DNA of 64,000 bases. Origin: a virus (Duplodnaviria > Caudoviricetes). Below the pieces are notes generated by a model that did no database searches, was not told the DNA's origin, and worked only from the letters and a program-made list of their open reading frames with translations. The stretch is taken from IMG/VR virus record IMGVR_UViG_3300028591_000071. The stretch is one strand, 5' to 3'. Of the stretch, positions 1 through 64,000 are shown piece after piece. The position numbers and the translations under genes are program-made. How positions within the stretch are numbered: the first letter of the stretch is position 1; every line of letters starts with the position of its first letter.

Positions 1-62
1 TTCATAATCTGCTTCAGAGTTCCGCGACTCTGTTCCTTGTTGTAATCAAATTTGTTCTTCAT
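1..62 (-). CDS. 5' part of a gene running off the window edge
   Basis: ATG at 62-60, open frame MKNKFDYNKEQSRGTLKQIM to the edge, downstream of a TGGCACG promoter-like motif. Confidence 0.5.
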   Translation of the reverse strand, partial: MKNKFDYNKEQSRGTLKQIM

Positions 63-91
63 AACCGTAAAAAAATATAAATAAACTACTT

Positions 92-106
92 CAAATATCG
101 TGCCAA
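92..106 (-). promoter_or_regulatory. sigma54-like -24/-12 motif TTGGCACGATATTTG
   Basis: Identical copies at 22543 and 25606; variants at 20179 and 25465. Confidence 0.55.
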
Positions 107-107
107 A

Positions 108-938
108 CTAAAACGGAAGGTCATCAATTGCCGGCTCGTTTGACTGAATCGACTCGGGTTGATGGGCTGTCTCTGTAACCGCCTGTTTTTTATCGCCCTC
201 TCCATAAAGGTATTTCCTTGCCATATCCTGTGCTTCCCTGTTGAAAAAATCCACCTGTTCAACCATCCAATCAAGGTATCCGGTCGGCTCGACCTCTTTC
301 AGGGTCTTTCCCTTATGCTTTCCGAATGTGAGCACATACTCCGCGGGGTTAACCTCTTCCTTGACAATTTCCACATCTTCAGTAGGACGGAAATTGAAAC
401 TGAGAATATCCTTCCTGCTTGCGATGTAGTCTGCGGCCTGAAGGCATTTGTCAAATTCCGTTTCTGGAACTGGAAGCCCGTCCTTACCTCCCCACTTCCC
501 CATATGGGAGCGAACGGCGTGTGCCATTACATACAACTCTTCTTCAGTAAAGGCATCAGGAACTTCCTTAGCAATCCTCATCAAATAATCGGCGGCGAGA
601 ATTGGGTGCTCGATAACAGTGTGCTTACCAACTCCGTCTCCCTGTTTCTTGATGTCATGTGCCAAAGCGGACACAATCATCATGTCCCTCTGCCGTGCGT
701 TGAAATTAAACGATTCAGATATGCACTCTCCATAATAAACGACACATCTTGTATGTCTGACTAATCCACCGTCTCCAAGGTCAAACGACGGGTGGTACTT
801 TCCGCTTGAAGATGCGGGCACGATGAAGAAATAATCGTCGGCCTCCTCTATCATCTTCTTTGCGAATTCCCGAATCTTGTTATCGCTAATGTCTGAAAGT
901 TCATTAGCAAAGAACTTAACTTTATCTTCCTTATTCAT
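108..938 (-). CDS. HD-domain phosphohydrolase with C-terminal FGKHKG module
   Basis: VRHT...LAHDIKK...EHP...SH...ADY HD motifs; start reassigned to MNKEDK behind a TATATTTG promoter. Confidence 0.8.
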   Translation of the reverse strand: MNKEDKVKFFANELSDISDNKIREFAKKMIEEADDYFFIVPASSSGKYHPSFDLGDGGLVRHTRCVVYYGECISESFNFNARQRDMMIVSALAHDIKKQGDGVGKHTVIEHPILAADYLMRIAKEVPDAFTEEELYVMAHAVRSHMGKWGGKDGLPVPETEFDKCLQAADYIASRKDILSFNFRPTEDVEIVKEEVNPAEYVLTFGKHKGKTLKEVEPTGYLDWMVEQVDFFNREAQDMARKYLYGEGDKKQAVTETAHQPESIQSNEPAIDDLPF

Positions 939-945
939 AGTACTG

Positions 946-953
946 CAAATATA
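946..953 (-). promoter_or_regulatory. Bacteroidetes sigmaA -7 element (TAnnTTTG)
   Basis: TATATTTG; recurs upstream of genes near 1746, 4091, 12999, 19043, 24633, 28479, 34326. Confidence 0.7.
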
Positions 954-1094
954 CAAAATAAAAATCATAAAACAAAAATGGCTCCGAACAATCGAAGCCA
1001 TAAAACCCACTGAAGTCCTTGCAAAGAAAGGATGTTTTTGAAAGTCCTCATTATAATCAATAATAGTCTTTGCTGCCACCGCCCTATCTCCCAC

Positions 1095-1480
1095 CAAGTC
1101 CCATGCTCAGCTCTGCACAGAAAAGTCACTGTAACTCTATGGTTTAGTTCTACCTTCCGTTGTTACTCTTCCACTCAGCACCACGATGGCTCGGTGGTTT
1201 ATCCATACTCGTATGGAAGTACGCTGAATGCTTCGCAACGGACCCTCAAATGCTCCGGCATCCGCCCCTAAACAGCATTGGGGCCTTTCGCTCCGGTCAC
1301 GCATCAGCCCACATACCTCATTCGCAGTAATAGGGCCCGGTTGGATAACTCCTCCGAATAGGATTGTGCAAGACCTTTCAACCTTACAAGCACCTTGCTA
1401 AGTACGGTGCAATTCGTTACGGCCAGTAACCCACGGCCAACTCCGTGGACCATGTCTTAAAGGCAGGCATGGAGACTTCT
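1095..1480 (-). ncRNA. candidate large structured ncRNA
   Basis: GC-rich block in an 840-nt intergenic gap closed by AAGTCTCCATGC/GCATGGGACTT; promoter and boxA-like site upstream at 1731-1753. Confidence 0.5.
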
Positions 1481-1779
1481 CTTTAATAAAACAAAAAACT
1501 ATGTTGCAAAAAACTTATTCCACACACGGATTTCTTATACTACGCGACGATTTTGCCCGTGTGGATAAAAATACGGCACTTAGGTCGTTCTTCCACTCTT
1601 ACTGTTGAAATCAGCCCGTATCTTTACTAATCGAGAAAAAGTGCCTTAATTCCCCCGGTAATGTACAAAAACATGAAACGAATTTTTCATTACCCATTTT
1701 GGGTTTAATCCCTCAACTTAGTTTTGTTTATCAAAGAACTATTGCAAATATACATCTTATTTTTCAGAAAAACAAATTT

Positions 1780-2511
1780 CTATTCGAAAAAGTTTCTTGT
1801 CTCCTCATTATAAGATATCTTAAGGATTGAATACGTAGGACGATAATCCTCGTTAATATACGACACATTGGCAGCATAAGTATCGCCAATCTTCTGAACG
1901 TCGTGGTTTCCGCTGTGGAAATGACCACTGACAAACAACTTCGGATGAACTCGCTCGATGTGCTTTGCAAGAATCTTATTCCCGGTCGTATCGTTCTTCC
2001 ACGCACCTTCGAGGATTGCCCCAATCTTTCCGATATTAGGACTATCATGAGATACAAGAATGTCAACTCCTTCGGGAATCTGCGAAAATTTCTTGTCAAG
2101 AGCCTCGTCGTTTAGCATAAATGCCCAATGGCCGAATATTGAACAATATGGTGTTCCGAAAATTGTCAGGCTATCAAGACCATCACTAACAGGGTACTCA
2201 AATTCATAGATGTCATGGCGGAGGAACTTAAGACGGTCATCACAAGCGGCTTCAAATTCTTTTATCTGTTCATGGTTAATTCGCTCTAACGCGAAATCGT
2301 GGTTTCCGGGAACAAGAATCACCTTACTCCATGGATGTGCAAAAGGAAGTGATTTTACCCACTCAACAAAATCATTCATTAACCATTCAATTTGAAATGC
2401 ATAATAGTGACTATGCGCCGGAACAATATCGCCGGCAATTAGCATCAAATCAAATGGCTCTTCAATCAACGGTAAATTTCCGTGTAAATCAGACGTCGCT
2501 AATATTTTCAT
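1780..2511 (-). CDS. calcineurin-like metallophosphoesterase
   Basis: DLHG, GD, GNHD, SH, GHFH motifs. Confidence 0.9.
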   Translation of the reverse strand: MKILATSDLHGNLPLIEEPFDLMLIAGDIVPAHSHYYAFQIEWLMNDFVEWVKSLPFAHPWSKVILVPGNHDFALERINHEQIKEFEAACDDRLKFLRHDIYEFEYPVSDGLDSLTIFGTPYCSIFGHWAFMLNDEALDKKFSQIPEGVDILVSHDSPNIGKIGAILEGAWKNDTTGNKILAKHIERVHPKLFVSGHFHSGNHDVQKIGDTYAANVSYINEDYRPTYSILKISYNEETRNFFE

Positions 2512-3467
2512 AATACTTCTTTCAATGGTTCGTTAAATGTTGCCAATTGGTCTTCAAAAAAGAAAACAAGGTCTTTCTTGTCAATCGGCAAATGCTTCCA
2601 AATCTTATAAATCTGAGGATAAAAAGTTGTGGATGCCTTTTTGAGAACTTCTTCCCGTGTGAACATATTCTTCTTCACATATGCGTCTACCTTATTACCG
2701 TTCGCATTGACGATTTTAAGGCCTTTAACAACGATATTTTCAACCCTTACATCAATTCCGAGGCGACTTTTTATTTCTTCTTCCATTTTCTTTCCCTCGT
2801 CTTTAGTCAGGAAATCATATGGAGTCCTTTGCTTGAACACGATTTCGTCGCTATTCATCGAATACAGGTCATAAAAGTGGCTTTCAAATACATTGCGAAC
2901 CATTTTATAAATTTCGCCCATAATATGCTTTTCAACCTTGATGGTTCTTCCCGGATTCATCTTCCCGAAGATTACTTGACGAAGATACTTTGAATTGATG
3001 ATATAATCATCTCCGCCGTACTTACTGATAAACGAATTGTAAGTATCATCGTCGATAACACCAGCATACTTCAACGCCTGAAAATTGGCTTTTTTCATGT
3101 CGATTGAGACAAACCCATTTCCGTCGCACTCGTCGTTGTAGATGCTATGCTCTCCAATCTTCGGAACAGACGGGTCAATGTCCCACTTAAACATATCACA
3201 TGTATTGAACTCCTTGTATGCTTCTGTATTCATAACGCCAAATATGGCAGCATCGCGGACATCGGCACAATCGTCAAGCCAAAGTTGCACATTTCCGTCA
3301 TACTCCTTCTCAATCTTCTCACACAGATTTTCCCACCTTTCCTTAGGGAAGAAATCATACAACTCGGAATAATAGGAGAACATCTCCTCGTTAAACACAT
3401 TAATAGGGAGATTATAATCCTTGCAGAATCTCTGCATCAATTTCTTGTTTTCTCTAATATTGCCCAT
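2508..3467 (-). CDS. hypothetical protein with polymerase palm-like motifs
   Basis: SIDMKKANF / SKYLRQVIFG / NSDE. Confidence 0.6.
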   Translation of the reverse strand: MGNIRENKKLMQRFCKDYNLPINVFNEEMFSYYSELYDFFPKERWENLCEKIEKEYDGNVQLWLDDCADVRDAAIFGVMNTEAYKEFNTCDMFKWDIDPSVPKIGEHSIYNDECDGNGFVSIDMKKANFQALKYAGVIDDDTYNSFISKYGGDDYIINSKYLRQVIFGKMNPGRTIKVEKHIMGEIYKMVRNVFESHFYDLYSMNSDEIVFKQRTPYDFLTKDEGKKMEEEIKSRLGIDVRVENIVVKGLKIVNANGNKVDAYVKKNMFTREEVLKKASTTFYPQIYKIWKHLPIDKKDLVFFFEDQLATFNEPLKEVL

Positions 3468-4083
3468 TGAAAAGTCTTCTTAAACGGTTGTTGTATTCGA
3501 TTGCTTCTGTTTCGTCAGAAGCGTGGAAAAGCCCACACCTGCCGATGATATAATGATTCTCAAACTCCTCTTCGGTCATCTTTTCAATACTATAATCAAG
3601 GTATGAGATTTCTTCTACATAGCCACTTTCGCGCTCGTTGGTAAATACATATGCCTTATAATTTCCGTCCTTCACTTTTTTGAACTCGTAACACAAGGAA
3701 TACAACTTATAATCCTTGTTATGCATGCCCGTAATGGTAATGAAGAGCGGAACTCCGTCGGAAAACATCTTCTCCATCTTCTCTTTGTTCTCCGTGGCCC
3801 TTTCCCAATATGCGTCAACCTCGGCATTCGTTTTTTTATCCAATTCAAGTATTTCATTGTACTTGTCCCGAAGTTCGTCATTTGTGAGGTATTTTCGGTC
3901 ATGCCATGAAAAGGCCATGCTATCAATATACCACGCCTTGTTCCAAACAAACCTACTATCTACAAGTTCTTCACTCAGTTCTTCGGCGTGTTTGAAAACC
4001 TTTTTCTTACACTCACTGAGAGCATCGTCAATAAGGGAAATGAGGCGTTCTCTTTCCTTTTGTTCTTTTCTTTTCCTAAACAT
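3454..4083 (-). CDS. hypothetical protein
   Basis: Long ORF coupled to the next gene; start MFRKRK after a TATATTTG promoter. Confidence 0.7.
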   Translation of the reverse strand: MFRKRKEQKERERLISLIDDALSECKKKVFKHAEELSEELVDSRFVWNKAWYIDSMAFSWHDRKYLTNDELRDKYNEILELDKKTNAEVDAYWERATENKEKMEKMFSDGVPLFITITGMHNKDYKLYSLCYEFKKVKDGNYKAYVFTNERESGYVEEISYLDYSIEKMTEEEFENHYIIGRCGLFHASDETEAIEYNNRLRRLFNGQY

Positions 4084-4223
4084 AACACTGCAAATATACA
4101 AAGAATAATCCGATAAACAAAACCGGCGACTAATTGCAAGCAGCAAACTATTTATCGAAGAATAGATGGTCCTCTTTCAATATGGGAGAGGTACTGATAT
4201 ATAATGATGTAATTTTTGAGATA

Positions 4224-5843
4224 ATGGCATATATCGATATTACGCAATACTTTCTCGACCACGGCTTAAGTACATATTACCAACACCTCGCAGGTGAACC
4301 TGTTGTAGAGATATATAATAAAGACCGTTCCGATTATGGATTTATATCATCCGGATATGACGGAACGAACTATATCGCATCCAGTAACAGGGGATTGGGA
4401 AGCACCGTCGCCACGATGAAACTAACCGTGAGATTTACAGGATACCCAATTACGAACAATGTGTCCACCGCTTCCGGATTAAATATTAGGATAACCTACA
4501 TATCCAATGGCGAGGATAACTATGACTATGCCCTTTTCTCTAAAAGCGGACTTACCGAGTACGATTTTCCAGCATCAGTCGAATATAATGACCCTAACGT
4601 TTATAAAAGCGCATATGGGGAGTCATCAGATGAAGAACAAACGTTATATTATTACATCCCGAACAATGGTGACCAAACCGATATATTCATAAACTACAGA
4701 AAGGATAGTAGCGTTGACCATGGATTGGACCGACTATACATGAGAATAGCGATTGAAGCAACGAAAGACCATTCGGGCTATTACTTTATTGGGGAAAAAT
4801 ATAGATTTCATGGATATAAGACTAAATATTATAATTACGCTCATCCAGAAGACTATAACCTAAGGCCTGCAGACGCTGATTGCTATGTGCACATAACATC
4901 AGGATGGCCGGCATTGGACAGTGGGATTCAATCAGGAATAACAAATGATGGACTTTCTTTATATGTTTGGTCAAGCGGATATACGACTGGCGTTCCGACT
5001 AATGTGGTAATGGAAATCGGGGCTCGTGGGCATATAAGTGCTACAACAATAGAATGCCCAGATTTCGTCTCAGGCACTACGGCATGGGATGTGCGTACTA
5101 ATATAAATTCCAGCTTTGATATTAATTATAGCCACTTTTATTTAATGCAATTCCTGTGGAAATTCGTCATGTGGGGCGGAAATGATGTTAGTGATTGGGG
5201 AAACCGATGGTCTCACGTTACCTTTAAGATAAGTGACGAAGATGGGAACTTTGTGTCAGGAAAAACAGGGTTATATGGTCTATCGTTTGTATTCTCATCG
5301 GCGATTACATCTGACATTTCAGGTAAAACGGTAACGTGGTCAAGACCAGGAGGAATATCTTCATCAGCCACAATTGAATGGCTTCCTTATGGGGAAGAAT
5401 ATGTCTATTATTGGTCGAGTTCATCGTATATTCACGGACTTCAGAGACAAGCATCCGTAGGAAATAGGAGCCTTGCCATGTATAGCGGAAATGGCGTTTC
5501 CGTTCATATGAATCCACCAAAAAATAGCGGACAGATTGCTACATGGAAATTCATCAAAGAAGAAATTGGTGCGGACGACAAATGGGGCTACTACGGTCAG
5601 ACATCGGCTTCCACCGCATATAGTGAGACAATTCGATGGTATAATACAACAATTAATAGTTATTTTACTTTTGATAAGAGCGGAAATTACCCATTATCCA
5701 ACAATAATGAACTGCTTTGTTTGGGATATGTAATGTCTTTCTCCGGCGCATCCGATGCATCTGATGTTTACTTTTTCGATGGTTTGTCTGCCGAGACTTC
5801 TTATAACATATGGACAGGCAATACGGGTTGCACCGAATCTTAA
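4224..5843 (+). CDS. hypothetical beta-rich (S/G/T/Y) protein, possibly virion or receptor-binding
   Basis: About 540-aa ORF; CTATTTAT motif upstream, terminator downstream. Confidence 0.7.
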   Translation: MAYIDITQYFLDHGLSTYYQHLAGEPVVEIYNKDRSDYGFISSGYDGTNYIASSNRGLGSTVATMKLTVRFTGYPITNNVSTASGLNIRITYISNGEDNYDYALFSKSGLTEYDFPASVEYNDPNVYKSAYGESSDEEQTLYYYIPNNGDQTDIFINYRKDSSVDHGLDRLYMRIAIEATKDHSGYYFIGEKYRFHGYKTKYYNYAHPEDYNLRPADADCYVHITSGWPALDSGIQSGITNDGLSLYVWSSGYTTGVPTNVVMEIGARGHISATTIECPDFVSGTTAWDVRTNINSSFDINYSHFYLMQFLWKFVMWGGNDVSDWGNRWSHVTFKISDEDGNFVSGKTGLYGLSFVFSSAITSDISGKTVTWSRPGGISSSATIEWLPYGEEYVYYWSSSSYIHGLQRQASVGNRSLAMYSGNGVSVHMNPPKNSGQIATWKFIKEEIGADDKWGYYGQTSASTAYSETIRWYNTTINSYFTFDKSGNYPLSNNNELLCLGYVMSFSGASDASDVYFFDGLSAETSYNIWTGNTGCTES

Positions 5844-5874
5844 ACCCACAAATCTCAAAGATAAATAAACGAAG

Positions 5875-5903
5875 AAACGCATCCTATTCGGGTGCGTTTT
5901 TCT
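5875..5903. terminator. bidirectional intrinsic terminator
   Basis: AAACGCATCC/GGGTGCGTTT hairpin between convergent genes. Confidence 0.65.
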
Positions 5904-6198
5904 TTGCTTTTCGCTCAAGATATTTGTCAAGTGCCTTCAGGCAGACGTCCCTGTATTTCTTCGCCATCTTCATTGCTTCTTTCACCTGTTCAGCCGATTC
6001 CTGAACATAGTAATGACGGGAACATGACGGGTCTTCTACATATGCAACTATACACCCGTTTTCACTCTCTCCGTTAAGCGGATAGATTTCACCTATCTTC
6101 CTTACATCAAACTGACTCTCCATATCAAAATTCTCAACATGGAGGTAAATGGTCGGGACGATATTCATCCCTATCTCAATTCCGCAATTCTCACTCAT
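5884..6198 (-). CDS. hypothetical protein
   Basis: Start MSENCG overlaps the upstream stop (ATGA). Confidence 0.65.
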   Translation of the reverse strand: MSENCGIEIGMNIVPTIYLHVENFDMESQFDVRKIGEIYPLNGESENGCIVAYVEDPSCSRHYYVQESAEQVKEAMKMAKKYRDVCLKALDKYLERKAKKNAPE

Positions 6199-6422
6199 AA
6201 CAGCTTTCCAATAAGACCGATAAGGAATACCAAGAAGAAAACAGCCAAAAAGAGAATCGCGGGCATCCACAGCGGGGCCGTAACCCACCACCAAGACCAC
6301 GATGCCACCGCACCGACTCCTGCTAATTTCAACACAAGGAAGATTACGAACAGCAACCCCAAAAGACTGTTGCTCACGGAATAAGTTACGATTCCGTCAT
6401 TTCTCTTAAACTTAACTATCAT
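6195..6422 (-). CDS. small two-TM membrane protein
   Basis: FLVLKLAG..WSWWWVTAPLW hydrophobic motif. Confidence 0.75.
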   Translation of the reverse strand: MIVKFKRNDGIVTYSVSNSLLGLLFVIFLVLKLAGVGAVASWSWWWVTAPLWMPAILFLAVFFLVFLIGLIGKLL

Positions 6423-8428
6423 ATCCCATACTTGTTATAAAAATCATGTTCTTCAATAATCTCAATCCCAAGTTCCTTTGCCTTGGCCACCTTTGAACCG
6501 CCCGGCTTCGCTCCCGTGATAAGGAAATTCAGTTTCCCGTTGACCCCGTGAATGCATTTCGCCCCATTGCCCTCAAGGAACTCTTCCACCGCATCACCCT
6601 TGAACCTGTCAGAAGAACCCGTGAAACACACATTGAGCCCGCTCAGGGCCGTTCCTTTCTCTTCTTCGGCTGTAACCCCCGAGCCCATATCAAGCCCATA
6701 ATTGTCCAACGCAAAACAAAGTTCCCTGTTTGGCGAATATTCGAACCACGAATGAATGCCGTGCGCCATAACCTGTCCGATTCCTTCAATCTTGGATAGG
6801 TCATCCTCCGTCGCATTAATCAAGTCCTCACAACTATATTTCTTTGCAAGCGTCCTCGCCACCACTTTTCCTACGCCAGGAATGGACAAGCCCGCAAGAA
6901 CCCTCTCCCAAGGCTGCCGCTTGCTCTTTTCGATTTCGTCAAGCATCTTTTCAACCTTCTTCTTTCCGTATCCGGACCCAAGTGCGTTCATTATCTCATC
7001 AACTCCGCGGTTTTTCAGCGAATAGATAAGGCTGACATCCGACACCCCAAGTTTTCCATATAAATCATTGGCAACCGCCTCGCCAATCGAACGGATATCC
7101 ATACAATCCTTCGAACAGAACTGTATGAGACGGCCCCTGATAGATGCGGGACAGGATGGATTCACGCACTTCACCAAGGCCCCTTCCTTGACCGCCACGC
7201 CGCCGCACTCCGGACAGAAATATGGCTCGATGGCCGGATTATTCCCGTCACCGTCGTTTTTCGTCCCCAACACATATGGAATGACGCCCCCGCTCCTTGT
7301 AATCCTTAACGTATCGCCGACACAGATACCAAGGCCCTTGATGAAGTCGATGTTGTTCAGGGTTACGTTGCTGATGACGACACCACCGCACTCGACGGGC
7401 TCGAGCCTTCCCACCGGTGTCAAAACACCCGTCCTTCCGACCTGCCAATCGATGCCCTTCAGTCTCGTCTCTACGATATACTCCTCATTCCACTTCCTCG
7501 CAATTGCCCACTCAATGGCCCTCGTGTCCTTCGTCCCAATCTCATCCTGAATATCAACCCTGTCCACCTTTACGACAATCCCGTCATAATCGAAATCAAC
7601 TACATCATTGTCAGCAAGATGGTGTTTCATCTCTCCGACCCGGCGCATAACCTGTTCCTTCCCCTTAGCTGTAACGGGCTCGGTAAACGGCTCATAATAA
7701 AACCCGCAAAGTTCCAAGACTTCGGTTTTCCTTTCCATATTCCATAACCCCACGTCGCCGAAGCAATCCCAAGCCCTGAAGATAAGCCCACGCTTTGCCG
7801 TAACCTTCGGGTCAAGTTGCTTGATGGAGCCGCTGCAGGCGTTCCTCGTATTGGAAAAAGGCGTTTCTCCGTTTGCTGCTCGTTCATCATTGATAGCCGC
7901 AAGCCTTGATTTCGGAAGGAGGATTTCACCGCGGACATAGAAATGGTGTAAATTGTGCCTGTTGTCAGCGAGAACCATAGGGATGGTCTTGATGGTCTTC
8001 ACGTTCTCGGTGATGTCATCCCCAACCATCTTATCCCCACGGGTAAGTGCCTGAACAAACACCCCGTCAACATAATGCAACTCACAGGAGATACCGTCAT
8101 ATTTCACGGATACGTTGAATTCCGTGACCCCGTACTCCTTTTCCATCTTGTCAACCCACTTCTCAAGGCCATCGTCATCATACACATTCTCGATAGTGTA
8201 CATCGGCTTCGGATGCGTTCCTTTCTTGAACCCGTCCTGAATATCCGACCCGACGCGGACCGTCGGGGAATTTGGGTATACCACGCCGCTCTCACCCTCC
8301 ATCGCCTGCAATTTCTTCAACAGGCCGTCAAACTCGGTATCCGTAAACTGAGACTGCTGCCCGTTATAATACTGCCTTGATGCAAGGTCCAACGCATCGG
8401 TTAGTTTTCTCTGTGACCACTTTTTCAT
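6419..8428 (-). CDS. ligA: NAD-dependent DNA ligase
   Basis: KYDG, TRGD, RGE, DGIVVK, VGRTG, Cys4 zinc finger, HhH repeats, C-terminal BRCT. Confidence 0.97.
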   Translation of the reverse strand: MKKWSQRKLTDALDLASRQYYNGQQSQFTDTEFDGLLKKLQAMEGESGVVYPNSPTVRVGSDIQDGFKKGTHPKPMYTIENVYDDDGLEKWVDKMEKEYGVTEFNVSVKYDGISCELHYVDGVFVQALTRGDKMVGDDITENVKTIKTIPMVLADNRHNLHHFYVRGEILLPKSRLAAINDERAANGETPFSNTRNACSGSIKQLDPKVTAKRGLIFRAWDCFGDVGLWNMERKTEVLELCGFYYEPFTEPVTAKGKEQVMRRVGEMKHHLADNDVVDFDYDGIVVKVDRVDIQDEIGTKDTRAIEWAIARKWNEEYIVETRLKGIDWQVGRTGVLTPVGRLEPVECGGVVISNVTLNNIDFIKGLGICVGDTLRITRSGGVIPYVLGTKNDGDGNNPAIEPYFCPECGGVAVKEGALVKCVNPSCPASIRGRLIQFCSKDCMDIRSIGEAVANDLYGKLGVSDVSLIYSLKNRGVDEIMNALGSGYGKKKVEKMLDEIEKSKRQPWERVLAGLSIPGVGKVVARTLAKKYSCEDLINATEDDLSKIEGIGQVMAHGIHSWFEYSPNRELCFALDNYGLDMGSGVTAEEEKGTALSGLNVCFTGSSDRFKGDAVEEFLEGNGAKCIHGVNGKLNFLITGAKPGGSKVAKAKELGIEIIEEHDFYNKYGI

Positions 8429-8832
8429 ACCCCCAATATACAAAATTTATGCATAAAAAACAAAAGAGCAGCATCATTTGTCTTCTTCCGACTTCTGACA
8501 CTGCTCTTGCACCATTTCTTCCAAAGCGGCTTTCAGGCATTGATATAACTCGCTGTTTATCTCGATATAGCCCATTATAAGCCCGTTTCCCTTAAATTCG
8601 CCCATAAATCAAATAATTTTGAAAACGGCCATACGATGACGACAGCAAGAAACAGGAACGGATATACAACCGCCCCCAATAATATCTTCGCTATTTTCAT
8701 CGTCGTCGCCATGGCCTTGTTATTAATCTAAAAATAACACGAACGGATTATACCCGCTCGCGTTCATTTTACATCAGTTCGGATGTAATTATGCCCTTTC
8801 GGGGCCATTTTACATCCATTCTAATTTAATTG

Positions 8833-9016
8833 TGGCTCCGAAGAGGATTCGAACCTCCATTCAGACAGTAACCTTCCGGATTGGCACTTATCCATGTGCT
8901 TATTCAATACCCAACCTTCGGCGGTTCGCGACCCCGTTACTCCTCATTGTCAGATACAACATATATCACACTTCCCTCATATCGCAAGGGCGGCTTTACC
9001 ATTTGCCTACCAAGCC
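8833..9016 (-). ncRNA. tRNA-like RNA with ~115-nt branched insertion in the variable region
   Basis: Acceptor GGCTTGG/CGGAGCC, D arm, arm CCCTT-GCGATAT-GAGGG, T arm GGTTCGAATCC. Confidence 0.6.
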
Positions 9017-9053
9017 ATATATATCTTATTGTGAAACTATTATAATCACCAAG

Positions 9054-9140
9054 CGGAGAGGAGAGGATTCGAACCTCCGGGCCCCGAAAGGGACCAACAC
9101 CTTAGCAGGGTGCCGCTTTAGACCACTCAGCCACCTCTCC
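9054..9140 (-). tRNA. tRNA-Ser(GCT)
   Basis: Full cloverleaf, long variable arm, G73. Confidence 0.95.
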
Positions 9141-9441
9141 GTATAAACAAACAAGTGTGCTGTAGATTAGATGGATATATTTGCCACATTCGTCCATCTA
9201 CGCCTTTTCATTACAACACCGATTAACACCTGTCGGCAAACGAGGTGACCTGTCTGTTATTTCATTAGAGTTTTAGGAGCATCACCCATTGTCTTGGCGT
9301 AAACCTTCTTTATAACGGGCAACTCCTTACATTCACTTGAAAATAGTTTTGCAACATTTTCTTTCACTTTTCCTTGCAATTCCTTGGGAATACCAAGGGC
9401 TTCCCATCTTTTTTCGCTTTCCGTCATAATTAAAAAATTAG

Positions 9442-9526
9442 GGGGCAGGGCGGGATTCGAACCCGCGTATGGGCTTTCGCCCCCGGAGCCACAATCCGGT
9501 ACCTGAACCTCTCGGCCACCTGACCC
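9442..9526 (-). tRNA. tRNA-His(GTG) with long variable arm
   Basis: CCGGA-TTGTGGC-TCCGG, G-1:C73, variable arm GGGCGAAAGCCC. Confidence 0.85.
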
Positions 9527-9585
9527 ATATTAGTGGGATTTTTTTTGCCACCCACAGCACGTTTCGAACCGTGCTATTACGCAGT

Positions 9586-9673
9586 TGGTGCGGTGACCGG
9601 GACTCGAACCCGGACGGGATTACTCCCACTACCCCCTCAAGGTAGCGCGGCTACCAGATTACGCCATCACCGC
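9586..9673 (-). tRNA. tRNA-Leu(GAG)
   Basis: Cloverleaf, encoded CCA. Confidence 0.95.
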
Positions 9674-9700
9674 GTATTTGATTGATTATTAAATAGTTAG

Positions 9701-10066
9701 TGGAGGTGAAGCGAGTCGAACGCTTGTCTTACGAAGCAGCAAAATGCTTTCTACATGCTTAGTCCAATTTCAAATACCCATCAGGAATCTAATTGAACGA
9801 ACTTCCTGACTTCCTGAATCCCATTCTTTATGCCACCTTATTTGAATTACACCTTCAGGTGGAAGAATAATAAGGAAAATCTTCCGAAGATGTCCGCCTC
9901 CCACGCCTTGCGAGGGATTAGTTAATCACAACCTTGTTGAGATTAAGCAGCGAATGCATAGGCATAGTTGCCAATTAATTGTTCGAAGTTCTGATTAAAG
10001 TGGTTTTCTCCAATCCACTGCATGCTTACATTCCTCAATCATCGCAATCAAAACCAAAACACCCCC
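9701..10066 (-). ncRNA. ssrA: tmRNA
   Basis: 5' GGGGGTG...3' CACCTCCA with G3:U70 and T arm; tag frame GNYAYAFAA* at 9972-9943. Confidence 0.93.
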
Positions 10067-10076
10067 ATAAATTTTG

Positions 10077-10193
10077 TCGGAACAAAAGGAATCGAACCTC
10101 TTCTAGCGGCTCCCATAGCAAAAACGAAAATTGCTGTAGATAACCTTGCCAGATTACACGATAAACGCTGTGCTACCATTACACTATATTCCG
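10077..10193 (-). ncRNA. tRNA-Pro(TGG)-derived RNA with hairpin+ACAGCAA insert in the anticodon stem
   Basis: C1:G72/A73 acceptor, D and T arms; removing the insert restores GCGGC-TATGGGA-GCCGC. Confidence 0.7.
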
Positions 10194-10298
10194 AAATTTC
10201 TCATCTGCGCGGGCCCCTATCCCGTTCGGCGGGGTTGCTTCGGCACAAAAGGTGTTATGACGGGGGTGTGCCGATTGTTATTCCACAGATGAGATAAG

Positions 10299-10370
10299 TT
10301 GCCGTTACCTGAATCGAACAGATATCTTCAGAGCCAGAATCTGACATAATAGCCTTTATACTAAACGGCA
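10299..10370 (-). tRNA. tRNA-Gln(CTG)
   Basis: TCAGA-TTCTGGC-TCTGA cloverleaf. Confidence 0.9.
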
Positions 10371-10529
10371 ATAAACAGGGCCCGTCAGCAATCTTCGTAC
10401 CTCGGGCCCCGAAACTCCTTCCAACATTGGATGAGCATACCACCCTAACAACACTCCTATGGAATTACCCAATGGTCTGTCACCTATTAACTTGGTTAGA
10501 ATTTTTAAGCCCGCATTGCACTGCCGTCG

Positions 10530-10597
10530 GAAATCATTTTTCAGAGTGTATTTTGCAGATACCCATAAACTTTGTTTGAAATTTGCTGTCTGATTTC
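10530..10597 (-). ncRNA. Y-RNA-like module carrying a Cys(GCA) anticodon arm
   Basis: GAAATCA/TGATTTC terminal stem, GACAGCAA, GTAT-CTGCAAA-ATAC. Confidence 0.6.
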
Positions 10598-10659
10598 AAG
10601 ACCCAAGCAAGTTAGGTTCAGGGTTCCTGGTTTGGTGGCCGTATTGTGAACCCTTGTTG

Positions 10660-10733
10660 TGGTCGGAGTGACAAGACTCGAACCTATAATTTATCTTTCA
10701 GAGAGACATGTGTTACCATTACACCATGCCCCA
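10660..10733 (-). pseudogene. degenerate/chimeric tRNA (CTG loop, Pro-like 3' end)
   Basis: Mismatched acceptor and T stem; immediately downstream of an endonuclease gene. Confidence 0.55.
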
Positions 10734-10738
10734 AAATG

Positions 10739-11548
10739 TTAAAGTGTCTTATAAAATTCCAAAAAATCGTTTATTTTCTGTCTCATTTTGGCTTTACCAT
10801 CTTCTGTGTTTATTGTATTCCACTCAACGCGATAAACAATAAATCCATTTTCTTTAAGAAAAAAATCTCTTTCTTTATCGTGCTCAACTCTTTCTTTGTG
10901 TTGCTTTCCATCAATTTCTAAATCAATTTTTTTATCACCTTTTGTAATCAAAAAATCAAGAAAATATTTCTTTGTTGAAAAATCTTCTGAAACGAAATCG
11001 ATTGAGTTACCATTAAGGACTCCCTCCCAAAATATTTCCGGATAAGAGCGAACATTCCTCGTTTTCCATCCCGAAAAAGTGCCATCAGAAATCCTTTGAT
11101 ATGCCCTTTCTTTGATTTTTAATTTTGTTTCTTCGCTATCATGAGAACACTTAACAGAACAAAATTTTCTATTATTTCTATTTGATGTGAATTCTTTACC
11201 ACAATTTTCACAAATGAAAGTGTGTTTTATTCTCCCCTTTTTTAACGAATTAGATATTTTTTCTTTTGTTTTGTCGCTTAACGTTCTCCGCTTATTATTA
11301 TATTTTGCTGCACATGAAGAATTGCAAAATTTTTTACCTGTTTCTACGGGAGCTCCACACTCAAGACAAAAATGTTGATTGTTCTTTTTAATGTTTTCAA
11401 TAATATCTAAATCATATACACGATTACAATAGTTGATAATATCTTTTTTTACACGGCCATTTGTATAATTTATCCCGTATAAAAGACGCGCACAATCAAC
11501 CAAAGTTTTACATTCTAAAAGTGTTTCTAGCTCGTTCTTATTTTCCAT
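10739..11548 (-). CDS. free-standing homing endonuclease, DUF559/EDxHD (Vsr-like) with zinc fingers and NUMOD3-like motif
   Basis: YFLDF...LEIDGKQH...DKERD; CxxC repeats; AT-rich island in the tRNA array. Confidence 0.8.
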   Translation of the reverse strand: MENKNELETLLECKTLVDCARLLYGINYTNGRVKKDIINYCNRVYDLDIIENIKKNNQHFCLECGAPVETGKKFCNSSCAAKYNNKRRTLSDKTKEKISNSLKKGRIKHTFICENCGKEFTSNRNNRKFCSVKCSHDSEETKLKIKERAYQRISDGTFSGWKTRNVRSYPEIFWEGVLNGNSIDFVSEDFSTKKYFLDFLITKGDKKIDLEIDGKQHKERVEHDKERDFFLKENGFIVYRVEWNTINTEDGKAKMRQKINDFLEFYKTL

Positions 11549-11611
11549 TTATCTTTTTATTATAAATAGTAAATTAGTCGAAAAAAGTCAAGTCGAACTT
11601 AAAAAAATATG

Positions 11612-11686
11612 TCGGGAAGGTGAGATTCGAACTCACGAATGTCCGGTTCCCAAAACCGGCCGCTTAGACCGCTGGCGCACTTCCCG
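11612..11686 (-). tRNA. tRNA-Pro(TGG)
   Basis: CCGGT-TTTGGGA-ACCGG. Confidence 0.93.
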
Positions 11687-11762
11687 ATATTTAATAGGGC
11701 TTCAGCGTTTCACTCATTCCGCCTTCATTATTGTGAACTCCTGAGTTGGAATACCCTATTTG

Positions 11763-11834
11763 TGGAGCCGAAGGGACTCGAACCCTCAATCCCCAGAATG
11801 CAAATCTGGTGCGTTACCATTACGCCACAGCCCC
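11763..11834 (-). tRNA. tRNA-Ala(TGC)
   Basis: G3:U70, loop TTTGCAT. Confidence 0.93.
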
Positions 11835-12032
11835 AATAATGTGATTTTTGAGAATTTTGCCTCTTCCCCATTTCTCATTTCGTTAACCTTTCGTAATGTG
11901 CCCTCGGCGTTCACATGCCTACTACTAAACCCTAGTTTTAAGGAGTAGCGCTAAATCTCCCTTAGCCACTTTCTTTCAGTAGTCTATGACCTTGCTACAC
12001 ATGTTTAAAGACCATGCAGTCTATAATTCAAC

Positions 12033-12096
12033 GGAAAACAATTTAAACTTGTCTGATTTTGAGTCGGATGTTCTTAAATTTTGCTGTCTGTTTTCC
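12033..12096 (-). ncRNA. Y-RNA-like module carrying a Leu(CAA) anticodon arm
   Basis: GGAAAACA/TGTTTTCC, GACAGCAA, TCCGA-CTCAAAA-TCAGA. Confidence 0.6.
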
Positions 12097-12120
12097 TTTT
12101 TACCTTGCCAGGTCGAGTAG

Positions 12121-12199
12121 AAGCGGGGGTAGGATTCGAACCGTTTGAGACGACCTCCTGCTTATGAGACAGGCGAGCTGACCACTGCTCCACCCCGCA
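12121..12199 (-). tRNA. tRNA-Met(CAT), initiator-like but with defective T stem
   Basis: 1:72 mismatch, loop CTCATAA; T stem AACGG/CCTAC poorly paired. Confidence 0.6.
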
Positions 12200-12207
12200 A
12201 TATTTTG

Positions 12208-12322
12208 CTACGATAGTAGGATTCGAACCTACATTATGAACTGAATCATCCACTTTTACGGGGAACACCTTCCTCCCTCTCCCTTATCAGGCGTCGGTAT
12301 TCCAATTCCCGACCATATCGTA
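12208..12322 (-). ncRNA. tRNA-like RNA with non-canonical anticodon region
   Basis: TACGATA/TATCGTA acceptor, D-like and perfect T arm, purine-rich insert. Confidence 0.55.
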
Positions 12323-12362
12323 GTGTTTGCCCGTCTTTCCGGGCCGCCTTTAATTTGTTGGG

Positions 12363-12968
12363 TTACTTAACCACCTCGACCTTCTCGAAGTCAAAAACAG
12401 GATTGGTGTCAGTGACATCACCGGTTACTGCATCAACATAGAGTTGTGCTTCTGTGTTTCCGAAAATGTACTGAGGGTTAACACCCGGTTTCGGACCGAC
12501 TTCCTTACGCAAAACAACCTGCTTTGAATGTGGCTTTGGATAGTTAGCCATATACATACGCCCCATTGCATCAGCAAAAGTCAATACAATCTGTGCCTTG
12601 TCAAGAGGCATATCCTCAATCACAAAAGTGTCGATTGGGTCAGGCATCACATCCTCCACTCCAAGTTCGTGGGTGAACACATAGACCTTGGTATCAATAC
12701 CGGTTGAGTCCTTCTTAATCTCCTGAAAAACCGATGCAACCTTCGAAACTACGAAGGTGGTATCCTCATCAAAGAAATTATCATACTCAACACTTGTCTC
12801 ATACCAAACATAGTCAGCGGAATCTGCGACTGCGATTTCAGCCACCTTGACGCTGTCTACTGCGATGGTCTTCTCGGGAACCAATATGTTATTGTCCCTT
12901 GTGCATTTGCAAGAAGCGAGTCCTGCAACGACGGCCATAGCCGCCAAGAAATAAATTACTTTCTTCAT
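12363..12968 (-). CDS. lipoprotein (PepSY-like C-terminus)
   Basis: MKK + hydrophobic + LASC lipobox; LYVDAVTGDV. Confidence 0.8.
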   Translation of the reverse strand: MKKVIYFLAAMAVVAGLASCKCTRDNNILVPEKTIAVDSVKVAEIAVADSADYVWYETSVEYDNFFDEDTTFVVSKVASVFQEIKKDSTGIDTKVYVFTHELGVEDVMPDPIDTFVIEDMPLDKAQIVLTFADAMGRMYMANYPKPHSKQVVLRKEVGPKPGVNPQYIFGNTEAQLYVDAVTGDVTDTNPVFDFEKVEVVK

Positions 12969-13036
12969 ACTTTTAATTGTTTATAAAATTATGTTTTGCA
13001 AATATACATAAATATATTGAAAAAAACAAATTTTTG

Positions 13037-13108
13037 TAGCCGGTAGCAGAATCGAACTGCTCTTCCAAGAATGAAAATCTTGTGTCCTCACCGATAGACG
13101 AACCGGCC
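13037..13108 (-). tRNA. tRNA-Glu(TTC)
   Basis: CAAGA-TTTTCAT-TCTTG. Confidence 0.93.
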
Positions 13109-13113
13109 ATATC

Positions 13114-13248
13114 AGGAACCCTTTGCCTTCACATTGGACTCGAACCATTATCTCCCGATTTCTCGGACATGCTAACCGATTGCACCATCTGACCTGAAGG
13201 ACTTAAGTGGCGGTCAAAAAATGTTTCTTACCCTGCTGCAAGGTTCCT
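13114..13248 (-). ncRNA. Y-RNA-like module enclosing an anticodon-less tRNA fold
   Basis: AGGAACCT/GGGTTCCT, GCAGCAG, D arm, GAAA-capped arm, T arm. Confidence 0.6.
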
Positions 13249-13282
13249 TATCTTTCTCAGTTAAGATATAACTGTATGTTGC

Positions 13283-13373
13283 AGGAAGCGATTGAGTTTG
13301 CAGACTCGAACTGCATAGTTTTTAATTGGAAGTAAAAAACATTATCCTGATTCAAACTTGCTGTATGCTTCCT
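13283..13373 (-). ncRNA. Y-RNA-like module with anticodon-like and T arms
   Basis: AGGAAGC/GCTTCCT, TACAGCAA, TGCAG-TTCGAGT-CTGCA. Confidence 0.65.
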
Positions 13374-13387
13374 TCATATAAGTCTAC

Positions 13388-13483
13388 AGGGAACATTAGT
13401 GCCTCCATTGGCTTTATCCAAATTTTTGGCGGATAAAAAGAGAATCGAACTCATAATTGTTTAAAAATTGCTGTAAGTTCCCT
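13388..13483 (-). ncRNA. YrlA-like circularly permuted tRNA mimic
   Basis: AGGGAAC/GTTCCCT, TACAGCAA, then T arm, loop-closed acceptor stem, D arm in that order. Confidence 0.75.
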
Positions 13484-13492
13484 TGAACTGAG

Positions 13493-13565
13493 CGGTGCGT
13501 AGGGGACTCGAACCCCTGAGCCCCTGAGTGACAGTCAGGGATGATAACCACTTCACTAACGCACC
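13493..13565 (-). tRNA. tRNA-Asp(GTC)
   Basis: CCTGA-CTGTCAC-TCAGG, G73. Confidence 0.95.
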
Positions 13566-13682
13566 GTAAATAATCCCCCGTTATCGCCGGAGGATATCCC
13601 ACGCTACTTTACCTATAAGTAGTAACTACGAACTCGATAACGGATTAGTCGCCTCCGTCAGGTTTATCATGATTTGCCTGAG

Positions 13683-13753
13683 AGCGGGTAAGCAGAATCG
13701 AACTGCCGTATCCAGAATGGGAATCTGGTGTACTACCACTGTACTATACCCGC
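13683..13753 (-). tRNA. tRNA-Gly(CCC)
   Basis: GCG acceptor, U73, loop TTCCCAT. Confidence 0.93.
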
Positions 13754-13874
13754 AAAGTGCCTTTTTAGACCAACCCCTGAAGGCTAACAGTGCCAACCTA
13801 CGATTTGGAGGAAAGTAAGCATTCTTGAAGAGGCCTTCCCATCTTCGTTCCCGCTGCAGTCGGGCCAATAAAAT

Positions 13875-14440
13875 TGCAGAAAACCCGTTAAAAACTGCAT
13901 TTCCCGAATTTCTTTTTATCCGATTACTCAGATATTATTACCTACGCTCTTGCTGTTCCCCCCGTTACTGAGGGCTTTCGGGTAGTCAGACATCATGTAA
14001 CGCAGTGTCTGACAATGGATTTTGTTTAACACTTTTTCGGTTGAGTGATAACCGTATCGTGCCCGCCAGTATCGCAGCGCGGTCCCCTCGTCCGGTTCCA
14101 ACGGAAGGTTTCTGCTTTCAGGCTAGCACTTACTTGCATAATACCCAAATATTCGCTATGCTTTCACGGATTTGCATTAACCGTATGACTGGGGTTTTTG
14201 TATCGCACATCCCCCTAGTGCGTCCGAATCTCACGGAAGCCTTACTATCGCGAATAAAGTCAACTTAAGGCTACTACCAAGGTGACTTGCGGCGCGTGGC
14301 GTCCCATCGTTACTACCGCAATGCGCTTGGTTTATATTCCGCCCTTTTTTGGGAAACCACCGCGTTGAGGAGTCGAACACTCGCCGCTTGGGGATTCGAA
14401 CCACCGCCCAAAGGGACCCTACTACCGTTCGGGATTTTGC
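13875..14440 (-). ncRNA. candidate large ornate ncRNA (~565 nt)
   Basis: No credible ORF; end complementarity GCAAAATCCCG/CGGGTTTTCTGC; many hairpins and T-loops. Confidence 0.55.
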
Positions 14441-14590
14441 TAAATTAAGAGCCATATAAGATTTGCAACTCTTATATGTTGTTACTTGATGTGCTTGTCA
14501 ATCTTTACACCATTTCCCGATAAGAGACCTTGCCCAACCATTTAACCGGTGTCTTTGGGATGGAGGGCTCACCTTCCAGTATCTCTTTTG

Positions 14591-14689
14591 CGAACCTAAG
14601 AGGACTCGAACCTCTCATCTTTGCCTTCGGGCAATGTTTTAACCACTCTCCACAAGGAAATTTCATCCTTGCTTCACCACTATAGGTTC
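14591..14689 (-). ncRNA. anticodon-less tRNA-like RNA
   Basis: GAACCTA/TAGGTTC, T arm, anticodon arm replaced by TTGCC-CGAA-GGCAA. Confidence 0.6.
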
Positions 14690-14751
14690 TGACACCTTCT
14701 TTCCTATGGCCTTTAACGCGTATCATATACCATCATACTTAAAGTTGTTTG

Positions 14752-14913
14752 TGGGCGATAATGGAGTCGAACCATTGACCCCCTGCTTGTGTTGGTAGAT
14801 TACGCTTCGAACGTAAACAACATAAGCGCGTTTTCTCCCGTTCTACCAAAAACCCGTCACAGTGGGTTAATCTGTAGAAGGCAGGTGCTCTGAACCAACT
14901 GAGCTAATCGCCC
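14752..14913 (-). tRNA. tRNA-Val(TAC) with 87-nt insert (14791-14877)
   Basis: Exons join as CCTGC-CTT^ACAA-GCAGG. Confidence 0.85.
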
Positions 14914-15090
14914 TAATTCCCGCGTTTGTTGGCCGCGGGAGGCCTCGATAGACGCTTTGCGCGATGGCCCCGTTCATCCCATCATTTATATCGGGGTTTA
15001 GTGTTAACGCAATGCGCTCTTTTAAGTCCCGAAGGACTACCGCATTTACGGTAATGCGGTCAACCAATTAACCACTCTTCGAGTGATATG

Positions 15091-15267
15091 CGGGCACAGT
15101 AGGACTCGAACCTACAACCTACGGATTAGGCATACTATTCAGAATCGAACTGAAATCACTACTGCCACGGCTTCGGGTCCTCGCCATTAGACGATAGTAT
15201 GCTTAAGTTCATTTTCGGCGAACTATTCCTTATACAGTCCGTTGCTCTACCATTGAGCTATGTGCCC
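15091..15267 (-). tRNA. tRNA-Asn(GTT) with 105-nt insert (15129-15233)
   Basis: Exons join as ACGGA-CTGT^TAA-TCCGT, G73. Confidence 0.85.
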
Positions 15268-15418
15268 TTGTTAATAAAAAGCCATTTAATCGCCTGTTGG
15301 ATTCAATACTCGGCGGAGCTAACAATACTTTAAGTCACCATAATGAGTTACCTACCAACTTACTCCCGGTAAAATCCGGGGCTTCATTCCTAAAAGCCTA
15401 GACGATTGTGGCTTATTG

Positions 15419-15499
15419 TGGGCTCGGTGGGACTCGAACCCACACCCCCGAAGGGACCAGCTCCTAAGGCTGGCGTGTCTACCATTCCACCACGAGCCC
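15419..15499 (-). tRNA. tRNA-Leu(TAG)
   Basis: CCAGC-CTTAGGA-GCTGG, variable arm. Confidence 0.95.
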
Positions 15500-15614
15500 A
15501 TTTTGGCCACGGGGACTTATGACCACGGTCAATTAACCCATCAACTATTGACCTTTCCTACTCATGGGCTGTTGGGCGTCTCCACTTTCGGCGTTTTCTC
15601 TGCGTTCCCCTTTG

Positions 15615-15687
15615 TACTCCTATCGGGAGTCGAACCCGAATCCCCGGACTGAGAATCCGGTCGCCTAAACCATTAGCAGATAGGAGC
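15615..15687 (-). tRNA. tRNA-Glu(CTC)
   Basis: CCGGA-TTCTCAG-TCCGG. Confidence 0.93.
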
Positions 15688-15807
15688 ATAAATTGCAGAA
15701 ACCCGTAAACTGCCGTATCATTTACCAGTACGAAACCTATTCTGCCATAGGCGATACTTTTATCCGAATCTGTGCAGACCATTGATTCGGAAGGGTCGTT
15801 TTTATAG

Positions 15808-15871
15808 TTCGTTTACAGGAGTCGAACCTGCACCTCCCGCCTTCGGGCATGCTTCCGCTACACCAAACCGA
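15808..15871 (-). ncRNA. anticodon-less tRNA-like RNA
   Basis: D and T arms, anticodon arm replaced by GCC-CGAA-GGC. Confidence 0.55.
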
Positions 15872-15960
15872 TTTTACGAAGTATCGTCCCTTGATTAACC
15901 CTGCACGGTTATTCTCGGTATTGTCCAACGCCAATTACTCGCATTGTGCAGATGCTTTCG

Positions 15961-16035
15961 TGGAGCGGGTAATCAGAATCGAACTGACATCCCAGGCTTG
16001 GAGGGCCTATGCACTAACCGTTGTGCTATACCCGC
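15961..16035 (-). tRNA. tRNA-Gly(TCC)
   Basis: Loop CCTCCAA (C33), encoded CCA. Confidence 0.92.
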
Positions 16036-16176
16036 TTATAAACACATACCCTCAAGGGTTTTGAAATTTAAACTATGTACCCACATCGGGCCCACCTCCG
16101 ATTCTCACGGCGAACTTTTGAGGTTAAGTCACGGGAAGTTATTCCCACCGACATATATGTGTATCTTTTCTTTATG

Positions 16177-16248
16177 AGCCTCTTGACAGAATCGAACTGT
16201 CATCTAGGCGTTACGAATGCCTTATAATAACCGTTATACTAAAGAGGC
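16177..16248 (-). tRNA. tRNA-Thr(CGT)
   Basis: Loop TTCGTAA. Confidence 0.9.
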
Positions 16249-16258
16249 GATTCTTTTG

Positions 16259-16331
16259 AGCCGGAGACAGGAGTCGAACCTGCAACCCCCTGATTACAAG
16301 TCAGGTGCTCTACCATTAAAGCTACTCCGGC
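16259..16331 (-). tRNA. tRNA-Thr(TGT)
   Basis: CCTGA-CTTGTAA-TCAGG. Confidence 0.95.
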
Positions 16332-16335
16332 AAAA

Positions 16336-16990
16336 TCCCACATATTCTCCGCCCGTGGGGAGGCTCCTTGCACCCCTATTTATTAGTCGCCCGCCATAAT
16401 TGCGACACCATACAGTACTGTTGATAGGTAAAAGTCTGTGGTTCAGTGCCCTTATTACCGCCTTACCCCCTGAATGATTGGAACATTTCTGTCGTGCTGC
16501 CTATACGGGGCTTACGCCCACCTGGGGTACATCATCGAAACGAAATCTTGCGCAAGTTACCATCTAGCGGAAGATGCGGAATATCAGCCCGCCCCAACTA
16601 ATTGGTAATTTCATCTCGTGAACGAACCGGGGAGGATAACTTTCATTTGCAACCCGGCTCTTAGCCCGCCAATCTTTTTACCACAGTAAGAAAAGTGCCA
16701 TACTACATCGCTGCGACTGAGGAACCTCGGCTTCACGAGGATTGCATGACCATTGGGATTTCTCCTTTACATGGTTTTACCACTCTGTTGGCAGGGCGCT
16801 TCAATTGTGGTTTATGAATTATATCCACAATCTCAAGGTTCATGAGCAGCCTGACATTAATTATTCGCGCGGTCAGTTTCATATCTTGGCAGACTTGCGA
16901 TTAAGCAACATTTAAGTATCTCTCCTCGGTCAACCACCAAGTTTCCTCATTACTACTTGGCAAGGTCCTACCCTAAAATAGGACGCGGCA
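16336..16990 (-). ncRNA. candidate large ornate ncRNA (~650 nt)
   Basis: GC-rich gap without a credible ORF between tRNA genes, many local hairpins. Confidence 0.5.
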
Positions 16991-17005
16991 CTTTATAAAT
17001 TTAAC

Positions 17006-17060
17006 AGGAAACGGTTTTCAGAATATTAAAAGTCCTTGAAAAAATTGCTGTCTGTTTCCT
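17006..17060 (-). ncRNA. minimal Y-RNA-like module with a Lys-like CTTTTAA loop sequence
   Basis: AGGAAAC/GTTTCCT, GACAGCAA. Confidence 0.55.
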
Positions 17061-17081
17061 TAATTGTAACTCAATTTCGTG

Positions 17082-17792
17082 TGGCCCAGGCGGGACTCGA
17101 ACCCGCACGGCCCTTTCGGGCCAAGGGATTTTCGTACCACTATAGCTTTCGCTACCAATTAGTCTGTAGTGCTCGCAGTGCGGCAACCTCAGGATTTACA
17201 ATCACAATTCCCGGTGGGAAGATACACCTTCTTATACTAATTGTTTGTGGTCTGGACTGTATCTTAACCATATTGAAATCTTGCAAGATATCTATTGCGG
17301 AAGTTACGGATTCGAACCGCCTATAAGCCATTTCTCCGGTTTCACCAGTGCATACAATACAATAGATAATTTCAACTTAGGTTCCTCCTGTATCTCGTCT
17401 CTACACACTGTCTAAAAATTGCTGCGTTCATTTCCTTAAATTTAACAGCACCCACTCACGGGCTTAAGGCTGCAATTTTATAACATTGGCTCGGTATTGG
17501 CTTGACTCATTAGGCAAGCAACTTTAATGACGTACTCTGCTCTATTTCATCAGAGATATTCAACCTAATAAATTTTAGCTTTCACCGAATTAGGGAGGTT
17601 CTGCATCCAAGGTTTCCCTTGGTGCACTCAAATTTTACTTAATAAGTGAGAAATATCACAGGTTGCGTACCTTATTACGTTGGACTTTCACCAACCTCCT
17701 GCCTAGCTCAACATCCCGTCGAATGCGTATCGCAATATTTCCCTTTAAGTAACGTTAAAGTCCCTTGCGTCTACCAATTCCGCCACTGGGCC
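17082..17792 (-). tRNA. tRNA-Leu(TAA), intron-containing
   Basis: Exons join as AGGGA-CTT^AAAA-TCCCT. Confidence 0.92.
17133..17757 (-). mobile_element. group I intron (625 nt, no ORF)
   Basis: Preceded by U, ends in G; P AATTCGGTGAA, Q AATACCGAGCC, R GTGTAGAGAC, S AAGATACAGTCC; same site as cyanobacterial/plastid trnL(UAA) introns. Confidence 0.9.
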
Positions 17793-17800
17793 ATTATTTG

Positions 17801-17918
17801 CAACCATGACAGGACTCGAACCTGCGACACGCGGATTATCAGTCAATAAACATTGCTGTAAATTTCCATAACCTGTAAACATAAAAGTACGCCGCTCTAC
17901 CCTCTGAGCTACATGGTC
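17801..17918 (-). ncRNA. tRNA(GAT)-derived RNA with 45-nt hairpin+ACAGCAA insert in the anticodon stem
   Basis: Removing 17845-17889 restores GCGGA-CTGATAA-TCCGC. Confidence 0.7.
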
Positions 17919-17953
17919 ACCGTTAACTTAAAACATAATCCTTCGATTATTTG

Positions 17954-18041
17954 CGGAGAAGGCCGGATTCGAACCGACGGGGCGCTCATCACGCCCGCAT
18001 GTTTTCAAGACATGTGCAATAAACCACTCTGCCACTTCTCC
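17954..18041 (-). tRNA. tRNA-Ser(TGA)
   Basis: CATGT-CTTGAAA-ACATG, long variable arm. Confidence 0.95.
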
Positions 18042-18820
18042 TTATTCATTTTGCGCCCTTTTGACCATCCTTTGTTGAGAAAAATATTGATGTCTTCTTT
18101 TTTGATTTTCTTGTTTTCAACTCCATTGGTTATCCAACAAGTTCCAAATTGGCTATTCTTTTCTCCTGATTGGTCATTATTAGCTTTATGTGTTTTTGAC
18201 ATTTTATCTTTTGTCTCTTGAGTGTGCTTCCTACCCCTCCAAAAAGGAATTAAATCACCATTAATGTATCGTTCATCATCAAAAGAAACTCTAGTGGCCA
18301 TCCCGTTTTTATCCTTAACAATGATGGTCCCATTACACACATGTATGTATTTATCATTATTGGACGAATAATCTTCTTTTTCAACCAATTTAAAAGAACA
18401 TGATTGTTTATCATAAACAGGAACCATTCCTTTTGAAACTGGTATTAGTTCTCCGCTTTCTAATCTCTTGTCATTCGGCAAAACTCTCAAGAATTTTGAA
18501 CTATAATCCTTAACTAAAATTGTTCCAACTGTTGTTCCAAAATCTCCGCCAATCTTCATATTATAACAATTTTCATCAAGAACACAAGATTCTGTAACCA
18601 TTTCGGATTCATATTCTGACGCAAGTTCTCGGCTTTTAAAATATTTTATGATTGTTTTTACGAAATTTTCTTTTCCGTAAATTTTATAATCACGATTCAA
18701 ATTCTTTCCAGAACCCATATACCCATCGTCAAGATTATTGGTAGAATGAATGCCGTAATAATATTTTCCGTTAATGATGTTTTCTATTCTATAGAAATAA
18801 TGATACTTATACTTTCCCAT
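18005..18820 (-). CDS. GIY-YIG (Seg-like) homing endonuclease with NUMOD3
   Basis: YFYRIEN..NGKYYYGIH..DGYMGSG..ENF..E..YN; GRKHTQETKDKMS. Confidence 0.9.
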   Translation of the reverse strand: MGKYKYHYFYRIENIINGKYYYGIHSTNNLDDGYMGSGKNLNRDYKIYGKENFVKTIIKYFKSRELASEYESEMVTESCVLDENCYNMKIGGDFGTTVGTILVKDYSSKFLRVLPNDKRLESGELIPVSKGMVPVYDKQSCSFKLVEKEDYSSNNDKYIHVCNGTIIVKDKNGMATRVSFDDERYINGDLIPFWRGRKHTQETKDKMSKTHKANNDQSGEKNSQFGTCWITNGVENKKIKKEDINIFLNKGWSKGRKMNKEKWQSGLLHMS

Positions 18821-18879
18821 ATGTTCGAATTACTATATATAAATAGTATCGAACAGGTGAAAAGTCAAATATTTTTTTG

Positions 18880-18963
18880 CGGAAGCCTGAGGTGTCGAGC
18901 CCCATGCCATGTGGCACGCATCGCTTTCGAGGCGAGCCAAGAAGCCGTTCTTGTTAGACTTCC
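18880..18963 (-). tRNA. tRNA-Ser(CGA)
   Basis: Loop CTCGAAA, variable arm, atypical D/T loops. Confidence 0.8.
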
Positions 18964-19117
18964 GTTTTATCCGCATTCCATATCACATTTCGTGCAGATT
19001 ATAATAGTTTCACAATATGTCAAAGACCTTCAAGTGTTTATGCAAATATACATAGTTTGTTTTGCAAAAACAAATGTTTTTAATCACTTTTTGTCTATTT
19101 ATCTTAAGTAGACATAT

Positions 19118-19202
19118 CTCGGGGTCGGGATTAAACAAGGAATTTCGCTACCTTATTAACGGACCGTGAGTAGAGGGATGGGAGTGATGAACCTGTCCCT
19201 CG
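19118..19202 (-). ncRNA. small RNA containing 23S rRNA 1926-1946 sequence
   Basis: TAAGGTAGCGAAATTCCTTGT at 19155-19135, flanked by CGGTCC and CCGACC. Confidence 0.7.
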
Positions 19203-19209
19203 TTTTTTG

Positions 19210-19284
19210 TTGCGTAGGTGAGATTTGAACTCACGACCCCGAGGATATGAATCTCGTGCTCTACAACCACTGAGCTACTACGCA
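19210..19284 (-). tRNA. tRNA(CAT) Met/Ile2
   Basis: Cloverleaf, loop TTCATAT. Confidence 0.88.
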
Positions 19285-19300
19285 ATATTCAAAGAACTTT

Positions 19301-19380
19301 TGGCATATAGACAGGACTCGAACCTGCGTGGGCTGTTCCTACCCGAACCCGACATATGTGTGCACTTACATCCTATATGC
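19301..19380 (-). ncRNA. degenerate tRNA-like RNA
   Basis: GCATATAG/CTATATGC stem and T arm, no canonical anticodon arm. Confidence 0.5.
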
Positions 19381-19384
19381 TTTG

Positions 19385-19460
19385 TGGTCTGCCTGAGACT
19401 CGAACTCAGAACCTCCTGTGTATCAGACAGGTGCTCTCAAACCAATTGAGCTAACAGACC
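19385..19460 (-). tRNA. tRNA-Ile(GAT)
   Basis: CCTGT-CTGATAC-ACAGG. Confidence 0.93.
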
Positions 19461-19465
19461 ATATT

Positions 19466-19540
19466 TGGAGCGGGTAAGCAGAATCGAACTGCCATCCCCA
19501 GCATGGCAAGCTGGTGCACTAACCGTTGTGCTATACCCGC
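19466..19540 (-). tRNA. tRNA-Gly(GCC)
   Basis: CCAGC-TTGCCAT-GCTGG, encoded CCA. Confidence 0.95.
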
Positions 19541-19545
19541 ATATT

Positions 19546-19845
19546 TCAATAGACATCCGTCTCAATCACAAACCTCTTCTCCCTCTTTCCTCTGAACGGG
19601 CCGTCTTTGGTGTGTACCGTTTCAATTCCATAGAGAATGCTTCCCTTGAAAATCCACCCGTACTCATACATTTCGCCCGTTATATCAACGGAGTGAAAAG
19701 AATCTTCGCCTTCAAGACGCTTTTGTCCTTCAATGCAATCGTCAATGAACTTCTTTGCCTTATCAAGGCTGTCAAATGTCTCAATGCCGTTCTGATGGTG
19801 GCCATCCCCATCAAGGCTTTGAATGATAACTGTGTAAATTTTCAT
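19546..19845 (-). CDS. hypothetical protein
   Basis: ORF filling the gap between tRNAs. Confidence 0.7.
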   Translation of the reverse strand: MKIYTVIIQSLDGDGHHQNGIETFDSLDKAKKFIDDCIEGQKRLEGEDSFHSVDITGEMYEYGWIFKGSILYGIETVHTKDGPFRGKREKRFVIETDVY

Positions 19846-19857
19846 ATCTTCAAAATT

Positions 19858-20160
19858 TTAACGGCTCATTCTCTTTTCCTGCCATTCCAAGAACTCGGAG
19901 AATAAAACTATTTTCCTTACAACGTCCCCGACGCTTCTCAGAATAAACAATTCGATGAAGTCTTCGTCAAACTCGTCGTACTGCGGCTCCCACTCAGCAT
20001 CACGAAAATGCAGTTTCGCACCAACTAACTCGTCCCATAATGATTCCCACTGTTTTGTTCTCTTCAAATACAATTCGAACATTACATAAAGAAAGTGTGC
20101 GTCCTCCATCCTTTCGGACCATTTTTCTTTTTCAGTCTTTTCCATTTCCAAAATTTTCAA
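19858..20160 (-). CDS. hypothetical protein
   Basis: ORF; start uncertain (20160 or 20145). Confidence 0.65.
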   Translation of the reverse strand: MKILEMEKTEKEKWSERMEDAHFLYVMFELYLKRTKQWESLWDELVGAKLHFRDAEWEPQYDEFDEDFIELFILRSVGDVVRKIVLFSEFLEWQEKRMSR

Positions 20161-20199
20161 ATTCCGATATATTATCTACAAATATCGTACCAAACTTTG

Positions 20200-20358
20200 T
20201 GGGAGCGGGAGGACTCGAACCTCCGAAGGCCGAAGCCGAGGGATTGTGGGTATAGGAATGTACGATACTCCGAAACTTCCTTTATTTATACCCAATCAAT
20301 TTGTACAGTTTTATTCTGTTATTACAGTCCCTTGCAATTGCCACTATGCGACGCTCCC
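20200..20358 (-). tRNA. tRNA-Tyr(GTA) with 77-nt insert (20246-20322)
   Basis: Exons join as AGGGA-CTGTA^AA-TCCCT, long variable arm. Confidence 0.88.
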
Positions 20359-20375
20359 ATATATTATTCTATTTT

Positions 20376-20693
20376 TTACCCTTCATTAACTCTCTTAATC
20401 TTCTTCTTCAATTCTTCAATATCCTTCTTAATCTCGTCAATAAGGTCTTCGTCAGCACCTTCTTCGTGAAGCATGCTAAGTACCTTGCTGAGACCGAGAA
20501 ATTCACCCTTCAATATCTCCTCAACCTCCCCGTCGGAAGATACCATCTCGTTATTCATCAGTCGCTCGATATCGCGTTTCTTATCCTCGAACGCCGCCCT
20601 CATCTTATGAAGTTCATGTATCTTCGCCTCCTTGTAGGCAGCATAACACCCTGCCACCATGCAAATCAAAAATCCTATCAATATCCAAATCAT
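20376..20693 (-). CDS. membrane-anchored coiled-coil protein
   Basis: N-terminal TM segment, charged helix. Confidence 0.7.
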   Translation of the reverse strand: MIWILIGFLICMVAGCYAAYKEAKIHELHKMRAAFEDKKRDIERLMNNEMVSSDGEVEEILKGEFLGLSKVLSMLHEEGADEDLIDEIKKDIEELKKKIKRVNEG

Positions 20694-20696
20694 AAT

Positions 20697-21488
20697 TTAA
20701 TAATTCAATTTTATTCTTTCAAGTTCACTGTCGTCCATCACCCTTATCGCCGAACTTGGTATCGGTTCAAACGTAAAGATAGAATTTTTCCATCTTGCAT
20801 CAAAGAAGAACGACTGCTTCTTGTTTAACTTATTTAAATCAACTTCCACCACAACCGGCGGAGCGTTATCACCTTTCATTAAGTTCAGGTCATATGCTTG
20901 TTCCTTGGACGGGATATCTGCCCTGAAATAAATCCTCGGCTCATTATCAAACCCGGGTGTCTTTGATTTCTTCGGCACTAACCCCTGACCCAATATTTTT
21001 TTCTTCAGTCTTGACGATGTTACGTGATAAATCTTATCTGTCATATTGAGAAGTTGCCCAACAGTAAACCTGTCACCAAACTTCTTTTCAAACATATATT
21101 CAATATTATCGCCATTGCCATCTGTTCTGTAATTAAACCAACCATATTTCAGCATATGTGCGTTTATCTTGTCAAACAACTCGCTTCCCCTTGGTAATGT
21201 AACCACTATAATTTCGCCAGTCCCGTTTGGCTTTGATATCCTTATATTGCCGTTCGGTTCATTTTCCTTTCCTCGCATAGAATCAATCGTATCCTTCCAT
21301 TTCCCGTTTATCGAAAGCCCGTTATGCTCTGCTATGGAATCTATAACCGATTCTGTCGGGTAGGTAGTTATTAACCCTTCTTTTATCAGCAATGGCCTTT
21401 TTTCAACCATCACATCGAAAAGAGTGTGGGATGTTACATTCTCCCCTATTCTCTCCATAAGGGAAAGTATTTTGTATAACTCATCCAT
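20697..21488 (-). CDS. protein with C-terminal ADP-ribosyltransferase/Tpt1-like domain
   Basis: IYHVT...KILGQGLVP...RIYF...VEVD...FFFD...IPSSAI pattern. Confidence 0.6.
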   Translation of the reverse strand: MDELYKILSLMERIGENVTSHTLFDVMVEKRPLLIKEGLITTYPTESVIDSIAEHNGLSINGKWKDTIDSMRGKENEPNGNIRISKPNGTGEIIVVTLPRGSELFDKINAHMLKYGWFNYRTDGNGDNIEYMFEKKFGDRFTVGQLLNMTDKIYHVTSSRLKKKILGQGLVPKKSKTPGFDNEPRIYFRADIPSKEQAYDLNLMKGDNAPPVVVEVDLNKLNKKQSFFFDARWKNSIFTFEPIPSSAIRVMDDSELERIKLNY

Positions 21489-21501
21489 TTCCTATAATTT
21501 G

Positions 21502-21573
21502 TAGCCCCAATGCGACTCGAACGCATATTGTAGGTTTAGGAAACCTAAGTTCTATCCCTTGAACTATGGGACC
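21502..21573 (-). tRNA. tRNA-Arg(CCT)
   Basis: TAGGT-TTCCTAA-ACCTA. Confidence 0.93.
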
Positions 21574-21676
21574 ATATCATTCAGCAACAGTTTACACTTA
21601 GCTTATCGGCAACGCCCTTCTCCTGTCCGGGACTTACTCGCCTTGCGTGTCGTTAATACGCATATCGCTGAATTTG

Positions 21677-21751
21677 AGCCCTCGGTCGGATTCGAACCAA
21701 CACCTCTGCCATACCACAGCAGCGTACTCAGCCATTAAATACTACGAGGGC
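21677..21751 (-). tRNA. tRNA-Thr(GGT)
   Basis: CTGCT-GTGGTAT-GGCAG (G32). Confidence 0.85.
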
Positions 21752-21757
21752 TTCTCG

Positions 21758-21828
21758 TTGAAGGCAGAGGAATCGAACCTCTATTCTGGGAACCAAAATC
21801 CCATGTCTTACCTTTAGACGAGCCTTCA
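21758..21828 (-). tRNA. tRNA-Gln(TTG)
   Basis: TGGGA-TTTTGGT-TCCCA. Confidence 0.92.
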
Positions 21829-21836
21829 ATACCTTG

Positions 21837-21958
21837 CAGGAATAGCGGGATTCGAGCCCGCGAGTGGTGATTAACTCCACATCCTTCCGTCAGCATGACA
21901 TCTGAGCCTTTATGCGCAATATTATGCTCAGCCGCTATTATATCTATCCCTTATTCCA
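21837..21958 (-). ncRNA. tRNA-like RNA (acceptor + T arm, non-canonical core)
   Basis: GGAATA/TATTCC, GCGGG-CTCGAAT-CCCGC. Confidence 0.45.
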
Positions 21959-22001
21959 ACGGATTCCAACCGTATATCGGTAATCACTTCCGATATTAGC
22001 G

Positions 22002-22075
22002 TACCTCGGATGCGATTCGAACGCATGACCTACAGATTAGAAGTCTGTTGCACTATCCAGCTGCGCTACCGAGGC
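22002..22075 (-). tRNA. tRNA-Arg(TCT)
   Basis: ACAGA-CTTCTAA-TCTGT. Confidence 0.95.
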
Positions 22076-22079
22076 ATAA

Positions 22080-22511
22080 ATAACCTATTATGTGCTTTTA
22101 CGCTTAATGCTCCAACGGCGGTTTCACAGACATTCCAGTGAATCAATTAACCTAGCGTTGATTCCGCGCCCATCATCCTCATGAATGGTACGCCATGGCT
22201 ATCGAGTAGCCACTTAAGGTTAAGTGCTCGTTCCTCCCGTACTGGGGCACCTTATCTGTCTTACCTGTCTCCGACTCCCATAATATCCTTCACGAAACCG
22301 AGGAACGGCGGGCATTTCAGCCCGTCCTTTAAAACGGCCCATCCGGTATTGGTGCTTATGACTCCGTGCGGCGTCGCATGGCGTGTAGGTTCACTACCAT
22401 ACTGTGTTCTTGAGACCACCACTATTCGCCGCGTGTACCTGTCGGCATAGTCTCTTCCGCTCGCAACTCCTTAGCTGATGGCTGCTTCCAAGCCTACAGT
22501 TAATAGGTTAT
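22080..22511 (-). ncRNA. 23S rRNA factor-binding-centre mimic RNA (GAC + sarcin-ricin loop)
   Basis: 11-bp terminal stem; TGTAGGCTTGGAAGCAGCCATC, AAGCGTAAAAGC, CAGTACGGGAGGAAC. Confidence 0.8.
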
Positions 22512-22519
22512 AAAATATT

Positions 22520-22557
22520 TCAATGAACTTCTTTTTATACTTCAAATATCGTGCCAA
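22520..22557 (-). promoter_or_regulatory. sigma54-like motif followed by boxA-like AGTTCATTGA
   Basis: Directly upstream of the rRNA-mimic RNA. Confidence 0.55.
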
Positions 22558-22572
22558 CACACACAAATTTTG

Positions 22573-22647
22573 TGGCCCCGACGGGACTCGAACCCGTAAC
22601 CCACTGTTTAAGAGACAGTTGCGCTCAACCAATTGCGCCACAAGGCC
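22573..22647 (-). tRNA. tRNA-Lys(CTT)
   Basis: ACTGT-CTCTTAA-ACAGT. Confidence 0.95.
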
Positions 22648-22654
22648 ATATTTG

Positions 22655-22775
22655 TTGATGGCTACGGATTCGAACCGCCCCCCGTTCTCCATAAGAAATA
22701 GCGAATAAATTGCTGTCTGTTTCCATGTCTGTAAACGGTTTTTGCATTCGTGTGCTACCACTACACTAACCATCA
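22655..22775 (-). ncRNA. tRNA scaffold with hairpin+ACAGCAA insert
   Basis: TGATGGT/GCCATCA, D and T arms, insert GTTTACAGACATGGAAACAGACAGCAA. Confidence 0.7.
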
Positions 22776-22787
22776 AATTTCAAGTCG

Positions 22788-22916
22788 TTGCGAGTGAAAG
22801 AGTCGAACTTCCCCTAGTCCCTTATGATGGAGTTTTTGCTTGTAAAATTTGCTGTATAATCTCCTACTCGGAAATCGGATGCATTTTTTACCGTGCTACC
22901 GCTACACTAACTCGCA
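22788..22916 (-). ncRNA. tRNA scaffold with hairpin+ACAGCAA insert (CAT loop remnant)
   Basis: TGCGAGT/ACTCGCA, D and T arms, GATTTCC-GAGTA-GGAGATT-ATACAGCAA. Confidence 0.7.
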
Positions 22917-22926
22917 ATATTTTTTG

Positions 22927-23000
22927 TACCCTCGAAGGGACTCGAACCCCCAACCTCTTGGTTCGTAGCCAAGTGCTCTAATCCATTGAGCTACGAGAGC
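22927..23000 (-). tRNA. tRNA-Arg(ACG)
   Basis: CTTGG-CTACGAA-CCAAG. Confidence 0.95.
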
Positions 23001-23096
23001 ATTTTGACAGGCGAAGCTAACCTGTCCACGGATTCCCTACAGGCGCCCGGGTTCCGCAATGGAGATGTTCACGCCCCTTCATCATCCAATTAAAGC

Positions 23097-23420
23097 TTAC
23101 TTTTTCATTTTCCTATAATATTCATCGTCAATCCTTTCGATATAATCCAACGGTGATTCCCCTTCCTTGAGGGTGTGAATCTTGTCAAATCCCGCATCTT
23201 CTGTTATCATCGACTCTTCAGGTCTGATGCTTCCCTTGTACTTCCCGTAGTTGGATGTCTCAAATGACTTTGTCGCAGGATTGTAATCTCCCCAACTTGT
23301 CTTTTCCTTTCCATCTATGGGTTCAACAAAATAAGTCTTTCCCGTTTTCGACGACTTGACGATGAATCTTCCTGTATCATCTCGGTTCATTAAGAACCGC
23401 TTTGTAAAATCTTTATCCAT
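23097..23420 (-). CDS. hypothetical phage protein
   Basis: ORF, TGRFIV..TGKTYFVEPI..WGD motif. Confidence 0.8.
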   Translation of the reverse strand: MDKDFTKRFLMNRDDTGRFIVKSSKTGKTYFVEPIDGKEKTSWGDYNPATKSFETSNYGKYKGSIRPEESMITEDAGFDKIHTLKEGESPLDYIERIDDEYYRKMKK

Positions 23421-23422
23421 AG

Positions 23423-23597
23423 TGACCCCTGCGGGGCTCGAACCCGCGACCCCGACATTAGAACCGTTAACGGGACTTGCACCCGTGCCTCACCTGTTTC
23501 CCAAGTGTTTCCCACTGCTCGAATTCTAACGGTTTGGTTCGTTACGGTGAACCACTCCTTATAAAGTGTCGTGCTCTACCAACTGAGCTAAGAGGTC
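23423..23597 (-). tRNA. tRNA-Lys(TTT) with 102-nt insert (23461-23562)
   Basis: Exons join as CGACA-CTTT^TAA-TGTCG. Confidence 0.85.
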
Positions 23598-23602
23598 TTT
23601 CC

Positions 23603-24298
23603 TTATTTTTTAATACCGTATCTTTTTATCCACTTATCAACTGTATGGTACGAAACCCCAAAAATTTTAGCAATCTTATTAACAGATTCTGTTTCCATCA
23701 TTTCCAATAAATCTTTCTTCTGCGGGGGCTCTATCTTCCTCTGTTTTTTTCTAGCACAAGAAGCACAAAGACCGCTTTTTGACCACCTACTGATTTCTTT
23801 ACCACACTCAGTACATTTTTTAGTTGTTTTCTTTTTGATTTTTTTACCTCTATAATTTTCTGTTTTTGCGTGGCAATTTGGACAAAGTAGCGCTAGGTTT
23901 GATAAATCGTTATTGAAATGGTTTCCATCTTTATGGTGCAATTCTAATGGTATCTTGTCGCCCATCCATTCCGTATTTTTACAGCACTCACACTTCCATT
24001 CCTTTAAATTTTCCTTTATTAATTTTCCTAATAAAGTAGAACTTTTAACATAAGAATTTTTAACATATTCATCAAAAGTTTTTTCTTTGTTGGTGTTCAA
24101 ACGATTACCAATGTTACTTTTGATGCCATCAAAATGTGAAGTGTCTAGGTTATATTCCTTTTCATATTTATGAAAAATCTTATAATTGTCACCTCTCGGA
24201 ACCCACCCAACTGCACGACAAAAATCAGCAATTGACTTACATTTCTTTACTATCTCCGTTGCTTCTTCTTTACTTATCTTGTTTTTCCTCGCATACAT
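23603..24298 (-). CDS. HNH homing endonuclease with zinc fingers and C-terminal HTH
   Basis: CECC..LELHHKDGNHFNN..NL..LCPNCH. Confidence 0.92.
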   Translation of the reverse strand: MYARKNKISKEEATEIVKKCKSIADFCRAVGWVPRGDNYKIFHKYEKEYNLDTSHFDGIKSNIGNRLNTNKEKTFDEYVKNSYVKSSTLLGKLIKENLKEWKCECCKNTEWMGDKIPLELHHKDGNHFNNDLSNLALLCPNCHAKTENYRGKKIKKKTTKKCTECGKEISRWSKSGLCASCARKKQRKIEPPQKKDLLEMMETESVNKIAKIFGVSYHTVDKWIKRYGIKK

Positions 24299-24373
24299 AA
24301 CTACATATATTTTATATATAAATAGTTGTTTTAAACCAAAAAGTAAACATTTTTATTTCAAAGAACTATTTTG

Positions 24374-24445
24374 TGCTCCCATCCAGACTCGAACTGGAAC
24401 CCCTGGATTAAAAGTCCAGTTGACTAACCTTTATCCTATGAGAGC
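24374..24445 (-). tRNA. tRNA-Lys(TTT), uninterrupted
   Basis: CTGGA-CTTTTAA-TCCAG. Confidence 0.9.
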
Positions 24446-24719
24446 TTTACCGACACCATATAATGGTTTAATTTAATTACCTATAGCCAAATGGTGTCTA
24501 TTTGTTGGCTCTCACATTTAAGAGTCAACTATTAATGCTTTTGTTTACCGTGTTTCATCGTCTTCATATATCTTAATAAATTTGTTTTCGCACTACTGCT
24601 TCTGTTAAAGATGAAGTCAGCAAGATTCTTTGCAAATATACGAACTTATTTTCAAATTCCAAAATATCTACTTTTCTTTAGATATTCGTCAATTATCTAA
24701 TATATGCTCGATAATTTTG

Positions 24720-24792
24720 TGGTGCGGGGCAGAGTTGAACTGCCGACACTTAGATTTTCAGTCTAATGCTCTACCAGCTGAGCTACCGCACC
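24720..24792 (-). tRNA. tRNA-Phe(GAA)
   Basis: TTAGA-CTGAAAA-TCTAA. Confidence 0.95.
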
Positions 24793-24797
24793 ATATT

Positions 24798-24983
24798 TCA
24801 TTCTTGGAACGGGGTCTTTTGACCCTTCATATACGCCCTGTAATACAACCTTTGTGTGCCCGTGATATTTTCATACCACTCGTCAAAGTATTTGTAATAC
24901 TTTTTTAATACATTGTACCTAAATTCGTTCCAAAGGTACTCTTTCAATAAATCGTTATGCCCCGCTTTCCATATTACTATCAT
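24798..24983 (-). CDS. small hypothetical protein
   Basis: ORF filling a tRNA spacer. Confidence 0.55.
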   Translation of the reverse strand: MIVIWKAGHNDLLKEYLWNEFRYNVLKKYYKYFDEWYENITGTQRLYYRAYMKGQKTPFQE

Positions 24984-24994
24984 TTATAAATTTG

Positions 24995-25068
24995 AGTATG
25001 TGGCAGGATTCGAACCTGCGAATGGAGGGGTTGCGGCCCTCTGCGTTAGACCACTTCACCACACATAC
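24995..25068 (-). tRNA. tRNA-Cys(GCA)
   Basis: GAGGG-CCGCAAC-CCCTC (C33), U73. Confidence 0.9.
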
Positions 25069-25086
25069 ATATTTCAATGAACTAAA

Positions 25087-25161
25087 TGGCAGGAGTAGAA
25101 AGACTCGAACTCTCATCAAAGGTTTTGGAGACCCTTATGCTAACCATTACACCATACTCCT
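25087..25161 (-). tRNA. tRNA-Trp(CCA)
   Basis: Loop CTCCAAA, G73, encoded CCA. Confidence 0.93.
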
Positions 25162-25166
25162 ATTTG

Positions 25167-25242
25167 CGGGGACAACCGGTTTCGAACCGATGCCTTCTGC
25201 TCTTCAGGCAGACGCGCAACCACCAACCTACGCAATATCCCC
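25167..25242 (-). tRNA. second tRNA(GAA) Phe-like, atypical (G37, G73)
   Basis: TCTGC-CTGAAGA-GCAGA. Confidence 0.75.
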
Positions 25243-25249
25243 AATTTTG

Positions 25250-25325
25250 CTTGTGGTGGATGAATCGAACATCCGTCTCCATGTGTCTTTCGACTAAGCG
25301 TCCTGTACCACTAGACGACCCACAA
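25250..25325 (-). ncRNA. anticodon-less tRNA-like RNA
   Basis: Acceptor, D and T arms; GTC-GAAA-GAC in place of the anticodon loop. Confidence 0.55.
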
Positions 25326-25365
25326 GTTTTGACAGTTTTTGGCATGCCACTGACAAACCGACAGG

Positions 25366-25441
25366 TACTGGGGACGGGACTCGAACCCGCATTTACCGAC
25401 TTGAAAGGCCGATTACCTCAATCCAATTAGTAGACCCCAGC
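25366..25441 (-). tRNA. tRNA-Glu(TTC), second copy
   Basis: TCGGC-CTTTCAA-GTCGG. Confidence 0.9.
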
Positions 25442-25629
25442 ATTTTATATTTCAATCAACTCTTCAAAAACCATGCCAAACTAAAAACTGGTCCCTACCA
25501 TTCGCCAGTGGTCATTGCAGGCCAACTCTTGTTCCCAGAGTGCATTGCAGCACTAACATATCTTTGCAGACTTTTCGGGACCTGTTTATTACGGTTCTTA
25601 TATATCAAATATCGTGCCAAACTTAAAAT

Positions 25630-25676
25630 AAAAAAACCTCTGATTTTGTTTTTGATTGGGAAACTTGTCAGAGGTT
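25630..25676 (-). terminator. attenuator terminator
   Basis: AACCTCTGA/TCAGAGGTT stem running into a U7 tract. Confidence 0.7.
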
Positions 25677-25733
25677 GGGAATATGTTGTGGTTAGAAACC
25701 TATGTGGTGCGTTTTAATCGTCCTGCTACTCGC

Positions 25734-25865
25734 TCAACTATTCCGCCTCTGCAAAAAGGGCTTTTCAATTCTACCTTCTGATGCTACGAGACATGCCCAA
25801 CCGCGATAGTTTTTATCACTATCGTGCCTTTGGGTAAAGATATTTGTAAACTGCATCGAAGTCAT
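25734..25865 (-). CDS. 43-aa leader peptide containing all 20 amino acids
   Basis: MTSMQFTNIFTQRHDSDKNYRGWACLVASEGRIEKPFLQRRNS*; AGAGGA upstream; 3' end overlaps the antiterminator strand. Confidence 0.65.
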   Translation of the reverse strand: MTSMQFTNIFTQRHDSDKNYRGWACLVASEGRIEKPFLQRRNS

Positions 25866-25969
25866 AAGTCCTCTTTGTTATTATTTTAGATTTCTGCTTT
25901 TAATTCACATATAAATATAACATTTTCGAGAAAAAATTACTTTTTTACCTCAAAAATGTTAAAAATTTG

Positions 25970-26473
25970 TGCCAGATTCGGGATTCGAACCCGAGAAGCC
26001 CCACATGTGGGGGTCGTACTCCGTAGGGTTCCGTGGTTACCACGGGCCTTCGCGTCGCTCCGACATAATAAAGACAAAAGAACAGGACTCCTGACTACCT
26101 GCAAATCCTAATCCAAAGCGCGTTATTCAGCCACACTCACAACCGTTAGCTACTCGATTGCTTAACGAGTGGGAGGAATGCTTACCTCCAAGCGGATACA
26201 GCCATCATGAGCCTACTACGATTTGTCCGCTTCTTACGACCCTCACGGTTGGCCAACCGTGGGTGTTTCAGCCTTACGCTTCTTCAGACCTCTAACCGCC
26301 CCCGCCGCTTTTCAGCGGACGGATGTGTACCTTACGGGCAGGCTACCCGTTGTTCGGTCATCTTCGTCTTTATTGTAGTTACAAAGAACTCCCGTGATGT
26401 TTAGCGTCCACCACGACGACGGAATCCTAAACCACTTGGTGATATTTAAAGTCGCTACCAAGACGACTTGTCT
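25970..26473 (-). ncRNA. candidate ~500-nt structured RNA ending in a tRNA-like T arm
   Basis: Long-range stem AATAAAGACGAAGA/TCTTTTGTCTTTATT; 3' TCGGG-TTCGAAT-CCCGA. Confidence 0.55.
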
Positions 26474-26537
26474 AATGGTAAATTTGCCTTCTTTTCTATA
26501 AATATATATTAACTTTTACTAAAAATCAAATATTTTT

Positions 26538-26753
26538 TCACTTTTTTTCATATAATTCATCAATTTTCTGCAAAATTTCGCCCAAATATGCAGAAATTTC
26601 TGCCCCGCCATCAAGAAGAATTTCTTTTGCTTCGTCAATATTTTCCTTCTCAATAGCCTTTTTAGCATTGTATTCCATTTTGTCAATAACCACGCTTGCA
26701 CAGGCAAGTCGGTCGCCTGCAAGATTCTTAATCGTTAAAATTCTCTCATCCAT
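26538..26753 (-). CDS. small hypothetical protein
   Basis: Helical acidic ORF. Confidence 0.6.
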   Translation of the reverse strand: MDERILTIKNLAGDRLACASVVIDKMEYNAKKAIEKENIDEAKEILLDGGAEISAYLGEILQKIDELYEKK

Positions 26754-26772
26754 AATATATTCTAAAAATTTG

Positions 26773-26845
26773 TGGTACATACAGGACTTGAACCCGTGCT
26801 TATCGGTTTTAGAGACCGTCGTGCAAACCGCTACACCAATGTACC
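26773..26845 (-). tRNA. amber suppressor tRNA(CTA)
   Basis: GGTACAT/ATGTACC, CGGT-CTCTAAA-ACCG. Confidence 0.9.
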
Positions 26846-26882
26846 AATTTGGGGCAGTTAAGGAAGCCCCATCTCCTTCTCG

Positions 26883-27179
26883 TTACTTAACAGTCTGTAA
26901 GTTCTTAAACAGTTCCCCCGAATCGTCCCTGCACGCAAGAGCGGTAATTGAGTTATTCAAATCGGGCTCTTTGAAGACCGAGTATGAAACTCCCATCTTT
27001 GAAAGGCGTGAGGCCCATCGGTCAACATCGGCGTACAGGTAAATCAGGAATTCGTTGTTCCAAGTCTGATTTGGGTTTTCAAGCATCCATTGTGCGAGTG
27101 CGTGGCCACCCTGAACACAGCCATATATCGGATTAAGCTTTTTGTTCACAAGGACATACAATCGCTTCGATGTGTTCAT
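26883..27179 (-). CDS. peptidyl-tRNA hydrolase, Pth2-like
   Basis: LYVLV..L...Y..VQGGHA...FKEPDLNNSITALA. Confidence 0.75.
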   Translation of the reverse strand: MNTSKRLYVLVNKKLNPIYGCVQGGHALAQWMLENPNQTWNNEFLIYLYADVDRWASRLSKMGVSYSVFKEPDLNNSITALACRDDSGELFKNLQTVK

Positions 27180-27582
27180 AGTCAAATTTTTTGATTTTCT
27201 GCCCCCAAAAGTTCTCTTTCTCTTCATATGGCAATTTATAACCGTACTGTTCCAAGTACTTATTTATTTCGCTCAGATAAAGGCACAGAGGGTGCTTTCC
27301 CCTAAGTTCCAAAGGAACATATGCAAAACGGTCATCATCTCCCATAATGGGCTTTGCTGCAGATTCCGTTACTTCAAATGGCTTTCCCCTCATGAGGCCA
27401 TACGCTGCGTACATCGCTCTAAGGGTTTCCTTATTTGACCTTACATATTCCGCAGCCACCAATGGGTGGACTGTCGCATTTTCAGGACGGCCATTAACGG
27501 TCTTTCTCTGTGGCTTTAATTCTTTCTGCTCTTTTTCTAACTTGGCAATTTCCTGCCTGAATTCTTTAATTTTCTCGTTCAT
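27133..27582 (-). CDS. hypothetical protein upstream of the Pth2-like gene
   Basis: ORF 149 aa. Confidence 0.75.
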   Translation of the reverse strand: MNEKIKEFRQEIAKLEKEQKELKPQRKTVNGRPENATVHPLVAAEYVRSNKETLRAMYAAYGLMRGKPFEVTESAAKPIMGDDDRFAYVPLELRGKHPLCLYLSEINKYLEQYGYKLPYEEKENFWGQKIKKFDYEHIEAIVCPCEQKA

Positions 27583-27659
27583 GATTTTGTTTCTTTATAT
27601 TCAATTATTTAATTTGTTTTTCACATACTAACTAACCCAACATAATGATACAAAACCAC

Positions 27660-27695
27660 TTACGGGGGTCCTGTCAAATAAACCTAGTGTTTCAT
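27660..27695 (-). promoter_or_regulatory. candidate mini-leader MKH(amber)VYLTGPP*
   Basis: ATG AAA CAC TAG GTT TAT TTG ACA GGA CCC CCG TAA after an A-rich initiation region. Confidence 0.5.
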
Positions 27696-27919
27696 AACTC
27701 TTTTGTTTTTGTTGTTTATTTTATTCCTTGTACATACCACAACGGCAGTGTCCCGTCTCACGGTACTCCTTACACGGACAAATGGTGTCCTCGCTGTGTG
27801 CGAGAGGGGTTACACAAGGACAATAACCCTCCCCATATTTTTCTCTCTTCTCTCGATTCCTGCCTTTACGCGTTCGACCTTTTCCTTGTCGTCAACGTAA
27901 ACGTACTTCGCTGCTTCGC

Positions 27920-28447
27920 TCATTTATAATATCCATTAAACTTGGAAGTATCCGTCTCTCCCCTTATTTCCTCGAAAAAATCGGACATCTTCTTATACAC
28001 GTACTTATCCCACGTTCCGTGTTTATACATATCTCCTTCTGCAGATGTAATATCAAGTACAGGAACTAAATACCACACATACACCTCGTAGTGTTCGTTC
28101 GCCGGATGCGAAAAATCCGGCATCATCTTCTCTGCATTGAAAGGGCACATCCACGGGTCATGAGGATTCTTAATCCTGATACTATAAATTTTCTCGGACT
28201 CGCTTACGGACACGTGAATGTGTAAATTGTCATAAAACAGGTCGTACACTTCCTTGTCCTCTGAAACCCTTTTGAAATTTGCGTTTCCTGTAATCTCTGA
28301 AACGGACCCGTTGGGAAGTACCTTGTTGATGTCAGTCGGGTCATCCCATGAGCCATATTTCTCGATAGTCTTAATAGCATTCTTAATGCTCATGCTGTAA
28401 TTCCTTGCCTTAGTTTCCGCAAGCCACTGATAAATAAGTTTACACAT
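27920..28447 (-). CDS. hypothetical protein
   Basis: ORF behind a TATATTTG promoter. Confidence 0.75.
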   Translation of the reverse strand: MCKLIYQWLAETKARNYSMSIKNAIKTIEKYGSWDDPTDINKVLPNGSVSEITGNANFKRVSEDKEVYDLFYDNLHIHVSVSESEKIYSIRIKNPHDPWMCPFNAEKMMPDFSHPANEHYEVYVWYLVPVLDITSAEGDMYKHGTWDKYVYKKMSDFFEEIRGETDTSKFNGYYK

Positions 28448-28548
28448 ATAACGTTCAAAATTTTAATTGTAACTAATGCAAATATACAAAATAATTAGTT
28501 TAAAACAAATTATGTCACTATTTATATTTTGATAAACATCTAAACAAT

Positions 28549-28698
28549 ATGGCATGTTCTTGTAAAAATGGGGCTTCAAAGAAGCAAGTAACCTCTGTTA
28601 AGCAGGTTGTTAAAAAACCCGCTACGGTAACTCCCTCTACTTCTGAGCCGCAGCGAAAGACTTTGACTAAGAGAGTTATTTTAAGGAGGCATATCTAA
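28549..28698 (+). CDS. small basic protein MACSCK... (49 aa)
   Basis: CTATTTAT motif upstream, terminator downstream; absent from the ORF track. Confidence 0.65.
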   Translation: MACSCKNGASKKQVTSVKQVVKKPATVTPSTSEPQRKTLTKRVILRRHI

Positions 28699-28711
28699 TT
28701 TGAAGACAAAC

Positions 28712-28746
28712 AAAGGAGGGTAATCATCAACCCTCCTTTTCTTTTT
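28712..28746. terminator. bidirectional terminator
   Basis: AAAGGAGGGT/ACCCTCCTTT. Confidence 0.7.
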
Positions 28747-28792
28747 ACATTCAAAGATGGCCTTGATATGAATGTAGTCTTCCAAACTAAAC

Positions 28793-29338
28793 TTATTTGC
28801 AATTCCTTTCAACGAATATATCAGTGGCAGCAGAAAGAAGTTCTGCTTCAAAATCGAAGACACCCTTCATCAAAACGCCGAACATTTTTTCTGTGTCCGA
28901 GTCTCCGTCCCTAATACCGTCTATAAAATCGGTTATTGAAGAATCGTTTGCATGCATAGTTATGTTGGCATAATTAACATAATTTTCGAATACCCCAAGT
29001 AGTGCTTTACCAATTGGATTCTTAACTTTGCTTTTCATTTCAGTTAAACATTCTTCAACCGTAACGCCACTAAGAAAATCACACACTTCTTCGCCTGTGA
29101 GTATTCTATGCATTCTTTTTTTACCAGTACAAAGAACTTTTCTAACGAACGGAAATGAAAAGGTCTCAAGTGACTGACTATTTTTTTCTTGTGAGAGCAA
29201 ATAGTTCGCAACATTGTCAAATGACTTAGCACATCTCCATTCATTAATACTACCTTCCTTCAACCCCTGAAGGAAACCAAGTTTTCTCCATCTGTTGAGA
29301 ATTTCTTCGTTTACTTGTTTCATTTCTTCTGTTTCCAT
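28793..29338 (-). CDS. hypothetical protein
   Basis: ORF; N-terminal W..LGFL.GL motif. Confidence 0.7.
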   Translation of the reverse strand: METEEMKQVNEEILNRWRKLGFLQGLKEGSINEWRCAKSFDNVANYLLSQEKNSQSLETFSFPFVRKVLCTGKKRMHRILTGEEVCDFLSGVTVEECLTEMKSKVKNPIGKALLGVFENYVNYANITMHANDSSITDFIDGIRDGDSDTEKMFGVLMKGVFDFEAELLSAATDIFVERNCK

Positions 29339-29414
29339 AATAGTTACCTTTTTCTAATAAATAGTAACCAATTTCAAAAATAGTTACTAAAAATTAAAAA
29401 ATGGTAATTATTTT

Positions 29415-31019
29415 TTATAGGCCCACACTTAGTGGATATTTTACTGAAGGATAAGACCTATAGCCTTCAATTTTAATGTCCTCATACTTGAAATTATCTA
29501 TTTCCTTTATATCAGGGTTAAGCAATAGCGTTGGTAACGGGTACATATGAGGATTATTATCCTTCTGAGAACGCGTATATTCTTCAATCTGATTCTCATA
29601 GACATGTACATCTCCGCCATTGAATATAAGTTCATCCACATCCATGTTTACACAATGTGCAATGATATGAGTTAAAATGCTATAACTCAATATGTTGAAC
29701 GGGAGCCCGAGCAGGCTGTCAACCGACCTTTGATTCCACATACAGCTCAACTTTCTCGTAGGGACACCCGCATTGTCAAATATCTTACTGCTCCTTTCCT
29801 CATCATCAGGATACCAAACGACAGAACCGTCGGCGTAGTTGTCAACAACATACTGTTCCCTTTCCTTGAAAGTCATCTTCTTGGTATAGAACTGACAGCA
29901 GTAATGGCAAGGAGGAAGAGCCATATCCTTAATCTCACCAACATTCCACGCACTAAGCATAATACGCCTATCGTCAGGATTGTTGCGAAGCTTTTCAATA
30001 ACTTCCTTCACTTGGTCAACACCACCAAAGTTACGCCACTGCTTTCCATAGACGGGGCCGAGGTCTCCATATTTATAATATGTATAGCCTTCATCATTTA
30101 TCCTAAATCCGTGATGGAAATTCAACGGGTCTTTCACCTTTTCCAAGAACTCCTCTTTATTAAGAGGATTATCAATTTTAATTTCAACGCCCGTTGGGTC
30201 AACTATCTTGTATTTCTTCATCAATTCAAGATAATATCTATATGCATCATCATCCCAAATATGGACTCCGTTGTCTACGAGGTACTTAATATTGGTATCA
30301 CCCTTCAGAAACCAAAGTAGTTCATGGATGACACCCTTCGCAAACATCTTCTTCGTGGTAAGCATAGGAAGTCCTTCCTTAAGGTTGAACCTCATCTGCA
30401 CGCCGAAGATAGAACGGGTTTTTCCTGCACGAGTGTCTTTCTCCGCCCCATCGCTAATAATCCTATTCACAAGGTCAAGATATTGCGAATCAACATTGTT
30501 GTTTCTTCCTCGCATCTTAACAAACTGCATGGCATAGGCCTTCTTCGGCTCAATCTCCACGGGTCTTCCAATTTCTTCCCAACAATTGTCAGTTACGATG
30601 TCTCGCGGGAAAAATGTGTCTGCATCCTTAGCATCCTCAGAAAGCATGTCAATATAAATCCTATCGACAAGGTCATTTGACAGGGCATAATTATAGATGC
30701 TTGCTCCGCCGATGATGAAAACCTCTTCATCAAGTGTTTTTGCAAAATTTATTGCCCCTTCAAGATTGTCATAGACACGGATTCCGCTATTTTCTGTCCA
30801 AAGGTCTTTTCTTGTGCTTACAATGATGTTCGTCCTGTTCTTAAGCGGATGCCCTATCGCTTCGTAGGTCTTCCTTCCCATAATAACAGGATGGCCCGTA
30901 GTGGTGTCTTTGAACCACTTCAGGTCAGCCTTATTATTCCATGGCATCGCGCCGTTTTTACCCATCGGAAACCCTTTATTTACGATATAGTTTCCAACAG
31001 CGACAATGATGTTTACCAT
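29415..31019 (-). CDS. thyA: bifunctional dihydrofolate reductase-thymidylate synthase
   Basis: MPW..DLKWFK..IMGRKTY..IGGA fused to ELLWFL..GPVYGKQWR..LPPCH..QRSVD..GLPFN. Confidence 0.95.
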   Translation of the reverse strand: MVNIIVAVGNYIVNKGFPMGKNGAMPWNNKADLKWFKDTTTGHPVIMGRKTYEAIGHPLKNRTNIIVSTRKDLWTENSGIRVYDNLEGAINFAKTLDEEVFIIGGASIYNYALSNDLVDRIYIDMLSEDAKDADTFFPRDIVTDNCWEEIGRPVEIEPKKAYAMQFVKMRGRNNNVDSQYLDLVNRIISDGAEKDTRAGKTRSIFGVQMRFNLKEGLPMLTTKKMFAKGVIHELLWFLKGDTNIKYLVDNGVHIWDDDAYRYYLELMKKYKIVDPTGVEIKIDNPLNKEEFLEKVKDPLNFHHGFRINDEGYTYYKYGDLGPVYGKQWRNFGGVDQVKEVIEKLRNNPDDRRIMLSAWNVGEIKDMALPPCHYCCQFYTKKMTFKEREQYVVDNYADGSVVWYPDDEERSSKIFDNAGVPTRKLSCMWNQRSVDSLLGLPFNILSYSILTHIIAHCVNMDVDELIFNGGDVHVYENQIEEYTRSQKDNNPHMYPLPTLLLNPDIKEIDNFKYEDIKIEGYRSYPSVKYPLSVGL

Positions 31020-31022
31020 TCC

Positions 31023-31685
31023 TTACTTTTTCTTCGTAATTATTTCGTCGATGAGCCCATACTCAAGGGCTTCCTGAGCCATGAACCAATGGTCGCGGTC
31101 TGCATCCTCATTAATCTGGTCGAACGACTTTCCGGTGTTCTTTGAAAGGATGTTGTATAGCAAATTCTGCCACTTTTGGCTTTCCTTCGCCGCAATTTGA
31201 ATGTCAGCGTTCTGCCCATATGCCCCTGAACTTACTTGATGAATCATGATTGTTGAATTGGGAAGGGCATACCTCTTGCCTTTTTCTCCGGAAGAAACAA
31301 GGATTGAGCCCATTGACGCAGCCATACCCATGGTATAGGTCGCCACATCGCAATCAACCCAATTCATCACGTCATAAATTGCAAGTCCATCAATGACACT
31401 TCCTCCGGGAGAATTGATGAACATCTTAATATCTGACGACGGGTCAACGGAATTGAGGTACATCAACTGAGATGTAATGATGTTTGCAACATCGTCGTTG
31501 ATTGCCGTTCCAAGGAAGATAATTCTATCCCCCATAAGTCTGCTAAAGACGTCCATCGTCACCATGTTCAACGACCTTTCCTCAATAATAGTTGGACTGA
31601 TGATGCTATTCGTGTGTTTCTGGTAAGAATCGAGTGTATTAGAACTGATTCCTCTGCTTACTGCATATTTTTCAAAATCTCTCAT
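31023..31685 (-). CDS. clpP: ATP-dependent Clp protease proteolytic subunit
   Basis: DVFSRL..DRIIFLG, INSPGG, AASMG, MIHQ, DRD. Confidence 0.95.
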   Translation of the reverse strand: MRDFEKYAVSRGISSNTLDSYQKHTNSIISPTIIEERSLNMVTMDVFSRLMGDRIIFLGTAINDDVANIITSQLMYLNSVDPSSDIKMFINSPGGSVIDGLAIYDVMNWVDCDVATYTMGMAASMGSILVSSGEKGKRYALPNSTIMIHQVSSGAYGQNADIQIAAKESQKWQNLLYNILSKNTGKSFDQINEDADRDHWFMAQEALEYGLIDEIITKKK

Positions 31686-31702
31686 ATTACAAATGTACAA
31701 AA

Positions 31703-31906
31703 TTAAACTGTTTTTTGCAAATAATCTGTCTCGTCCTTGATTACTTCTGTGCGGTATATCATTCCGAGAGAACAATGCTCCCTTGCCATAAACCGTTCCG
31801 TTTCATATTGGATTGCATCTATCTCATCGGAATTACTTCCAATGTATGTCTGCTCTTGGTCGGAATAATACGGGTCAATGGCTGTATATCTAACAGCTCT
31901 CTTCAT
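31703..31906 (-). CDS. hypothetical protein
   Basis: Packed operon ORF. Confidence 0.6.
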   Translation of the reverse strand: MKRAVRYTAIDPYYSDQEQTYIGSNSDEIDAIQYETERFMAREHCSLGMIYRTEVIKDETDYLQKTV

Positions 31907-32090
31907 ATTTTTCTTTCCTAAGAATCATTTCGGCCTGATGCAACGCAATTATTGCATTTTGGATGTAAATTCTCGCCTCCAAATCAGCATCAGACGGAAA
32001 AATCTTCGTATAACCAGTGCCGATGTTGGCCCTTAATTTCTCCAACCTGTCCTTTTCCTTTATAATCTTTCTTATGCTTCTCTTATCCAT
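31890..32090 (-). CDS. hypothetical protein
   Basis: Packed operon ORF. Confidence 0.6.
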   Translation of the reverse strand: MDKRSIRKIIKEKDRLEKLRANIGTGYTKIFPSDADLEARIYIQNAIIALHQAEMILRKEKYEESC

Positions 32091-32094
32091 ATGA

Positions 32095-32946
32095 TTAGTA
32101 GTTAATCAATTCTTCTTTGTCCTGTTCAATATCCGAGAAATCAGATATGTCAAACCTAATAAAACCACCATCATCGTTTGGCACATCTACATATTTAAAC
32201 TCAATCTCTTCGGGGTCTTCGATATCCCAAAGGACAAATCCATGCCCCGATATTGACTCACCGAAGTTGTTCTGCCGTATGCTTGAGCAATAGACAACCC
32301 TAACTCCATCTCTCTTTATCTCCTGACGCTTATGGATATGGCCCGCGATAACGAAATCACAACCGTTAAACACACCTGGGTCAACGCCGTTCTCCGTCAC
32401 ATAATTGGTTACGGTTATTGCGCCATTTACATCCGCATGAATAAGGCCGACATATACCTGTTTGTCTTCCTCGTGCTCATGGGCTGTCTTATGCACTTCA
32501 ATGTCTGGCGTTTCAAATCCTGTGAATGAAGAATAGAGACACCACGCAACATTATCGTCATCATATATTCCCGACTGATATCCGAGTTCCTTATCAAGAT
32601 AAACTACCTGTTGATACTTCCCAATCTCGAACAACGGAGTTAGGGAATCAACCCTATCGGTATTGTTCATAAGGAAATCATGATTACCGATGATGACTAT
32701 CGTCTTGCAAATCTTGTCGAGTTCGGAGAAAAACCAATCCACGCACAGAAGGGATTCATTGGTAATCTCAAGTTTCCTGTCGAAAATGTCTCCCGCAACG
32801 ACTATTCTCACATTCTCAGGAGAATCCTCTTCATCAACGATGCTCTTGCATTTGTCTATGAATCGTTGGAGAACAACCTTAAGTTGTTCAATTCCTTTCA
32901 GCGACGGAACATGTATGTCGCTGCATGCTATAATCTTTGTAATCAT
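32095..32946 (-). CDS. SbcD/Mre11 (gp47-like) nuclease
   Basis: SDIH, AGDIFD, GNHD, AGHIH, Q.NFGE. Confidence 0.88.
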   Translation of the reverse strand: MITKIIACSDIHVPSLKGIEQLKVVLQRFIDKCKSIVDEEDSPENVRIVVAGDIFDRKLEITNESLLCVDWFFSELDKICKTIVIIGNHDFLMNNTDRVDSLTPLFEIGKYQQVVYLDKELGYQSGIYDDDNVAWCLYSSFTGFETPDIEVHKTAHEHEEDKQVYVGLIHADVNGAITVTNYVTENGVDPGVFNGCDFVIAGHIHKRQEIKRDGVRVVYCSSIRQNNFGESISGHGFVLWDIEDPEEIEFKYVDVPNDDGGFIRFDISDFSDIEQDKEELINY

Positions 32947-33167
32947 AATCCGTAAACCGTATTATTCAAGTTCTCGATAATTTCTTCCACATCGCTATCG
33001 GTTTCTATTTCGACGCGATATGTATCTCCATACCATTGCCATCCGGGACCCTTCCAATTCAAAATGACCTTACAATTGTTCTTTTTCGCAATGTCTCTTG
33101 CATCCATAAGGTCCAATAACGAAGGCAATCCATTATAAACCCAATATTCCTTAACCTCGTATATCAT
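32943..33167 (-). CDS. hypothetical protein
   Basis: ATGA-coupled ORF. Confidence 0.65.
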   Translation of the reverse strand: MIYEVKEYWVYNGLPSLLDLMDARDIAKKNNCKVILNWKGPGWQWYGDTYRVEIETDSDVEEIIENLNNTVYGL

Positions 33168-34309
33168 ACTAATAACTCTATTTCACTGAATTGCTTTGCT
33201 GTACGCATCGCCTTTATTATTCCTCTTTTTCCCTCGGACTCATATACCTCACCAAAATCCTTATACCCCTCATAGGTGTAAATCTTTCCGTTAAGCCGCA
33301 CATTTTGCGGATTATAATCCGCATGCACTGACAAATCTTCAACATCCTCGACTATTGGATGAACTTCTATCTCCTCTCCGTCAATTACTGGATTTTCATA
33401 AGGAACATATCTCCCGTTCAACCCCTCTCCAAGTCTGATATACTTTATTTTCCCAAAGAGACGGCCCCTGTTGAGCGTGTTGTATATCCGTTTCACTTCA
33501 TCTATCGTCGTATCCCCGTCAAGGCAGATAATGATGTTCGCATTGGCCCGTTCCTTGAGTTTTGAATACAATTCCATGCTCTTGTTCATCGTCTTACCCA
33601 TCAACGAAACAGAGTTCGGGTAATAGATACAGTCAATTGCGCCTTCAACAAGGTAAATGTCGGCATCCCATTGTATCTTATCCTCATGAAGGATTATCTT
33701 GTTCTTGTCCGCGTCACAGTTCTTGTATTTGTTCCGCTTATCCTTTGAACGATATGTACGGCCAATGTAATAGTTAAGGTCTCCTGCGGAATTATACGAA
33801 GGGAATATAATCCTATTCCTCCATGTCCAATCCTCTTCATCCCATGTGGTGCGGCCTATATTATAATAATCTATAAGGTCTTGGGTAATCTTTCTCTTTT
33901 CAAGATATGCCTTCAACTCTTTGTCCCTGCACGAATATAGGTCTATCTTTTGGAAAGTCTTCGGAAGTTTGAGATACTTTTCCTCGAAAATGTCCCCGTT
34001 ATCCTTGAACATGTCAAGGTTATAGTATTTGTTTTCCTTGATGTCATTAAGTATTGAGAAATACTCATCACACAACGACGAACCGCCCCTTGCCCTTATG
34101 AGTTTGGACAACGAACCTGAACTTCCGCAAGACCAACAATGGAATTTGCCAAGAGAAAACGATATTTCAAGATTGTATTTGTTATCAACCCCGCCTTTTT
34201 CATCGGCACAGAACGGGCAATTGAACTGATACTGCGTAGTACCATTGTCATAACTACCCTGTTTGCTCTCGCCAAGGATTGATACCAATATGTTGTATAT
34301 TCTCTGCAT
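33164..34309 (-). CDS. DNA primase (zinc finger + Toprim)
   Basis: CPFC..CWSC, RIIFP, VEGAID, LDGD, KD. Confidence 0.88.
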   Translation of the reverse strand: MQRIYNILVSILGESKQGSYDNGTTQYQFNCPFCADEKGGVDNKYNLEISFSLGKFHCWSCGSSGSLSKLIRARGGSSLCDEYFSILNDIKENKYYNLDMFKDNGDIFEEKYLKLPKTFQKIDLYSCRDKELKAYLEKRKITQDLIDYYNIGRTTWDEEDWTWRNRIIFPSYNSAGDLNYYIGRTYRSKDKRNKYKNCDADKNKIILHEDKIQWDADIYLVEGAIDCIYYPNSVSLMGKTMNKSMELYSKLKERANANIIICLDGDTTIDEVKRIYNTLNRGRLFGKIKYIRLGEGLNGRYVPYENPVIDGEEIEVHPIVEDVEDLSVHADYNPQNVRLNGKIYTYEGYKDFGEVYESEGKRGIIKAMRTAKQFSEIELLV

Positions 34310-34404
34310 ACAATAAACCTTGGCCCAAATATACAACAAAAATCAGAAAAAAACAAAAACGCGAGACCATCGTGGCCCCGCGTTCGCTTGTCTATTTGTA
34401 AATT

Positions 34405-34842
34405 TTAGAACAGTCCACAATCAACATCATCATATGTCTTAAGGACTCCGTCCACATAAACGAAATTCTTCAACCCCTGTGATTTAACCCTGACACCATA
34501 CTTCTCGTCAAAGTCGAAAGATTCACTCACTAACTCAGTTCCGTCCGATGTTGCCTTTGGGAAAAACTCAACAATCTCATATCCGGTTCCGTCTTCTCCG
34601 ACAAGGAACCTATCATAAGGATTTACATCATTAGTTGAAGGCATCCCTGACAATATCGCATTAACAGGAAGCAATTGACCGGCTTCCCGTACCACCAAAT
34701 TTTCTCCGTAATATTCAGATATGCTGCCATCAGTCTCAACCACACAATACCTTGTCCAAGGGTCAAGCCTATTAACGCTCTTAAGGAACTCATATGAACT
34801 CCTTGCGCCTCTCCAATTTCTTACTCTATGTTTTTCAGCCAT
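34405..34842 (-). CDS. putative virion protein
   Basis: Operon with fibre genes; C-terminal VDCGLF. Confidence 0.7.
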   Translation of the reverse strand: MAEKHRVRNWRGARSSYEFLKSVNRLDPWTRYCVVETDGSISEYYGENLVVREAGQLLPVNAILSGMPSTNDVNPYDRFLVGEDGTGYEIVEFFPKATSDGTELVSESFDFDEKYGVRVKSQGLKNFVYVDGVLKTYDDVDCGLF

Positions 34843-34867
34843 TTTATATCTTATATATTACAAAAAA

Positions 34868-35440
34868 TTATTCAATAACCAAATCGTCATCCGTTTCCCA
34901 ATATAAATATTCAGACATTGCGGAAAAACTCGTTTCAAGTGCACCAATTCTGCCTTTTAATAGTTCAACGTCTCCTTCTACATCACCACTTGCCGAAGTC
35001 GTTCCGAGTTTTGCAACTTCTCCCGGCCCCGTTACGATATAGAAACCTGAAGAATAGGTTGAACCCGATATTTCCTCTTCCCCGAGAACGTTTATAATCT
35101 GTCCGACATTATCCTCGGTTGCGAGGGCTTTTGCTTCGGTGTATGTTGATACAGCGGGAGCCGCGCCATTTGATGAACCGATTTCCTCAAGCGAACCGTC
35201 AATAAGTATCTTGTAAACGGTTACGGCGCTGTCGGCTGATGCAACAACCGACAGAACCTGTCCGACATAGGCAATATCTCCGTACTCACTCGTTCCGTTT
35301 GCATACGACTGAGCGTCTTCGAACGAAGCGAAAACATTTGTTGGGTCTAACGGTATCTGCCTTGACCTTTGGTATGATTTAGGAAGGCTTATTACTGAAA
35401 GAGCCCTCAATTCGTCTTTTGAAAAAGCTTTTGCACCCAT
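34868..35440 (-). CDS. putative virion/fibre-associated protein
   Basis: IPLD..AYVGQV motif. Confidence 0.7.
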   Translation of the reverse strand: MGAKAFSKDELRALSVISLPKSYQRSRQIPLDPTNVFASFEDAQSYANGTSEYGDIAYVGQVLSVVASADSAVTVYKILIDGSLEEIGSSNGAAPAVSTYTEAKALATEDNVGQIINVLGEEEISGSTYSSGFYIVTGPGEVAKLGTTSASGDVEGDVELLKGRIGALETSFSAMSEYLYWETDDDLVIE

Positions 35441-35458
35441 TTTCTACTTCCTCCTATG

Positions 35459-38400
35459 TTAGTTTTTGAATTTTATTTTATATGTGTCAGATGACGGATA
35501 TGGAGATGCAGGGGTGAATGTCCAAACCTTGTATTCGATTGGCTTGTACCCGTTTGCACCAGGAACCATAACTGTCGTTGTGTCAAAGACATCTTCGATA
35601 TTGGCGTTTACTGAAACCTGGAATATCTCTATGTTCGTGAATGCCGTTGAAGGAACTGCAATAACGCACTGTGCCTTTCCTGCGGTGATAGGGAAATCCC
35701 ACTGTGTTCCGGTCGCTGCGGCTGTTGAACCTGTAAGGCTTCTGATGAGAGTAGCGTCAATGCTTCCAGTAGCAACTGCAGTATCAAGAAGCCCGTAGAA
35801 ATACTTTCTGTATCCTGTAACCGTCCTTGATGTCGTGCTGCCCGTCGGCGTCGTTGACTTTCCGTCATAGAAACTATCGGTTATTTCAACCTTGCAGTCC
35901 TCACTGAACGTCTTGACATTTGATGCTGCATAAATCGTGCACTCCTCAAAGTTCTCAGCAGGGGTATATGTCATACCTGTCTGTCTTACCACTATGCTGT
36001 TAGCACCGTCGTTTGCATACATTGCGTCTGCATTTGCAGGGAAGTTCTCATTTACTGATGTACCTGTGATAGATACATTTGTCATTCCCGCTGTATCAGA
36101 CTTGAATCCGTTCACCGTAGGAACAGCCAATGTGTAATCTCCACTCTTTTCTGCAATGTATGACTTTGAATATGTTCCGCTTGTATATGCTCCGTCAACA
36201 CCCTTCTTGTAACCGTTGCTGTATCCAGTTGTCGTTACATTGTAGTTATAATTACTTGTATTTGCGGTTGCACCATTGAAGTAATATATCGTACCCGCTT
36301 CAACAGTTTGGTTGGAACTGATATTGCTTCCGCCCGCGGTCTGTGATAAGTTCAGTGTAGGATTCTTCGAACTAACATTCCAAGCATATGTCGCCGTTGG
36401 AGTAGGCCACGTTACCTTACTGAACAGTTTAACCAATACCTCTTCGATGCTTGTTCCTGCAGGTATAACCTTATTACCGCTTTCGTCGGTCCAACCCGCA
36501 TCAGTCGGCCAAGTGTCGCAGTCATCAGCCAAAGGGCCACCCGCCACGATAATGGAATTACCGAGAACAGATGATTGAGACGCCTGATTAATTGCTGCAA
36601 CCGTATCGGCAGATGTCGCATATTCGGAAAGTGCAGTTTCGAGGGCCGCACTTGTAGTATATCCCGATAGGTCGATATTAACCGACTTTTCAACTACTTC
36701 AAGAGAAGTTCCGTTCAACTTGACATCTTCGATAACATTCTCGTCACCGAGATTCAGGTTATTAACGGTCTCTTCAAGCGTCTCGAGACTTCCGCTAACC
36801 GCAGCGATGTCCCTGTTCATTGCCGCAGCATCTTCAGGATGTTCCTGAATCCAAGCAGCAATCTCTTCAAGTGTATCTAACGCTTCCTGAGCATCTTCAG
36901 GTATAAGTGATTCGGTAAGAGCTGATAATGTGATACTCTTAACCTTTTCCTTATCGAGTGAAATCTCATCGTTTTCTATGATGATACCTTCGCCCTGTGT
37001 GTATGTTCCTGCCAATCCCTGAGGACCCTGAGAACCATCTACACCCTGAGCACCTTCAACACCTTGAGGACCCTGAGAACCTTCGTTTCCTTGTTCTCCC
37101 TGAGGTCCCTGTGTACCTTCATCACCCTGAGGGCCTTGAACACCTTCGTCGCCCTGCGGACCCTGTGCTCCGGTCTCGCCTTGAGGACCTTGGTCACCTA
37201 CAGCACCTTGGCTGCCCTCGACACCCTGAGGTCCTTGAGCACCATCTTCGCCGTTAGTTCCCGCTTCTCCTTGTGGTCCTTGGGCTCCATCTTCACCCTT
37301 TTCGCCTTGAGGTCCCTGTTCTCCGGTTTCACCCTGTGCACCTTCAAGTCCTTGTGGTCCCTGTGCCCCGTCTTCACCGTTGATTCCTGCTTCGCCTTGA
37401 GGACCCTGTGTTCCATCATCACCTTTTTCGCCTTGAGGACCTTGGTCACCTACAGCGCCCTGTGCTCCAGCCTCACCTTGTGGTCCCTGTTCGCCATCGG
37501 TTCCAGCCTCACCTTGAGGACCCTGTGCTCCATCTTCACCGTTGATTCCTGCTTCACCTTGTGGTCCTTGGTCTCCGTCCGTTCCTTTATCTCCCTGAGG
37601 GCCTTGTGCACCGGTTTCACCCTGTGCGCCTACCTCGCCCTGAGGACCTTGTGCTCCATCCTCGCCCTTTTCACCTTGAGGACCCTGAGCACCGTCTTCT
37701 CCGTTTGTTCCTACCTCACCCTGAGGACCTTGAACACCTTCGTCGCCCTGTGGACCCTGAGCACCGTCTTCTCCATTAGCTCCGGCCTCACCTTGCGGTC
37801 CCTGCTCGCCGTTTTCACCTGAAGCACCCTGCGCACCTTCAAGTCCCTGAGGTCCTTGTTCGCCGGTCTCTCCGACGGCACCCTGTGCTCCTTCGATACC
37901 TTGTGGACCCTGTGCTCCCGTTTCACCAACAGCACCTTGACTACCGGCCTCGCCCTGAGGACCCTGTGCACCATCAGCGCCCTTGATGTTTCCGACATTC
38001 TTCCAATCTGAATTCAGGTTGTCCCATACGTAAAGATTGCCACCTACAAGGTAAGCGTCTCCTATGTTTCCGGTTGGATGTTCGTCATAAAGGTCTTCCA
38101 CGGTATTATAAGAACCAAGAATGCTTACTCCCTTTCCGTCTTCACCCTTGGCTCCCTGTGCTCCTTCAAGTCCTTGTGGACCCTGAACGCCTTCGTCACC
38201 CTGAGGGCCTTGCGCTCCCGTATCACCTTGTGGGCCCTGTGCGCCTTCTGCTCCATCTTCACCCTTCTCTCCTTGCGGACCTTGGCTTCCATCAATACCT
38301 GCTTCGCCCTGTGGACCTTGCTCCCCAACGGCACCCTGTGCACCTTCTGCACCTTGAGCACCATCGGTTCCGTCAGTCCCCTTTAATGATTCAAGCCATT

Positions 38401-39985
38401 CTTCTTTGGTCATATAATCAGCCTCACTAATCAACTGAACCTCGAAATCCGTTGACTTGGTAAGAACATCCGTTCCGTCTATTGTCTCTGTGTATTCAGG
38501 AAGATTAAGGTCTCCTTCCGCGGGAACACTTATGATACCGTATGTCCTATCAACATCAGTACCCCATATCTTTGCGGATGGCTTCCATACGAATCTTTCT
38601 CCGTTCTTGTAAAGAACCCTGATATATGTTGCTCCATCGAAATTATGGTTAACGACAAGCCAAGGGAATTGTGTTGGGTCAAATGGTGGCCAAGTATCTC
38701 CATCTTGTTCCGCTTCAACAGGGTTGAGAGTATAATAATCGTTGAGTTCATTGTACCTTGCCTCTGCAAAGTTCCTGTGGTCAACAATCAAAAAATTTCC
38801 TTTCTCTGCTACGCTATCCAAATAAAGGTCATAGGCGGATTTTCCAACCCATCCGTCTTCACCCTTATCTCCTTGCGGTCCTTGCTCGCCATCCGTTCCG
38901 TTTTCTCCGGCGGCTCCCTGAGCACCTTCAACACCTTGTGGGCCCTGAGCACCGTCTTCACCGTTTATTCCGTTCTCTCCTGCCGCACCCTGTGCACCCT
39001 CAGCACCCTGAGGGCCCTGTGCTCCGTCTTCTCCGTTTTGTCCATTTTCTCCTGCAGGACCTTGGGCTCCGTCTGCTCCCGCTGCACCATCTTCTCCCTT
39101 AGGACCTTGGACACCATCTTCACCCTTTTCACCTTGAGGACCCTGAGCACCGTCTTCACCGTTGATTCCTGCTTCTCCCTGTGGGCCCTGAGCCCCATCG
39201 GCTCCATCTTCACCCTTTTCACCAGTAGGACCTTGCACCCCTTCTAAGCCCTGAGGGCCTTGAGCACCTGTTTCGCCAACAGGGCCCTGTGCACCCGGAA
39301 CAGGAATTGCCCCCTGTCCGGCAATTGACGTAATATCAACTCTTATTGGAGAAAGAGAATCATCATTATAATAGAATTCAATAAACGTGTCATTACCTTC
39401 CGTAACAACTGTACCACTCGTGATGAATTGGTCATACTGCCACTGAGAAAGAATATCTTCCAAGCCTGCCGACTCGCCAATTTTTACATTATCATAATAA
39501 AGTTCAATTGAAGTATCAGCACTGTTCGCAACCACAGCAAACTTCTGTGGGTCTGCGTGGTTATATTCCCATGTTGGAACACCATCGACAATTTCGCTTG
39601 CAATGTACTCTGCCCACTTTCCGTCTCTTGTTTCGTCCGAAAGTACAATGGCTTTCTGCCCGACTTTAAATGCTTTGCTTATATTCGCTCCGCGAGTTAA
39701 AAGTCCTACAATGTCATTTGAAAAATCTACAAGTTCCTGATAAGTGTCAGTAACTATCGTGCTTGCAATTGTCCAATGATTTTTTCCAACCCTTGAAGCA
39801 CCGTTTGAATCGATTGAGAACTTTAATGGATGCCCATCGTTCAAAACGGTCACTTCCATTCCGTCATAGGAATAGGTGAAATATTCAAATGTTGACAATC
39901 CTGACACATTAGCCAAAGTTGTTTGTCTAATGTCAAGCGGCTGTTTTTTCTGCAAATTTAATTGCTCGTTTATGCTAATTGCCAT
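35459..39985 (-). CDS. collagen-like tail fibre protein
   Basis: Three long (G-X-Y)n blocks dominated by GAQGPQ; [11 protein letters not shown] motif. Confidence 0.9.
37010..39300 (-). repeat. collagen G-X-Y coding repeats
   Basis: 9/18-nt periodic repeats in three blocks. Confidence 0.9.
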
Positions 39986-39994
39986 TATCTAATA

Positions 39995-42643
39995 TTATTT
40001 TGTAAGTGTTATTTCAAGAGATTTTACTGAACCTTCAGAGAAGTATCCGTGAGCGGCAGGATACTCTTCGTCTATTCTGAATTCATACCAAACAGTATAA
40101 TCAGCGCCGCTTATCTTAATGTCCTGTGCCTTGGTGAGAGATACAGGTTGCAATCCTCCCCTGAGTCCGCTATATTCAGAAAGGTCTAACCGAGAAGGTG
40201 CAACTATAATCGGCTCCCTTGCGGCACTCTCCAAATATGCGTCAAACTCTTCATCCGTATCATTGTCATAATGGTCGAAGTATGTTGGGTCTGCAGGAAT
40301 TTCTATTGGGAATTTTCCATCTGCAGGGAAATCAGGAAACGTGCTGAGAGCAAGAACATCTTGGCTGTCGTTGGTTATTGCGGTGATAACATTGTGGTTC
40401 AATGCTCCCCAATAGATTGTTTTAACGACAGGCTTTTCAACATATTCTCCGTAAACAGTCACCGCACTTGCAGGCATTGGCGTTCCTTCTTCAACAGAGC
40501 CATCATCCCACTTGAACTCATATGTAACTCCACTGATTTCAATCTCAGCAGGAAGTTCAGGATAAATGATTTCTTCCTTGTAGAGTGTTTCGCCCGATTC
40601 AATTATACCGGCCGGTGCCGCAGCACTGCTTCTCCTCATAAATGAAAGTTTGAACGGCTTAGGGATGATAGTCACCTCTACGGTAACCTCGTCCTCTTCA
40701 ACAACCATTCCTTCGGTATAAGCCGAACCGTTAACGGTCCAATCTACCTGATAACCTGGGTCTTCAATGTCAACCTTGGTTTCAGGGCTTGCTGATGCTA
40801 TAATGTCTTCTATGATATCAGCAATAGGCGTTCCGTAATCGTAGGTCGTTGCACTCTCCGCAGTGTCTCCACTTATAACGGGAGTTACACTTGACTTTTT
40901 GGTCTTGATGATAGGAACCACCGTTACATCTTCGTCAGGCATTGTGTCTGCACTCGTGATTGTTGTTCCGTTCATCTGCCATTCTTCGATGTACTCATAT
41001 GGGCCAACCTCTATTGCCCCTTCCAGTGCCTCGAGGATGTTCTCACCATAGTTGATTGTTACACTGCTTGCACCTGAAACTGTTATAATATGCTCATTTG
41101 GAACAATTTCCGCCGTGTATTGAACATCGTTTGCAGGGACCGTTGCGCCCACAGGTACATTGGTTTCAATATGATGTCCGACCATCTCATTTGGATAGTT
41201 GGCCTCAATGTAATCTTCAATTGCTGATGCAATGTCTGACTTATATTCCAAAAGAAGCACAAATGGTTCTTTGCCCGCGAGATTAATCGTTACATTGTAT
41301 TTATTGATATCCGCGTCAATGGTTATTCCACTTGCAGGAACAGTTTCAACGCTTCCCGTGTAAGAATATCCTTCAGGAATCAGTGTGCTGATTTCCGTTC
41401 CATATGCTACCGAGCCGCTGTATATCACATCATTATTGTGCGTGATGACAACAGGATATGAATTGACGCTCGTCTCACAAGTTGCTTCCACATTATAATA
41501 AGGCATCGTATAATTACCTGAAACACCGTCAAGTTCAGGGTTGAATACCCAATCAGTTACCGTGTAGCCTTCTTTCTCGTGTTTTGCTCTTGGCTCCACA
41601 TTTGCGCCATAACTATAAGTTTCGGACTGTCCGTCCTGAACCCCATCGACATAGTAAGACAACGTGTATTGGTTTGCCGTCTTGATGGTATAGAAGTTTA
41701 CATCGCTTGCAGGCATCTTATTATCAACCACTTCTGTATCGGCACTCCACTGTGTGAACGAATATCCTGATTCCACAGGAACATCCTTTGATGGAATTGT
41801 CTGTCCGTACTTTAAGGTGGAGGATTCAACCAAGTCGTCATTGATGAAATAACTTACAGTATATGAATTTGCTGAAAGAACAGCCTTTAATACGAGGTTG
41901 TTGATGTCAGGCATATTCACATAGTAAGGTGTCCACCCACAAATAGTGTACCCCTCCTTGCTGTCCGCAGCAGGATATGCTATAGGGTCATCATATTCAA
42001 AGGTTGCCGTTGAAGCCTCCCCGCTTATGTTGAACGTTACATTATATGATTTCTTGGTAAATGTTCCACTAAAAACATAATCCTGCTTAACTGTTGAAGG
42101 AATAGAAGGCTCCCATCCGCTGAAAGTGTATCCCGTCCTTGAAGATGAAGGGATATTGGTGATTTTCTTTCCCCAATCAATGGTCTGCGTATAATCGTCT
42201 AAAACCTCATCGTTAACCTTGAAACTCACGTTGAATTTCTTGATTGTATTCGTTCCGTAAAGGGTGAGGTTTGATGCAGGCATCGTTGTGTGCGTATTTC
42301 CGCTAGCATCCTTCCATCCACTGAAGTCATAACCTTCTTTGCTGCCATCGTACTCAGGGATTGGTGCACCTTCCTCAAGATTATAACTCTTTTTAAGGGA
42401 ACCATCGACATAAAACTTCAACGAATATGTCTTAGTGGAAGAACTCTCGCTTCCGCCGCCGTCTCCGCCGCCTCCATTTACGTTAACCGTCATCGGCTTC
42501 ATATATTCTTCCACGGGAAGGTCACACAAGTCAAGAACATGAGCACCCCAATGGTACATCTCTTCATATCTGTTATCCTCTTCAAGAGTAATACCGCTTT
42601 CTGGGCGTATTGCCATTTCTCGTGGGTCGTTCAAATATGACAT
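39995..42643 (-). CDS. protein with tandem Listeria-Bacteroides (InlB B-repeat-like) domains
   Basis: Repeated KEGY.FSGW...MPASD units. Confidence 0.85.
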   Translation of the reverse strand: MSYLNDPREMAIRPESGITLEEDNRYEEMYHWGAHVLDLCDLPVEEYMKPMTVNVNGGGGDGGGSESSSTKTYSLKFYVDGSLKKSYNLEEGAPIPEYDGSKEGYDFSGWKDASGNTHTTMPASNLTLYGTNTIKKFNVSFKVNDEVLDDYTQTIDWGKKITNIPSSSRTGYTFSGWEPSIPSTVKQDYVFSGTFTKKSYNVTFNISGEASTATFEYDDPIAYPAADSKEGYTICGWTPYYVNMPDINNLVLKAVLSANSYTVSYFINDDLVESSTLKYGQTIPSKDVPVESGYSFTQWSADTEVVDNKMPASDVNFYTIKTANQYTLSYYVDGVQDGQSETYSYGANVEPRAKHEKEGYTVTDWVFNPELDGVSGNYTMPYYNVEATCETSVNSYPVVITHNNDVIYSGSVAYGTEISTLIPEGYSYTGSVETVPASGITIDADINKYNVTINLAGKEPFVLLLEYKSDIASAIEDYIEANYPNEMVGHHIETNVPVGATVPANDVQYTAEIVPNEHIITVSGASSVTINYGENILEALEGAIEVGPYEYIEEWQMNGTTITSADTMPDEDVTVVPIIKTKKSSVTPVISGDTAESATTYDYGTPIADIIEDIIASASPETKVDIEDPGYQVDWTVNGSAYTEGMVVEEDEVTVEVTIIPKPFKLSFMRRSSAAAPAGIIESGETLYKEEIIYPELPAEIEISGVTYEFKWDDGSVEEGTPMPASAVTVYGEYVEKPVVKTIYWGALNHNVITAITNDSQDVLALSTFPDFPADGKFPIEIPADPTYFDHYDNDTDEEFDAYLESAAREPIIVAPSRLDLSEYSGLRGGLQPVSLTKAQDIKISGADYTVWYEFRIDEEYPAAHGYFSEGSVKSLEITLTK

Positions 42644-42830
42644 AACTGTTATATTATTTTCTTATTATTAATCTTATCGCAAACCATAGTCGTGTGCTGT
42701 TTTATATGGTTTTAAAGAGTAAGCATATTATTTTATCATAAATAGCGTGTGTAACCAAAAACTCGCCCCTTCCTAAAACAAAAAAGCCGCTGTTTTCACA
42801 ACGGCTCGCAACTCCTGAAACCTCAGAATT

Positions 42831-43640
42831 TTATTTTTCGTTTGTCAGTATTATAGTTTTGTTAAATTCCTTGTTCCATACTTTTGTAGTATATGATATT
42901 TCAATACCAGAATCAGTATCTTTAATATTATAATCACTTATAAATGGTTTATCTAATCCATAATGGTTTATATTAATATAAGCTAACGCGCACACGAGAG
43001 AATCACAGGCGTCATAATTCTCCTTCCTCAGTTCCCCCTTGTCATTGTACGCCCAAGAAATGTTTTCCTTTCCATACATATCATTTACCATATTCATCAT
43101 CACCAACTTCTTGTCGATGTCAAATGGGTAACTTCCAAAGAGCACTATCTTTCCGTTCTTTATTGAATCTTTAATATGCTTGAGCGGATATTCCCTCCCC
43201 TTCTTATCATATTTCCTGAGAGAAATCAATTCAGGAAATGAATAGGCCCTTGCGTCATATGATGATATAAAATTTGGAACAATGCCAAGAATCCTATATA
43301 TCGTCTCCGAAATCATTCCGTTGAACCTAAGGAGCGTGGCCACCGTATTCGCATTGTTTGACGAAAGAAGCGGTTCTTCAATAACCACATCTGTAATACT
43401 GTATGCCGTGGCGATATCCTTTATAAACTCATCCTCAAATATCTGTTTCCTAAGAAAAAGGGCTTCAATCCCCTTTATCTTTCTCGGAATTTTAGGGGTT
43501 TTATGGCTCAGATACACAATCTCAGGGTGGTCATCGCCATTATCCTTCAGCACACAAACGCCGATGCACGCCGTACTGACATCAAGCCCAAGAACATATC
43601 TTGGATAAACAGACTCTGCTATATCAATCTTTTCTTCCAT
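42831..43640 (-). CDS. RuvC-like Holliday junction resolvase
   Basis: LGLDVST, VIEEP, YDACDS. Confidence 0.8.
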   Translation of the reverse strand: MEEKIDIAESVYPRYVLGLDVSTACIGVCVLKDNGDDHPEIVYLSHKTPKIPRKIKGIEALFLRKQIFEDEFIKDIATAYSITDVVIEEPLLSSNNANTVATLLRFNGMISETIYRILGIVPNFISSYDARAYSFPELISLRKYDKKGREYPLKHIKDSIKNGKIVLFGSYPFDIDKKLVMMNMVNDMYGKENISWAYNDKGELRKENYDACDSLVCALAYININHYGLDKPFISDYNIKDTDSGIEISYTTKVWNKEFNKTIILTNEK

Positions 43641-43747
43641 ATTTCTTACTAATTCATAAAAATGTATAGCGCAACGCACAAATTATCAATATTTTTTTTG
43701 TTATTTCGGGAAATATTTTGTAAATTAACGTCAAAGTATAATCATTT

Positions 43748-44113
43748 ATGCCACATTCAGTTAAAATAGAAGATAAATTATACGACAGGATGAAATCATA
43801 CTGCGACCTGAATGGCACATCGCCATATGCCGTGGCAAGGGAAGCAATTGATAAATATCTGAATGAAATAATGTATGGCGACGCTCCGTTTATGAAGAAG
43901 GAAAAAGATGAAAATCGACAAATTTCCACAGAAACACCCGTCAATTTCGACAAAAATAACGAAGAAACGCCGTCTTTTACTGAAGTTACAAACGAAGCCA
44001 TACCCATGGTTGATACTGAAAAAGTAAAAAGCCTGACAGCCGAAAAGGCTGATGAACAAGCGGCTATTGAACACAATGTCACTGAGGTAAGACCAAAGAA
44101 AAGAAGATTATGA
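43748..44113 (+). CDS. small protein with ribbon-helix-helix-like N-terminus
   Basis: SVKIEDKLYDRMKSYC..AREAIDKYL. Confidence 0.65.
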   Translation: MPHSVKIEDKLYDRMKSYCDLNGTSPYAVAREAIDKYLNEIMYGDAPFMKKEKDENRQISTETPVNFDKNNEETPSFTEVTNEAIPMVDTEKVKSLTAEKADEQAAIEHNVTEVRPKKRRL

Positions 44114-46476
44114 AGAAACTTGAAATAGGACAAGACGCAAAAGTGCTCGTAAGATGGAACACGAGCCAACAACTCACAACAAAGGAAGAGGAGAAGAATA
44201 TCATATCCGCAATGGCGAAGAAATATGGTATTCCATCCAAGAACATTCGTGTTGAAAAGCATTTCATAGACCCATCCCTCGAAGATAATGTCCTCGCGGG
44301 AGAGATAGTGCATAATGTCAATGACCCGAAGTTCATGCAGGAATTGATGAAACAATACATTGCCGCAAAGGGTATAACCGATGTGGATTTCGATGATATC
44401 GTTAAGATTGACTCAGCAATAAATGCCTGCATAGACTTCTCCGTGTATGACAAGGGGAAGAAATATACTATAAAGTGGGTCAAATGGGGTAACTTCCTTT
44501 CATATGGCCCTGACAACTATTTTGACTTTACAAAGTTGCATGGACTTATCCTTTTGAACGGACAGCCCGCAAACAAGAGCGGAAAGTCAACATTTGCTTA
44601 CGACCTTCTTCATTTCCTTCTTTTCGGGAAGACGAACACAAACAAGGCAAAGACGCTCGGAGACTTGTTCAACAATTATCTTCCCGACGAAAGGGTTATG
44701 AATGTTGAAGGTTGCATTAATATCGACGGGGATGATTATATAATAAGGAGAACACTCACGAGAGGTGCTGCGGGAAAAAAAACAAGAACCGTAACCAATA
44801 AAGTAGAATATTTCAGAGTAGCAAAGGATGGTTCCGAAGAAATCCTTCCTGACGAGAACGAACAGGGTGCGAGCACCACGAAAACAACGAAGATAATCAA
44901 GGAGGCACTTGGTAACGAAAGCGATTTTGACCTCATAATCAGTGCAAATGCAAAAGACCTTGACAGCCTTATTTCCCTGACAGAAACCGAGAAAGGAAGA
45001 CTTCTTTCAAGGTGGATTGGGCTTTCCATTATTGAAGACAAGGATGTAAAAGCAAGAGAGAAGTGGAATAAGGAAATAAGCGTTGGGCGCTACTGCGACA
45101 TGTATAACAGAACTCAACTTGAAAATGAAGTCGAAGCCCTTAACGCGGAAAATGCAGCACACGCCGAGCAAAAGAAATCCAACGAAACCGCAATAGCCGA
45201 AGCGGAAAAGAACATTGAAGAATACGGGAATACGAGAGACCTTCTCCTTTCTTCAAAGCAGTCAATCGACCCGAGTCTGACAAAGGTTGATGTTGAAACC
45301 CTTAAGACAACAATCGCCAAATTGGTTGAAAGCGGAAAGGCAAAAAATGCAGAAATTCAGTTCATAGAGGGTCAGATAAAAGAAATTGGGGATGTAGATT
45401 ACTCAGAGGACGAATACAAAGCGATGAAAAAGGAAAACGATGCCCTTATATCGTCAATGTCCGAGGCAAGGGCTAATATAAAACATATAAAGGAGACAAA
45501 CGACAATCTATCCTCATCCGAATATTGTCCCGTCTGTCACAAGAAGTTCGATAATGTTGATAATTCAAAATTAATTGAGGAGAACAAGAAAAAAATAGAA
45601 AAACTGATAGAGGACGGTGTCAAGATGAAAAAGCGCAGCGATTTCCTTACTGAAAAGATGGAATCAATTGCCGACAATAGGTCAAAATATCTTAAAAAGT
45701 CGCAACTTGAACTTAAGATTGCAACGATAAAATCTGATGTCGCATCTCAAAGGTTGGAATATACGGAAAAAAACAACCTCCTGAAGGATATAAAGAAAAA
45801 CGAAGAGGCGATAAGGAAAAACAACGAAATCGACACGAAGTTGAATGTGGTCAATGAAAATATCCGCATCAATGAGGGGATAAAGAGGGCAAAGGAACAG
45901 GATAACAAGGATATTGACCGTTACATCGCAAAGAACACGGAAATGATATCCACAAGGAAGAGTTATATCACAAAGATAGAAGAAGAGTTGAAAACAGAGA
46001 AGAATTGGAAACTCTACCTGCAGATGATTGGAAAGGATGGTATCAGCAAGATGGTTCTTAGGAACACGCTGCCTATCATCAATAATGAGTTGAACAGGCT
46101 TCTCGGAGATGTCACGGACTTCTCAGTGGAGATTACGATGAACGAAAAGAACGACATTGACTTCCTCCTTCACAGGGACGGAATAATAACAAGGCTTAGC
46201 GCCGCATCGGGACTTGAAAAGACACAGGCTGCACTCGCGCTTAGGGTCGTTCTCGGAAAGATGTCGCGCCTTTCAAGGCCTCCGTTCATTCTTCTTGACG
46301 AAGTTCTTGGTACTGTTGCAAAGGAAAATTATGACGACATGAAGAAATTGTACGATAAAATCGTCTCAGAATACGATTTCGTGCTACATATATGCCACAT
46401 AGACCTCGATTGGTATGACGAAGGAAATGTGGTTACTGTTGTGAAGAAAGATAACATTTCAAGTATATCTATTTAA
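44110..46476 (+). CDS. SbcC/Rad50 (gp46-like) ATPase
   Basis: NKSGKST, coiled coil with CPVC hook, ASGLEK, ILLDE, H-switch. Confidence 0.92.
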   Translation: MKKLEIGQDAKVLVRWNTSQQLTTKEEEKNIISAMAKKYGIPSKNIRVEKHFIDPSLEDNVLAGEIVHNVNDPKFMQELMKQYIAAKGITDVDFDDIVKIDSAINACIDFSVYDKGKKYTIKWVKWGNFLSYGPDNYFDFTKLHGLILLNGQPANKSGKSTFAYDLLHFLLFGKTNTNKAKTLGDLFNNYLPDERVMNVEGCINIDGDDYIIRRTLTRGAAGKKTRTVTNKVEYFRVAKDGSEEILPDENEQGASTTKTTKIIKEALGNESDFDLIISANAKDLDSLISLTETEKGRLLSRWIGLSIIEDKDVKAREKWNKEISVGRYCDMYNRTQLENEVEALNAENAAHAEQKKSNETAIAEAEKNIEEYGNTRDLLLSSKQSIDPSLTKVDVETLKTTIAKLVESGKAKNAEIQFIEGQIKEIGDVDYSEDEYKAMKKENDALISSMSEARANIKHIKETNDNLSSSEYCPVCHKKFDNVDNSKLIEENKKKIEKLIEDGVKMKKRSDFLTEKMESIADNRSKYLKKSQLELKIATIKSDVASQRLEYTEKNNLLKDIKKNEEAIRKNNEIDTKLNVVNENIRINEGIKRAKEQDNKDIDRYIAKNTEMISTRKSYITKIEEELKTEKNWKLYLQMIGKDGISKMVLRNTLPIINNELNRLLGDVTDFSVEITMNEKNDIDFLLHRDGIITRLSAASGLEKTQAALALRVVLGKMSRLSRPPFILLDEVLGTVAKENYDDMKKLYDKIVSEYDFVLHICHIDLDWYDEGNVVTVVKKDNISSISI

Positions 46477-46503
46477 AAATAAAGGAGAATAATATGGGCA
46501 CAG

Positions 46504-47220
46504 ATGCTTAAAAAAAAGAAAATTGTCAATGAATTTGAACGAAGTACGCAGACCTATTTTTCTGAGATAGGAAAACTGTCTCCGCTCTCAAAAGACGAAG
46601 AACTCTCATTATGGGAAAAGTACAAGAAGCATAACGACCTCTCCGCAAGGGATAAAATAATAAAATCAAACCTTAAGTTTGTTGCGAGCGTGGCCAAGCC
46701 CTTCCAAGGGCTCGGCCTTTCGTATTCAGACCTGATTGCCGAGGGTAATATAGGCTTGATGAAAGCCATGGAGAAATTTGACTACGAAAAGGGATACAAG
46801 ACCATAAGTTATTCCGTTTGGTGGATTAGGCAGACAATCATGGAGGCCCTGAAGGAAAGAAATTTGCTTAAGGGAGACGAACTCCCAAGAGATTTTGAAA
46901 AAAACATTGAATCTGACGATGATTCTGAGTATAATAATGTGTCAAAAAGGGATATTGAAGACGGAGATGCAATGTCTTCAATCAGAGACGGAGAGATAAA
47001 ATCAACGGTCAGGATGCTGATGGGCGTTTTAACCAAACGGGAACAAGCCATACTGATTGACTACTTCGGTCTCGGAAACGAAGACGAGATGACTTTGGAG
47101 GAAATCGGCAAAAAACTCGGGCTGACAAAGGAACGGGTAAGGCAGATAAAGGAAAAGTCTCTTAAGAAGTTAAGGGCAGAAACGTTGAAAAATTCAATAA
47201 CAGAAGATATTTATAATTGA
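46504..47220 (+). CDS. sigma70-family factor lacking region 3
   Basis: NLKFVASVAK, DLIAEGNIGL, YSVWWIRQ, TLEEIG..LTKERVRQI. Confidence 0.93.
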   Translation: MLKKKKIVNEFERSTQTYFSEIGKLSPLSKDEELSLWEKYKKHNDLSARDKIIKSNLKFVASVAKPFQGLGLSYSDLIAEGNIGLMKAMEKFDYEKGYKTISYSVWWIRQTIMEALKERNLLKGDELPRDFEKNIESDDDSEYNNVSKRDIEDGDAMSSIRDGEIKSTVRMLMGVLTKREQAILIDYFGLGNEDEMTLEEIGKKLGLTKERVRQIKEKSLKKLRAETLKNSITEDIYN

Positions 47221-47235
47221 TTTAGATTTAATATT

Positions 47236-47787
47236 ATGGCAGCAAAGAAAACCACAGAAAAGAAGGAAACTGCACCAAAGAAAACCGTAACCATAAAGAC
47301 ACCGGAAGAAATAACCGTTGAGGTGAAGGAAGAAACTATTGATACGGAAGAACTTATAGCATCACTACCAAAGAACGAGGAAGGGCAGATTATCGGAGCA
47401 GATATGTATGCTGACGAATCATTAGCAGGTTCGGAGGGCGAGCAGGGTGTTGTTGACATTCAAGAGTTGGATGTTGAAAAAATTGAAGAGGCAGTAACAA
47501 GCGTTGATACGGAAATCAAGGACGACAGCAAAAAACTCGAAGAAGCAAAGGCTGAACTTGAAGAGACACTGAAACCTGTAGAAGAAATCGAGGAAGAGGT
47601 TAAAGAAATCGAGTCAAGGCAAGAGGAAATTCAGAAGATAATTGAAACCGAACCTGAAAAGGCAGAGGAAATTATCGAAAAAGAACTCAGTAAGGCAACA
47701 AAAATCAAAGAGAAAATTGAAAAAATAATCAAGAAGCCAAGAGAAAGCGTTACTACTTGGTGGAATGGAATGGGTTATGATTTTTAA
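47236..47787 (+). CDS. acidic coiled-coil hypothetical protein
   Basis: ORF 183 aa. Confidence 0.75.
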   Translation: MAAKKTTEKKETAPKKTVTIKTPEEITVEVKEETIDTEELIASLPKNEEGQIIGADMYADESLAGSEGEQGVVDIQELDVEKIEEAVTSVDTEIKDDSKKLEEAKAELEETLKPVEEIEEEVKEIESRQEEIQKIIETEPEKAEEIIEKELSKATKIKEKIEKIIKKPRESVTTWWNGMGYDF

Positions 47788-47789
47788 TT

Positions 47790-48311
47790 ATGAAAAGGAT
47801 TAAGACAGAAGATGAAGTCACAAGGGACATTCTCAACACCATAAGAAGAATGAACGAAAGTGCGGAATCAACAAATGAAAAGCGTTTACTTAACGAAGCG
47901 GAAGAAAACGCGAAGACAAATGCAATAGCAATAACGGACAACCCTGTTTTCGGACAGAATGTTCTCACTAATCAAATTCAATCGTTCCGTTCTTCAGTAG
48001 AGGGAGGGGCACAATTTTCAAAGCCGGACGAAGAAGATGTAGCATCTTCACCGCTTATTTATCTTCCGGACGATGGAAATCTTGTGTTCAGTGGCGTAAT
48101 TCCATGTCTTAATAACCTGAAATGGCAGTTTGTTCTCAAGACAAGCACGGGCAACGGTTGCTTCACATGGTGTGACGGCCTTATCCTTACCAAAGAAAAT
48201 ATGGCGATACTCAACAAGTTATATGGGTACTATGTCAATTGGAAAGAGAGCTGGACAATGGAAGCATCTGACCTCGAGGCATTGGCAAACCATTTCAAGG
48301 AAAACCAATAG
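47790..48311 (+). CDS. hypothetical (probable virion) protein
   Basis: ORF 173 aa. Confidence 0.75.
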   Translation: MKRIKTEDEVTRDILNTIRRMNESAESTNEKRLLNEAEENAKTNAIAITDNPVFGQNVLTNQIQSFRSSVEGGAQFSKPDEEDVASSPLIYLPDDGNLVFSGVIPCLNNLKWQFVLKTSTGNGCFTWCDGLILTKENMAILNKLYGYYVNWKESWTMEASDLEALANHFKENQ

Positions 48312-48341
48312 ATAATTTAAAAACATATATCCTTAAAAAAC

Positions 48342-48375
48342 AAAGCATCTCGTTTTGGGGTGCTTTCTCTTTTTT
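48342..48375 (+). terminator. intrinsic terminator
   Basis: AAAGCATCTC/GGGGTGCTTT + T tract. Confidence 0.65.
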
Positions 48376-48404
48376 ATTGATATTTATGTAAAAAAAAGAT
48401 AACT

Positions 48405-48575
48405 ATGGACAACAAAAGGATACCCCCATCTACGAATTTTCTCAGTAACTATGACTTTTACCCGGGGGCATCATGTAATTGTGGCGGTAATCCGCCTCCC
48501 GAGCCCGAGCCTGATTGTACCACATATTTTGTTGACGATTATTCCGTTGATGAGTTTGAATCCACCTCGCATTAG
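48405..48575 (+). CDS. small Cys/Pro-rich protein (56 aa)
   Basis: MDNKRIPPSTNF...CNCGGNPPPEPEPDC; TATTTAT motif upstream. Confidence 0.5.
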   Translation: MDNKRIPPSTNFLSNYDFYPGASCNCGGNPPPEPEPDCTTYFVDDYSVDEFESTSH

Positions 48576-48630
48576 GGTGGATTTTTTACTATTATTATGC
48601 TATTTATATGTGATTAAATATAGGTTTTGT

Positions 48631-48876
48631 ATGGCAAAGAAAGTTATTCTAAACGAATCGATGTTCAATCGCCTGATGTGCGAACAGGTCATCTCGGAAA
48701 GCGAGGTGACTAAGGCGGAGATATCGAAAATGATTAAGGATGCCATTAAAGACGACAGGACTATAAATAAAGATATTGAAAAGAAGGTCAAGGCACTTGT
48801 GGCTCAGGCAGTCAATACGCTGTTCAGGACACTGTGGCAGCGTAGGAATTTCTATGAGGATGAAATCAAAAGGTAA
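48631..48876 (+). CDS. hypothetical protein
   Basis: Start reassigned to MAKKVILNES after CTATTTAT. Confidence 0.7.
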   Translation: MAKKVILNESMFNRLMCEQVISESEVTKAEISKMIKDAIKDDRTINKDIEKKVKALVAQAVNTLFRTLWQRRNFYEDEIKR

Positions 48877-48878
48877 GT

Positions 48879-50156
48879 ATGGCTCACGATGAAATGACAA
48901 GATACGCCTTCATCTCACACATGGAGGATTACATGAAGAAACTTCTCACCGACCCGCTGAAGGCCGATACTGATGAGTTTCTTAAAAGTCACGGCATTGA
49001 CGGTCCAAGAGCAATAGAAATACTTACTAAGAGAACCGACCCGAATGATGAGAATTCATCAATAGTAGTGAAGAAAGCGGCAATCAGGGATAACGGTACA
49101 GACGAAGACGGCAAGCGTTTGAAAGATACATTCACCGTTAAGTATAGAATTCCAAGAAAGGACTATACGAAGAAGATGAGAAATCTTTACATTTCATTGT
49201 TTGAAAGTAATATCGTTGAGGGTTGCCCGATAATTGAAGAAGGCGCTTGGGGCTATGGCATACTTGACAACGACTCCGCACTCGATTATCAGTCTGAAAC
49301 AACATCTGCATACATTAAAAAGGTTATAAAGGACATTAAGAAATCTCCCGATTCTCAGGGTAAATGGGCAAAGGTTGGGGTTCTCGTCGATTTCCTTAAG
49401 AAATACAAGAGTGACGAACTTCAAGTTACTGACATTTATAGTGCTGCAATCGATTTTGCCAAAGATGTGTTAAAGGACCTTTTTGACGACGAGTCATTTA
49501 TCTCGTCGTGGGATGATGAATCAAAAATTAAATCATCACTAAAAAAGGCATTCAACGACGTTTCTATTTTAAGATACAACGAGGATATTATGATTTCAGG
49601 TGAAAAAGAGCCCGAGAATCATCCTGACAGGGGAGAAGTATCGCTTAATCCGCATCCTGTCTCCAATGATGGAAAATTAATGGAAGATGGAGAATGTGCG
49701 GGTGCAACAAATGCAGATTCAAGCGGCCAATTTACAACTCCATTGTTTGGTAGCCCAATAAGAAAGAAAACGATGTACATCACCCAAGAACAGGCGGATT
49801 ATATTGGCCACATGTTAAAAGAAGAAGAGACGAACGGGGCAATGTCAACACCACCTGTCGATAGCAGGATAGGACATTTCGGATACACAGCCCCTATCGG
49901 AGACGGAAAGAACAACAAGGGAAACGATTTCTACAAAGAAGCGAATGACCACAAGGACATGATGAAAAAAAGTTGGCAAGGCGCCGTAGAGGAAGAAAAA
50001 TCGGGTATCCATATCAAAGAAAAAAATAAGGGCAAATTTAATGCTACGAAGGAGAGGACGGGCAAGAGTACGGAAGAATTGACTCACTCAAAAAACCCAT
50101 TAACTCGCAAGAGGGCCATCTTTGCTCAAAATGCAGCACGTTGGAATAAGAAATGA
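48879..50156 (+). CDS. multidomain hypothetical protein (internal DUF4259-like GAWG..DND.ALD motif)
   Basis: ORF 425 aa, basic C-terminal module. Confidence 0.75.
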   Translation: MAHDEMTRYAFISHMEDYMKKLLTDPLKADTDEFLKSHGIDGPRAIEILTKRTDPNDENSSIVVKKAAIRDNGTDEDGKRLKDTFTVKYRIPRKDYTKKMRNLYISLFESNIVEGCPIIEEGAWGYGILDNDSALDYQSETTSAYIKKVIKDIKKSPDSQGKWAKVGVLVDFLKKYKSDELQVTDIYSAAIDFAKDVLKDLFDDESFISSWDDESKIKSSLKKAFNDVSILRYNEDIMISGEKEPENHPDRGEVSLNPHPVSNDGKLMEDGECAGATNADSSGQFTTPLFGSPIRKKTMYITQEQADYIGHMLKEEETNGAMSTPPVDSRIGHFGYTAPIGDGKNNKGNDFYKEANDHKDMMKKSWQGAVEEEKSGIHIKEKNKGKFNATKERTGKSTEELTHSKNPLTRKRAIFAQNAARWNKK

Positions 50157-50350
50157 ACAACGATATAAGAATATACGGAAACGGACTTAATTCAGAAGTA
50201 ATTAAGGATATAAAGTCTCTCAATGAAAAGATTGAAAAGGAACAAGACCCTGAATCCGCATTGAAATTGAGACTACAGAGACTTTATCGTGGTATGGAGT
50301 TGAACACAGGTATAGCGACAAGGCAACTAAATGGGTATTACCCATATTAA
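50153..50350 (+). CDS. hypothetical protein
   Basis: ATGA-coupled. Confidence 0.65.
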   Translation: MNNDIRIYGNGLNSEVIKDIKSLNEKIEKEQDPESALKLRLQRLYRGMELNTGIATRQLNGYYPY

Positions 50351-50374
50351 TAAAACATAATAAAAAGAATAAAA

Positions 50375-51253
50375 ATGGAACAAGTATTCACTGTTAAGGC
50401 GTTGAAGAATCTTGTTGCGGAAAGTTCCAATGAGTTCAAGGCAGTCCTTGGACCAAATGTGGAAGAGGATAACAAGAAAAATAACGGTAAGGCCTACAGC
50501 GACGCCAAGAAAAGGGCCAATGACTATGACGGCGGTCTTGAGCATGAAATGCTCGAGGAAAGACCTGACTATGTAAAGGTTGATGCAAATAAAACCACGC
50601 TCGACTACAACCCACAAAATGCGACAGAAGAAATGAAGGAAAGATGGAAGGCACAAGCCGAAGGCTACACTTCTGTTGCTGAAAAGAATAACGGAATAGC
50701 AAAAACAGGCGAGCGCAAAGGCAACGAAAATGCCTACAAAGGAATCAAGGACGCGGGCAAAAAGATTCACAAGGCTGAAGATGAATATAAATTCACAAAG
50801 GTACAGGTCCGTGACGAGAATCCAAAACCTTATAGCAAGGATGAGATGTATGAAAGCAAAGACGGCTTTGATATGAGGAACATGATTGACAGGTTCCGTT
50901 CAAACGCTCAACCGACAGTTCTTAAGGAACATATTAAAACCGTTTATTTCAAAAAGACGACATTCTTGAGTGAAGACCACATGAAATCAAGGATTCCTGA
51001 TGAATTTAAGAAAGAAGGTGAGCAGTTCAAGATGAAAGACAAGACCGGAAACGTCTATCTGATGGAATGGAAAGATGGAAACGGAAAGATATTGGAACAC
51101 ACCAACAAGAACGGAATGACTGAATCACTCAACGAGATGAAGACGCTCTATTCTTATACCCCATCGGCAAACGAAGACTCACACTCAAGCAGATTGAATG
51201 AGAACGACGCGGCATTTGTTGAGGTACTGAATAAAGTAAGAAAAATAAAATAG
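50375..51253 (+). CDS. hypothetical (probable virion) protein
   Basis: ORF 292 aa, TAG stop. Confidence 0.8.
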   Translation: MEQVFTVKALKNLVAESSNEFKAVLGPNVEEDNKKNNGKAYSDAKKRANDYDGGLEHEMLEERPDYVKVDANKTTLDYNPQNATEEMKERWKAQAEGYTSVAEKNNGIAKTGERKGNENAYKGIKDAGKKIHKAEDEYKFTKVQVRDENPKPYSKDEMYESKDGFDMRNMIDRFRSNAQPTVLKEHIKTVYFKKTTFLSEDHMKSRIPDEFKKEGEQFKMKDKTGNVYLMEWKDGNGKILEHTNKNGMTESLNEMKTLYSYTPSANEDSHSSRLNENDAAFVEVLNKVRKIK

Positions 51254-51274
51254 AATAGAAACACACACATAGCG

Positions 51275-51958
51275 ATGGAAGAATTAAACGGAAAAGTAGA
51301 TACCACTATCGGTTGGATAGAGAAATTGAGTGGCGTATTGAAGAAGCACGGGCTTCAGAACATATTACTGACGATGATGGTTTTGTTCCTTACGGTAGTT
51401 GTCGCAAGGTTAACTTTCAATCCTGAGTCGTTATTCAACAAGATGGACGAAATCAAGCAAAAGGCGCATACCGAGTCCGTAATGAAGAGGCTTAACAATG
51501 AGCCACAGATAAGGGAAGCGGTTATTAACCTAAGGAGTGATTTGGATGCTGACAGGGTTTATATTCTCGAAACCCATAACGGTGGAGAGAACTTAGCAAA
51601 CCTCCCATTCCTTTATGTTGACCTGACATACGCAGAACCAAGGAGTCAGGCTGCTTGGATGGAAGAAGAATACAAGAATGTAAGATTGTCAAGGTATCCT
51701 TGGGCATCGGAGGTATTCAGACAGACTTATTGGTCGGGAACGATTGAAGTGCTTGAAGAACTTGACCCCGAACTATATTACAGATTGAAAAATGAAGATG
51801 TTCGCTTCATGGCTTCAATGATGCTGTATGGAACCTATAACCCTTGTGGAGTTGTCGGTGTAGTTTATACTGATGACAACTATCCTTCAGATGACACGAT
51901 AAAACGTGTTTTAATGCGATACGCGACAACACTGTCAACACTACTTAACAATGAATAA
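51275..51958 (+). CDS. single-TM protein with GAF-like soluble domain (holin/antiholin-like)
   Basis: One N-terminal TM; ADRVYILETHNGG. Confidence 0.6.
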   Translation: MEELNGKVDTTIGWIEKLSGVLKKHGLQNILLTMMVLFLTVVVARLTFNPESLFNKMDEIKQKAHTESVMKRLNNEPQIREAVINLRSDLDADRVYILETHNGGENLANLPFLYVDLTYAEPRSQAAWMEEEYKNVRLSRYPWASEVFRQTYWSGTIEVLEELDPELYYRLKNEDVRFMASMMLYGTYNPCGVVGVVYTDDNYPSDDTIKRVLMRYATTLSTLLNNE

Positions 51959-51963
51959 GAAAC

Positions 51964-51988
51964 GGCGGTTTAAACACCGCCTTTTTTT
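51964..51988 (+). terminator. intrinsic terminator
   Basis: GGCGGT/ACCGCC + T7. Confidence 0.75.
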
Positions 51989-52038
51989 ATTGCTTTTATC
52001 ATTAATTTTCTGTATATTACTTCAAAGTTAAAATTTTT

Positions 52039-52470
52039 ATGGAAATATCTGAAAGGATAAAACGCCTTGGAAACTATTTTGAAGAAATGCAGATTACTGA
52101 CGCAGACGGGCAGAAGGTAATCTATATCGTCGTAAATTTTCCAAACAGATGGGTTATAGATGAAGAGTTTGCTAAATCTAAGGGCGTTACCATTGCCGAA
52201 GACCAAATGCCGGGCAGATATTATTTCTGTACGGACTTAGAAACAGGTGCGGATGTGGTATTTGATGTAATAGATGATAACATAGATAAGATGAAAGAGG
52301 CCATAGAAAGGGCCCAACTTCTTGCAACAAAAACAAAGGAACTGAAAGCATTGTTTGAGGACGAGAAAACAAAAATAGAAAAACTCAGGACAATCAAATT
52401 CTGTTTTGATGACGACACGCCTGAAGAAATCATAGTACCGAAACAAACCAAGGGGGATAAGAAGAAATGA
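52039..52470 (+). CDS. hypothetical protein
   Basis: ORF 143 aa. Confidence 0.75.
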   Translation: MEISERIKRLGNYFEEMQITDADGQKVIYIVVNFPNRWVIDEEFAKSKGVTIAEDQMPGRYYFCTDLETGADVVFDVIDDNIDKMKEAIERAQLLATKTKELKALFEDEKTKIEKLRTIKFCFDDDTPEEIIVPKQTKGDKKK

Positions 52471-52874
52471 ATGCGTGGCTGATAATATTCGTTTACTGTT
52501 TCGTTGCCTACGGCCTGTCCAATATGGTGGTCTTTGGGAGCGGCCCGTTTCGCATATTCGAACATCTGAGAAGCCTGTCATCTGCAATATCAGACCATTT
52601 TGGTATGCTGTTCTCCTGTATGATGTGCTTTCCTGCGAATTTCGGGTGGGTAATATCGCTAATTGATTGGTTCTTAATCAAAGAGGTTGCCATAACCCCG
52701 TTTAACATAATGCTTGCAGGAACAGGACTGTGGTGGCTTGCACTTATATTGGATTGCTGTTTTACTTCCGGCGTTGTTTGGTTTATACACCACATTGAAA
52801 CGTTCTTCGAAAATCTCGGAGGCGGGGAAAACGACATTGAAGAAAATGACGATGTAATACAAATCAACAGTTGA
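52467..52874 (+). CDS. membrane protein (DUF1360-like)
   Basis: TM segments, IFEHLR..LFSCMMC. Confidence 0.65.
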   Translation: MNAWLIIFVYCFVAYGLSNMVVFGSGPFRIFEHLRSLSSAISDHFGMLFSCMMCFPANFGWVISLIDWFLIKEVAITPFNIMLAGTGLWWLALILDCCFTSGVVWFIHHIETFFENLGGGENDIEENDDVIQINS

Positions 52875-52875
52875 T

Positions 52876-53142
52876 ATGGATTACCTTGTATCAAAAGAAA
52901 TCAAGGAAATGAGGAATGAGGAGGCAATGATTAAAGAATCATTGGCTGCGGAGAAATTCTCATTTCAGCGGCAACTCGAAAACGGTCTCGGTGAACAAAT
53001 GATGGAAGAATTGAAAAAACCGAAGAAGCCAAATGTTATCATAGGATTAAAGAACAAAATAAGACGGGCGAGAACAATAAGAAAGTGCAATAAAGAAGAA
53101 CGGAGAATACTTAAGGAACAAAAAAAACGGGGAGACGTTTAA
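52876..53142 (+). CDS. hypothetical protein
   Basis: ORF 88 aa. Confidence 0.65.
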   Translation: MDYLVSKEIKEMRNEEAMIKESLAAEKFSFQRQLENGLGEQMMEELKKPKKPNVIIGLKNKIRRARTIRKCNKEERRILKEQKKRGDV

Positions 53143-53156
53143 GTCTTCCCGTTTTT
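53123..53156. terminator. bidirectional terminator
   Basis: AAAAACGGGGAGAC/GTCTTCCCGTTTTT. Confidence 0.7.
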
Positions 53157-53178
53157 CCATTAATATTTGCTCAATTGA

Positions 53179-55497
53179 TTAATATTCACCACAGTCAATT
53201 CCAAATTCGCTGAAATCAAGTTTCCTGTTAGAATCAAGTGAAGCGCCACTTTCCTTACCGGTTGCAATACCCTGTACAGAAGCGTTTGCTGCAGCGACTG
53301 CATCCTGAAGGCCTTGAGTAGCAGCAACTGTTACGGTGTTGTTAGCGGCTGTTGCTGAAACAAAGGTGTCTCCGGTTGCGCCTGTCAATGCGTTTGCTGC
53401 TACTTGGTCTGCGTATGCCTTTGCACCGTAAACGGTAGTTGCGCCTGAGTTATCAGATGCTGTACCAACAACCGTAGAAACTGCTGCCGCTGATGCCGCT
53501 GCGGCTGAGCCTGCTGCGTCAAATGCTGTGGCCTCTGCATATGCTGCTGAACCAAGTCCATGAACAGCAACATCGGCCCCGTTAACTGCGATTGTACCAT
53601 CGGTAGCACCTTCTGCTACAGTGACATTAACCTTCTTGTTACCATCGATTGTAAGGTCTGTACCGTTAACCTGAACACCTTCGAGAACATTATCTTCGCC
53701 AAGATGCATTCCGTCGAGTCTGCTCTCAAGAGCACCGAGAGTGCTACCTGATTCTGATGCACTGCCGACAACTGCGGTGATTGCTGCTGCTGATGCCGCT
53801 GCGGCTGAGCCTGCTGCATCGAAAGCGCTTGCCTCTTCGAATGCTGCGCTCTTAAGTCCTGTGACCGCAACATCTGAACCATTAACTGCGATAGTACCGT
53901 TATTAGTACCTGCGGCTACTGTTACATTAACCTTCTTGTTTGCGTCAGGAGTAAGGTCTGCGCCGTTTACCTGAACACCTTCAACTGTGTTAACCTGTGC
54001 GCTTGCTGCAACACTTGCCAACTTGTCGAAATCAGCGGCTGACATTGCACCTGCACCCGTTGAACTTGCAGCAGCCATTGCAATGCCGTTAGCACCGAGT
54101 GAAAGACCGTTGCCATCAACAACCTTTGCAGAAATTACATTACCGGTAGAAATCTCGATACCATTACCCTGAGTGTAAACATCAACAAGGTCTGATACGA
54201 GAATATCAACTGGCTCTGCCTGATTTGCAATTGTGAGGCGTAGAACCTTTCTGTCTTGGTCATCTAATGTGACCTGACCACTTGTAACAACGAGGTCCTT
54301 AGGGATGTCAACCTTTCCAATCTCTGAACCATTCTGTGAGAATGTATAGGTCTTGAGATAACCCTCTGTAGTGGTTGCTGTGCTGATTGTAACATTTGAA
54401 CCGGTTGCGAGCGCATCGATTCTATCTTCGAGGCCACCAAGAGTCTTGGTCTCACCCGTCATGTCGCCAATGAGCTCGGTCTTAACAGTGTTTGCTGCGC
54501 CTGATGCGTCGAACGCTGTGGTGTCTGCATACGCTACTGAACCAAGACCGTGAACACTGATATCAACTCCGTTTACCTTAACAGTACCATTTGCAGTACC
54601 CTCTGCTACGAGAATATCAACTGCCTTGTCGGTAACTGTAAGAGCGGTTCCATTAACCTTAACGGTTTCGATTACATTAGTCTGTGCGCTTGCTGCGATG
54701 CTTGCGAGTTTTTCCTTCTCAGCGGTTGTGTAATCGTTGGTTGAAAGGCCCTTGCCTTCAACTTTGTCAACCTTGTTTTCAAGACCAGAAACAGCACCAT
54801 CCCATGCTGTTACCTTCTCTGCTGTGATTCCGTCAAGAACGCTTGCATTTGCATGTGTGTGCTTCTTTGCTACTGCGTCAGCGAGGTCTGTTTCAGTCTG
54901 TGTGTAAGTGTCAAGGAGCGCCTTATTTGTGTGTTCGTGAGCCTTTGCCTCTGCTGCGTCCCACTTTGCCTTGTCGCCACTTGCAATGAGGTCAAGTTCT
55001 GCCTTATTGGCGTGCTCATGCTTCTTTGCTACTGCATCTGCGAGGTTTGCTTCAGTTTGTGTGTAAGTGTCAAGGAGCGCCTTGTTTGTGTGTTCATGTG
55101 CTGATGCCGCTGCATTATCCCATGAGGTAACCTTTTCGGATGTGATTCCGTCAAGGACCGCCTTGTTGTCATGAGTGTGAACGCTTTCCTCAATGGTTTC
55201 TACCCTTCCACTCAATGAATCCACATCTGTTCTTAATGCGGTGTCAACTCCCTGTAACTCGGTTTTTGTTGCAGCGAGGTCAGTTTTAAGCGCATAAACA
55301 TCAACTGTTGCAGCACTGATAAGTTTTCCAACTCCATCCTCATCGAGGAACTTAACAACGGTTCCGTCGTTCTTTTTTGTATACAACGCAGCCTCTTCGT
55401 TTGCGTGTTGAACGGCTATTTCACCAAGGTTAAGGTCACTTGCTGATGGGGCCTTAACAGTTTTACTGTGTAAATGTACTAATTTTTGTCTTGCCAT
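53179..55497 (-). CDS. tail fibre-like protein
   Basis: HxHxNK repeats, KVDKVEGKGLSTNDYT, repeated VQVNG modules. Confidence 0.85.
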   Translation of the reverse strand: MARQKLVHLHSKTVKAPSASDLNLGEIAVQHANEEAALYTKKNDGTVVKFLDEDGVGKLISAATVDVYALKTDLAATKTELQGVDTALRTDVDSLSGRVETIEESVHTHDNKAVLDGITSEKVTSWDNAAASAHEHTNKALLDTYTQTEANLADAVAKKHEHANKAELDLIASGDKAKWDAAEAKAHEHTNKALLDTYTQTETDLADAVAKKHTHANASVLDGITAEKVTAWDGAVSGLENKVDKVEGKGLSTNDYTTAEKEKLASIAASAQTNVIETVKVNGTALTVTDKAVDILVAEGTANGTVKVNGVDISVHGLGSVAYADTTAFDASGAANTVKTELIGDMTGETKTLGGLEDRIDALATGSNVTISTATTTEGYLKTYTFSQNGSEIGKVDIPKDLVVTSGQVTLDDQDRKVLRLTIANQAEPVDILVSDLVDVYTQGNGIEISTGNVISAKVVDGNGLSLGANGIAMAAASSTGAGAMSAADFDKLASVAASAQVNTVEGVQVNGADLTPDANKKVNVTVAAGTNNGTIAVNGSDVAVTGLKSAAFEEASAFDAAGSAAAASAAAITAVVGSASESGSTLGALESRLDGMHLGEDNVLEGVQVNGTDLTIDGNKKVNVTVAEGATDGTIAVNGADVAVHGLGSAAYAEATAFDAAGSAAAASAAAVSTVVGTASDNSGATTVYGAKAYADQVAANALTGATGDTFVSATAANNTVTVAATQGLQDAVAAANASVQGIATGKESGASLDSNRKLDFSEFGIDCGEY

Positions 55498-55736
55498 AAT
55501 TTAAACGCGTTTTTATTTTTATTTTATGATATTATTGTCAGTTTTTATCGTATATAAATAGTGCCCACCCCGCAAAACGCGAGATGGGCAACCAATCTTA
55601 TTAACAATAAAATCGCTAAAAAATAAAATCGATAATGGCCGGCAGCATACTCAGCCACATATCAAACAACGCTGTGTACGGCGCAACATATTTATACAAA
55701 AACCACTCCATATATTTATTATACAAATTTTTGAAC

Positions 55737-56753
55737 TTATTTCAAAGTGAAATATTTCGTAGCATTCATCCTTATTTTCTTTATCGTCCATCCGGTCATT
55801 TCCTGTAGCTCTTTTTCAAGTTTCAGTGTAGATTCGGTCTTTTCCGTCTTGTCGCCTATGAATAACAATTGTTTCAATTTATCTTTCTTAGCCTCTACTT
55901 GCAACTCGTTATACAACCTTACCGAATCATAGTCGCCTTTGCAAACGACAAATTCAAGGGAGCCGTCATCATATCTGACCATCAACTTGTTCCTGTAGGT
56001 AAAAATCCTCCTAAACTCATACGGGCCAAAGCCATCTTGAACAATCAACTCTTTATATATCCAATCAAAGGTCTTCCTATCCTTCCTGCTGTCATACCCC
56101 CAAACCCAAAATGTCTCCTCGATGTTGAACCTGAACTTGTCAATTATTTCCCACCCTTCAAGGTCGGTCTTCTGTTCAACTATCTTTCCATATTCGTTCC
56201 TGAGCATTGATGGCCCCCTGTCTGTCCTTTCTATCATCACGCATTCATCAAGAGTTGATTTGTACGTGTGGTCGTAGAGGTGGATATGTTTCGGAAACCT
56301 TACAGATTCGGATATGAACTTCTGTCTGTTGAATTCCAAATAGGCATCTTCGCTCGTGTAGTATTTCCCTATCGTATATGAACGTTTTCCATTCCTGCAA
56401 ATCAATACCTTGAAGTTATACTCCCGCTTTTCCTTGTTTTCACGCTCTTCGGCCCTTTTCTGCCTCTCCTTTTCCTTTTTCTTTTTTGCGCGGTATCTTT
56501 TAGCGTAATTCGGTGTCGGACCAGGCTTTTTCTTCCTCTTCTGTTTTATCCCATTCGCCCTGTCCTGTTCTTTCTTTAGCCTTTTTTTCTCCGCAAGTTC
56601 AGCCTTCTCCTTTTCAGCCTTTTCCTTCCTTCTGCGTGCCCAATATGCGCGAAGCCCCGCCTTTCTTTTCTTGGCGGTTACCTTCTTCATCTTCTTGGAT
56701 ATTTTCAATCTTCGCTGTATCTCTTTCTCAGGAAGTCCTTCAAGGCTTTGCAT
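55737..56753 (-). CDS. hypothetical protein with very basic N-terminus
   Basis: ORF 338 aa. Confidence 0.75.
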   Translation of the reverse strand: MQSLEGLPEKEIQRRLKISKKMKKVTAKKRKAGLRAYWARRRKEKAEKEKAELAEKKRLKKEQDRANGIKQKRKKKPGPTPNYAKRYRAKKKKEKERQKRAEERENKEKREYNFKVLICRNGKRSYTIGKYYTSEDAYLEFNRQKFISESVRFPKHIHLYDHTYKSTLDECVMIERTDRGPSMLRNEYGKIVEQKTDLEGWEIIDKFRFNIEETFWVWGYDSRKDRKTFDWIYKELIVQDGFGPYEFRRIFTYRNKLMVRYDDGSLEFVVCKGDYDSVRLYNELQVEAKKDKLKQLLFIGDKTEKTESTLKLEKELQEMTGWTIKKIRMNATKYFTLK

Positions 56754-56823
56754 TTGTTTTTGTCAATAAATCTTTGTATATTCATATAAGTATAACGAAA
56801 AATAATTCCAAAATAAAGATTAT

Positions 56824-57333
56824 ATGGCAAAGTATTCACAAGCAACGGAAGAGGTCGAAAGCCTCGTGGCAGAAATTTCAAGCGAAATAGGGCTTGAGCA
56901 GTTCGGCGTTGATTTCCAGCCGATTTTTATCAATAAATCAAAGGATGTGTGCAAAGTTGTAAAAGCAAATGAATTGTTCGAATACACATCAAAGAGGGAA
57001 GACCTCGTTTTTGTCGTTTGCAACGAAGATGCATTTAGCGGAACCGACCCTCAAGGCCACCCTTATGCTGACGAAAAGACAAAGTACCTTTGGCTCCGTA
57101 CGGAAATGGATAAGGTAAGTTATGACACTGAGAAATTGAAATTGATTATCGGTTGCCCGCAGATAACACTCCCCGTGGGCCTGTACGAAAAATACAAGGA
57201 AGAGGGAAAAGATGAAGTCCTTCTACAGAACGCACTTCTCGGACAACATCTTCTCGCGAAGATAGAGCAGGATAAGAAAGAAGAAGCCGAAAGGCGTAAA
57301 GCATTAAGGACAAAGAAAAGCAAGGAACAATGA
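56824..57333 (+). CDS. hypothetical protein
   Basis: ORF 169 aa. Confidence 0.75.
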   Translation: MAKYSQATEEVESLVAEISSEIGLEQFGVDFQPIFINKSKDVCKVVKANELFEYTSKREDLVFVVCNEDAFSGTDPQGHPYADEKTKYLWLRTEMDKVSYDTEKLKLIIGCPQITLPVGLYEKYKEEGKDEVLLQNALLGQHLLAKIEQDKKEEAERRKALRTKKSKEQ

Positions 57334-57512
57334 TAGCGGAAGTATTTGCAATCATATTCGCTTTGTTGATATACATCGGAATATGTGCCGTTATTTCGGC
57401 GGTGATAAAATCTTCCTCGGGAGGACGGAAGCCATTTTGGTGGGTATTTTTCTTCGGAGCAATTGGGGCAATCATAACGATATTGCTTGACATAAGAGAT
57501 AAATCCGTGTAG
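57330..57512 (+). CDS. small two-TM protein
   Basis: ATGA-coupled, hydrophobic. Confidence 0.65.
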   Translation: MIAEVFAIIFALLIYIGICAVISAVIKSSSGGRKPFWWVFFFGAIGAIITILLDIRDKSV

Positions 57513-57541
57513 TGTAGTCACGAGCGCTCATTGGCGCAAAA

Positions 57542-57571
57542 AAAAAGGAGGCCGTTTAAGGTCTCCTTTTT
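57542..57571. terminator. bidirectional terminator
   Basis: AAAAAGGAGGCC/GGTCTCCTTTTT. Confidence 0.75.
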
Positions 57572-57592
57572 CTGTTTTAGTTTTGTCTTAGA

Positions 57593-59416
57593 TTAAAATT
57601 CTCCGCAATCGATAATGAGTTCGCTGAGGTCAAGAGTGATGTCGCCGCCGGCAACCTCTTTCATCTTAGCGCCGTGCTGAATTGTAACACCGTTTCCTGC
57701 AGTAGTCTCGCTAACAGTACCAAGTTTTCCACCCTGAATTGCTGAATCAATAAGGCCTTCCTTTTGTGTTTTAAAGGTTTCAAGAGTAGCAACCCTTTGC
57801 TCAAGTGCCTCAACATCACCTGTTGAAGATTCTGCAAGAGCATTGATAGCAGCCTCAAGTTCTTCTAGAGTGTCACCGCTTGCAGATGCATTACCCTTCA
57901 ATGCTGCTACTGCAGTATTAACTGCATCATCAGCATAAGCCTTTGCACCATGAATGGTGTCTGCGGTCTTTGCATCTCCATCCACGCCAATAACTGTTGA
58001 TTTAGCCGTTTCAATTTCAGTGTGGGTAATTGAAGAAACCGCATAAGTTCCCTTGATTGATGAAATTTCCTGATTGATTGTGGTTACTTTGCCGTCAACA
58101 TAAGTTACAACATTTCCGCTAAGGTCCTTAACCTGTGTGTCAGTATAAGCATTTGCCCTTGTCAATGCGCTTTGTGCTGAATTGTCAGCTGCTGTCTCGG
58201 CAAATGTCTTTGTTGCATAGTCGTTAACAACTGATGCTGATACTGTGAAGAGAGTTGAAGAAACTGCAGAAAGCGAAGCCTTAACAGCAGCGTCTGCTGA
58301 CTGTAGGGTTCCAACCTGTCCACTTACATAGTTCAACGCATCGTTTGTTGCATATGCTGATAAGTCAACTGTTCCACCAAGAGCATCCCAATGTCCTTCT
58401 GGTGAACCTGATACCCATGCATAATTGGTGCCGGCAGGAATAAAGTCTGCTGTTCCAGGAGTACCCTGTGCTGCAAGTACATTGTAAACATCACCAACTT
58501 CAGGATTTTCAATTTCATCGAGTGCGTCTACATTGGCAACAGAACCCTTGTATGTGTAAACAGTTGAAAGTTCGTTGTCAATATAAGTCTTAACATCCGC
58601 AGACATTGAAATGACTGAGCCTGACAATTCAACAACGGAGCCACTTAAGTCTGATACATCTGATGTAGCCCCTTCGATTGCAGCAACAACATTTCCACTT
58701 AAAGTATGTGTGAGACTTGAAGCATATGCCTTTGCACCATAAACTGTATCAGCCTCTGCGTTATCAGCACTTGTTCCGATAACATCAGCCTTAGCATTGG
58801 TGTAAGCACTTGTTACTGCAGCGTCTTTTGCCGTTTGGACTTCGGTCTTCGTTGCATAATCAGTTTCAACCTTTCCGCTGAAAGTCTTAAGAGCCGTGAT
58901 GTCAGCCGTGGCTGTGTCAAGCCTTTCGTCAAGAGAGGTTAGGTTGTTTTCAATGGTTTCTGAAATGTAGGTATTGATTCTACCTGAAAGGGCATCATCC
59001 TGTGCATCAGCATATTTCTTTGCTGCCCAAATGGTATCCGCTGTCGTATCGTCGGTATTTACACCTATTAATTCAGTCTTTGCATCACCAATCTTGGTAT
59101 TCGTCTCTGCAGATGTATAATAGTTATTCACCACTGAACCACTAAGCGTCTTGATTGAACCGCTTAAAGACGAGATGTCACTGTTTATAGTACCCTCAGC
59201 ATCTGTAATTGCGGCGGAAATTGCCGTGCTGACTGCACCAGAGGCAATAAATGGGACAAATTTCTCAGTACCATTGTCGTTAACCTTAATCATGAGCTGT
59301 GGAACACCGCTATTGTGCCTTACAACTATCTCACCAAATTGGACATCGGTGGTCAATGGCATAGCGGTCGCACTACCAGTGTGGTAATTAATCAATTGTT
59401 GTTTGTTTCTTGCCAT
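57593..59416 (-). CDS. tail fibre-like protein
   Basis: Coiled-coil repeats GAKAYAD, YKGSV..GDVYNV..WDALGG module. Confidence 0.85.
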   Translation of the reverse strand: MARNKQQLINYHTGSATAMPLTTDVQFGEIVVRHNSGVPQLMIKVNDNGTEKFVPFIASGAVSTAISAAITDAEGTINSDISSLSGSIKTLSGSVVNNYYTSAETNTKIGDAKTELIGVNTDDTTADTIWAAKKYADAQDDALSGRINTYISETIENNLTSLDERLDTATADITALKTFSGKVETDYATKTEVQTAKDAAVTSAYTNAKADVIGTSADNAEADTVYGAKAYASSLTHTLSGNVVAAIEGATSDVSDLSGSVVELSGSVISMSADVKTYIDNELSTVYTYKGSVANVDALDEIENPEVGDVYNVLAAQGTPGTADFIPAGTNYAWVSGSPEGHWDALGGTVDLSAYATNDALNYVSGQVGTLQSADAAVKASLSAVSSTLFTVSASVVNDYATKTFAETAADNSAQSALTRANAYTDTQVKDLSGNVVTYVDGKVTTINQEISSIKGTYAVSSITHTEIETAKSTVIGVDGDAKTADTIHGAKAYADDAVNTAVAALKGNASASGDTLEELEAAINALAESSTGDVEALEQRVATLETFKTQKEGLIDSAIQGGKLGTVSETTAGNGVTIQHGAKMKEVAGGDITLDLSELIIDCGEF

Positions 59417-59481
59417 AATATTAATATTGTTTTTTTGTTATTTCCAAAAATCTATTATAAATAGTTTTGCTCTGTCAAAAA

Positions 59482-62400
59482 TTAGACAAGAGTTTTAATT
59501 ATTGTTGTTATCTGATTAACCTTGGACAATAGTGCCTCGTACTCAGATTTTTTAATTTCAACAACCTCTTCATCTTCAAGTTCAGTTGGCGAAGTTGCCG
59601 AGAATAGTCCCGTACTGTAAGCCCTTGATTTAGGCGATGGGGCAGAGAATGTCATCTGCCCAACACTATAAGTCGTTTCAAATAGTCTTGGTTTGAATGT
59701 ACCAATAAGGTCGGTATATCCATTGTCGGAATATATTGATATTTCTTCTCCGTCATATACCGAGTCAAGAGGTATCAAGAATTCACCATCCATCTCGTTT
59801 GATTCATAGTTCCCAAGATTCGTGCTCCTGCAATATGCAATTCCTGTATATGGGACACCAAGTTGCATTATCGTTACATGTGCGTATCCCGTTAGAAAAA
59901 TCTCTTCCTTGATTGTATAGCCAAGTCCGGTCGTAGGGTCAATCACATAAGCCCACATAGGGTCATTCTCGTATTGCTCTCTTGTCCCGACAGACACAAG
60001 CAATTCTCTTTCAGCCTGAGGCACGTTCGTGCCGCAACCCGCAAATGAGTGCCAAGCGAAACTAATGGCATTCTCAAGGGTTACGGAAGGGACTGTATTT
60101 CCGCTATCGTCAGTGCGGCCAAATGCCGAAATTGTGATGGTCCTAAGATTCCTTGAATTCCAGAACTCAAATTGTGCAAGTCCTATTGTATCGGCGGATG
60201 TTGCATCGGACGACTGTTTTATCGTGATTGTCTGCAAAGGGGTTATATATGAAAATGCCCTTTTTCCAAGCGACATGCGTGTCCCAACAAGTTTGAAATC
60301 AGTTATACCGATTCCCCTGAACGCCTCTTCTCCAAATCCTTCCATGTTTTCAGGAAGCACAAGTTCAGTTATGCCTGCGCAATTCAAGAATGCCCTGTAC
60401 CCTATGGTTCTAACAGTTGATGGGAAGGTTACTGAAGTTACCTGTTTTCCGTTAAACGCGTTTTCAGCAATTTCTTCAACACCATTAGGTATATCAACAT
60501 TTGCGGGCGGATTGTATCCAACAATAAGTCTTCTCATATCTGCAGAATACATACATCCGTTCAATAGTTCAACCGTAGTGTGGTTGTCAAGAGGATTAAG
60601 AACAAGGTCTATCGCACCTGAGCCGTCAACAATGAGTATTCCTTCCTTTGTTAAGGGGTTGCTTCCTCCTCTCTTATAATACCATGTTCCGCCGTAAGTG
60701 AACAATGAATTATCATTATTTACCTGTACGCTTATTGTATTACCCGACTCATCTTCTGTATCATATGCGAACACAGGAAGAATTATCGTTTTGAGGCTCT
60801 GACAATTCTCAATCACATTGACGGGGAAGTATCCGGCATCGCTAAGATACTCCGACACATCATTATTAGTCTTCAAACTCGGCCTGCATACAAAATATGT
60901 CGGGAATGTGACGGTTTCAATATTCCTACAATTGTAAAGCGTTCTCTGACTCATCTTCTGTACAGAATCAGGGAATGTTATCTCCGTCAATGCATTACAC
61001 CCAACGAATGTATGTGAATAGCCGCTCGCGTCGCAGGCAAATTCTTCAACACCATTAGGAATCGTTATTCCGCTAAGTACCGAACATCCGTCAAATGAGC
61101 GAATACCTATCTTCTTAAGCGTTCCCGCAGTTGGGAGCGATACCGAAACAAGATTATCACAGCCCCTGAATGCATTCTCAGGTATTTCCGAAATAAGGTC
61201 GCAGTGTGAAATGTCTATCACCTCTATGTCGCTGTCCATGCAGAATCCTTCCATTATCGTCTGTACGACAGGTGCATCGCTTGTCGTCAATTCGGTAAGT
61301 TCCTTCACACCGAAGAATGCATATGGAAGTATCAACTGTGCTGCAGGTATTTCGTACGTTTCAAATCCATGACCTGCGGTAGGGAACCTCATGAGGGTTG
61401 CTCCGTTGCTTGACATGAGAACACCGTCTATCACGTCATATTTTGCGTGTCCTTCTTCAACAACGAATCTCTCGTAGTGACGACCTCTTAATATCTCATA
61501 GGTAGGAAGCGTCAAGTTAAGAGGTATTTCAAGAACCCTCAGTCTATTGGTCGTCGTCTCAGGAGCCCATTTCTTCTCTTCGAATGCGTTGCCCCTTATC
61601 GTCTCCAATGATGCAGGGAACCTTAGGTAATTGTCACCCGCTTCCGTTGTAGGAAGGATGGCGTTTTTAAATCCCGTTCCTCCAAATGCAAAGTCATCAA
61701 TGGATATTACGCCTTCAGGAAGGGCCAACTGTGTCAACGATGAGCATCTTAGGAATGTACCTTCTTCGATTATATCAATGCCTGAAGGAAGAGTTCTGTT
61801 ATTCACGTCGTTTCCAAACGAATCCTCCTGTTTTGTATACACATTCTTCAATGCGGAGCAATCGGCAAAGCAATATTCTCCGATATGCGTTATTCCGTCA
61901 TGCAATACGATTTCCGTCATGTTTGCATTTGAGAATGCCGATGCAGGAAGTTCCGTTACATTCGTAAAGTAAGCAAATTCAGGGAATACGAAACTATCGG
62001 TTATCCCGCTGAATGCCGTTCCAATATTAGTTACCGCCTCGGCCTGAACCTTTTTCATAGCGTTCTCGTCAGTAGCCCATCCGTTCCTGTAACATATATC
62101 CATCACGACAGGGTTACTATCCCTTGTCATGATAACATTTTCGTTAAGAACAAGTGCATCATAGGATGCGGTGACAACGCTTCCGTCGTGGTTGGTTATC
62201 CTTGCCCCGATTGTCATTGGAGAAGATACCTCGGGTTGGTTGCTTCCAATCCTTACTATATACTCGTGTACATTGTCCGGATTTACATAAGAAGTCTCGA
62301 CATATAACGATTGTGCGGCACCGGTCAATGACCATTCAACAGAATAACTACCTATCGGAAGTTCTTCGTAAGAAGTCAAAAGTTCAAGTGAGAACGCATA

Positions 62401-64000
62401 TTCTCTGTTTGCATACAATGACTTCGTTCCCTCGATTGTCGCATTTGATGCATAGGTAGGGTCTTTGATTGTGAAGTCCATAACGGAAATCTTATCAAAC
62501 GCACTACTTACCAATCCCATGTAAACAAGGACCTTGAAGGTCGTGTTGGTATTAAGAACACGCTCTTCACATCTCAACACTCCTATTTCCTTATTATCGG
62601 AATCTCTTGTGTTCGTTAATGAAAGCCCCTGTCTTACAGACTGAAGGTCGGTGACAACAATATAATTCTTGCCCGCAATAGGGTCTTCGAATATGGTCTC
62701 GCCTTCTTCGGCCTCAGATTTGGTCTTTGTCGTCTCTTCAACAATGTAGAACCTGATTTCACTGAGACTTCCCTCGATTGCCCTCTCGTCAGGATAGATT
62801 TCCCTGCTGAAGACATTCTCCTGTCCTGCAACCATCTCCGTCTTTTCCGAAGTGATGAAGACACTCTCAGGAGTTCTAATGTAAAGTGCGGACATCTTTT
62901 CGTTGAAGCAGTTCTCTCCGAATATCTCCTTCAATTCATTGATATTGTCCATTGAAAGGTTACCGCAAGAACGAAGGTCGATGACACCGCTCAATTGGAA
63001 TAGACGACCCTTCTTGCTGAAGTTCTTGAATAACTTGACAGCGTTAAGGTTATTAAAACTCCACTTGATGTTACTGATGCTTATGCTCTTTCCCTGATAT
63101 ATCGTTGATGCCTGTGTTGATGCCTCAATCGAGTTAATCCAAGGAAGTATAAGTTTATTGTAATAGTCAAGCCCAACACCGGCATTGTTTGAAATCCTAA
63201 GCGAATTGAGGCTCGTGTTAGGTGTATACTTAAGGCCTTCGAACACGTTGGTAGTGAATGACACGTCGTTGAGTGCCATAGTACCGATTGTCTGTGGAAG
63301 TTCAACAAGGTCGAATACGGAACCTGCAGCCGGCTCGAAACTACCGAGTTTTGAACCGAACGCCTTGAATGTATGAAGGTTGTTAAACGCATTGAGCGGA
63401 ACATATGTTATTCCTTCATAGTTGGTTATGTCAAGATACTCAAGGTTAGGAATCTTCGCCCATGTCGTAGTATCCTGAGCCGTCGTATTCTTAACATTCT
63501 CATTACCGATAACGAGTTTCTTCATCGTATTCTGAACAAGGTCGTTTCCGAGGACGAACTTGAAGCTACCCTCATAAACAAACCTTGCCGTTTCTGAGAA
63601 ATCCATCTCAGTCATCTTGTTGAATGAATAGATGTAAACAGGGTCACCCTGAGACTGATTGGTAGGGAACGAGAAGTCGATTGTGTCGCCTTCGTTCCTC
63701 TGCATATTACTCTCATAAATCTTCTTCTGCTGACCCCATGCATAGTAGTATTTCGCACCCGCTACGGCATGTATCGTAGTACCTGACAAACAATTGGTCT
63801 TGATTTCAACATAGGTGTTTTTATAATCACCTGAAAGCCACTGTGCGTCAAGCAGGTTGAAGTGATTAGCAATCCACCAGTGACGGTGTGAACGCCTCGT
63901 ACCCTGCAACATCCAAAGGTTGTTGACCGGCTTTCCTTCCATGTCTCCGATACCTTTTGCAGCCTGAATGTACTTATACCTTTCGTTAGCGTTATAGATA
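59482..64000 (-). CDS. large BspA-type leucine-rich-repeat protein (5' end outside the window)
   Basis: Repeated IxxxAFxxCxxL units; frame stays open upstream of 63942 to the edge. Confidence 0.88.
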   Translation of the reverse strand, partial: IYNANERYKYIQAAKGIGDMEGKPVNNLWMLQGTRRSHRHWWIANHFNLLDAQWLSGDYKNTYVEIKTNCLSGTTIHAVAGAKYYYAWGQQKKIYESNMQRNEGDTIDFSFPTNQSQGDPVYIYSFNKMTEMDFSETARFVYEGSFKFVLGNDLVQNTMKKLVIGNENVKNTTAQDTTTWAKIPNLEYLDITNYEGITYVPLNAFNNLHTFKAFGSKLGSFEPAAGSVFDLVELPQTIGTMALNDVSFTTNVFEGLKYTPNTSLNSLRISNNAGVGLDYYNKLILPWINSIEASTQASTIYQGKSISISNIKWSFNNLNAVKLFKNFSKKGRLFQLSGVIDLRSCGNLSMDNINELKEIFGENCFNEKMSALYIRTPESVFITSEKTEMVAGQENVFSREIYPDERAIEGSLSEIRFYIVEETTKTKSEAEEGETIFEDPIAGKNYIVVTDLQSVRQGLSLTNTRDSDNKEIGVLRCEERVLNTNTTFKVLVYMGLVSSAFDKISVMDFTIKDPTYASNATIEGTKSLYANREYAFSLELLTSYEELPIGSYSVEWSLTGAAQSLYVETSYVNPDNVHEYIVRIGSNQPEVSSPMTIGARITNHDGSVVTASYDALVLNENVIMTRDSNPVVMDICYRNGWATDENAMKKVQAEAVTNIGTAFSGITDSFVFPEFAYFTNVTELPASAFSNANMTEIVLHDGITHIGEYCFADCSALKNVYTKQEDSFGNDVNNRTLPSGIDIIEEGTFLRCSSLTQLALPEGVISIDDFAFGGTGFKNAILPTTEAGDNYLRFPASLETIRGNAFEEKKWAPETTTNRLRVLEIPLNLTLPTYEILRGRHYERFVVEEGHAKYDVIDGVLMSSNGATLMRFPTAGHGFETYEIPAAQLILPYAFFGVKELTELTTSDAPVVQTIMEGFCMDSDIEVIDISHCDLISEIPENAFRGCDNLVSVSLPTAGTLKKIGIRSFDGCSVLSGITIPNGVEEFACDASGYSHTFVGCNALTEITFPDSVQKMSQRTLYNCRNIETVTFPTYFVCRPSLKTNNDVSEYLSDAGYFPVNVIENCQSLKTIILPVFAYDTEDESGNTISVQVNNDNSLFTYGGTWYYKRGGSNPLTKEGILIVDGSGAIDLVLNPLDNHTTVELLNGCMYSADMRRLIVGYNPPANVDIPNGVEEIAENAFNGKQVTSVTFPSTVRTIGYRAFLNCAGITELVLPENMEGFGEEAFRGIGITDFKLVGTRMSLGKRAFSYITPLQTITIKQSSDATSADTIGLAQFEFWNSRNLRTITISAFGRTDDSGNTVPSVTLENAISFAWHSFAGCGTNVPQAERELLVSVGTREQYENDPMWAYVIDPTTGLGYTIKEEIFLTGYAHVTIMQLGVPYTGIAYCRSTNLGNYESNEMDGEFLIPLDSVYDGEEISIYSDNGYTDLIGTFKPRLFETTYSVGQMTFSAPSPKSRAYSTGLFSATSPTELEDEEVVEIKKSEYEALLSKVNQITTIIKTLV

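Follow-up and report, generated by a model that had tools for sequence, protein, structure and literature searches.

The locus and its setting

Which strand of a short piece of phage DNA, identical in sequence to part of the bacterial 23S rRNA, is the functional one, and what would its RNA do? The piece lies in the window, meaning here the whole stretch of 64,000 nucleotides analyzed from virus record IMGVR_UViG_3300028591_000071, which is part of a large phage genome, described as that of a jumbo phage. A tRNA island of 19 kb on the minus strand contains 35 genes recognized by ARAGORN, including a tmRNA, and the same region carries homing endonucleases, an NAD-dependent ligase and a sigma factor. 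Promoters of the form TTTG-N19-21-TAnnTTTG precede many genes of the window, and the sequencing run that matches the window best is a sheep gut sample; together these two observations point to a host among the Bacteroidota. No rRNA gene is present in the window.

Within the island, positions 19135-19155 (minus strand) are identical over 21 nt to E. coli 23S 1926-1946, just as the first-pass annotation had described. The chance expectation for 21-nt matches between the window and the 16S, 23S and 5S rRNAs is 1.3e-4, the second-longest exact rRNA match within the window is 13 nt, and the element is present there in one copy. Read in the rRNA sense, the core includes the m5U1939 site; around it lie seven nucleotides identical to 1919-1925, an insertion of 5 nt and letters that match 1957-1962. 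The CTC/GAG and GGTC/GACC pairings that had been proposed to close the structure again are those of the predicted minimum fold of the sense strand; the pairing is indeed new, as claimed, but the letters of GGTC and GACC are those of rRNA 1921-1924 and 1959-1962.

The sequence had been regarded as a small RNA in a tRNA spacer; it is accompanied on the plus strand by CTATTTAT and a hairpin followed by U6, which bracket the element. The features are as follows.

19095-19102, plus strand: CTATTTAT, putative phage late-promoter motif, assigned from its position and strand bias before ORFs
19109-19208, plus strand: putative antisense RNA against 23S rRNA, about 100 nt long (promoter-terminator unit)
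19118-19126, plus strand: 5' arm of the basal stem, pairing with 19162-19170
19123-19133, plus strand: block complementary to 23S about 1952-1962 (3' strand of H71) in the cofold, with G-U at U1956
19135-19155, plus strand: invariant core, exact complement of 23S 1926-1946, conserved across copies
19161-19167, plus strand: complement of 23S 1919-1925, the 3' strand of H69; shares positions with the basal stem's 3' arm (19162-19170)
19173-19208, plus strand: intrinsic-terminator-like hairpin (10 bp, two G-U pairs, 9-nt loop), then six U
19209-19284, minus strand: tRNA-Met(CAT), context, convergent with the predicted antisense RNA

The 5' end of the predicted RNA (19109) is an estimate, set a few bases past the promoter motif. 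On the plus strand the basal stem includes one invariant G-U pair and one that is either U-G or C-G, and two of its pairs are changed on both sides among the copies (C-G to A-U and G-C to A-U). The core forms a 4-bp stem with a 10-nt loop complementary to 23S 1931-1940. The side blocks are less uniform: that complementary to H71 reaches about 1954-1965 in L005 and L066, and that complementary to H69 has variants at 1921 (G>A) and 1923 (T>C), in which pairing is kept via G-U. The terminal hairpin, with changes on both sides in seven of its ten pairs, has in the window an energy of -16.1 kcal/mol on the plus strand versus -11.7 on the minus strand; it was missed by the routine terminator scan because of its 9-nt loop. 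Rfam covariance models gave no match at 19090-19208 down to E=5 and none at the gathering score in L002-L008, and ten further loci gave only a sub-threshold match at the level of the terminator. A small ORF on the antisense strand was considered and rejected, as the ORF of L002 is not conserved in L004 and the window has no ATG after the motif.

Conservation and covariation of the element

Viral, metagenome and genome collections were scanned for copies of the core whose flanks are not rRNA. Of 51 matches, about half were rRNA variants or chimeric contigs and were excluded, chance-core matches were also removed, and three groups were left after this filtering. Group A comprises eleven distinct copies, including that of the window, from jumbo phages of the gut type, where they lie within tRNA arrays; two of the contigs measure 222 and 345 kb. 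In every copy the predicted RNA runs opposite to the tRNAs. Group B occurs in Firmicute-type prophage head modules, including those of Helcococcus and Anaerococcus genomes. Group C consists of about twenty environmental phage lineages, mostly large, and retains extra blocks matching 23S 1899-1910, 1913-1924, 1963-1981 or 1989-1997. Besides the gut tRNA-array clade, a 16-nt core is common to about 25 phage lineages.

The search for the 21-mer within phage tRNA arrays, which the first-pass annotation had proposed, thus returned ten further copies in gut jumbo phages; its reservation that absence from related phages would speak against a function falls away, as relatives do carry the element. Across the eleven group A copies the 20-nt core (1926-1945) is invariant and the linkers differ both in sequence and in length. 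Covariation is seen in the basal stem and in the terminal hairpin, with 9 of 24 pairs changed on both sides and a score of 0.342 versus at most 0.155 in slid controls. The ten further copies, the invariance of a core held in a covarying stem and the recurrence of the core in about 25 other lineages show that this is no one-off capture. These comparisons support the reading of the element as a putative small RNA gene, selected, derived from rRNA and conserved in related phages.

The same data bear on a reading at the level of DNA, as a homing-endonuclease target or an attachment site, or as a neutral capture beside an ordinary terminator. The copied stretch overlaps the I-CeuI target (23S 1911-1937) and a known intron hot spot, and homing endonuclease genes are nearby. 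However, the I-CeuI target is disrupted, as had been noted from the sequence, by the 5-nt insertion after 1925, and its first part (1911-1918) is also absent. Moreover, the flanks covary as RNA helices, and the core is unchanged in phages of 33-42% GC despite differing flanks, so that a DNA-level site or a neutral capture is very improbable.

When groups B and C are scored with the model built from group A, they reach 19-37 bits, in many cases along its full length; true rRNA reaches 20-23 bits through the core alone. These scores express a shared architecture and are not proof of common descent. A pattern scan that included the H71 block also admitted rRNA and many chance matches in coding DNA; about ten of its 39 distinct matches look like members, and its terminator bias is weak (8 antisense versus 5 sense). 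A scan for a swapped-order form of the antisense element gave one distinct sequence, near the chance expectation. The plasmid search returned true rRNA only.

Versions in cultured phages

No close copy of the window element was found in the cultured phages searched, where MT838240 gave a partial match only. A BLAST search of 23S 1899-1999 against INPHARED yielded weak matches that are intergenic or in 3' regions. Arya, Bas97 and its relatives and the Hafnia phage TS33 have an exact match of 16-17 nt to 1942/1943-1958, followed on the antisense strand by a hairpin and U-run. These phages (Arya, Bas97 and relatives, TS33), as well as L169, L002 and L004, also match the 3' end of 16S rRNA on the antisense strand over 10-15 nt, and such matches rank in the top 1-3% of windows within their loci. 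In so large a collection a 17-nt match has no significance by itself, and it becomes credible in combination with the 16S 3'-end match and the terminator. Longer matches of 24-30 nt, without a clear terminator, occur in Sextaecvirus-type phages and in Vibrio PWH3a-P1. To judge from their sequences, the cultured-phage versions are probably analogues of the window element and are not shown homologues.

A single strand complements 23S H70-H71 as well as the 3' end of 16S at L106:2415-2560 (Bas97, PQ850606.1 about 24520-24660), L105, L108, L169, L002 and L004. The element of Bas97, a BASEL phage, lies 3' of the integrase, beneath an annotated hypothetical gene on the other strand. Several small INPHARED records deposited as phages, among them PQ800148.1, KM209255.1 and OR844775.1, span the whole 23S stretch of a host and have the appearance of contaminating host rRNA.

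Which strand is functional

The clearest difference between the strands concerns terminators, defined as a hairpin of -9 kcal/mol or less plus a U-run 3' of the core. One is present on the antisense strand in 21 of 29 lineages and on the sense strand in one of 29, compared with none at ten chance-core control loci, a bias whose significance is overstated because the assignment of loci to members or controls was made by eye and partly from the flanks in view, and because the lineages are related. Sixteen of the 21 terminator hairpins are more stable on the antisense strand. The consensus fold likewise differs, with -20.75 kcal/mol for the antisense versus -12.28 for the sense strand.

Further information comes from CTATTTAT, which on the plus strand precedes the core by 34-35 nt in nine copies of group A and by 41-42 nt in the two that have longer linkers. 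Within 70 nt upstream, the motif precedes 7 of the 44 ORFs of the window on the coding strand and none in reverse; the corresponding values are 15 of 68 versus 5 in the L005 phage and 18 of 112 versus 3 in the L006 phage. It is found ahead of tail sheath (in both phages), terminase and homing endonuclease genes. This coding-strand bias, together with the position before such genes, suggests that CTATTTAT behaves as a late promoter. Nowhere else in the 19-kb tRNA island does the plus strand combine the promoter motif with a terminator. Outside group A, L021 and L027 have TTGACA, 17 nt and a -10-like hexamer upstream on the antisense strand, and in three Firmicute-type prophage loci the late-gene strand is the antisense strand; in L040 the sense strand, too, bears a terminator and a motif resembling a promoter. 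As a separate observation, the motif used before late genes in these jumbo phages (L185-L195) closely resembles the late promoter of T4 when that is reverse-complemented.

The substitutions in well-anchored blocks were also compared. Those of group A at 1921 (G>A), 1923 (T>C) and 1956 (T>C) are tolerated by G-U pairing if the RNA is antisense, and all five in the matched block of Sextaecvirus and Vibrio PWH3a-P1 are T>C or G>A, which would likewise give G-U pairs. The family-wide count, 24 wobble-compatible versus 15 mirror changes, is noisy and not significant, and A1969G in three aquatic copies fits the sense fold better. The upper stem is more stable in the sense (-4.7 to -9.3 kcal/mol) than in the antisense strand (-1.2 to -2.0) in each of the seven copies computed, the former using G-U pairs in non-rRNA linker letters; the core is unpaired to about 0.6 in the antisense and 0.46 in the sense strand. 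In these models the weak antisense upper stem may be a deliberately weak top, or may betray a real sense fold.

Taken together, the terminator bias, the spacing of CTATTTAT, the consensus fold and the substitutions tolerated through G-U favor the antisense strand, which on sequence grounds is quite likely the functional one. No minus-strand terminator was found after tRNA-Met, so that the sense strand is probably co-transcribed as read-through of the tRNA precursor. Contigs of two RNA runs from different studies cover the element (X1 identical over 19025-19192, X2 a variant); they were not counted as expression, because the depth is flat, the material may be DNA and contigs are strandless.

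Pairing with the 23S rRNA and a possible mechanism

The stretch 1919-1970 is present at three mismatches or fewer in 143 of 301 Bacteroidota genomes, and among the matches listed nearly all are identical to E. coli, so that the host target is very likely the E. coli sequence. When cofolded with 23S 1906-1975, the predicted RNA pairs almost continuously with 1919-1946 plus about 1952-1962, looping out the 5' strand of H71. Net binding is -30.6 kcal/mol for the window antisense RNA and -22.9 to -37.4 for its relatives (L005 being the strongest at -37.4), compared with -3 to -8 for the sense strands against the same target; these values are for naked RNA and follow trivially from the complementarity.

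Several reports describe when this part of the ribosome is accessible. MazF, which cleaves single-stranded RNA, does so in the form of MazF-mt6 at helix/loop 70 in the 50S subunit and not in the 70S ribosome, and the helix/loop 70 region is required for subunit association.PMC5408214 Helices 67-71 are highly unstable in 45S precursors,PMC3737534 and H69 and H71 are late-folding helices.PMC9638911 A PNA directed against H69 blocks translation (Kulik 2017, cited in PMC12828698).

From the layout described above we infer a promoter function for CTATTTAT, its late timing, the transcription and strand of the RNA, its pairing in the cell and an effect on subunit joining. The stand-alone gene would be transcribed late from the plus strand, against the tRNA array, into an RNA of about 100 nt ending at the intrinsic terminator. 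Its covarying basal stem would present a weakly paired top bearing the invariant 21 nt, of which the 10-nt loop would pair first with the exposed helix/loop 70 of a free or immature 50S subunit. Pairing could then spread into H69-H71 while opening the RNA's own stem, that is, by strand invasion. The bound 50S would be unable to join the 30S, and the nuclease-sensitive segment 1939-1943 would be covered; on these two counts the RNA would be a one-to-one anti-association, or parking, factor for large subunits and not a decoy. A late phage RNA antisense to H69-H71 that acts on free or immature 50S is the account toward which the evidence tilts, if only slightly. Its weakest step is that the motive of a phage that supplies tRNAs and a tmRNA for parking 50S subunits late in infection is not obvious.

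The first-pass annotation had instead seen a sense-strand decoy for rRNA-cleaving toxins, and it was right that MazF-mt6 cuts in helix/loop 70, where cleavage by MazF-mt6 and MazF-mt3 has been reported.PMC5408214 In such a scheme the minus strand, co-transcribed with the tRNAs and processed, would titrate a protein that binds H70, either an rRNA-cutting toxin or a factor of ribosome assembly or modification, for example RlmD. The sense orientation is that of the tRNAs in all group A copies, the sense upper stem extends to 8-10 pairs when G-U is allowed, the aquatic versions place a new hairpin at the position of H71 and keep later segments of domain IV in order, and the window holds a second sense-oriented rRNA-like element (22081-22510). 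However, the promoter motif, the terminator and the consensus fold are all on the complementary strand, and a sense mimic leaves the first two, as well as the 21:1 terminator bias, unexplained. The sense fold pairs 1927-1930 with 1941-1944 and so buries the CCU of UUCCU, whereas MazF needs a single strand; UUCCU is absent from the Arya, Bas97, TS33 and Sextaecvirus versions; a five-base MazF site would need no exact copy of 21 nt; and in L072 the substitution at 1923 (T>C) disrupts the stem of the sense strand and spares that of the antisense strand. A sense mimic is therefore unlikely, and with the signals on the opposite strand, the CCU paired and UUCCU lost in the distant versions, the element does not provide the independent support for rRNA mimicry in the island that had been claimed for it.

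Two other proposals accept the antisense RNA, and thereby share the evidence for that strand, and give it a different task. It could be a guide, whose duplex is an RNase III-type substrate for the destruction of spare 50S as a source of nucleotides, or a splint that holds toxin-cut ends (near 1939-1941) for resealing by an RNA ligase. The 21-bp duplex does span the MazF sites, and the tRNA island, with its tmRNA, supplies parts for translation rescue; yet no conserved enzyme gene adjoins the element in the tRNA arrays, prophage head modules and integrase/lysin 3' regions inspected, no scaffold is conserved beyond the complementary blocks, and a splint of such stability would need to be removed afterward, all of which makes either role improbable. 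Alternatively, pairing of the loop alone with 1931-1944 on mature free 50S might shield it reversibly against defense-triggered RNases until displaced at subunit joining. This segment is the very one cut in free 50S, the 3' end of 16S, where MazF-mt3 has its other site, is complemented at six loci as well, and the late timing suggested by the motif would be suitable. Nevertheless, bases within 23S 1926-1945 are partly paired inside H70 in the mature subunit, and the invariance extends to them, while the side blocks enter H69 and H71; this suggests full invasion over reversible kissing, and a reversible shield is quite unlikely.

Relation to known systems

The antisense RNAs of plasmids, CopA/CopT of R1 and RNA I/RNA II of ColE1, are about 100 nt long, have their own promoter and terminator, and carry a loop on a bulged stem. 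At the sequence level the element resembles CopA and RNA I in its predicted promoter and intrinsic terminator on the complementary strand, in the complementary bases displayed in a 10-nt loop on a 4-bp stem, with a core about 0.6 unpaired, and in the UUCG of the loop, which fits a YUNR turn. The plasmid RNAs are cis-encoded and fully complementary, whereas here the computed pairing is discontinuous and the target is host rRNA. The element, as modeled, would thus work like a plasmid-type cis antisense RNA but is not one. Known phage RNA decoys, namely pseudo-ToxI of phiTE, RNA anti-CRISPRs and replacement tRNAs, are sense copies that bind a protein; they too are small phage RNAs made from host RNA sequence, and the difference is that the strand evidence for the element favors the complement. 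Archaeal and eukaryotic box C/D and H/ACA guides pair with pre-rRNA in blocks of 10-21 nt, including domain IV. The element has no conserved C/D or H/ACA boxes, its invariant columns being the rRNA complement and stem pairs only, and no gene for a partner protein of such guides was seen near the element loci.

A natural bacterial RNA complementary to an rRNA transcript exists in H. pylori, where a cis-antisense RNA to the 23S-5S precursor forms a duplex that is a substrate of RNase III.PMC6582327 That RNA is host-made, lies opposite the rRNA gene and covers the first 172 nt of the precursor; the element is phage-encoded and would act in trans through separate blocks against the universally conserved core of mature 23S. 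The synthetic H69 PNA base-pairs with the same intersubunit region (Kulik 2017, cited in PMC12828698), is artificial, and has no natural counterpart described there. MazF-mt3 and MazF-mt6 of M. tuberculosis attack the same exposed 23S loop in free 50S, and MazF-mt3 also cuts the anti-Shine-Dalgarno region near the 3' end of 16S, which is the second site complemented by some relatives of the element;PMC5408214 these are protein nucleases that cut, whereas the predicted phage RNA would cover the site.

We found no report, within the open-access literature searched, of a natural RNA acting in trans that pairs with the functional core of bacterial rRNA. We lean toward the view that phages of many unrelated groups have repeatedly derived trans antisense RNAs from parts of domain IV of 23S, in some cases also from the 3' end of 16S, and that these bind free or immature subunits at exposed intersubunit sites. 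If so, this would be an undescribed class of RNA regulators of the ribosome, through which phages control ribosome supply or protect subunits with an RNA of 100 nt whose target is a sequence that the host can hardly mutate. It would also show which parts of rRNA can be reached by base-pairing inside living cells, a matter of interest for 50S assembly as well as for antisense antibacterials. The cultured-phage versions, such as that of the BASEL phage Bas97 with E. coli K-12, make the question testable in laboratory strains.

Other features of the window and of related loci

The second rRNA-like element, at 22081-22510 (minus strand), contains in the sense orientation a 13-nt exact match to 23S 1068-1080 within a 10-bp closing stem; unlike for the element at 19118-19202, its surroundings yielded no plus-strand terminator. 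Longer 23S matches, up to 1918-1961 and often with a one-base deletion, occur in the phage or prophage loci L050, L117, L159, L131, L120/L153/L164 and L170, in which the terminator scan gave none on either strand. In L101, a Solirubrobacterales MAG, at least eight units recur about every 365 nt, with inverted 23S 1919-1952 pairs around a short spacer; they are either a repeat element or an assembly artifact.

Several tRNA genes of the minus strand contain inserts of about 45-105 nt (10077-10193, 14752-14913, 15091-15267, 17801-17918, 20200-20358 and 23423-23597). One contig of run X4 skips the 77 nt of 20244-20322, which is the insert of the tRNA-like gene 20200-20358; it was recovered at a low likeness threshold and may represent the tRNA of another organism. 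At 18880-18963 (minus strand), behind a Bacteroidota-type promoter at 19043-19050, a sequence with the anticodon CGA and a long D stem folds like a tRNA, and relatives carry tRNA-Ser or tRNA-Arg in its place. A tRNA with a CTA anticodon is found at 26772-26845 (minus strand), and L005:2229-2555 has two tRNAs with a TTA anticodon; long ORFs are still read with table 11. At 26162-26505 (minus strand), a TATTTAT motif stands before about 400 nt of structured sequence poor in ORFs, which gives a weak match to manA (E 0.054), possibly another late noncoding RNA. A second CTATTTAT, directed against the tRNA array, lies at 16377-16383 (plus strand) where a hairpin ends, and about 700 nt of ORF-poor structured sequence lie downstream of it.

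Follow-up and report, generated by a model that had tools for sequence, protein, structure and literature searches.

A pan-amino-acid leader and a candidate ribosome-dependent transcription attenuator bordering the tRNA arrays of rumen and gut megaphages

Organization of the locus

The window, a stretch of 64,000 nucleotides, comes from a giant rumen phage with a block of approximately 40 tRNA genes. Along its minus strand, a short open reading frame (ORF) is followed by a conserved core sequence, a predicted intrinsic terminator and tRNA genes, in the following order:

26845–26772, minus strand: suppressor tRNA(CTA), upstream of the leader on the same strand
26480–25965, minus strand: structured RNA of approximately 500 nt, upstream of the leader on the same strand
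25910–25920, minus strand: promoter-like box TTATATTTATA (putative promoter), which precedes the leader ATG by about 45 nt
25734–25865, minus strand: leader ORF, 43 sense codons and TGA, containing all 20 amino acids; a frameshifted short form of the 50–52-codon leader of the family
25734–25736, minus strand: leader stop codon TGA, directly after the last codons that form strand A (below)
25682–25706, minus strand: core CACATAGGTTTCTAACCACAACATA with the mini-hairpin GGTT-TCT-AACC, between the stop codon and the terminator
25630–25676, minus strand: intrinsic terminator (AACCTCTGA, 24-nt loop, TCAGAGGTT, T7), predicted from the hairpin and its covariation
25606–25619, minus strand: sigma54-type −24/−12 motif TGGCACGATATTTG (TGGCAC-type), 11 nt past the T tract
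25465–25478, minus strand: second sigma54-type motif TGGCATGGTTTTTG (TGGCAC-type), 24 nt before tRNA-Glu
25364–25441, minus strand: tRNA-Glu(TTC), first gene of the downstream tRNA array, which extends to about 8832

An earlier note on this DNA had placed a leader-peptide attenuator at the head of the tRNA array. Approximately 41 tRNA genes and a tmRNA do lie downstream of the element, but the suppressor tRNA and the 500-nt RNA precede it. The array of the window includes intron-bearing tRNAs with uncertain anticodons, and its tRNA set is near-complete.

With the conserved 25-nt core as the query, 58 distinct homologous elements were retrieved, and synteny yielded one more. Approximately 60 relatives, from rumen and gut megaphage contigs, carry the same combination of short ORF, terminator and tRNA array, and a same-strand array follows the element in every member with enough downstream sequence. 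In two of them (L056 and L099), the first tRNA begins 33–48 nt past the T tract with no promoter motif between. No match to the element was obtained in a blastn search of GenBank phages, and nothing in Rfam reached the gathering threshold; at E ≤ 10, the only match was the terminator-like TEG147, at 22.6 bits against a gathering score of 56.1. We found no paper and no Rfam, Pfam or PHROG family that describes the element. Generic terminator and promoter scans missed it because the terminator loop, at 24 nt, exceeds 8 nt. In the window, the region has a fold z-score of only −1.97.

Promoter-like motifs

A (G)TATATTTATA box lies 20–57 nt upstream of the leader ATG in most subfamilies, with a T-rich stretch before it, and the same box is found ahead of the upstream 500-nt RNA (26507–26497). 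The sigma54-like motifs at 25606 and 25465, which the earlier note had raised as possible independent starts, are real: the window contains five sigma54-type motifs, all on the minus strand, versus 0.12 expected. Across the family, such a motif occurs 10–40 nt past the T tract in most members and is absent in six, with more inside the array. With predicted promoters directly behind the terminator in the majority of members, transcription of the array does not hinge on read-through alone, and read-through may add little to tRNA output.

A covarying terminator and a competing helix

In the window, the 5′ arm of the terminator (AACCTCTGA, 25676–25668) pairs with a 3′ arm (TCAGAGGTT, 25643–25635) that runs into a tract of seven Ts (25636–25630). 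A hairpin of 9–12 bp followed by 6–8 U is present in 44 of the 45 unique members examined, and the stems fall into seven types with compensatory changes. In one alignment (A2), 89% of cells are paired and four of the ten pairs show compensatory changes; none of 500 shuffles reached the observed score, and slid controls were 26–57% paired. The loops range from 11 to 29 nt across the family, lengths that make the efficiency of termination uncertain.

The 5′ arm of the terminator is part of a longer strand that has a second potential partner at the end of the leader ORF. The segments involved are as follows:

25774–25790, minus strand: segment 1, CUCGUAGCAUCAGAAGG, which pairs with strand A in the terminator conformer of the window (constrained folds)
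25739–25751, minus strand: strand A, CAGAGG-C-GGAATA, the 5′ strand of the antiterminator, formed by the last five codons of the ORF
25668–25683, minus strand: switch strand T5, TATTCC-CAA-CCTCTGA, which pairs with either strand A or the 3′ arm of the terminator (T3)

The complementarity that the earlier note had described between the last codons of the ORF and the terminator 5′ arm was confirmed from the sequence: CAGAGG (25751–25746) and GGAATA (25744–25739) are complementary to TATTCC-CAA-CCTCTG (25683–25669), and the A:T5 duplex has a calculated energy of −16.2 kcal/mol. The further claim that the two pairings are mutually exclusive holds for one half of the helix in the window, CAGAGG:CCUCUG, but not for the other, as GGAAUA:UAUUCC is compatible with the terminator.

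Across the family, strand A lies within the last 6–15 or so codons of the leader. A MAFFT alignment (A1) placed it out of register between subfamilies, and the antiterminator was therefore tested by comparing cognate with non-cognate duplexes rather than by column counts. The A strands, of six types, change in concert with the terminator arm: of the 720 possible permutations, the cognate assignment scores best. The A/T5 pairs that change together are CAGAGG/CCUCUG, UAAGAGG/CCUCUUA, UAGGAG/CUCCUA, ACUGGAGG/CCUCCAGU and UGGUGG/CCACCA. When transcripts were folded up to T5 only, the A:T5 helix formed in most of the members listed. On this comparative evidence, the terminator hairpin is real and covarying, and the strand at the end of the ORF covaries with it.

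Folding of both conformers under constraints gave −32.0 kcal/mol for the terminator and −29.0 kcal/mol for the antiterminator, which indicates that the window can switch, in line with the check that the earlier note had proposed. Pairing of segment 1 with strand A, of the classical 1:2 type, occurs in the window but shows no evident conservation among relatives; if dominant, it would limit sensing in the window to codons about 20–33, rather than any codon. In a simple equilibrium model of the window, the T5:T3 pairing has a probability of 0.61 without a ribosome; masking by a ribosome at the stop codon raises it to 0.86, whereas masking at codon 10 lowers it to 0.04 and favours the antiterminator. 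The proposal that a ribosome at the stop codon leads to termination is supported by the model for the window, but not for the long-tailed relatives (L102, L085, L073, L053 and L080), in which a ribosome at the stop codon leaves strand A uncovered and the equilibrium model predicts no switch. These members would need a kinetic or steric argument for switching.

The leader ORF in the window

The composition that had been reported for the leader is correct. The 20th amino-acid kind is reached at codon 36, and the ORF uses 32 distinct sense codons, including four for Arg (AGG, CGC, AGA and CGG), three for Ser (TCG, AGT and TCA), three for Thr (ACT, ACA and ACC) and both codons each for Lys, Gln and Asn. 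In this single sequence, all-20 composition is unremarkable: 4 of the 511 window ORFs of at least 36 codons equal the leader in containing all 20 within 36 codons, and 6 of the 290 small ORFs of the window hold all 20. The composition of the window ORF alone is therefore not significant and nothing was rested on it; it takes the whole family of relatives for the features to become significant.

Within the ORF lies a hairpin, P1 (25796–25834, minus strand; codons 11–24), a candidate pause or synchronizing hairpin. The best local hairpin falls at codons 10–24 or thereabouts in 22 of 26 representatives, with differing stem sequences and a mean z-score of only −1.3, and the support for the hairpin is moderate. 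Decoding of TAG as a sense codon was considered and rejected: table 11 yields intact genes throughout the window, and since the stop codon of the leader is TGA, recoding does not affect it.

An open frame with a drifting peptide and a conserved composition

Homologous ORFs of 40–54 codons that begin with ATG are found in all of the elements with enough sequence, amounting to 41 unique variants in ten subfamilies, and a peptide search added 45 variants. In the leader frame there are no in-frame stops, versus 3.5–5.3 per ORF length in the other frames. The sequence upstream of the ATG is A-rich, with a weak GG motif in some members. The pN/pS ratio of the leader peptide is mostly 0.3–1.1; it is about 1 among L053, L088 and L069, and 0.1–0.35 in some close pairs. 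A frameshifted C terminus persists in four sequences, among them the window, L078 and L108, and the element is retained in each. Shared peptide motifs are weak (an N-terminal M-x-x-M, a middle N-G-Y-R-G, and a late P and G). Seven representative leaders had no Pfam match and only two PHROG matches, at E = 0.17–0.27, and all 47 database homologues of the leader are unnamed or annotated as ‘hypothetical protein’, without Pfam domains.

The earlier note had suggested that related phages should conserve the composition of the leader and not its sequence, and this is the pattern that was found. The leaders contain a mean of 19.2 amino-acid kinds, and 54% contain all 20. By comparison, the all-20 rate is 0.6–3.6% in random peptides, real-protein segments, N termini and 818 other small ORFs, and 0.6–7.8% in composition-matched open shuffles; the out-of-frame readings gave 0 of 39 and 5 of 39. 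A Fisher test on the ten subfamily medians gave p = 0.001 for diversity, or 0.003 without the discovery subfamily. Nearly all of the diversity is held by the stretch before strand A, which spans 33–43 codons (mostly 36–38, about 37) and contains a mean of 19.07 kinds (p = 1 × 10−7 over ten subfamilies; 1.5 × 10−6 without the subfamily of the window). No leader has a run of any codon; instead, about 19–20 kinds are spread over about 37 codons. The rare residues W, C and H occur at positions that differ between subfamilies. The all-20 property is not strict: V, H or E is missing from entire subfamilies, and the L059 leader is limited to 14 kinds. As judged from these patterns, the leader ORF is under selection, and its peptide sequence matters little and is weakly constrained, while the composition is conserved.

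A near-invariant core between the stop codon and the terminator

The most conserved part of the element by far is the 25-nt core, of which the earlier note made no mention. It occurs as a single copy in the window. The core is identical in 58 of 58 unique members, all of which were retrieved with 17–20 nt of the core itself. Among the four members that were retrieved by the peptide alone, it is exact in three and has one loop change in the fourth. In L022, the core is diverged yet recognisable and the hairpin is retained; used as a query, the L022 core matched no contig but its own. The core is unchanged where the ORF, spacer and terminator have all diverged. Its apical part is CACATAGGTTTCTAACC, and one segment, CAACATATTCC, is the 3′ strand of a helix with GGAATAGTTG.

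A coding role for the core was rejected, as the distance from stop codon to core falls in all three phases among members; in the relatives without the frameshift, this distance is 17–22 nt. A host origin was likewise rejected: a search of 185,579 species genomes for an exact 19-nt match to the core or its complement returned one chance-level match only, and E. coli genomes contained none. The core is absent from GenBank phages and also from Lak-B1, a 735-kb phage and a complete 554-kb IMG/VR phage, and is thus not a general feature of Lak phages. Within the 64-kb window, potential trans partners of the core amounted only to chance-level 9–10-mers. A separate search with the pattern ACCTCTGANAAGTTTCC returned mostly unrelated coding sequence. 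A pure leader-peptide model does not need the core and does not account for it. The core probably has a further role, for example in pausing, in protein binding or in processing, and it suggests another reader, either protein or RNA.

Comparison with known systems

Like the trpL, hisL, pheL, thrL, leuL and ilvL attenuators, the element combines a short leader ORF with an intrinsic terminator before the genes that would be regulated. As in these amino-acid-operon attenuators, the 5′ strand of the antiterminator lies at or near the end of the ORF, where the position of the ribosome would decide the fold, and the window shares with them a four-segment 1:2, 2:3 and 3:4 layout; its hairpin within the ORF might act as a pause hairpin. 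Classical leaders contain runs of a single regulatory amino acid, or of three at the most, and control the corresponding biosynthetic operon (PMC1183508). By contrast, the phage leader precedes tRNA genes, and it is the broad amino-acid coverage in place of a codon run that sets the element apart from classical leader-peptide attenuators. Classical attenuators also have nothing like the near-invariant 25-nt core, and there is no sequence similarity; no Rfam leader family matches the element, either at the gathering threshold or at E ≤ 10.

The closest systems in logic are bmrB–bmrCD and related antibiotic-sensing leaders such as that of msrD, attenuators that answer a general slowing of translation rather than the shortage of one amino acid. 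In Bacillus subtilis, the bmrB leader comprises a small ORF and three alternative stem-loops; induction requires translation of bmrB, and rare codons influence the decision (PMC4191407). Leaders of this type sense ribosome-targeting drugs and control bacterial resistance genes, whereas the phage element precedes tRNAs, and the sequences are unrelated. The abstract of that study mentions no selection for complete amino-acid coverage. A kinetic race between ribosome and polymerase, rather than a single stalled codon, is also the basis of pyrBI and pyrE control in enteric bacteria. There, however, the ORF runs through the terminator and a close ribosome blocks termination, whereas in the phage element the core lies beyond the end of the ORF and a ribosome that arrives in time is predicted to promote termination.

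T-box riboswitches, like the proposed element, switch between terminator and antiterminator according to tRNA charging and control genes of the translation apparatus. A T-box, however, binds one uncharged tRNA through a specifier codon and the T-box bulge, with no translation, whereas the phage element conserves an ORF; the element has no T-box match in Rfam at the gathering threshold or at E ≤ 10, and inspection by eye found no UGGN bulge in the core. The lambda nut site (boxA and boxB) and the rrn boxA resemble the core by layout alone: a short conserved stretch that includes a small hairpin (4 bp in the core) comes before a terminator and before genes for stable RNAs. Nut sites have neither a helix that competes with a terminator arm nor a translated ORF, unlike the phage element, and we identified no N-like or Nus-recruiting protein for the core. 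We know of no experimentally established case of leader-peptide attenuation in the Bacteroidota, the presumed hosts. In B. thetaiotaomicron, leader-peptide small ORFs have been noted as candidates only (PMC7366714).

A model for the element and its alternatives

Large phages carry tens of tRNA genes, and debate has centred on whether these match the codon usage of the phage or allow escape from tRNA-cleaving defences. To our knowledge, essentially nothing is known of how this tRNA supply is regulated. Sequence comparison establishes the leader ORF and its amino-acid diversity, the terminator and the pairing that competes with it, and the location of the element ahead of the tRNA array. We give about an even chance to the reading that the element, which in this clade of megaphages from rumen and gut borders the array on its upstream side, attenuates transcription in a ribosome-dependent manner by means of a pan-amino-acid leader. 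To this extent the attenuator interpretation of the earlier note is partly supported by the comparative data.

In the proposed mechanism, the promoter-like TATATTTATA box would start a transcript of approximately 270 nt. A ribosome would decode approximately 37 codons containing every, or nearly every, amino acid, and would then meet strand A. Approximately 70 nt further on lies T5, the 5′ arm of the intrinsic terminator, with which strand A can pair; this pairing is shown by covariation and is presumed to form during transcription. A ribosome that is on or just past strand A when T5 and its 3′ partner emerge would leave T5 free, the terminator would form and transcription would stop at about 25630. 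A ribosome delayed by scarcity of any one charged tRNA, or by a general impairment of translation, would let A:T5 form, and the polymerase would continue into the tRNA genes. Such a device would serve as a feedback or alarm, with more phage tRNA made in response to slow decoding; translation of the leader, its coupling to termination and control of the array are all inferred from the sequence. The element probably measures how well translation runs before spare tRNAs are made. More tentative, and in our estimate somewhat short of an even chance, is the stronger proposal that the leader is a pan-amino-acid ‘test message’, in which the decoding time over the track of approximately 37 codons gates transcription into the array of approximately 40 genes and the shortage or destruction of any one tRNA, through starvation, codon-usage mismatch or host anticodon nucleases, switches on the spare set. 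Any connection with defence nucleases that cleave tRNAs is speculative.

The conservation of the core raises an alternative, which we consider unlikely, that the element is a factor-dependent riboregulator or nut-like site. A phage or host protein, or an RNA (for example, a tRNA), would bind the core in the nascent transcript and either choose between A:T5 and T5:T3 or make the polymerase resistant to the terminator, with translation of the ORF secondary, for instance in clearing or timing the structure. The constancy of the core where ORF, spacer and terminator have diverged, its persistence in the peptide-only retrievals (three exact and one with a single change) and the retained hairpin in L022 all fit this explanation, as does its position in the antiterminator loop just upstream of the terminator, where textbook nut boxB and T-box elements also lie. 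However, a bound factor leaves unexplained the constant length of the ORF up to strand A, the open frame with a relaxed peptide and the near-complete set of amino acids; moreover, no T-box sequence or Rfam match, no complement of the core in the 64-kb window beyond chance 9–10-mers and no candidate binding protein were found, and the CAACATATTCC part of the core is already explained by its helix with GGAATAGTTG. A trans-acting RNA seems more doubtful still, and we rate it as quite improbable: the terminated leader of approximately 270 nt, or a processed 3′ piece of approximately 90 nt from core to terminator, would act as a dual-function or attenuator-derived small RNA, with the single-stranded core as a seed against a conserved host or phage RNA. 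The layout resembles that of a small RNA, in that an invariant stretch of approximately 25 nt lies immediately 5′ of the terminator hairpin, and trans-acting small RNAs derived from attenuators are known, such as rnTrpL (PMC6614838). Against it stand the genome searches, in which the exact 19-nt core or its complement gave the one chance-level match among 185,579 species genomes and the core gave none in E. coli genomes, the lack of a partner in the window, and the properties of the ORF, which a small RNA alone does not explain. Such an RNA can coexist with attenuation.

The ORF itself could simply be a gene for a small protein, equipped with a promoter and a terminator of its own, whose product of 43–52 residues acts during infection. 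The terminator would then end the transcript before the sigma54-type tRNA promoters, and the complementarity at the end of the ORF would be a 3′-end structure that influences the stability of the mRNA. The weakly conserved peptide motifs, the low pN/pS in some close pairs (0.1–0.35), the labelling of the products as hypothetical proteins by gene callers and the promoter motif right after the terminator in most members are all as expected of such a gene. We nevertheless regard it as rather unlikely: between more distant members, pN/pS is near 1 and the frame is still open; four sequences, the window among them, have had the C terminus replaced through a frameshift and still keep the element; the shared ‘motifs’ fall on the RNA elements P1 and strand A; and the rare residues shift position. 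In addition, three-way covariation among A, T5 and T3 is unexpected for a plain terminator, and no Pfam or PHROG family was found.

If the test-message reading is true, the element would be an attenuator selected to monitor the whole aminoacyl-tRNA pool and, at the same time, a circuit for a phage tRNA array, neither of which we found described. It would offer a concrete and testable mechanism by which tRNA genes are turned up when decoding slows for any reason, and would extend leader-peptide attenuation from single amino acids to the whole pool, to phages and to the Bacteroidota. The near-invariant core is a second and separate puzzle, and may mark a new interaction of RNA with a protein or with RNA polymerase. 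With approximately 100 naturally occurring variants, terminators of seven types and a frameshift series that arose in nature, the family constitutes a ready mutational data set.

A short ORF overlapping an alternative to the terminator

The element ahead of the tRNA array occupies positions 25865-25630 on the minus strand of the window. It comprises the following features:

25865-25734, minus strand, leader ORF of 43 sense codons and a TGA stop
25751-25739, minus strand, CAGAGG-C-GGAATA at the ORF end (contains strand A)
25706-25682, minus strand, near-invariant 25-nt core
25683-25669, minus strand, TATTCC-CAA-CCTCTG
25676-25630, minus strand, hairpin AACCTCTGA / TCAGAGGTT (arms T5 and T3), then seven T

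The ORF contains all 20 amino acids by codon 36 and 32 different sense codons, exactly as the earlier note had stated. The complementarity of CAGAGG-C-GGAATA to TATTCC-CAA-CCTCTG was confirmed in the sequence, as was the position of CCTCTG within the 5′ arm of the hairpin. The mutually exclusive geometry proposed in that note was only partly upheld: it holds for the CAGAGG:CCUCUG half, whereas GGAAUA:UAUUCC coexists with the terminator in the minimum-free-energy fold. The two conformers have energies of −32.0 kcal/mol (terminator) and −29.0 kcal/mol (antiterminator). All 20 amino acids within 36 codons are found in 4 of the 511 ORFs of the same window, and the fold z-score of the element is −1.97. 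Taken alone, the ORF and fold features of the window are weak evidence.

A family of related elements

The nearest relative, locus L003, was reached through a neighbouring gene (71% protein identity). It carries a syntenic 47-codon ORF with no detectable DNA similarity to that of the window, and the stretch just 3′ of the ORF (window 25706-25627) is 91% identical over 82 nt. Exact-match searches with 17–28 nt of this conserved stretch yielded 6 and 14 stretches of viral contigs and 58 of metagenomes, giving 58 unique sequences, mostly from rumen and gut samples, on contigs of up to 364 kb. Synteny alone revealed one extra member, L022, in which the core has diverged. When 5.8 billion proteins were searched with a peptide profile, 47 matched, all unnamed and lacking Pfam domains; 45 were new variants. 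The element had no match in Rfam, in Pfam or PHROGs, or in GenBank phages (Lak-B1 and the 735-kb phage among them); 185,579 species genomes gave none but one chance-level hit, and the literature searched gave no description of it.

The members share an order of parts. A (G)TATATTTATA box lies 20–57 nt upstream of the ATG, which opens a leader ORF of 40–54 codons. In 22 of 26 representatives a hairpin, with differing stem sequences, forms within the ORF at codons ~10–24. The purine-rich strand A, starting 33–43 codons (mostly 36–38) after the ATG, fills the last 6–15 codons. The core follows 12–38 nt after the stop codon, and 3′ of it come T5, a loop of 11–29 nt, T3 and 6–8 U. Most members have a sigma54-type TGGCACG-N4-TTG motif 10–40 nt past the terminator. 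One locus, L068 (1145-1250 of Ga0256405_10166107), retains its 52-codon all-20 leader and its core intact; the terminator loop, 3′ arm and U tract are deleted and the T5 strand is joined directly to the sigma54-type motif. This is either a natural variant lacking the terminator or an artefact of assembly.

Composition is conserved where sequence is not

The expectation that relatives would keep the composition of the leader and not its sequence was borne out. Among 39 unique leaders no longer than 54 residues, the mean is 19.2 different amino acids; all 20 are present in 54% of them and at least 18 in 95%. All 20 are reached by 0.4–3.6% of random peptides of phage composition, 0.6–2.7% of real-protein segments and N-termini from the same loci, and 1.0% of 818 other small ORFs of equal length (mean 16.1 kinds). 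Open-frame shuffles of each ORF's own nucleotides average 14.4–18.0 kinds, with 0.6–7.8% reaching 20, and the leaders read out of frame reach 20 in 0 of 39 and 5 of 39 cases. The medians of all ten subfamilies exceed the null means (Fisher test, p = 0.001). Because the element was noticed for this very property, the window's own subfamily was left out of a second test (p = 0.003). The signal is more pronounced 5′ of strand A, where the ORF averages 19.07 kinds in ~37 codons (p = 1e-7; p = 1.5e-6 without the window's subfamily), and the tail past strand A adds almost no diversity. The rare residues W, C and H occupy alignment positions that differ between subfamilies. There are exceptions: V is usually absent in one subfamily and H often in another, L056, L099 and L052 lack E and H, and L059 has 14 kinds only.

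In-frame stops are absent from the chosen frame in ten subfamilies, and the other two frames average 3.5–5.3 over the same stretch; the product of per-subfamily Poisson probabilities is ~4e-20, before allowing for the 1-in-3 choice of frame. Inside subfamilies, pN/pS is mostly 0.3–1.1. In L053, L088 and L069 up to half of sites differ with pN/pS ~1, and each has 51 open codons. A one-base frameshift in the window, L076, L078 and L108 changes the tail from ...SRGGIVETSMREVDE to ...LQRRNS; the stop, otherwise 17 nt upstream of the core, then lies 36 nt upstream of it. The short form has lasted, given the considerable divergence of L108 from the window (pS 0.33). These observations suggest that translation is selected, and the peptide sequence much less so.

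All leaders of subfamily G5 retrieved with the core (L060, L054, L074, L079, L091, L109 and others) end in TAG; the peptide-retrieved L112 ends in TAA. Were TAG suppressed late in infection, a ribosome would pass the G5 core and, in most of these loci, stop at a TAA right after the T5 arm, which would be expected to alter the switch. The survey for the upstream tRNA(CTA) covered subfamilies other than G5, in members of which it was seen. The genes of the window are intact under table 11.

Strand A and the terminator co-vary

The terminator stem occurs in seven sequence types across the family. In alignment A2, 89% of cells pair, and in 4 of 10 base pairs both partners have changed. The observed score was not attained in any of 500 shuffles, and a shift of the partner by 1–3 columns lowers pairing to 26–57%. 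Strand A co-varies with T5.

Strand A and T5 in six types
Strand A CAGAGG, T5 CCUCUG
Strand A UAAGAGG, T5 CCUCUUA
Strand A UAGGAG, T5 CUCCUA
Strand A ACUGGAGG, T5 CCUCCAGU
Strand A UGGUGG, T5 CCACCA
Strand A GGAGUGA, T5 UCACCUCC (bulged)

The true assignment has the best total duplex energy of the 720 permutations of these types; single shuffle tests of A:T5 are weaker, 0–17% of shuffles being equally good. When transcripts ending at T5 were folded, the A:T5 helix formed in most of those members whose folds were listed. The effect of a ribosome was modelled crudely, at equilibrium, by masking 30 nt.

Predicted pairing of T5 in the window
No ribosome: P(T5 with T3) 0.61, P(T5 with A) 0.22
30 nt masked at the stop codon: P(T5 with T3) 0.86, P(T5 with A) 0.00
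30 nt masked at codon 10: P(T5 with T3) 0.04, P(T5 with A) 0.62

In L108, L056, L052, L061 and L091, where the stop is close to A, the model switches as in the window. In long-tailed members a mask at the stop produces no switch in this equilibrium model; in such members a ribosome would need to exert its effect as it crosses A, or by steric exclusion.

A possible race between ribosome and polymerase

The simplest model to use every conserved feature except the core is a leader-peptide attenuator that works as a race, and we give it about an even chance of being right. A ribosome arriving at A in time would leave T5 free for the terminator; with a late or absent ribosome, T5 would be captured by A and polymerase would continue into the tRNA genes. 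The near-constant ~37-codon track, near-complete amino-acid coverage and weak peptide constraint fit a device slowed by any shortage of charged tRNA. That the element senses the whole tRNA pool is nevertheless a tentative reading, which we would sooner doubt than adopt; in the window, a 1:2-type pairing could restrict sensing to codons ~20–33. The attenuator reading of the earlier note is supported as to architecture and conserved composition across relatives, and we infer the sensing mechanism and its target.

Two features complicate the race model. The core, CACATAGGTTTCTAACCACAACATA, is superfluous to it. Members retrieved with part of this sequence all carry it unchanged, including the eight flanking positions outside the shortest search pattern; in peptide-only members it is exact in three of four, with one loop change in the other, and the diverged core of L022 keeps the 4-bp hairpin. 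At its 3′ end, CAACATATTCC is paired with GGAATAGTTG from the end of the ORF; the model gives the apical CACATAGGTTTCTAACC no role. The core may act as a pause signal or an sRNA seed, or be a site of protein binding (nut-like) or of processing. The second feature is a set of sigma54-type −24/−12 motifs (TGGYAYG-N3-TTTG), five in the window against 0.12 expected, including the two near 25606 and 25465 noted earlier:

92-105, minus strand
20179-20192, minus strand
22543-22556, minus strand
25465-25478, minus strand
25606-25619, minus strand

They are oriented like the tRNA array, recur inside it, and in several cases lie 20–35 nt upstream of an RNA gene. Should they act as promoters, read-through would be just one of two ways of expressing the tRNAs, and may count mainly early in infection or in members without the motif, such as L056 and L099.

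In form, the element is closest to attenuators of the trp/his class (PMC1183508). In logic, the closest described systems are antibiotic-sensing leaders such as bmrB-bmrCD, in which induction requires that a small ORF with alternative stem-loops be translated, and is affected by rare codons (PMC4191407). The element differs from both in composition, in its phage and tRNA context and in the core.

The tRNA array and neighbouring features

The giant phage of the window is akin to Prevotella Lak megaphages (weak DNA matches). ARAGORN found 35 tRNA genes on the minus strand, and Rfam further intron-bearing ones.

~8.8 to 26.8 kb, minus strand, tRNA genes and tmRNA (ARAGORN, Rfam)
10077-10193, 14752-14913, 15091-15267, 17801-17918 and 23423-23597, minus strand, interrupted tRNA genes (Rfam)
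25087-25161 and 24994-25068, same strand as the array, tRNA-Trp(CCA) and tRNA-Cys(GCA)
25965-26480, minus strand, GC-rich, ORF-free structured RNA of ~500 nt, directly upstream of the leader
26507-26497, minus strand, TATATTTATA box ahead of this RNA, the same as before the leader
26772-26845, minus strand, suppressor-type tRNA
26883-27227, minus strand, 114-residue ORF

A same-strand tRNA array lies 3′ of the element in every member with enough sequence, its first tRNA 33–2100 nt away. The element marks the upstream edge of the main array, because the 3 kb upstream usually hold nothing but an amber-suppressor tRNA, 0.9–2.3 kb off. Across many loci the Trp/Cys pair very often comes first; these tRNAs decode two of the rarest amino acids, which are yet almost always present in leaders. 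An uncharacterised 81-residue ORF of subfamily G4 (L003:8831-9076; homologue L115:869-1114) begins ~34 nt 3′ of the U tract with no promoter motif between, and would be the first gene expressed there by read-through. The five interrupted tRNA genes (matches of 117–177 nt) were missed or shortened by the default ARAGORN run; their insertions measure ~45–105 nt, and their anticodons (ARAGORN intron mode) are uncertain.

The ~500-nt RNA has a tRNA-like T arm and an acceptor-like 3′ end. Parts are kept at 71–77% identity in Prevotella phage Lak-B1, the 735-kb phage LR756501 and L022, and in subfamilies G1, G4 and G9 its 3′ end, too, lies shortly before the leader. Its sole Rfam match, to manA RNA, is weak and stays below the threshold (22.1 bits; gathering score 55.2; E = 0.0037). 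The 114-residue ORF recurs at 27–71% identity in 19 viral loci. The suppressor-type tRNA directly 3′ of it has the anticodon CTA in the window, L003, L005, L006, L008, L010, L018, L022, L025 and L026, and TCA in L007; L011, L014 and L015 instead have a TTA tRNA ~750 nt upstream of the ORF.
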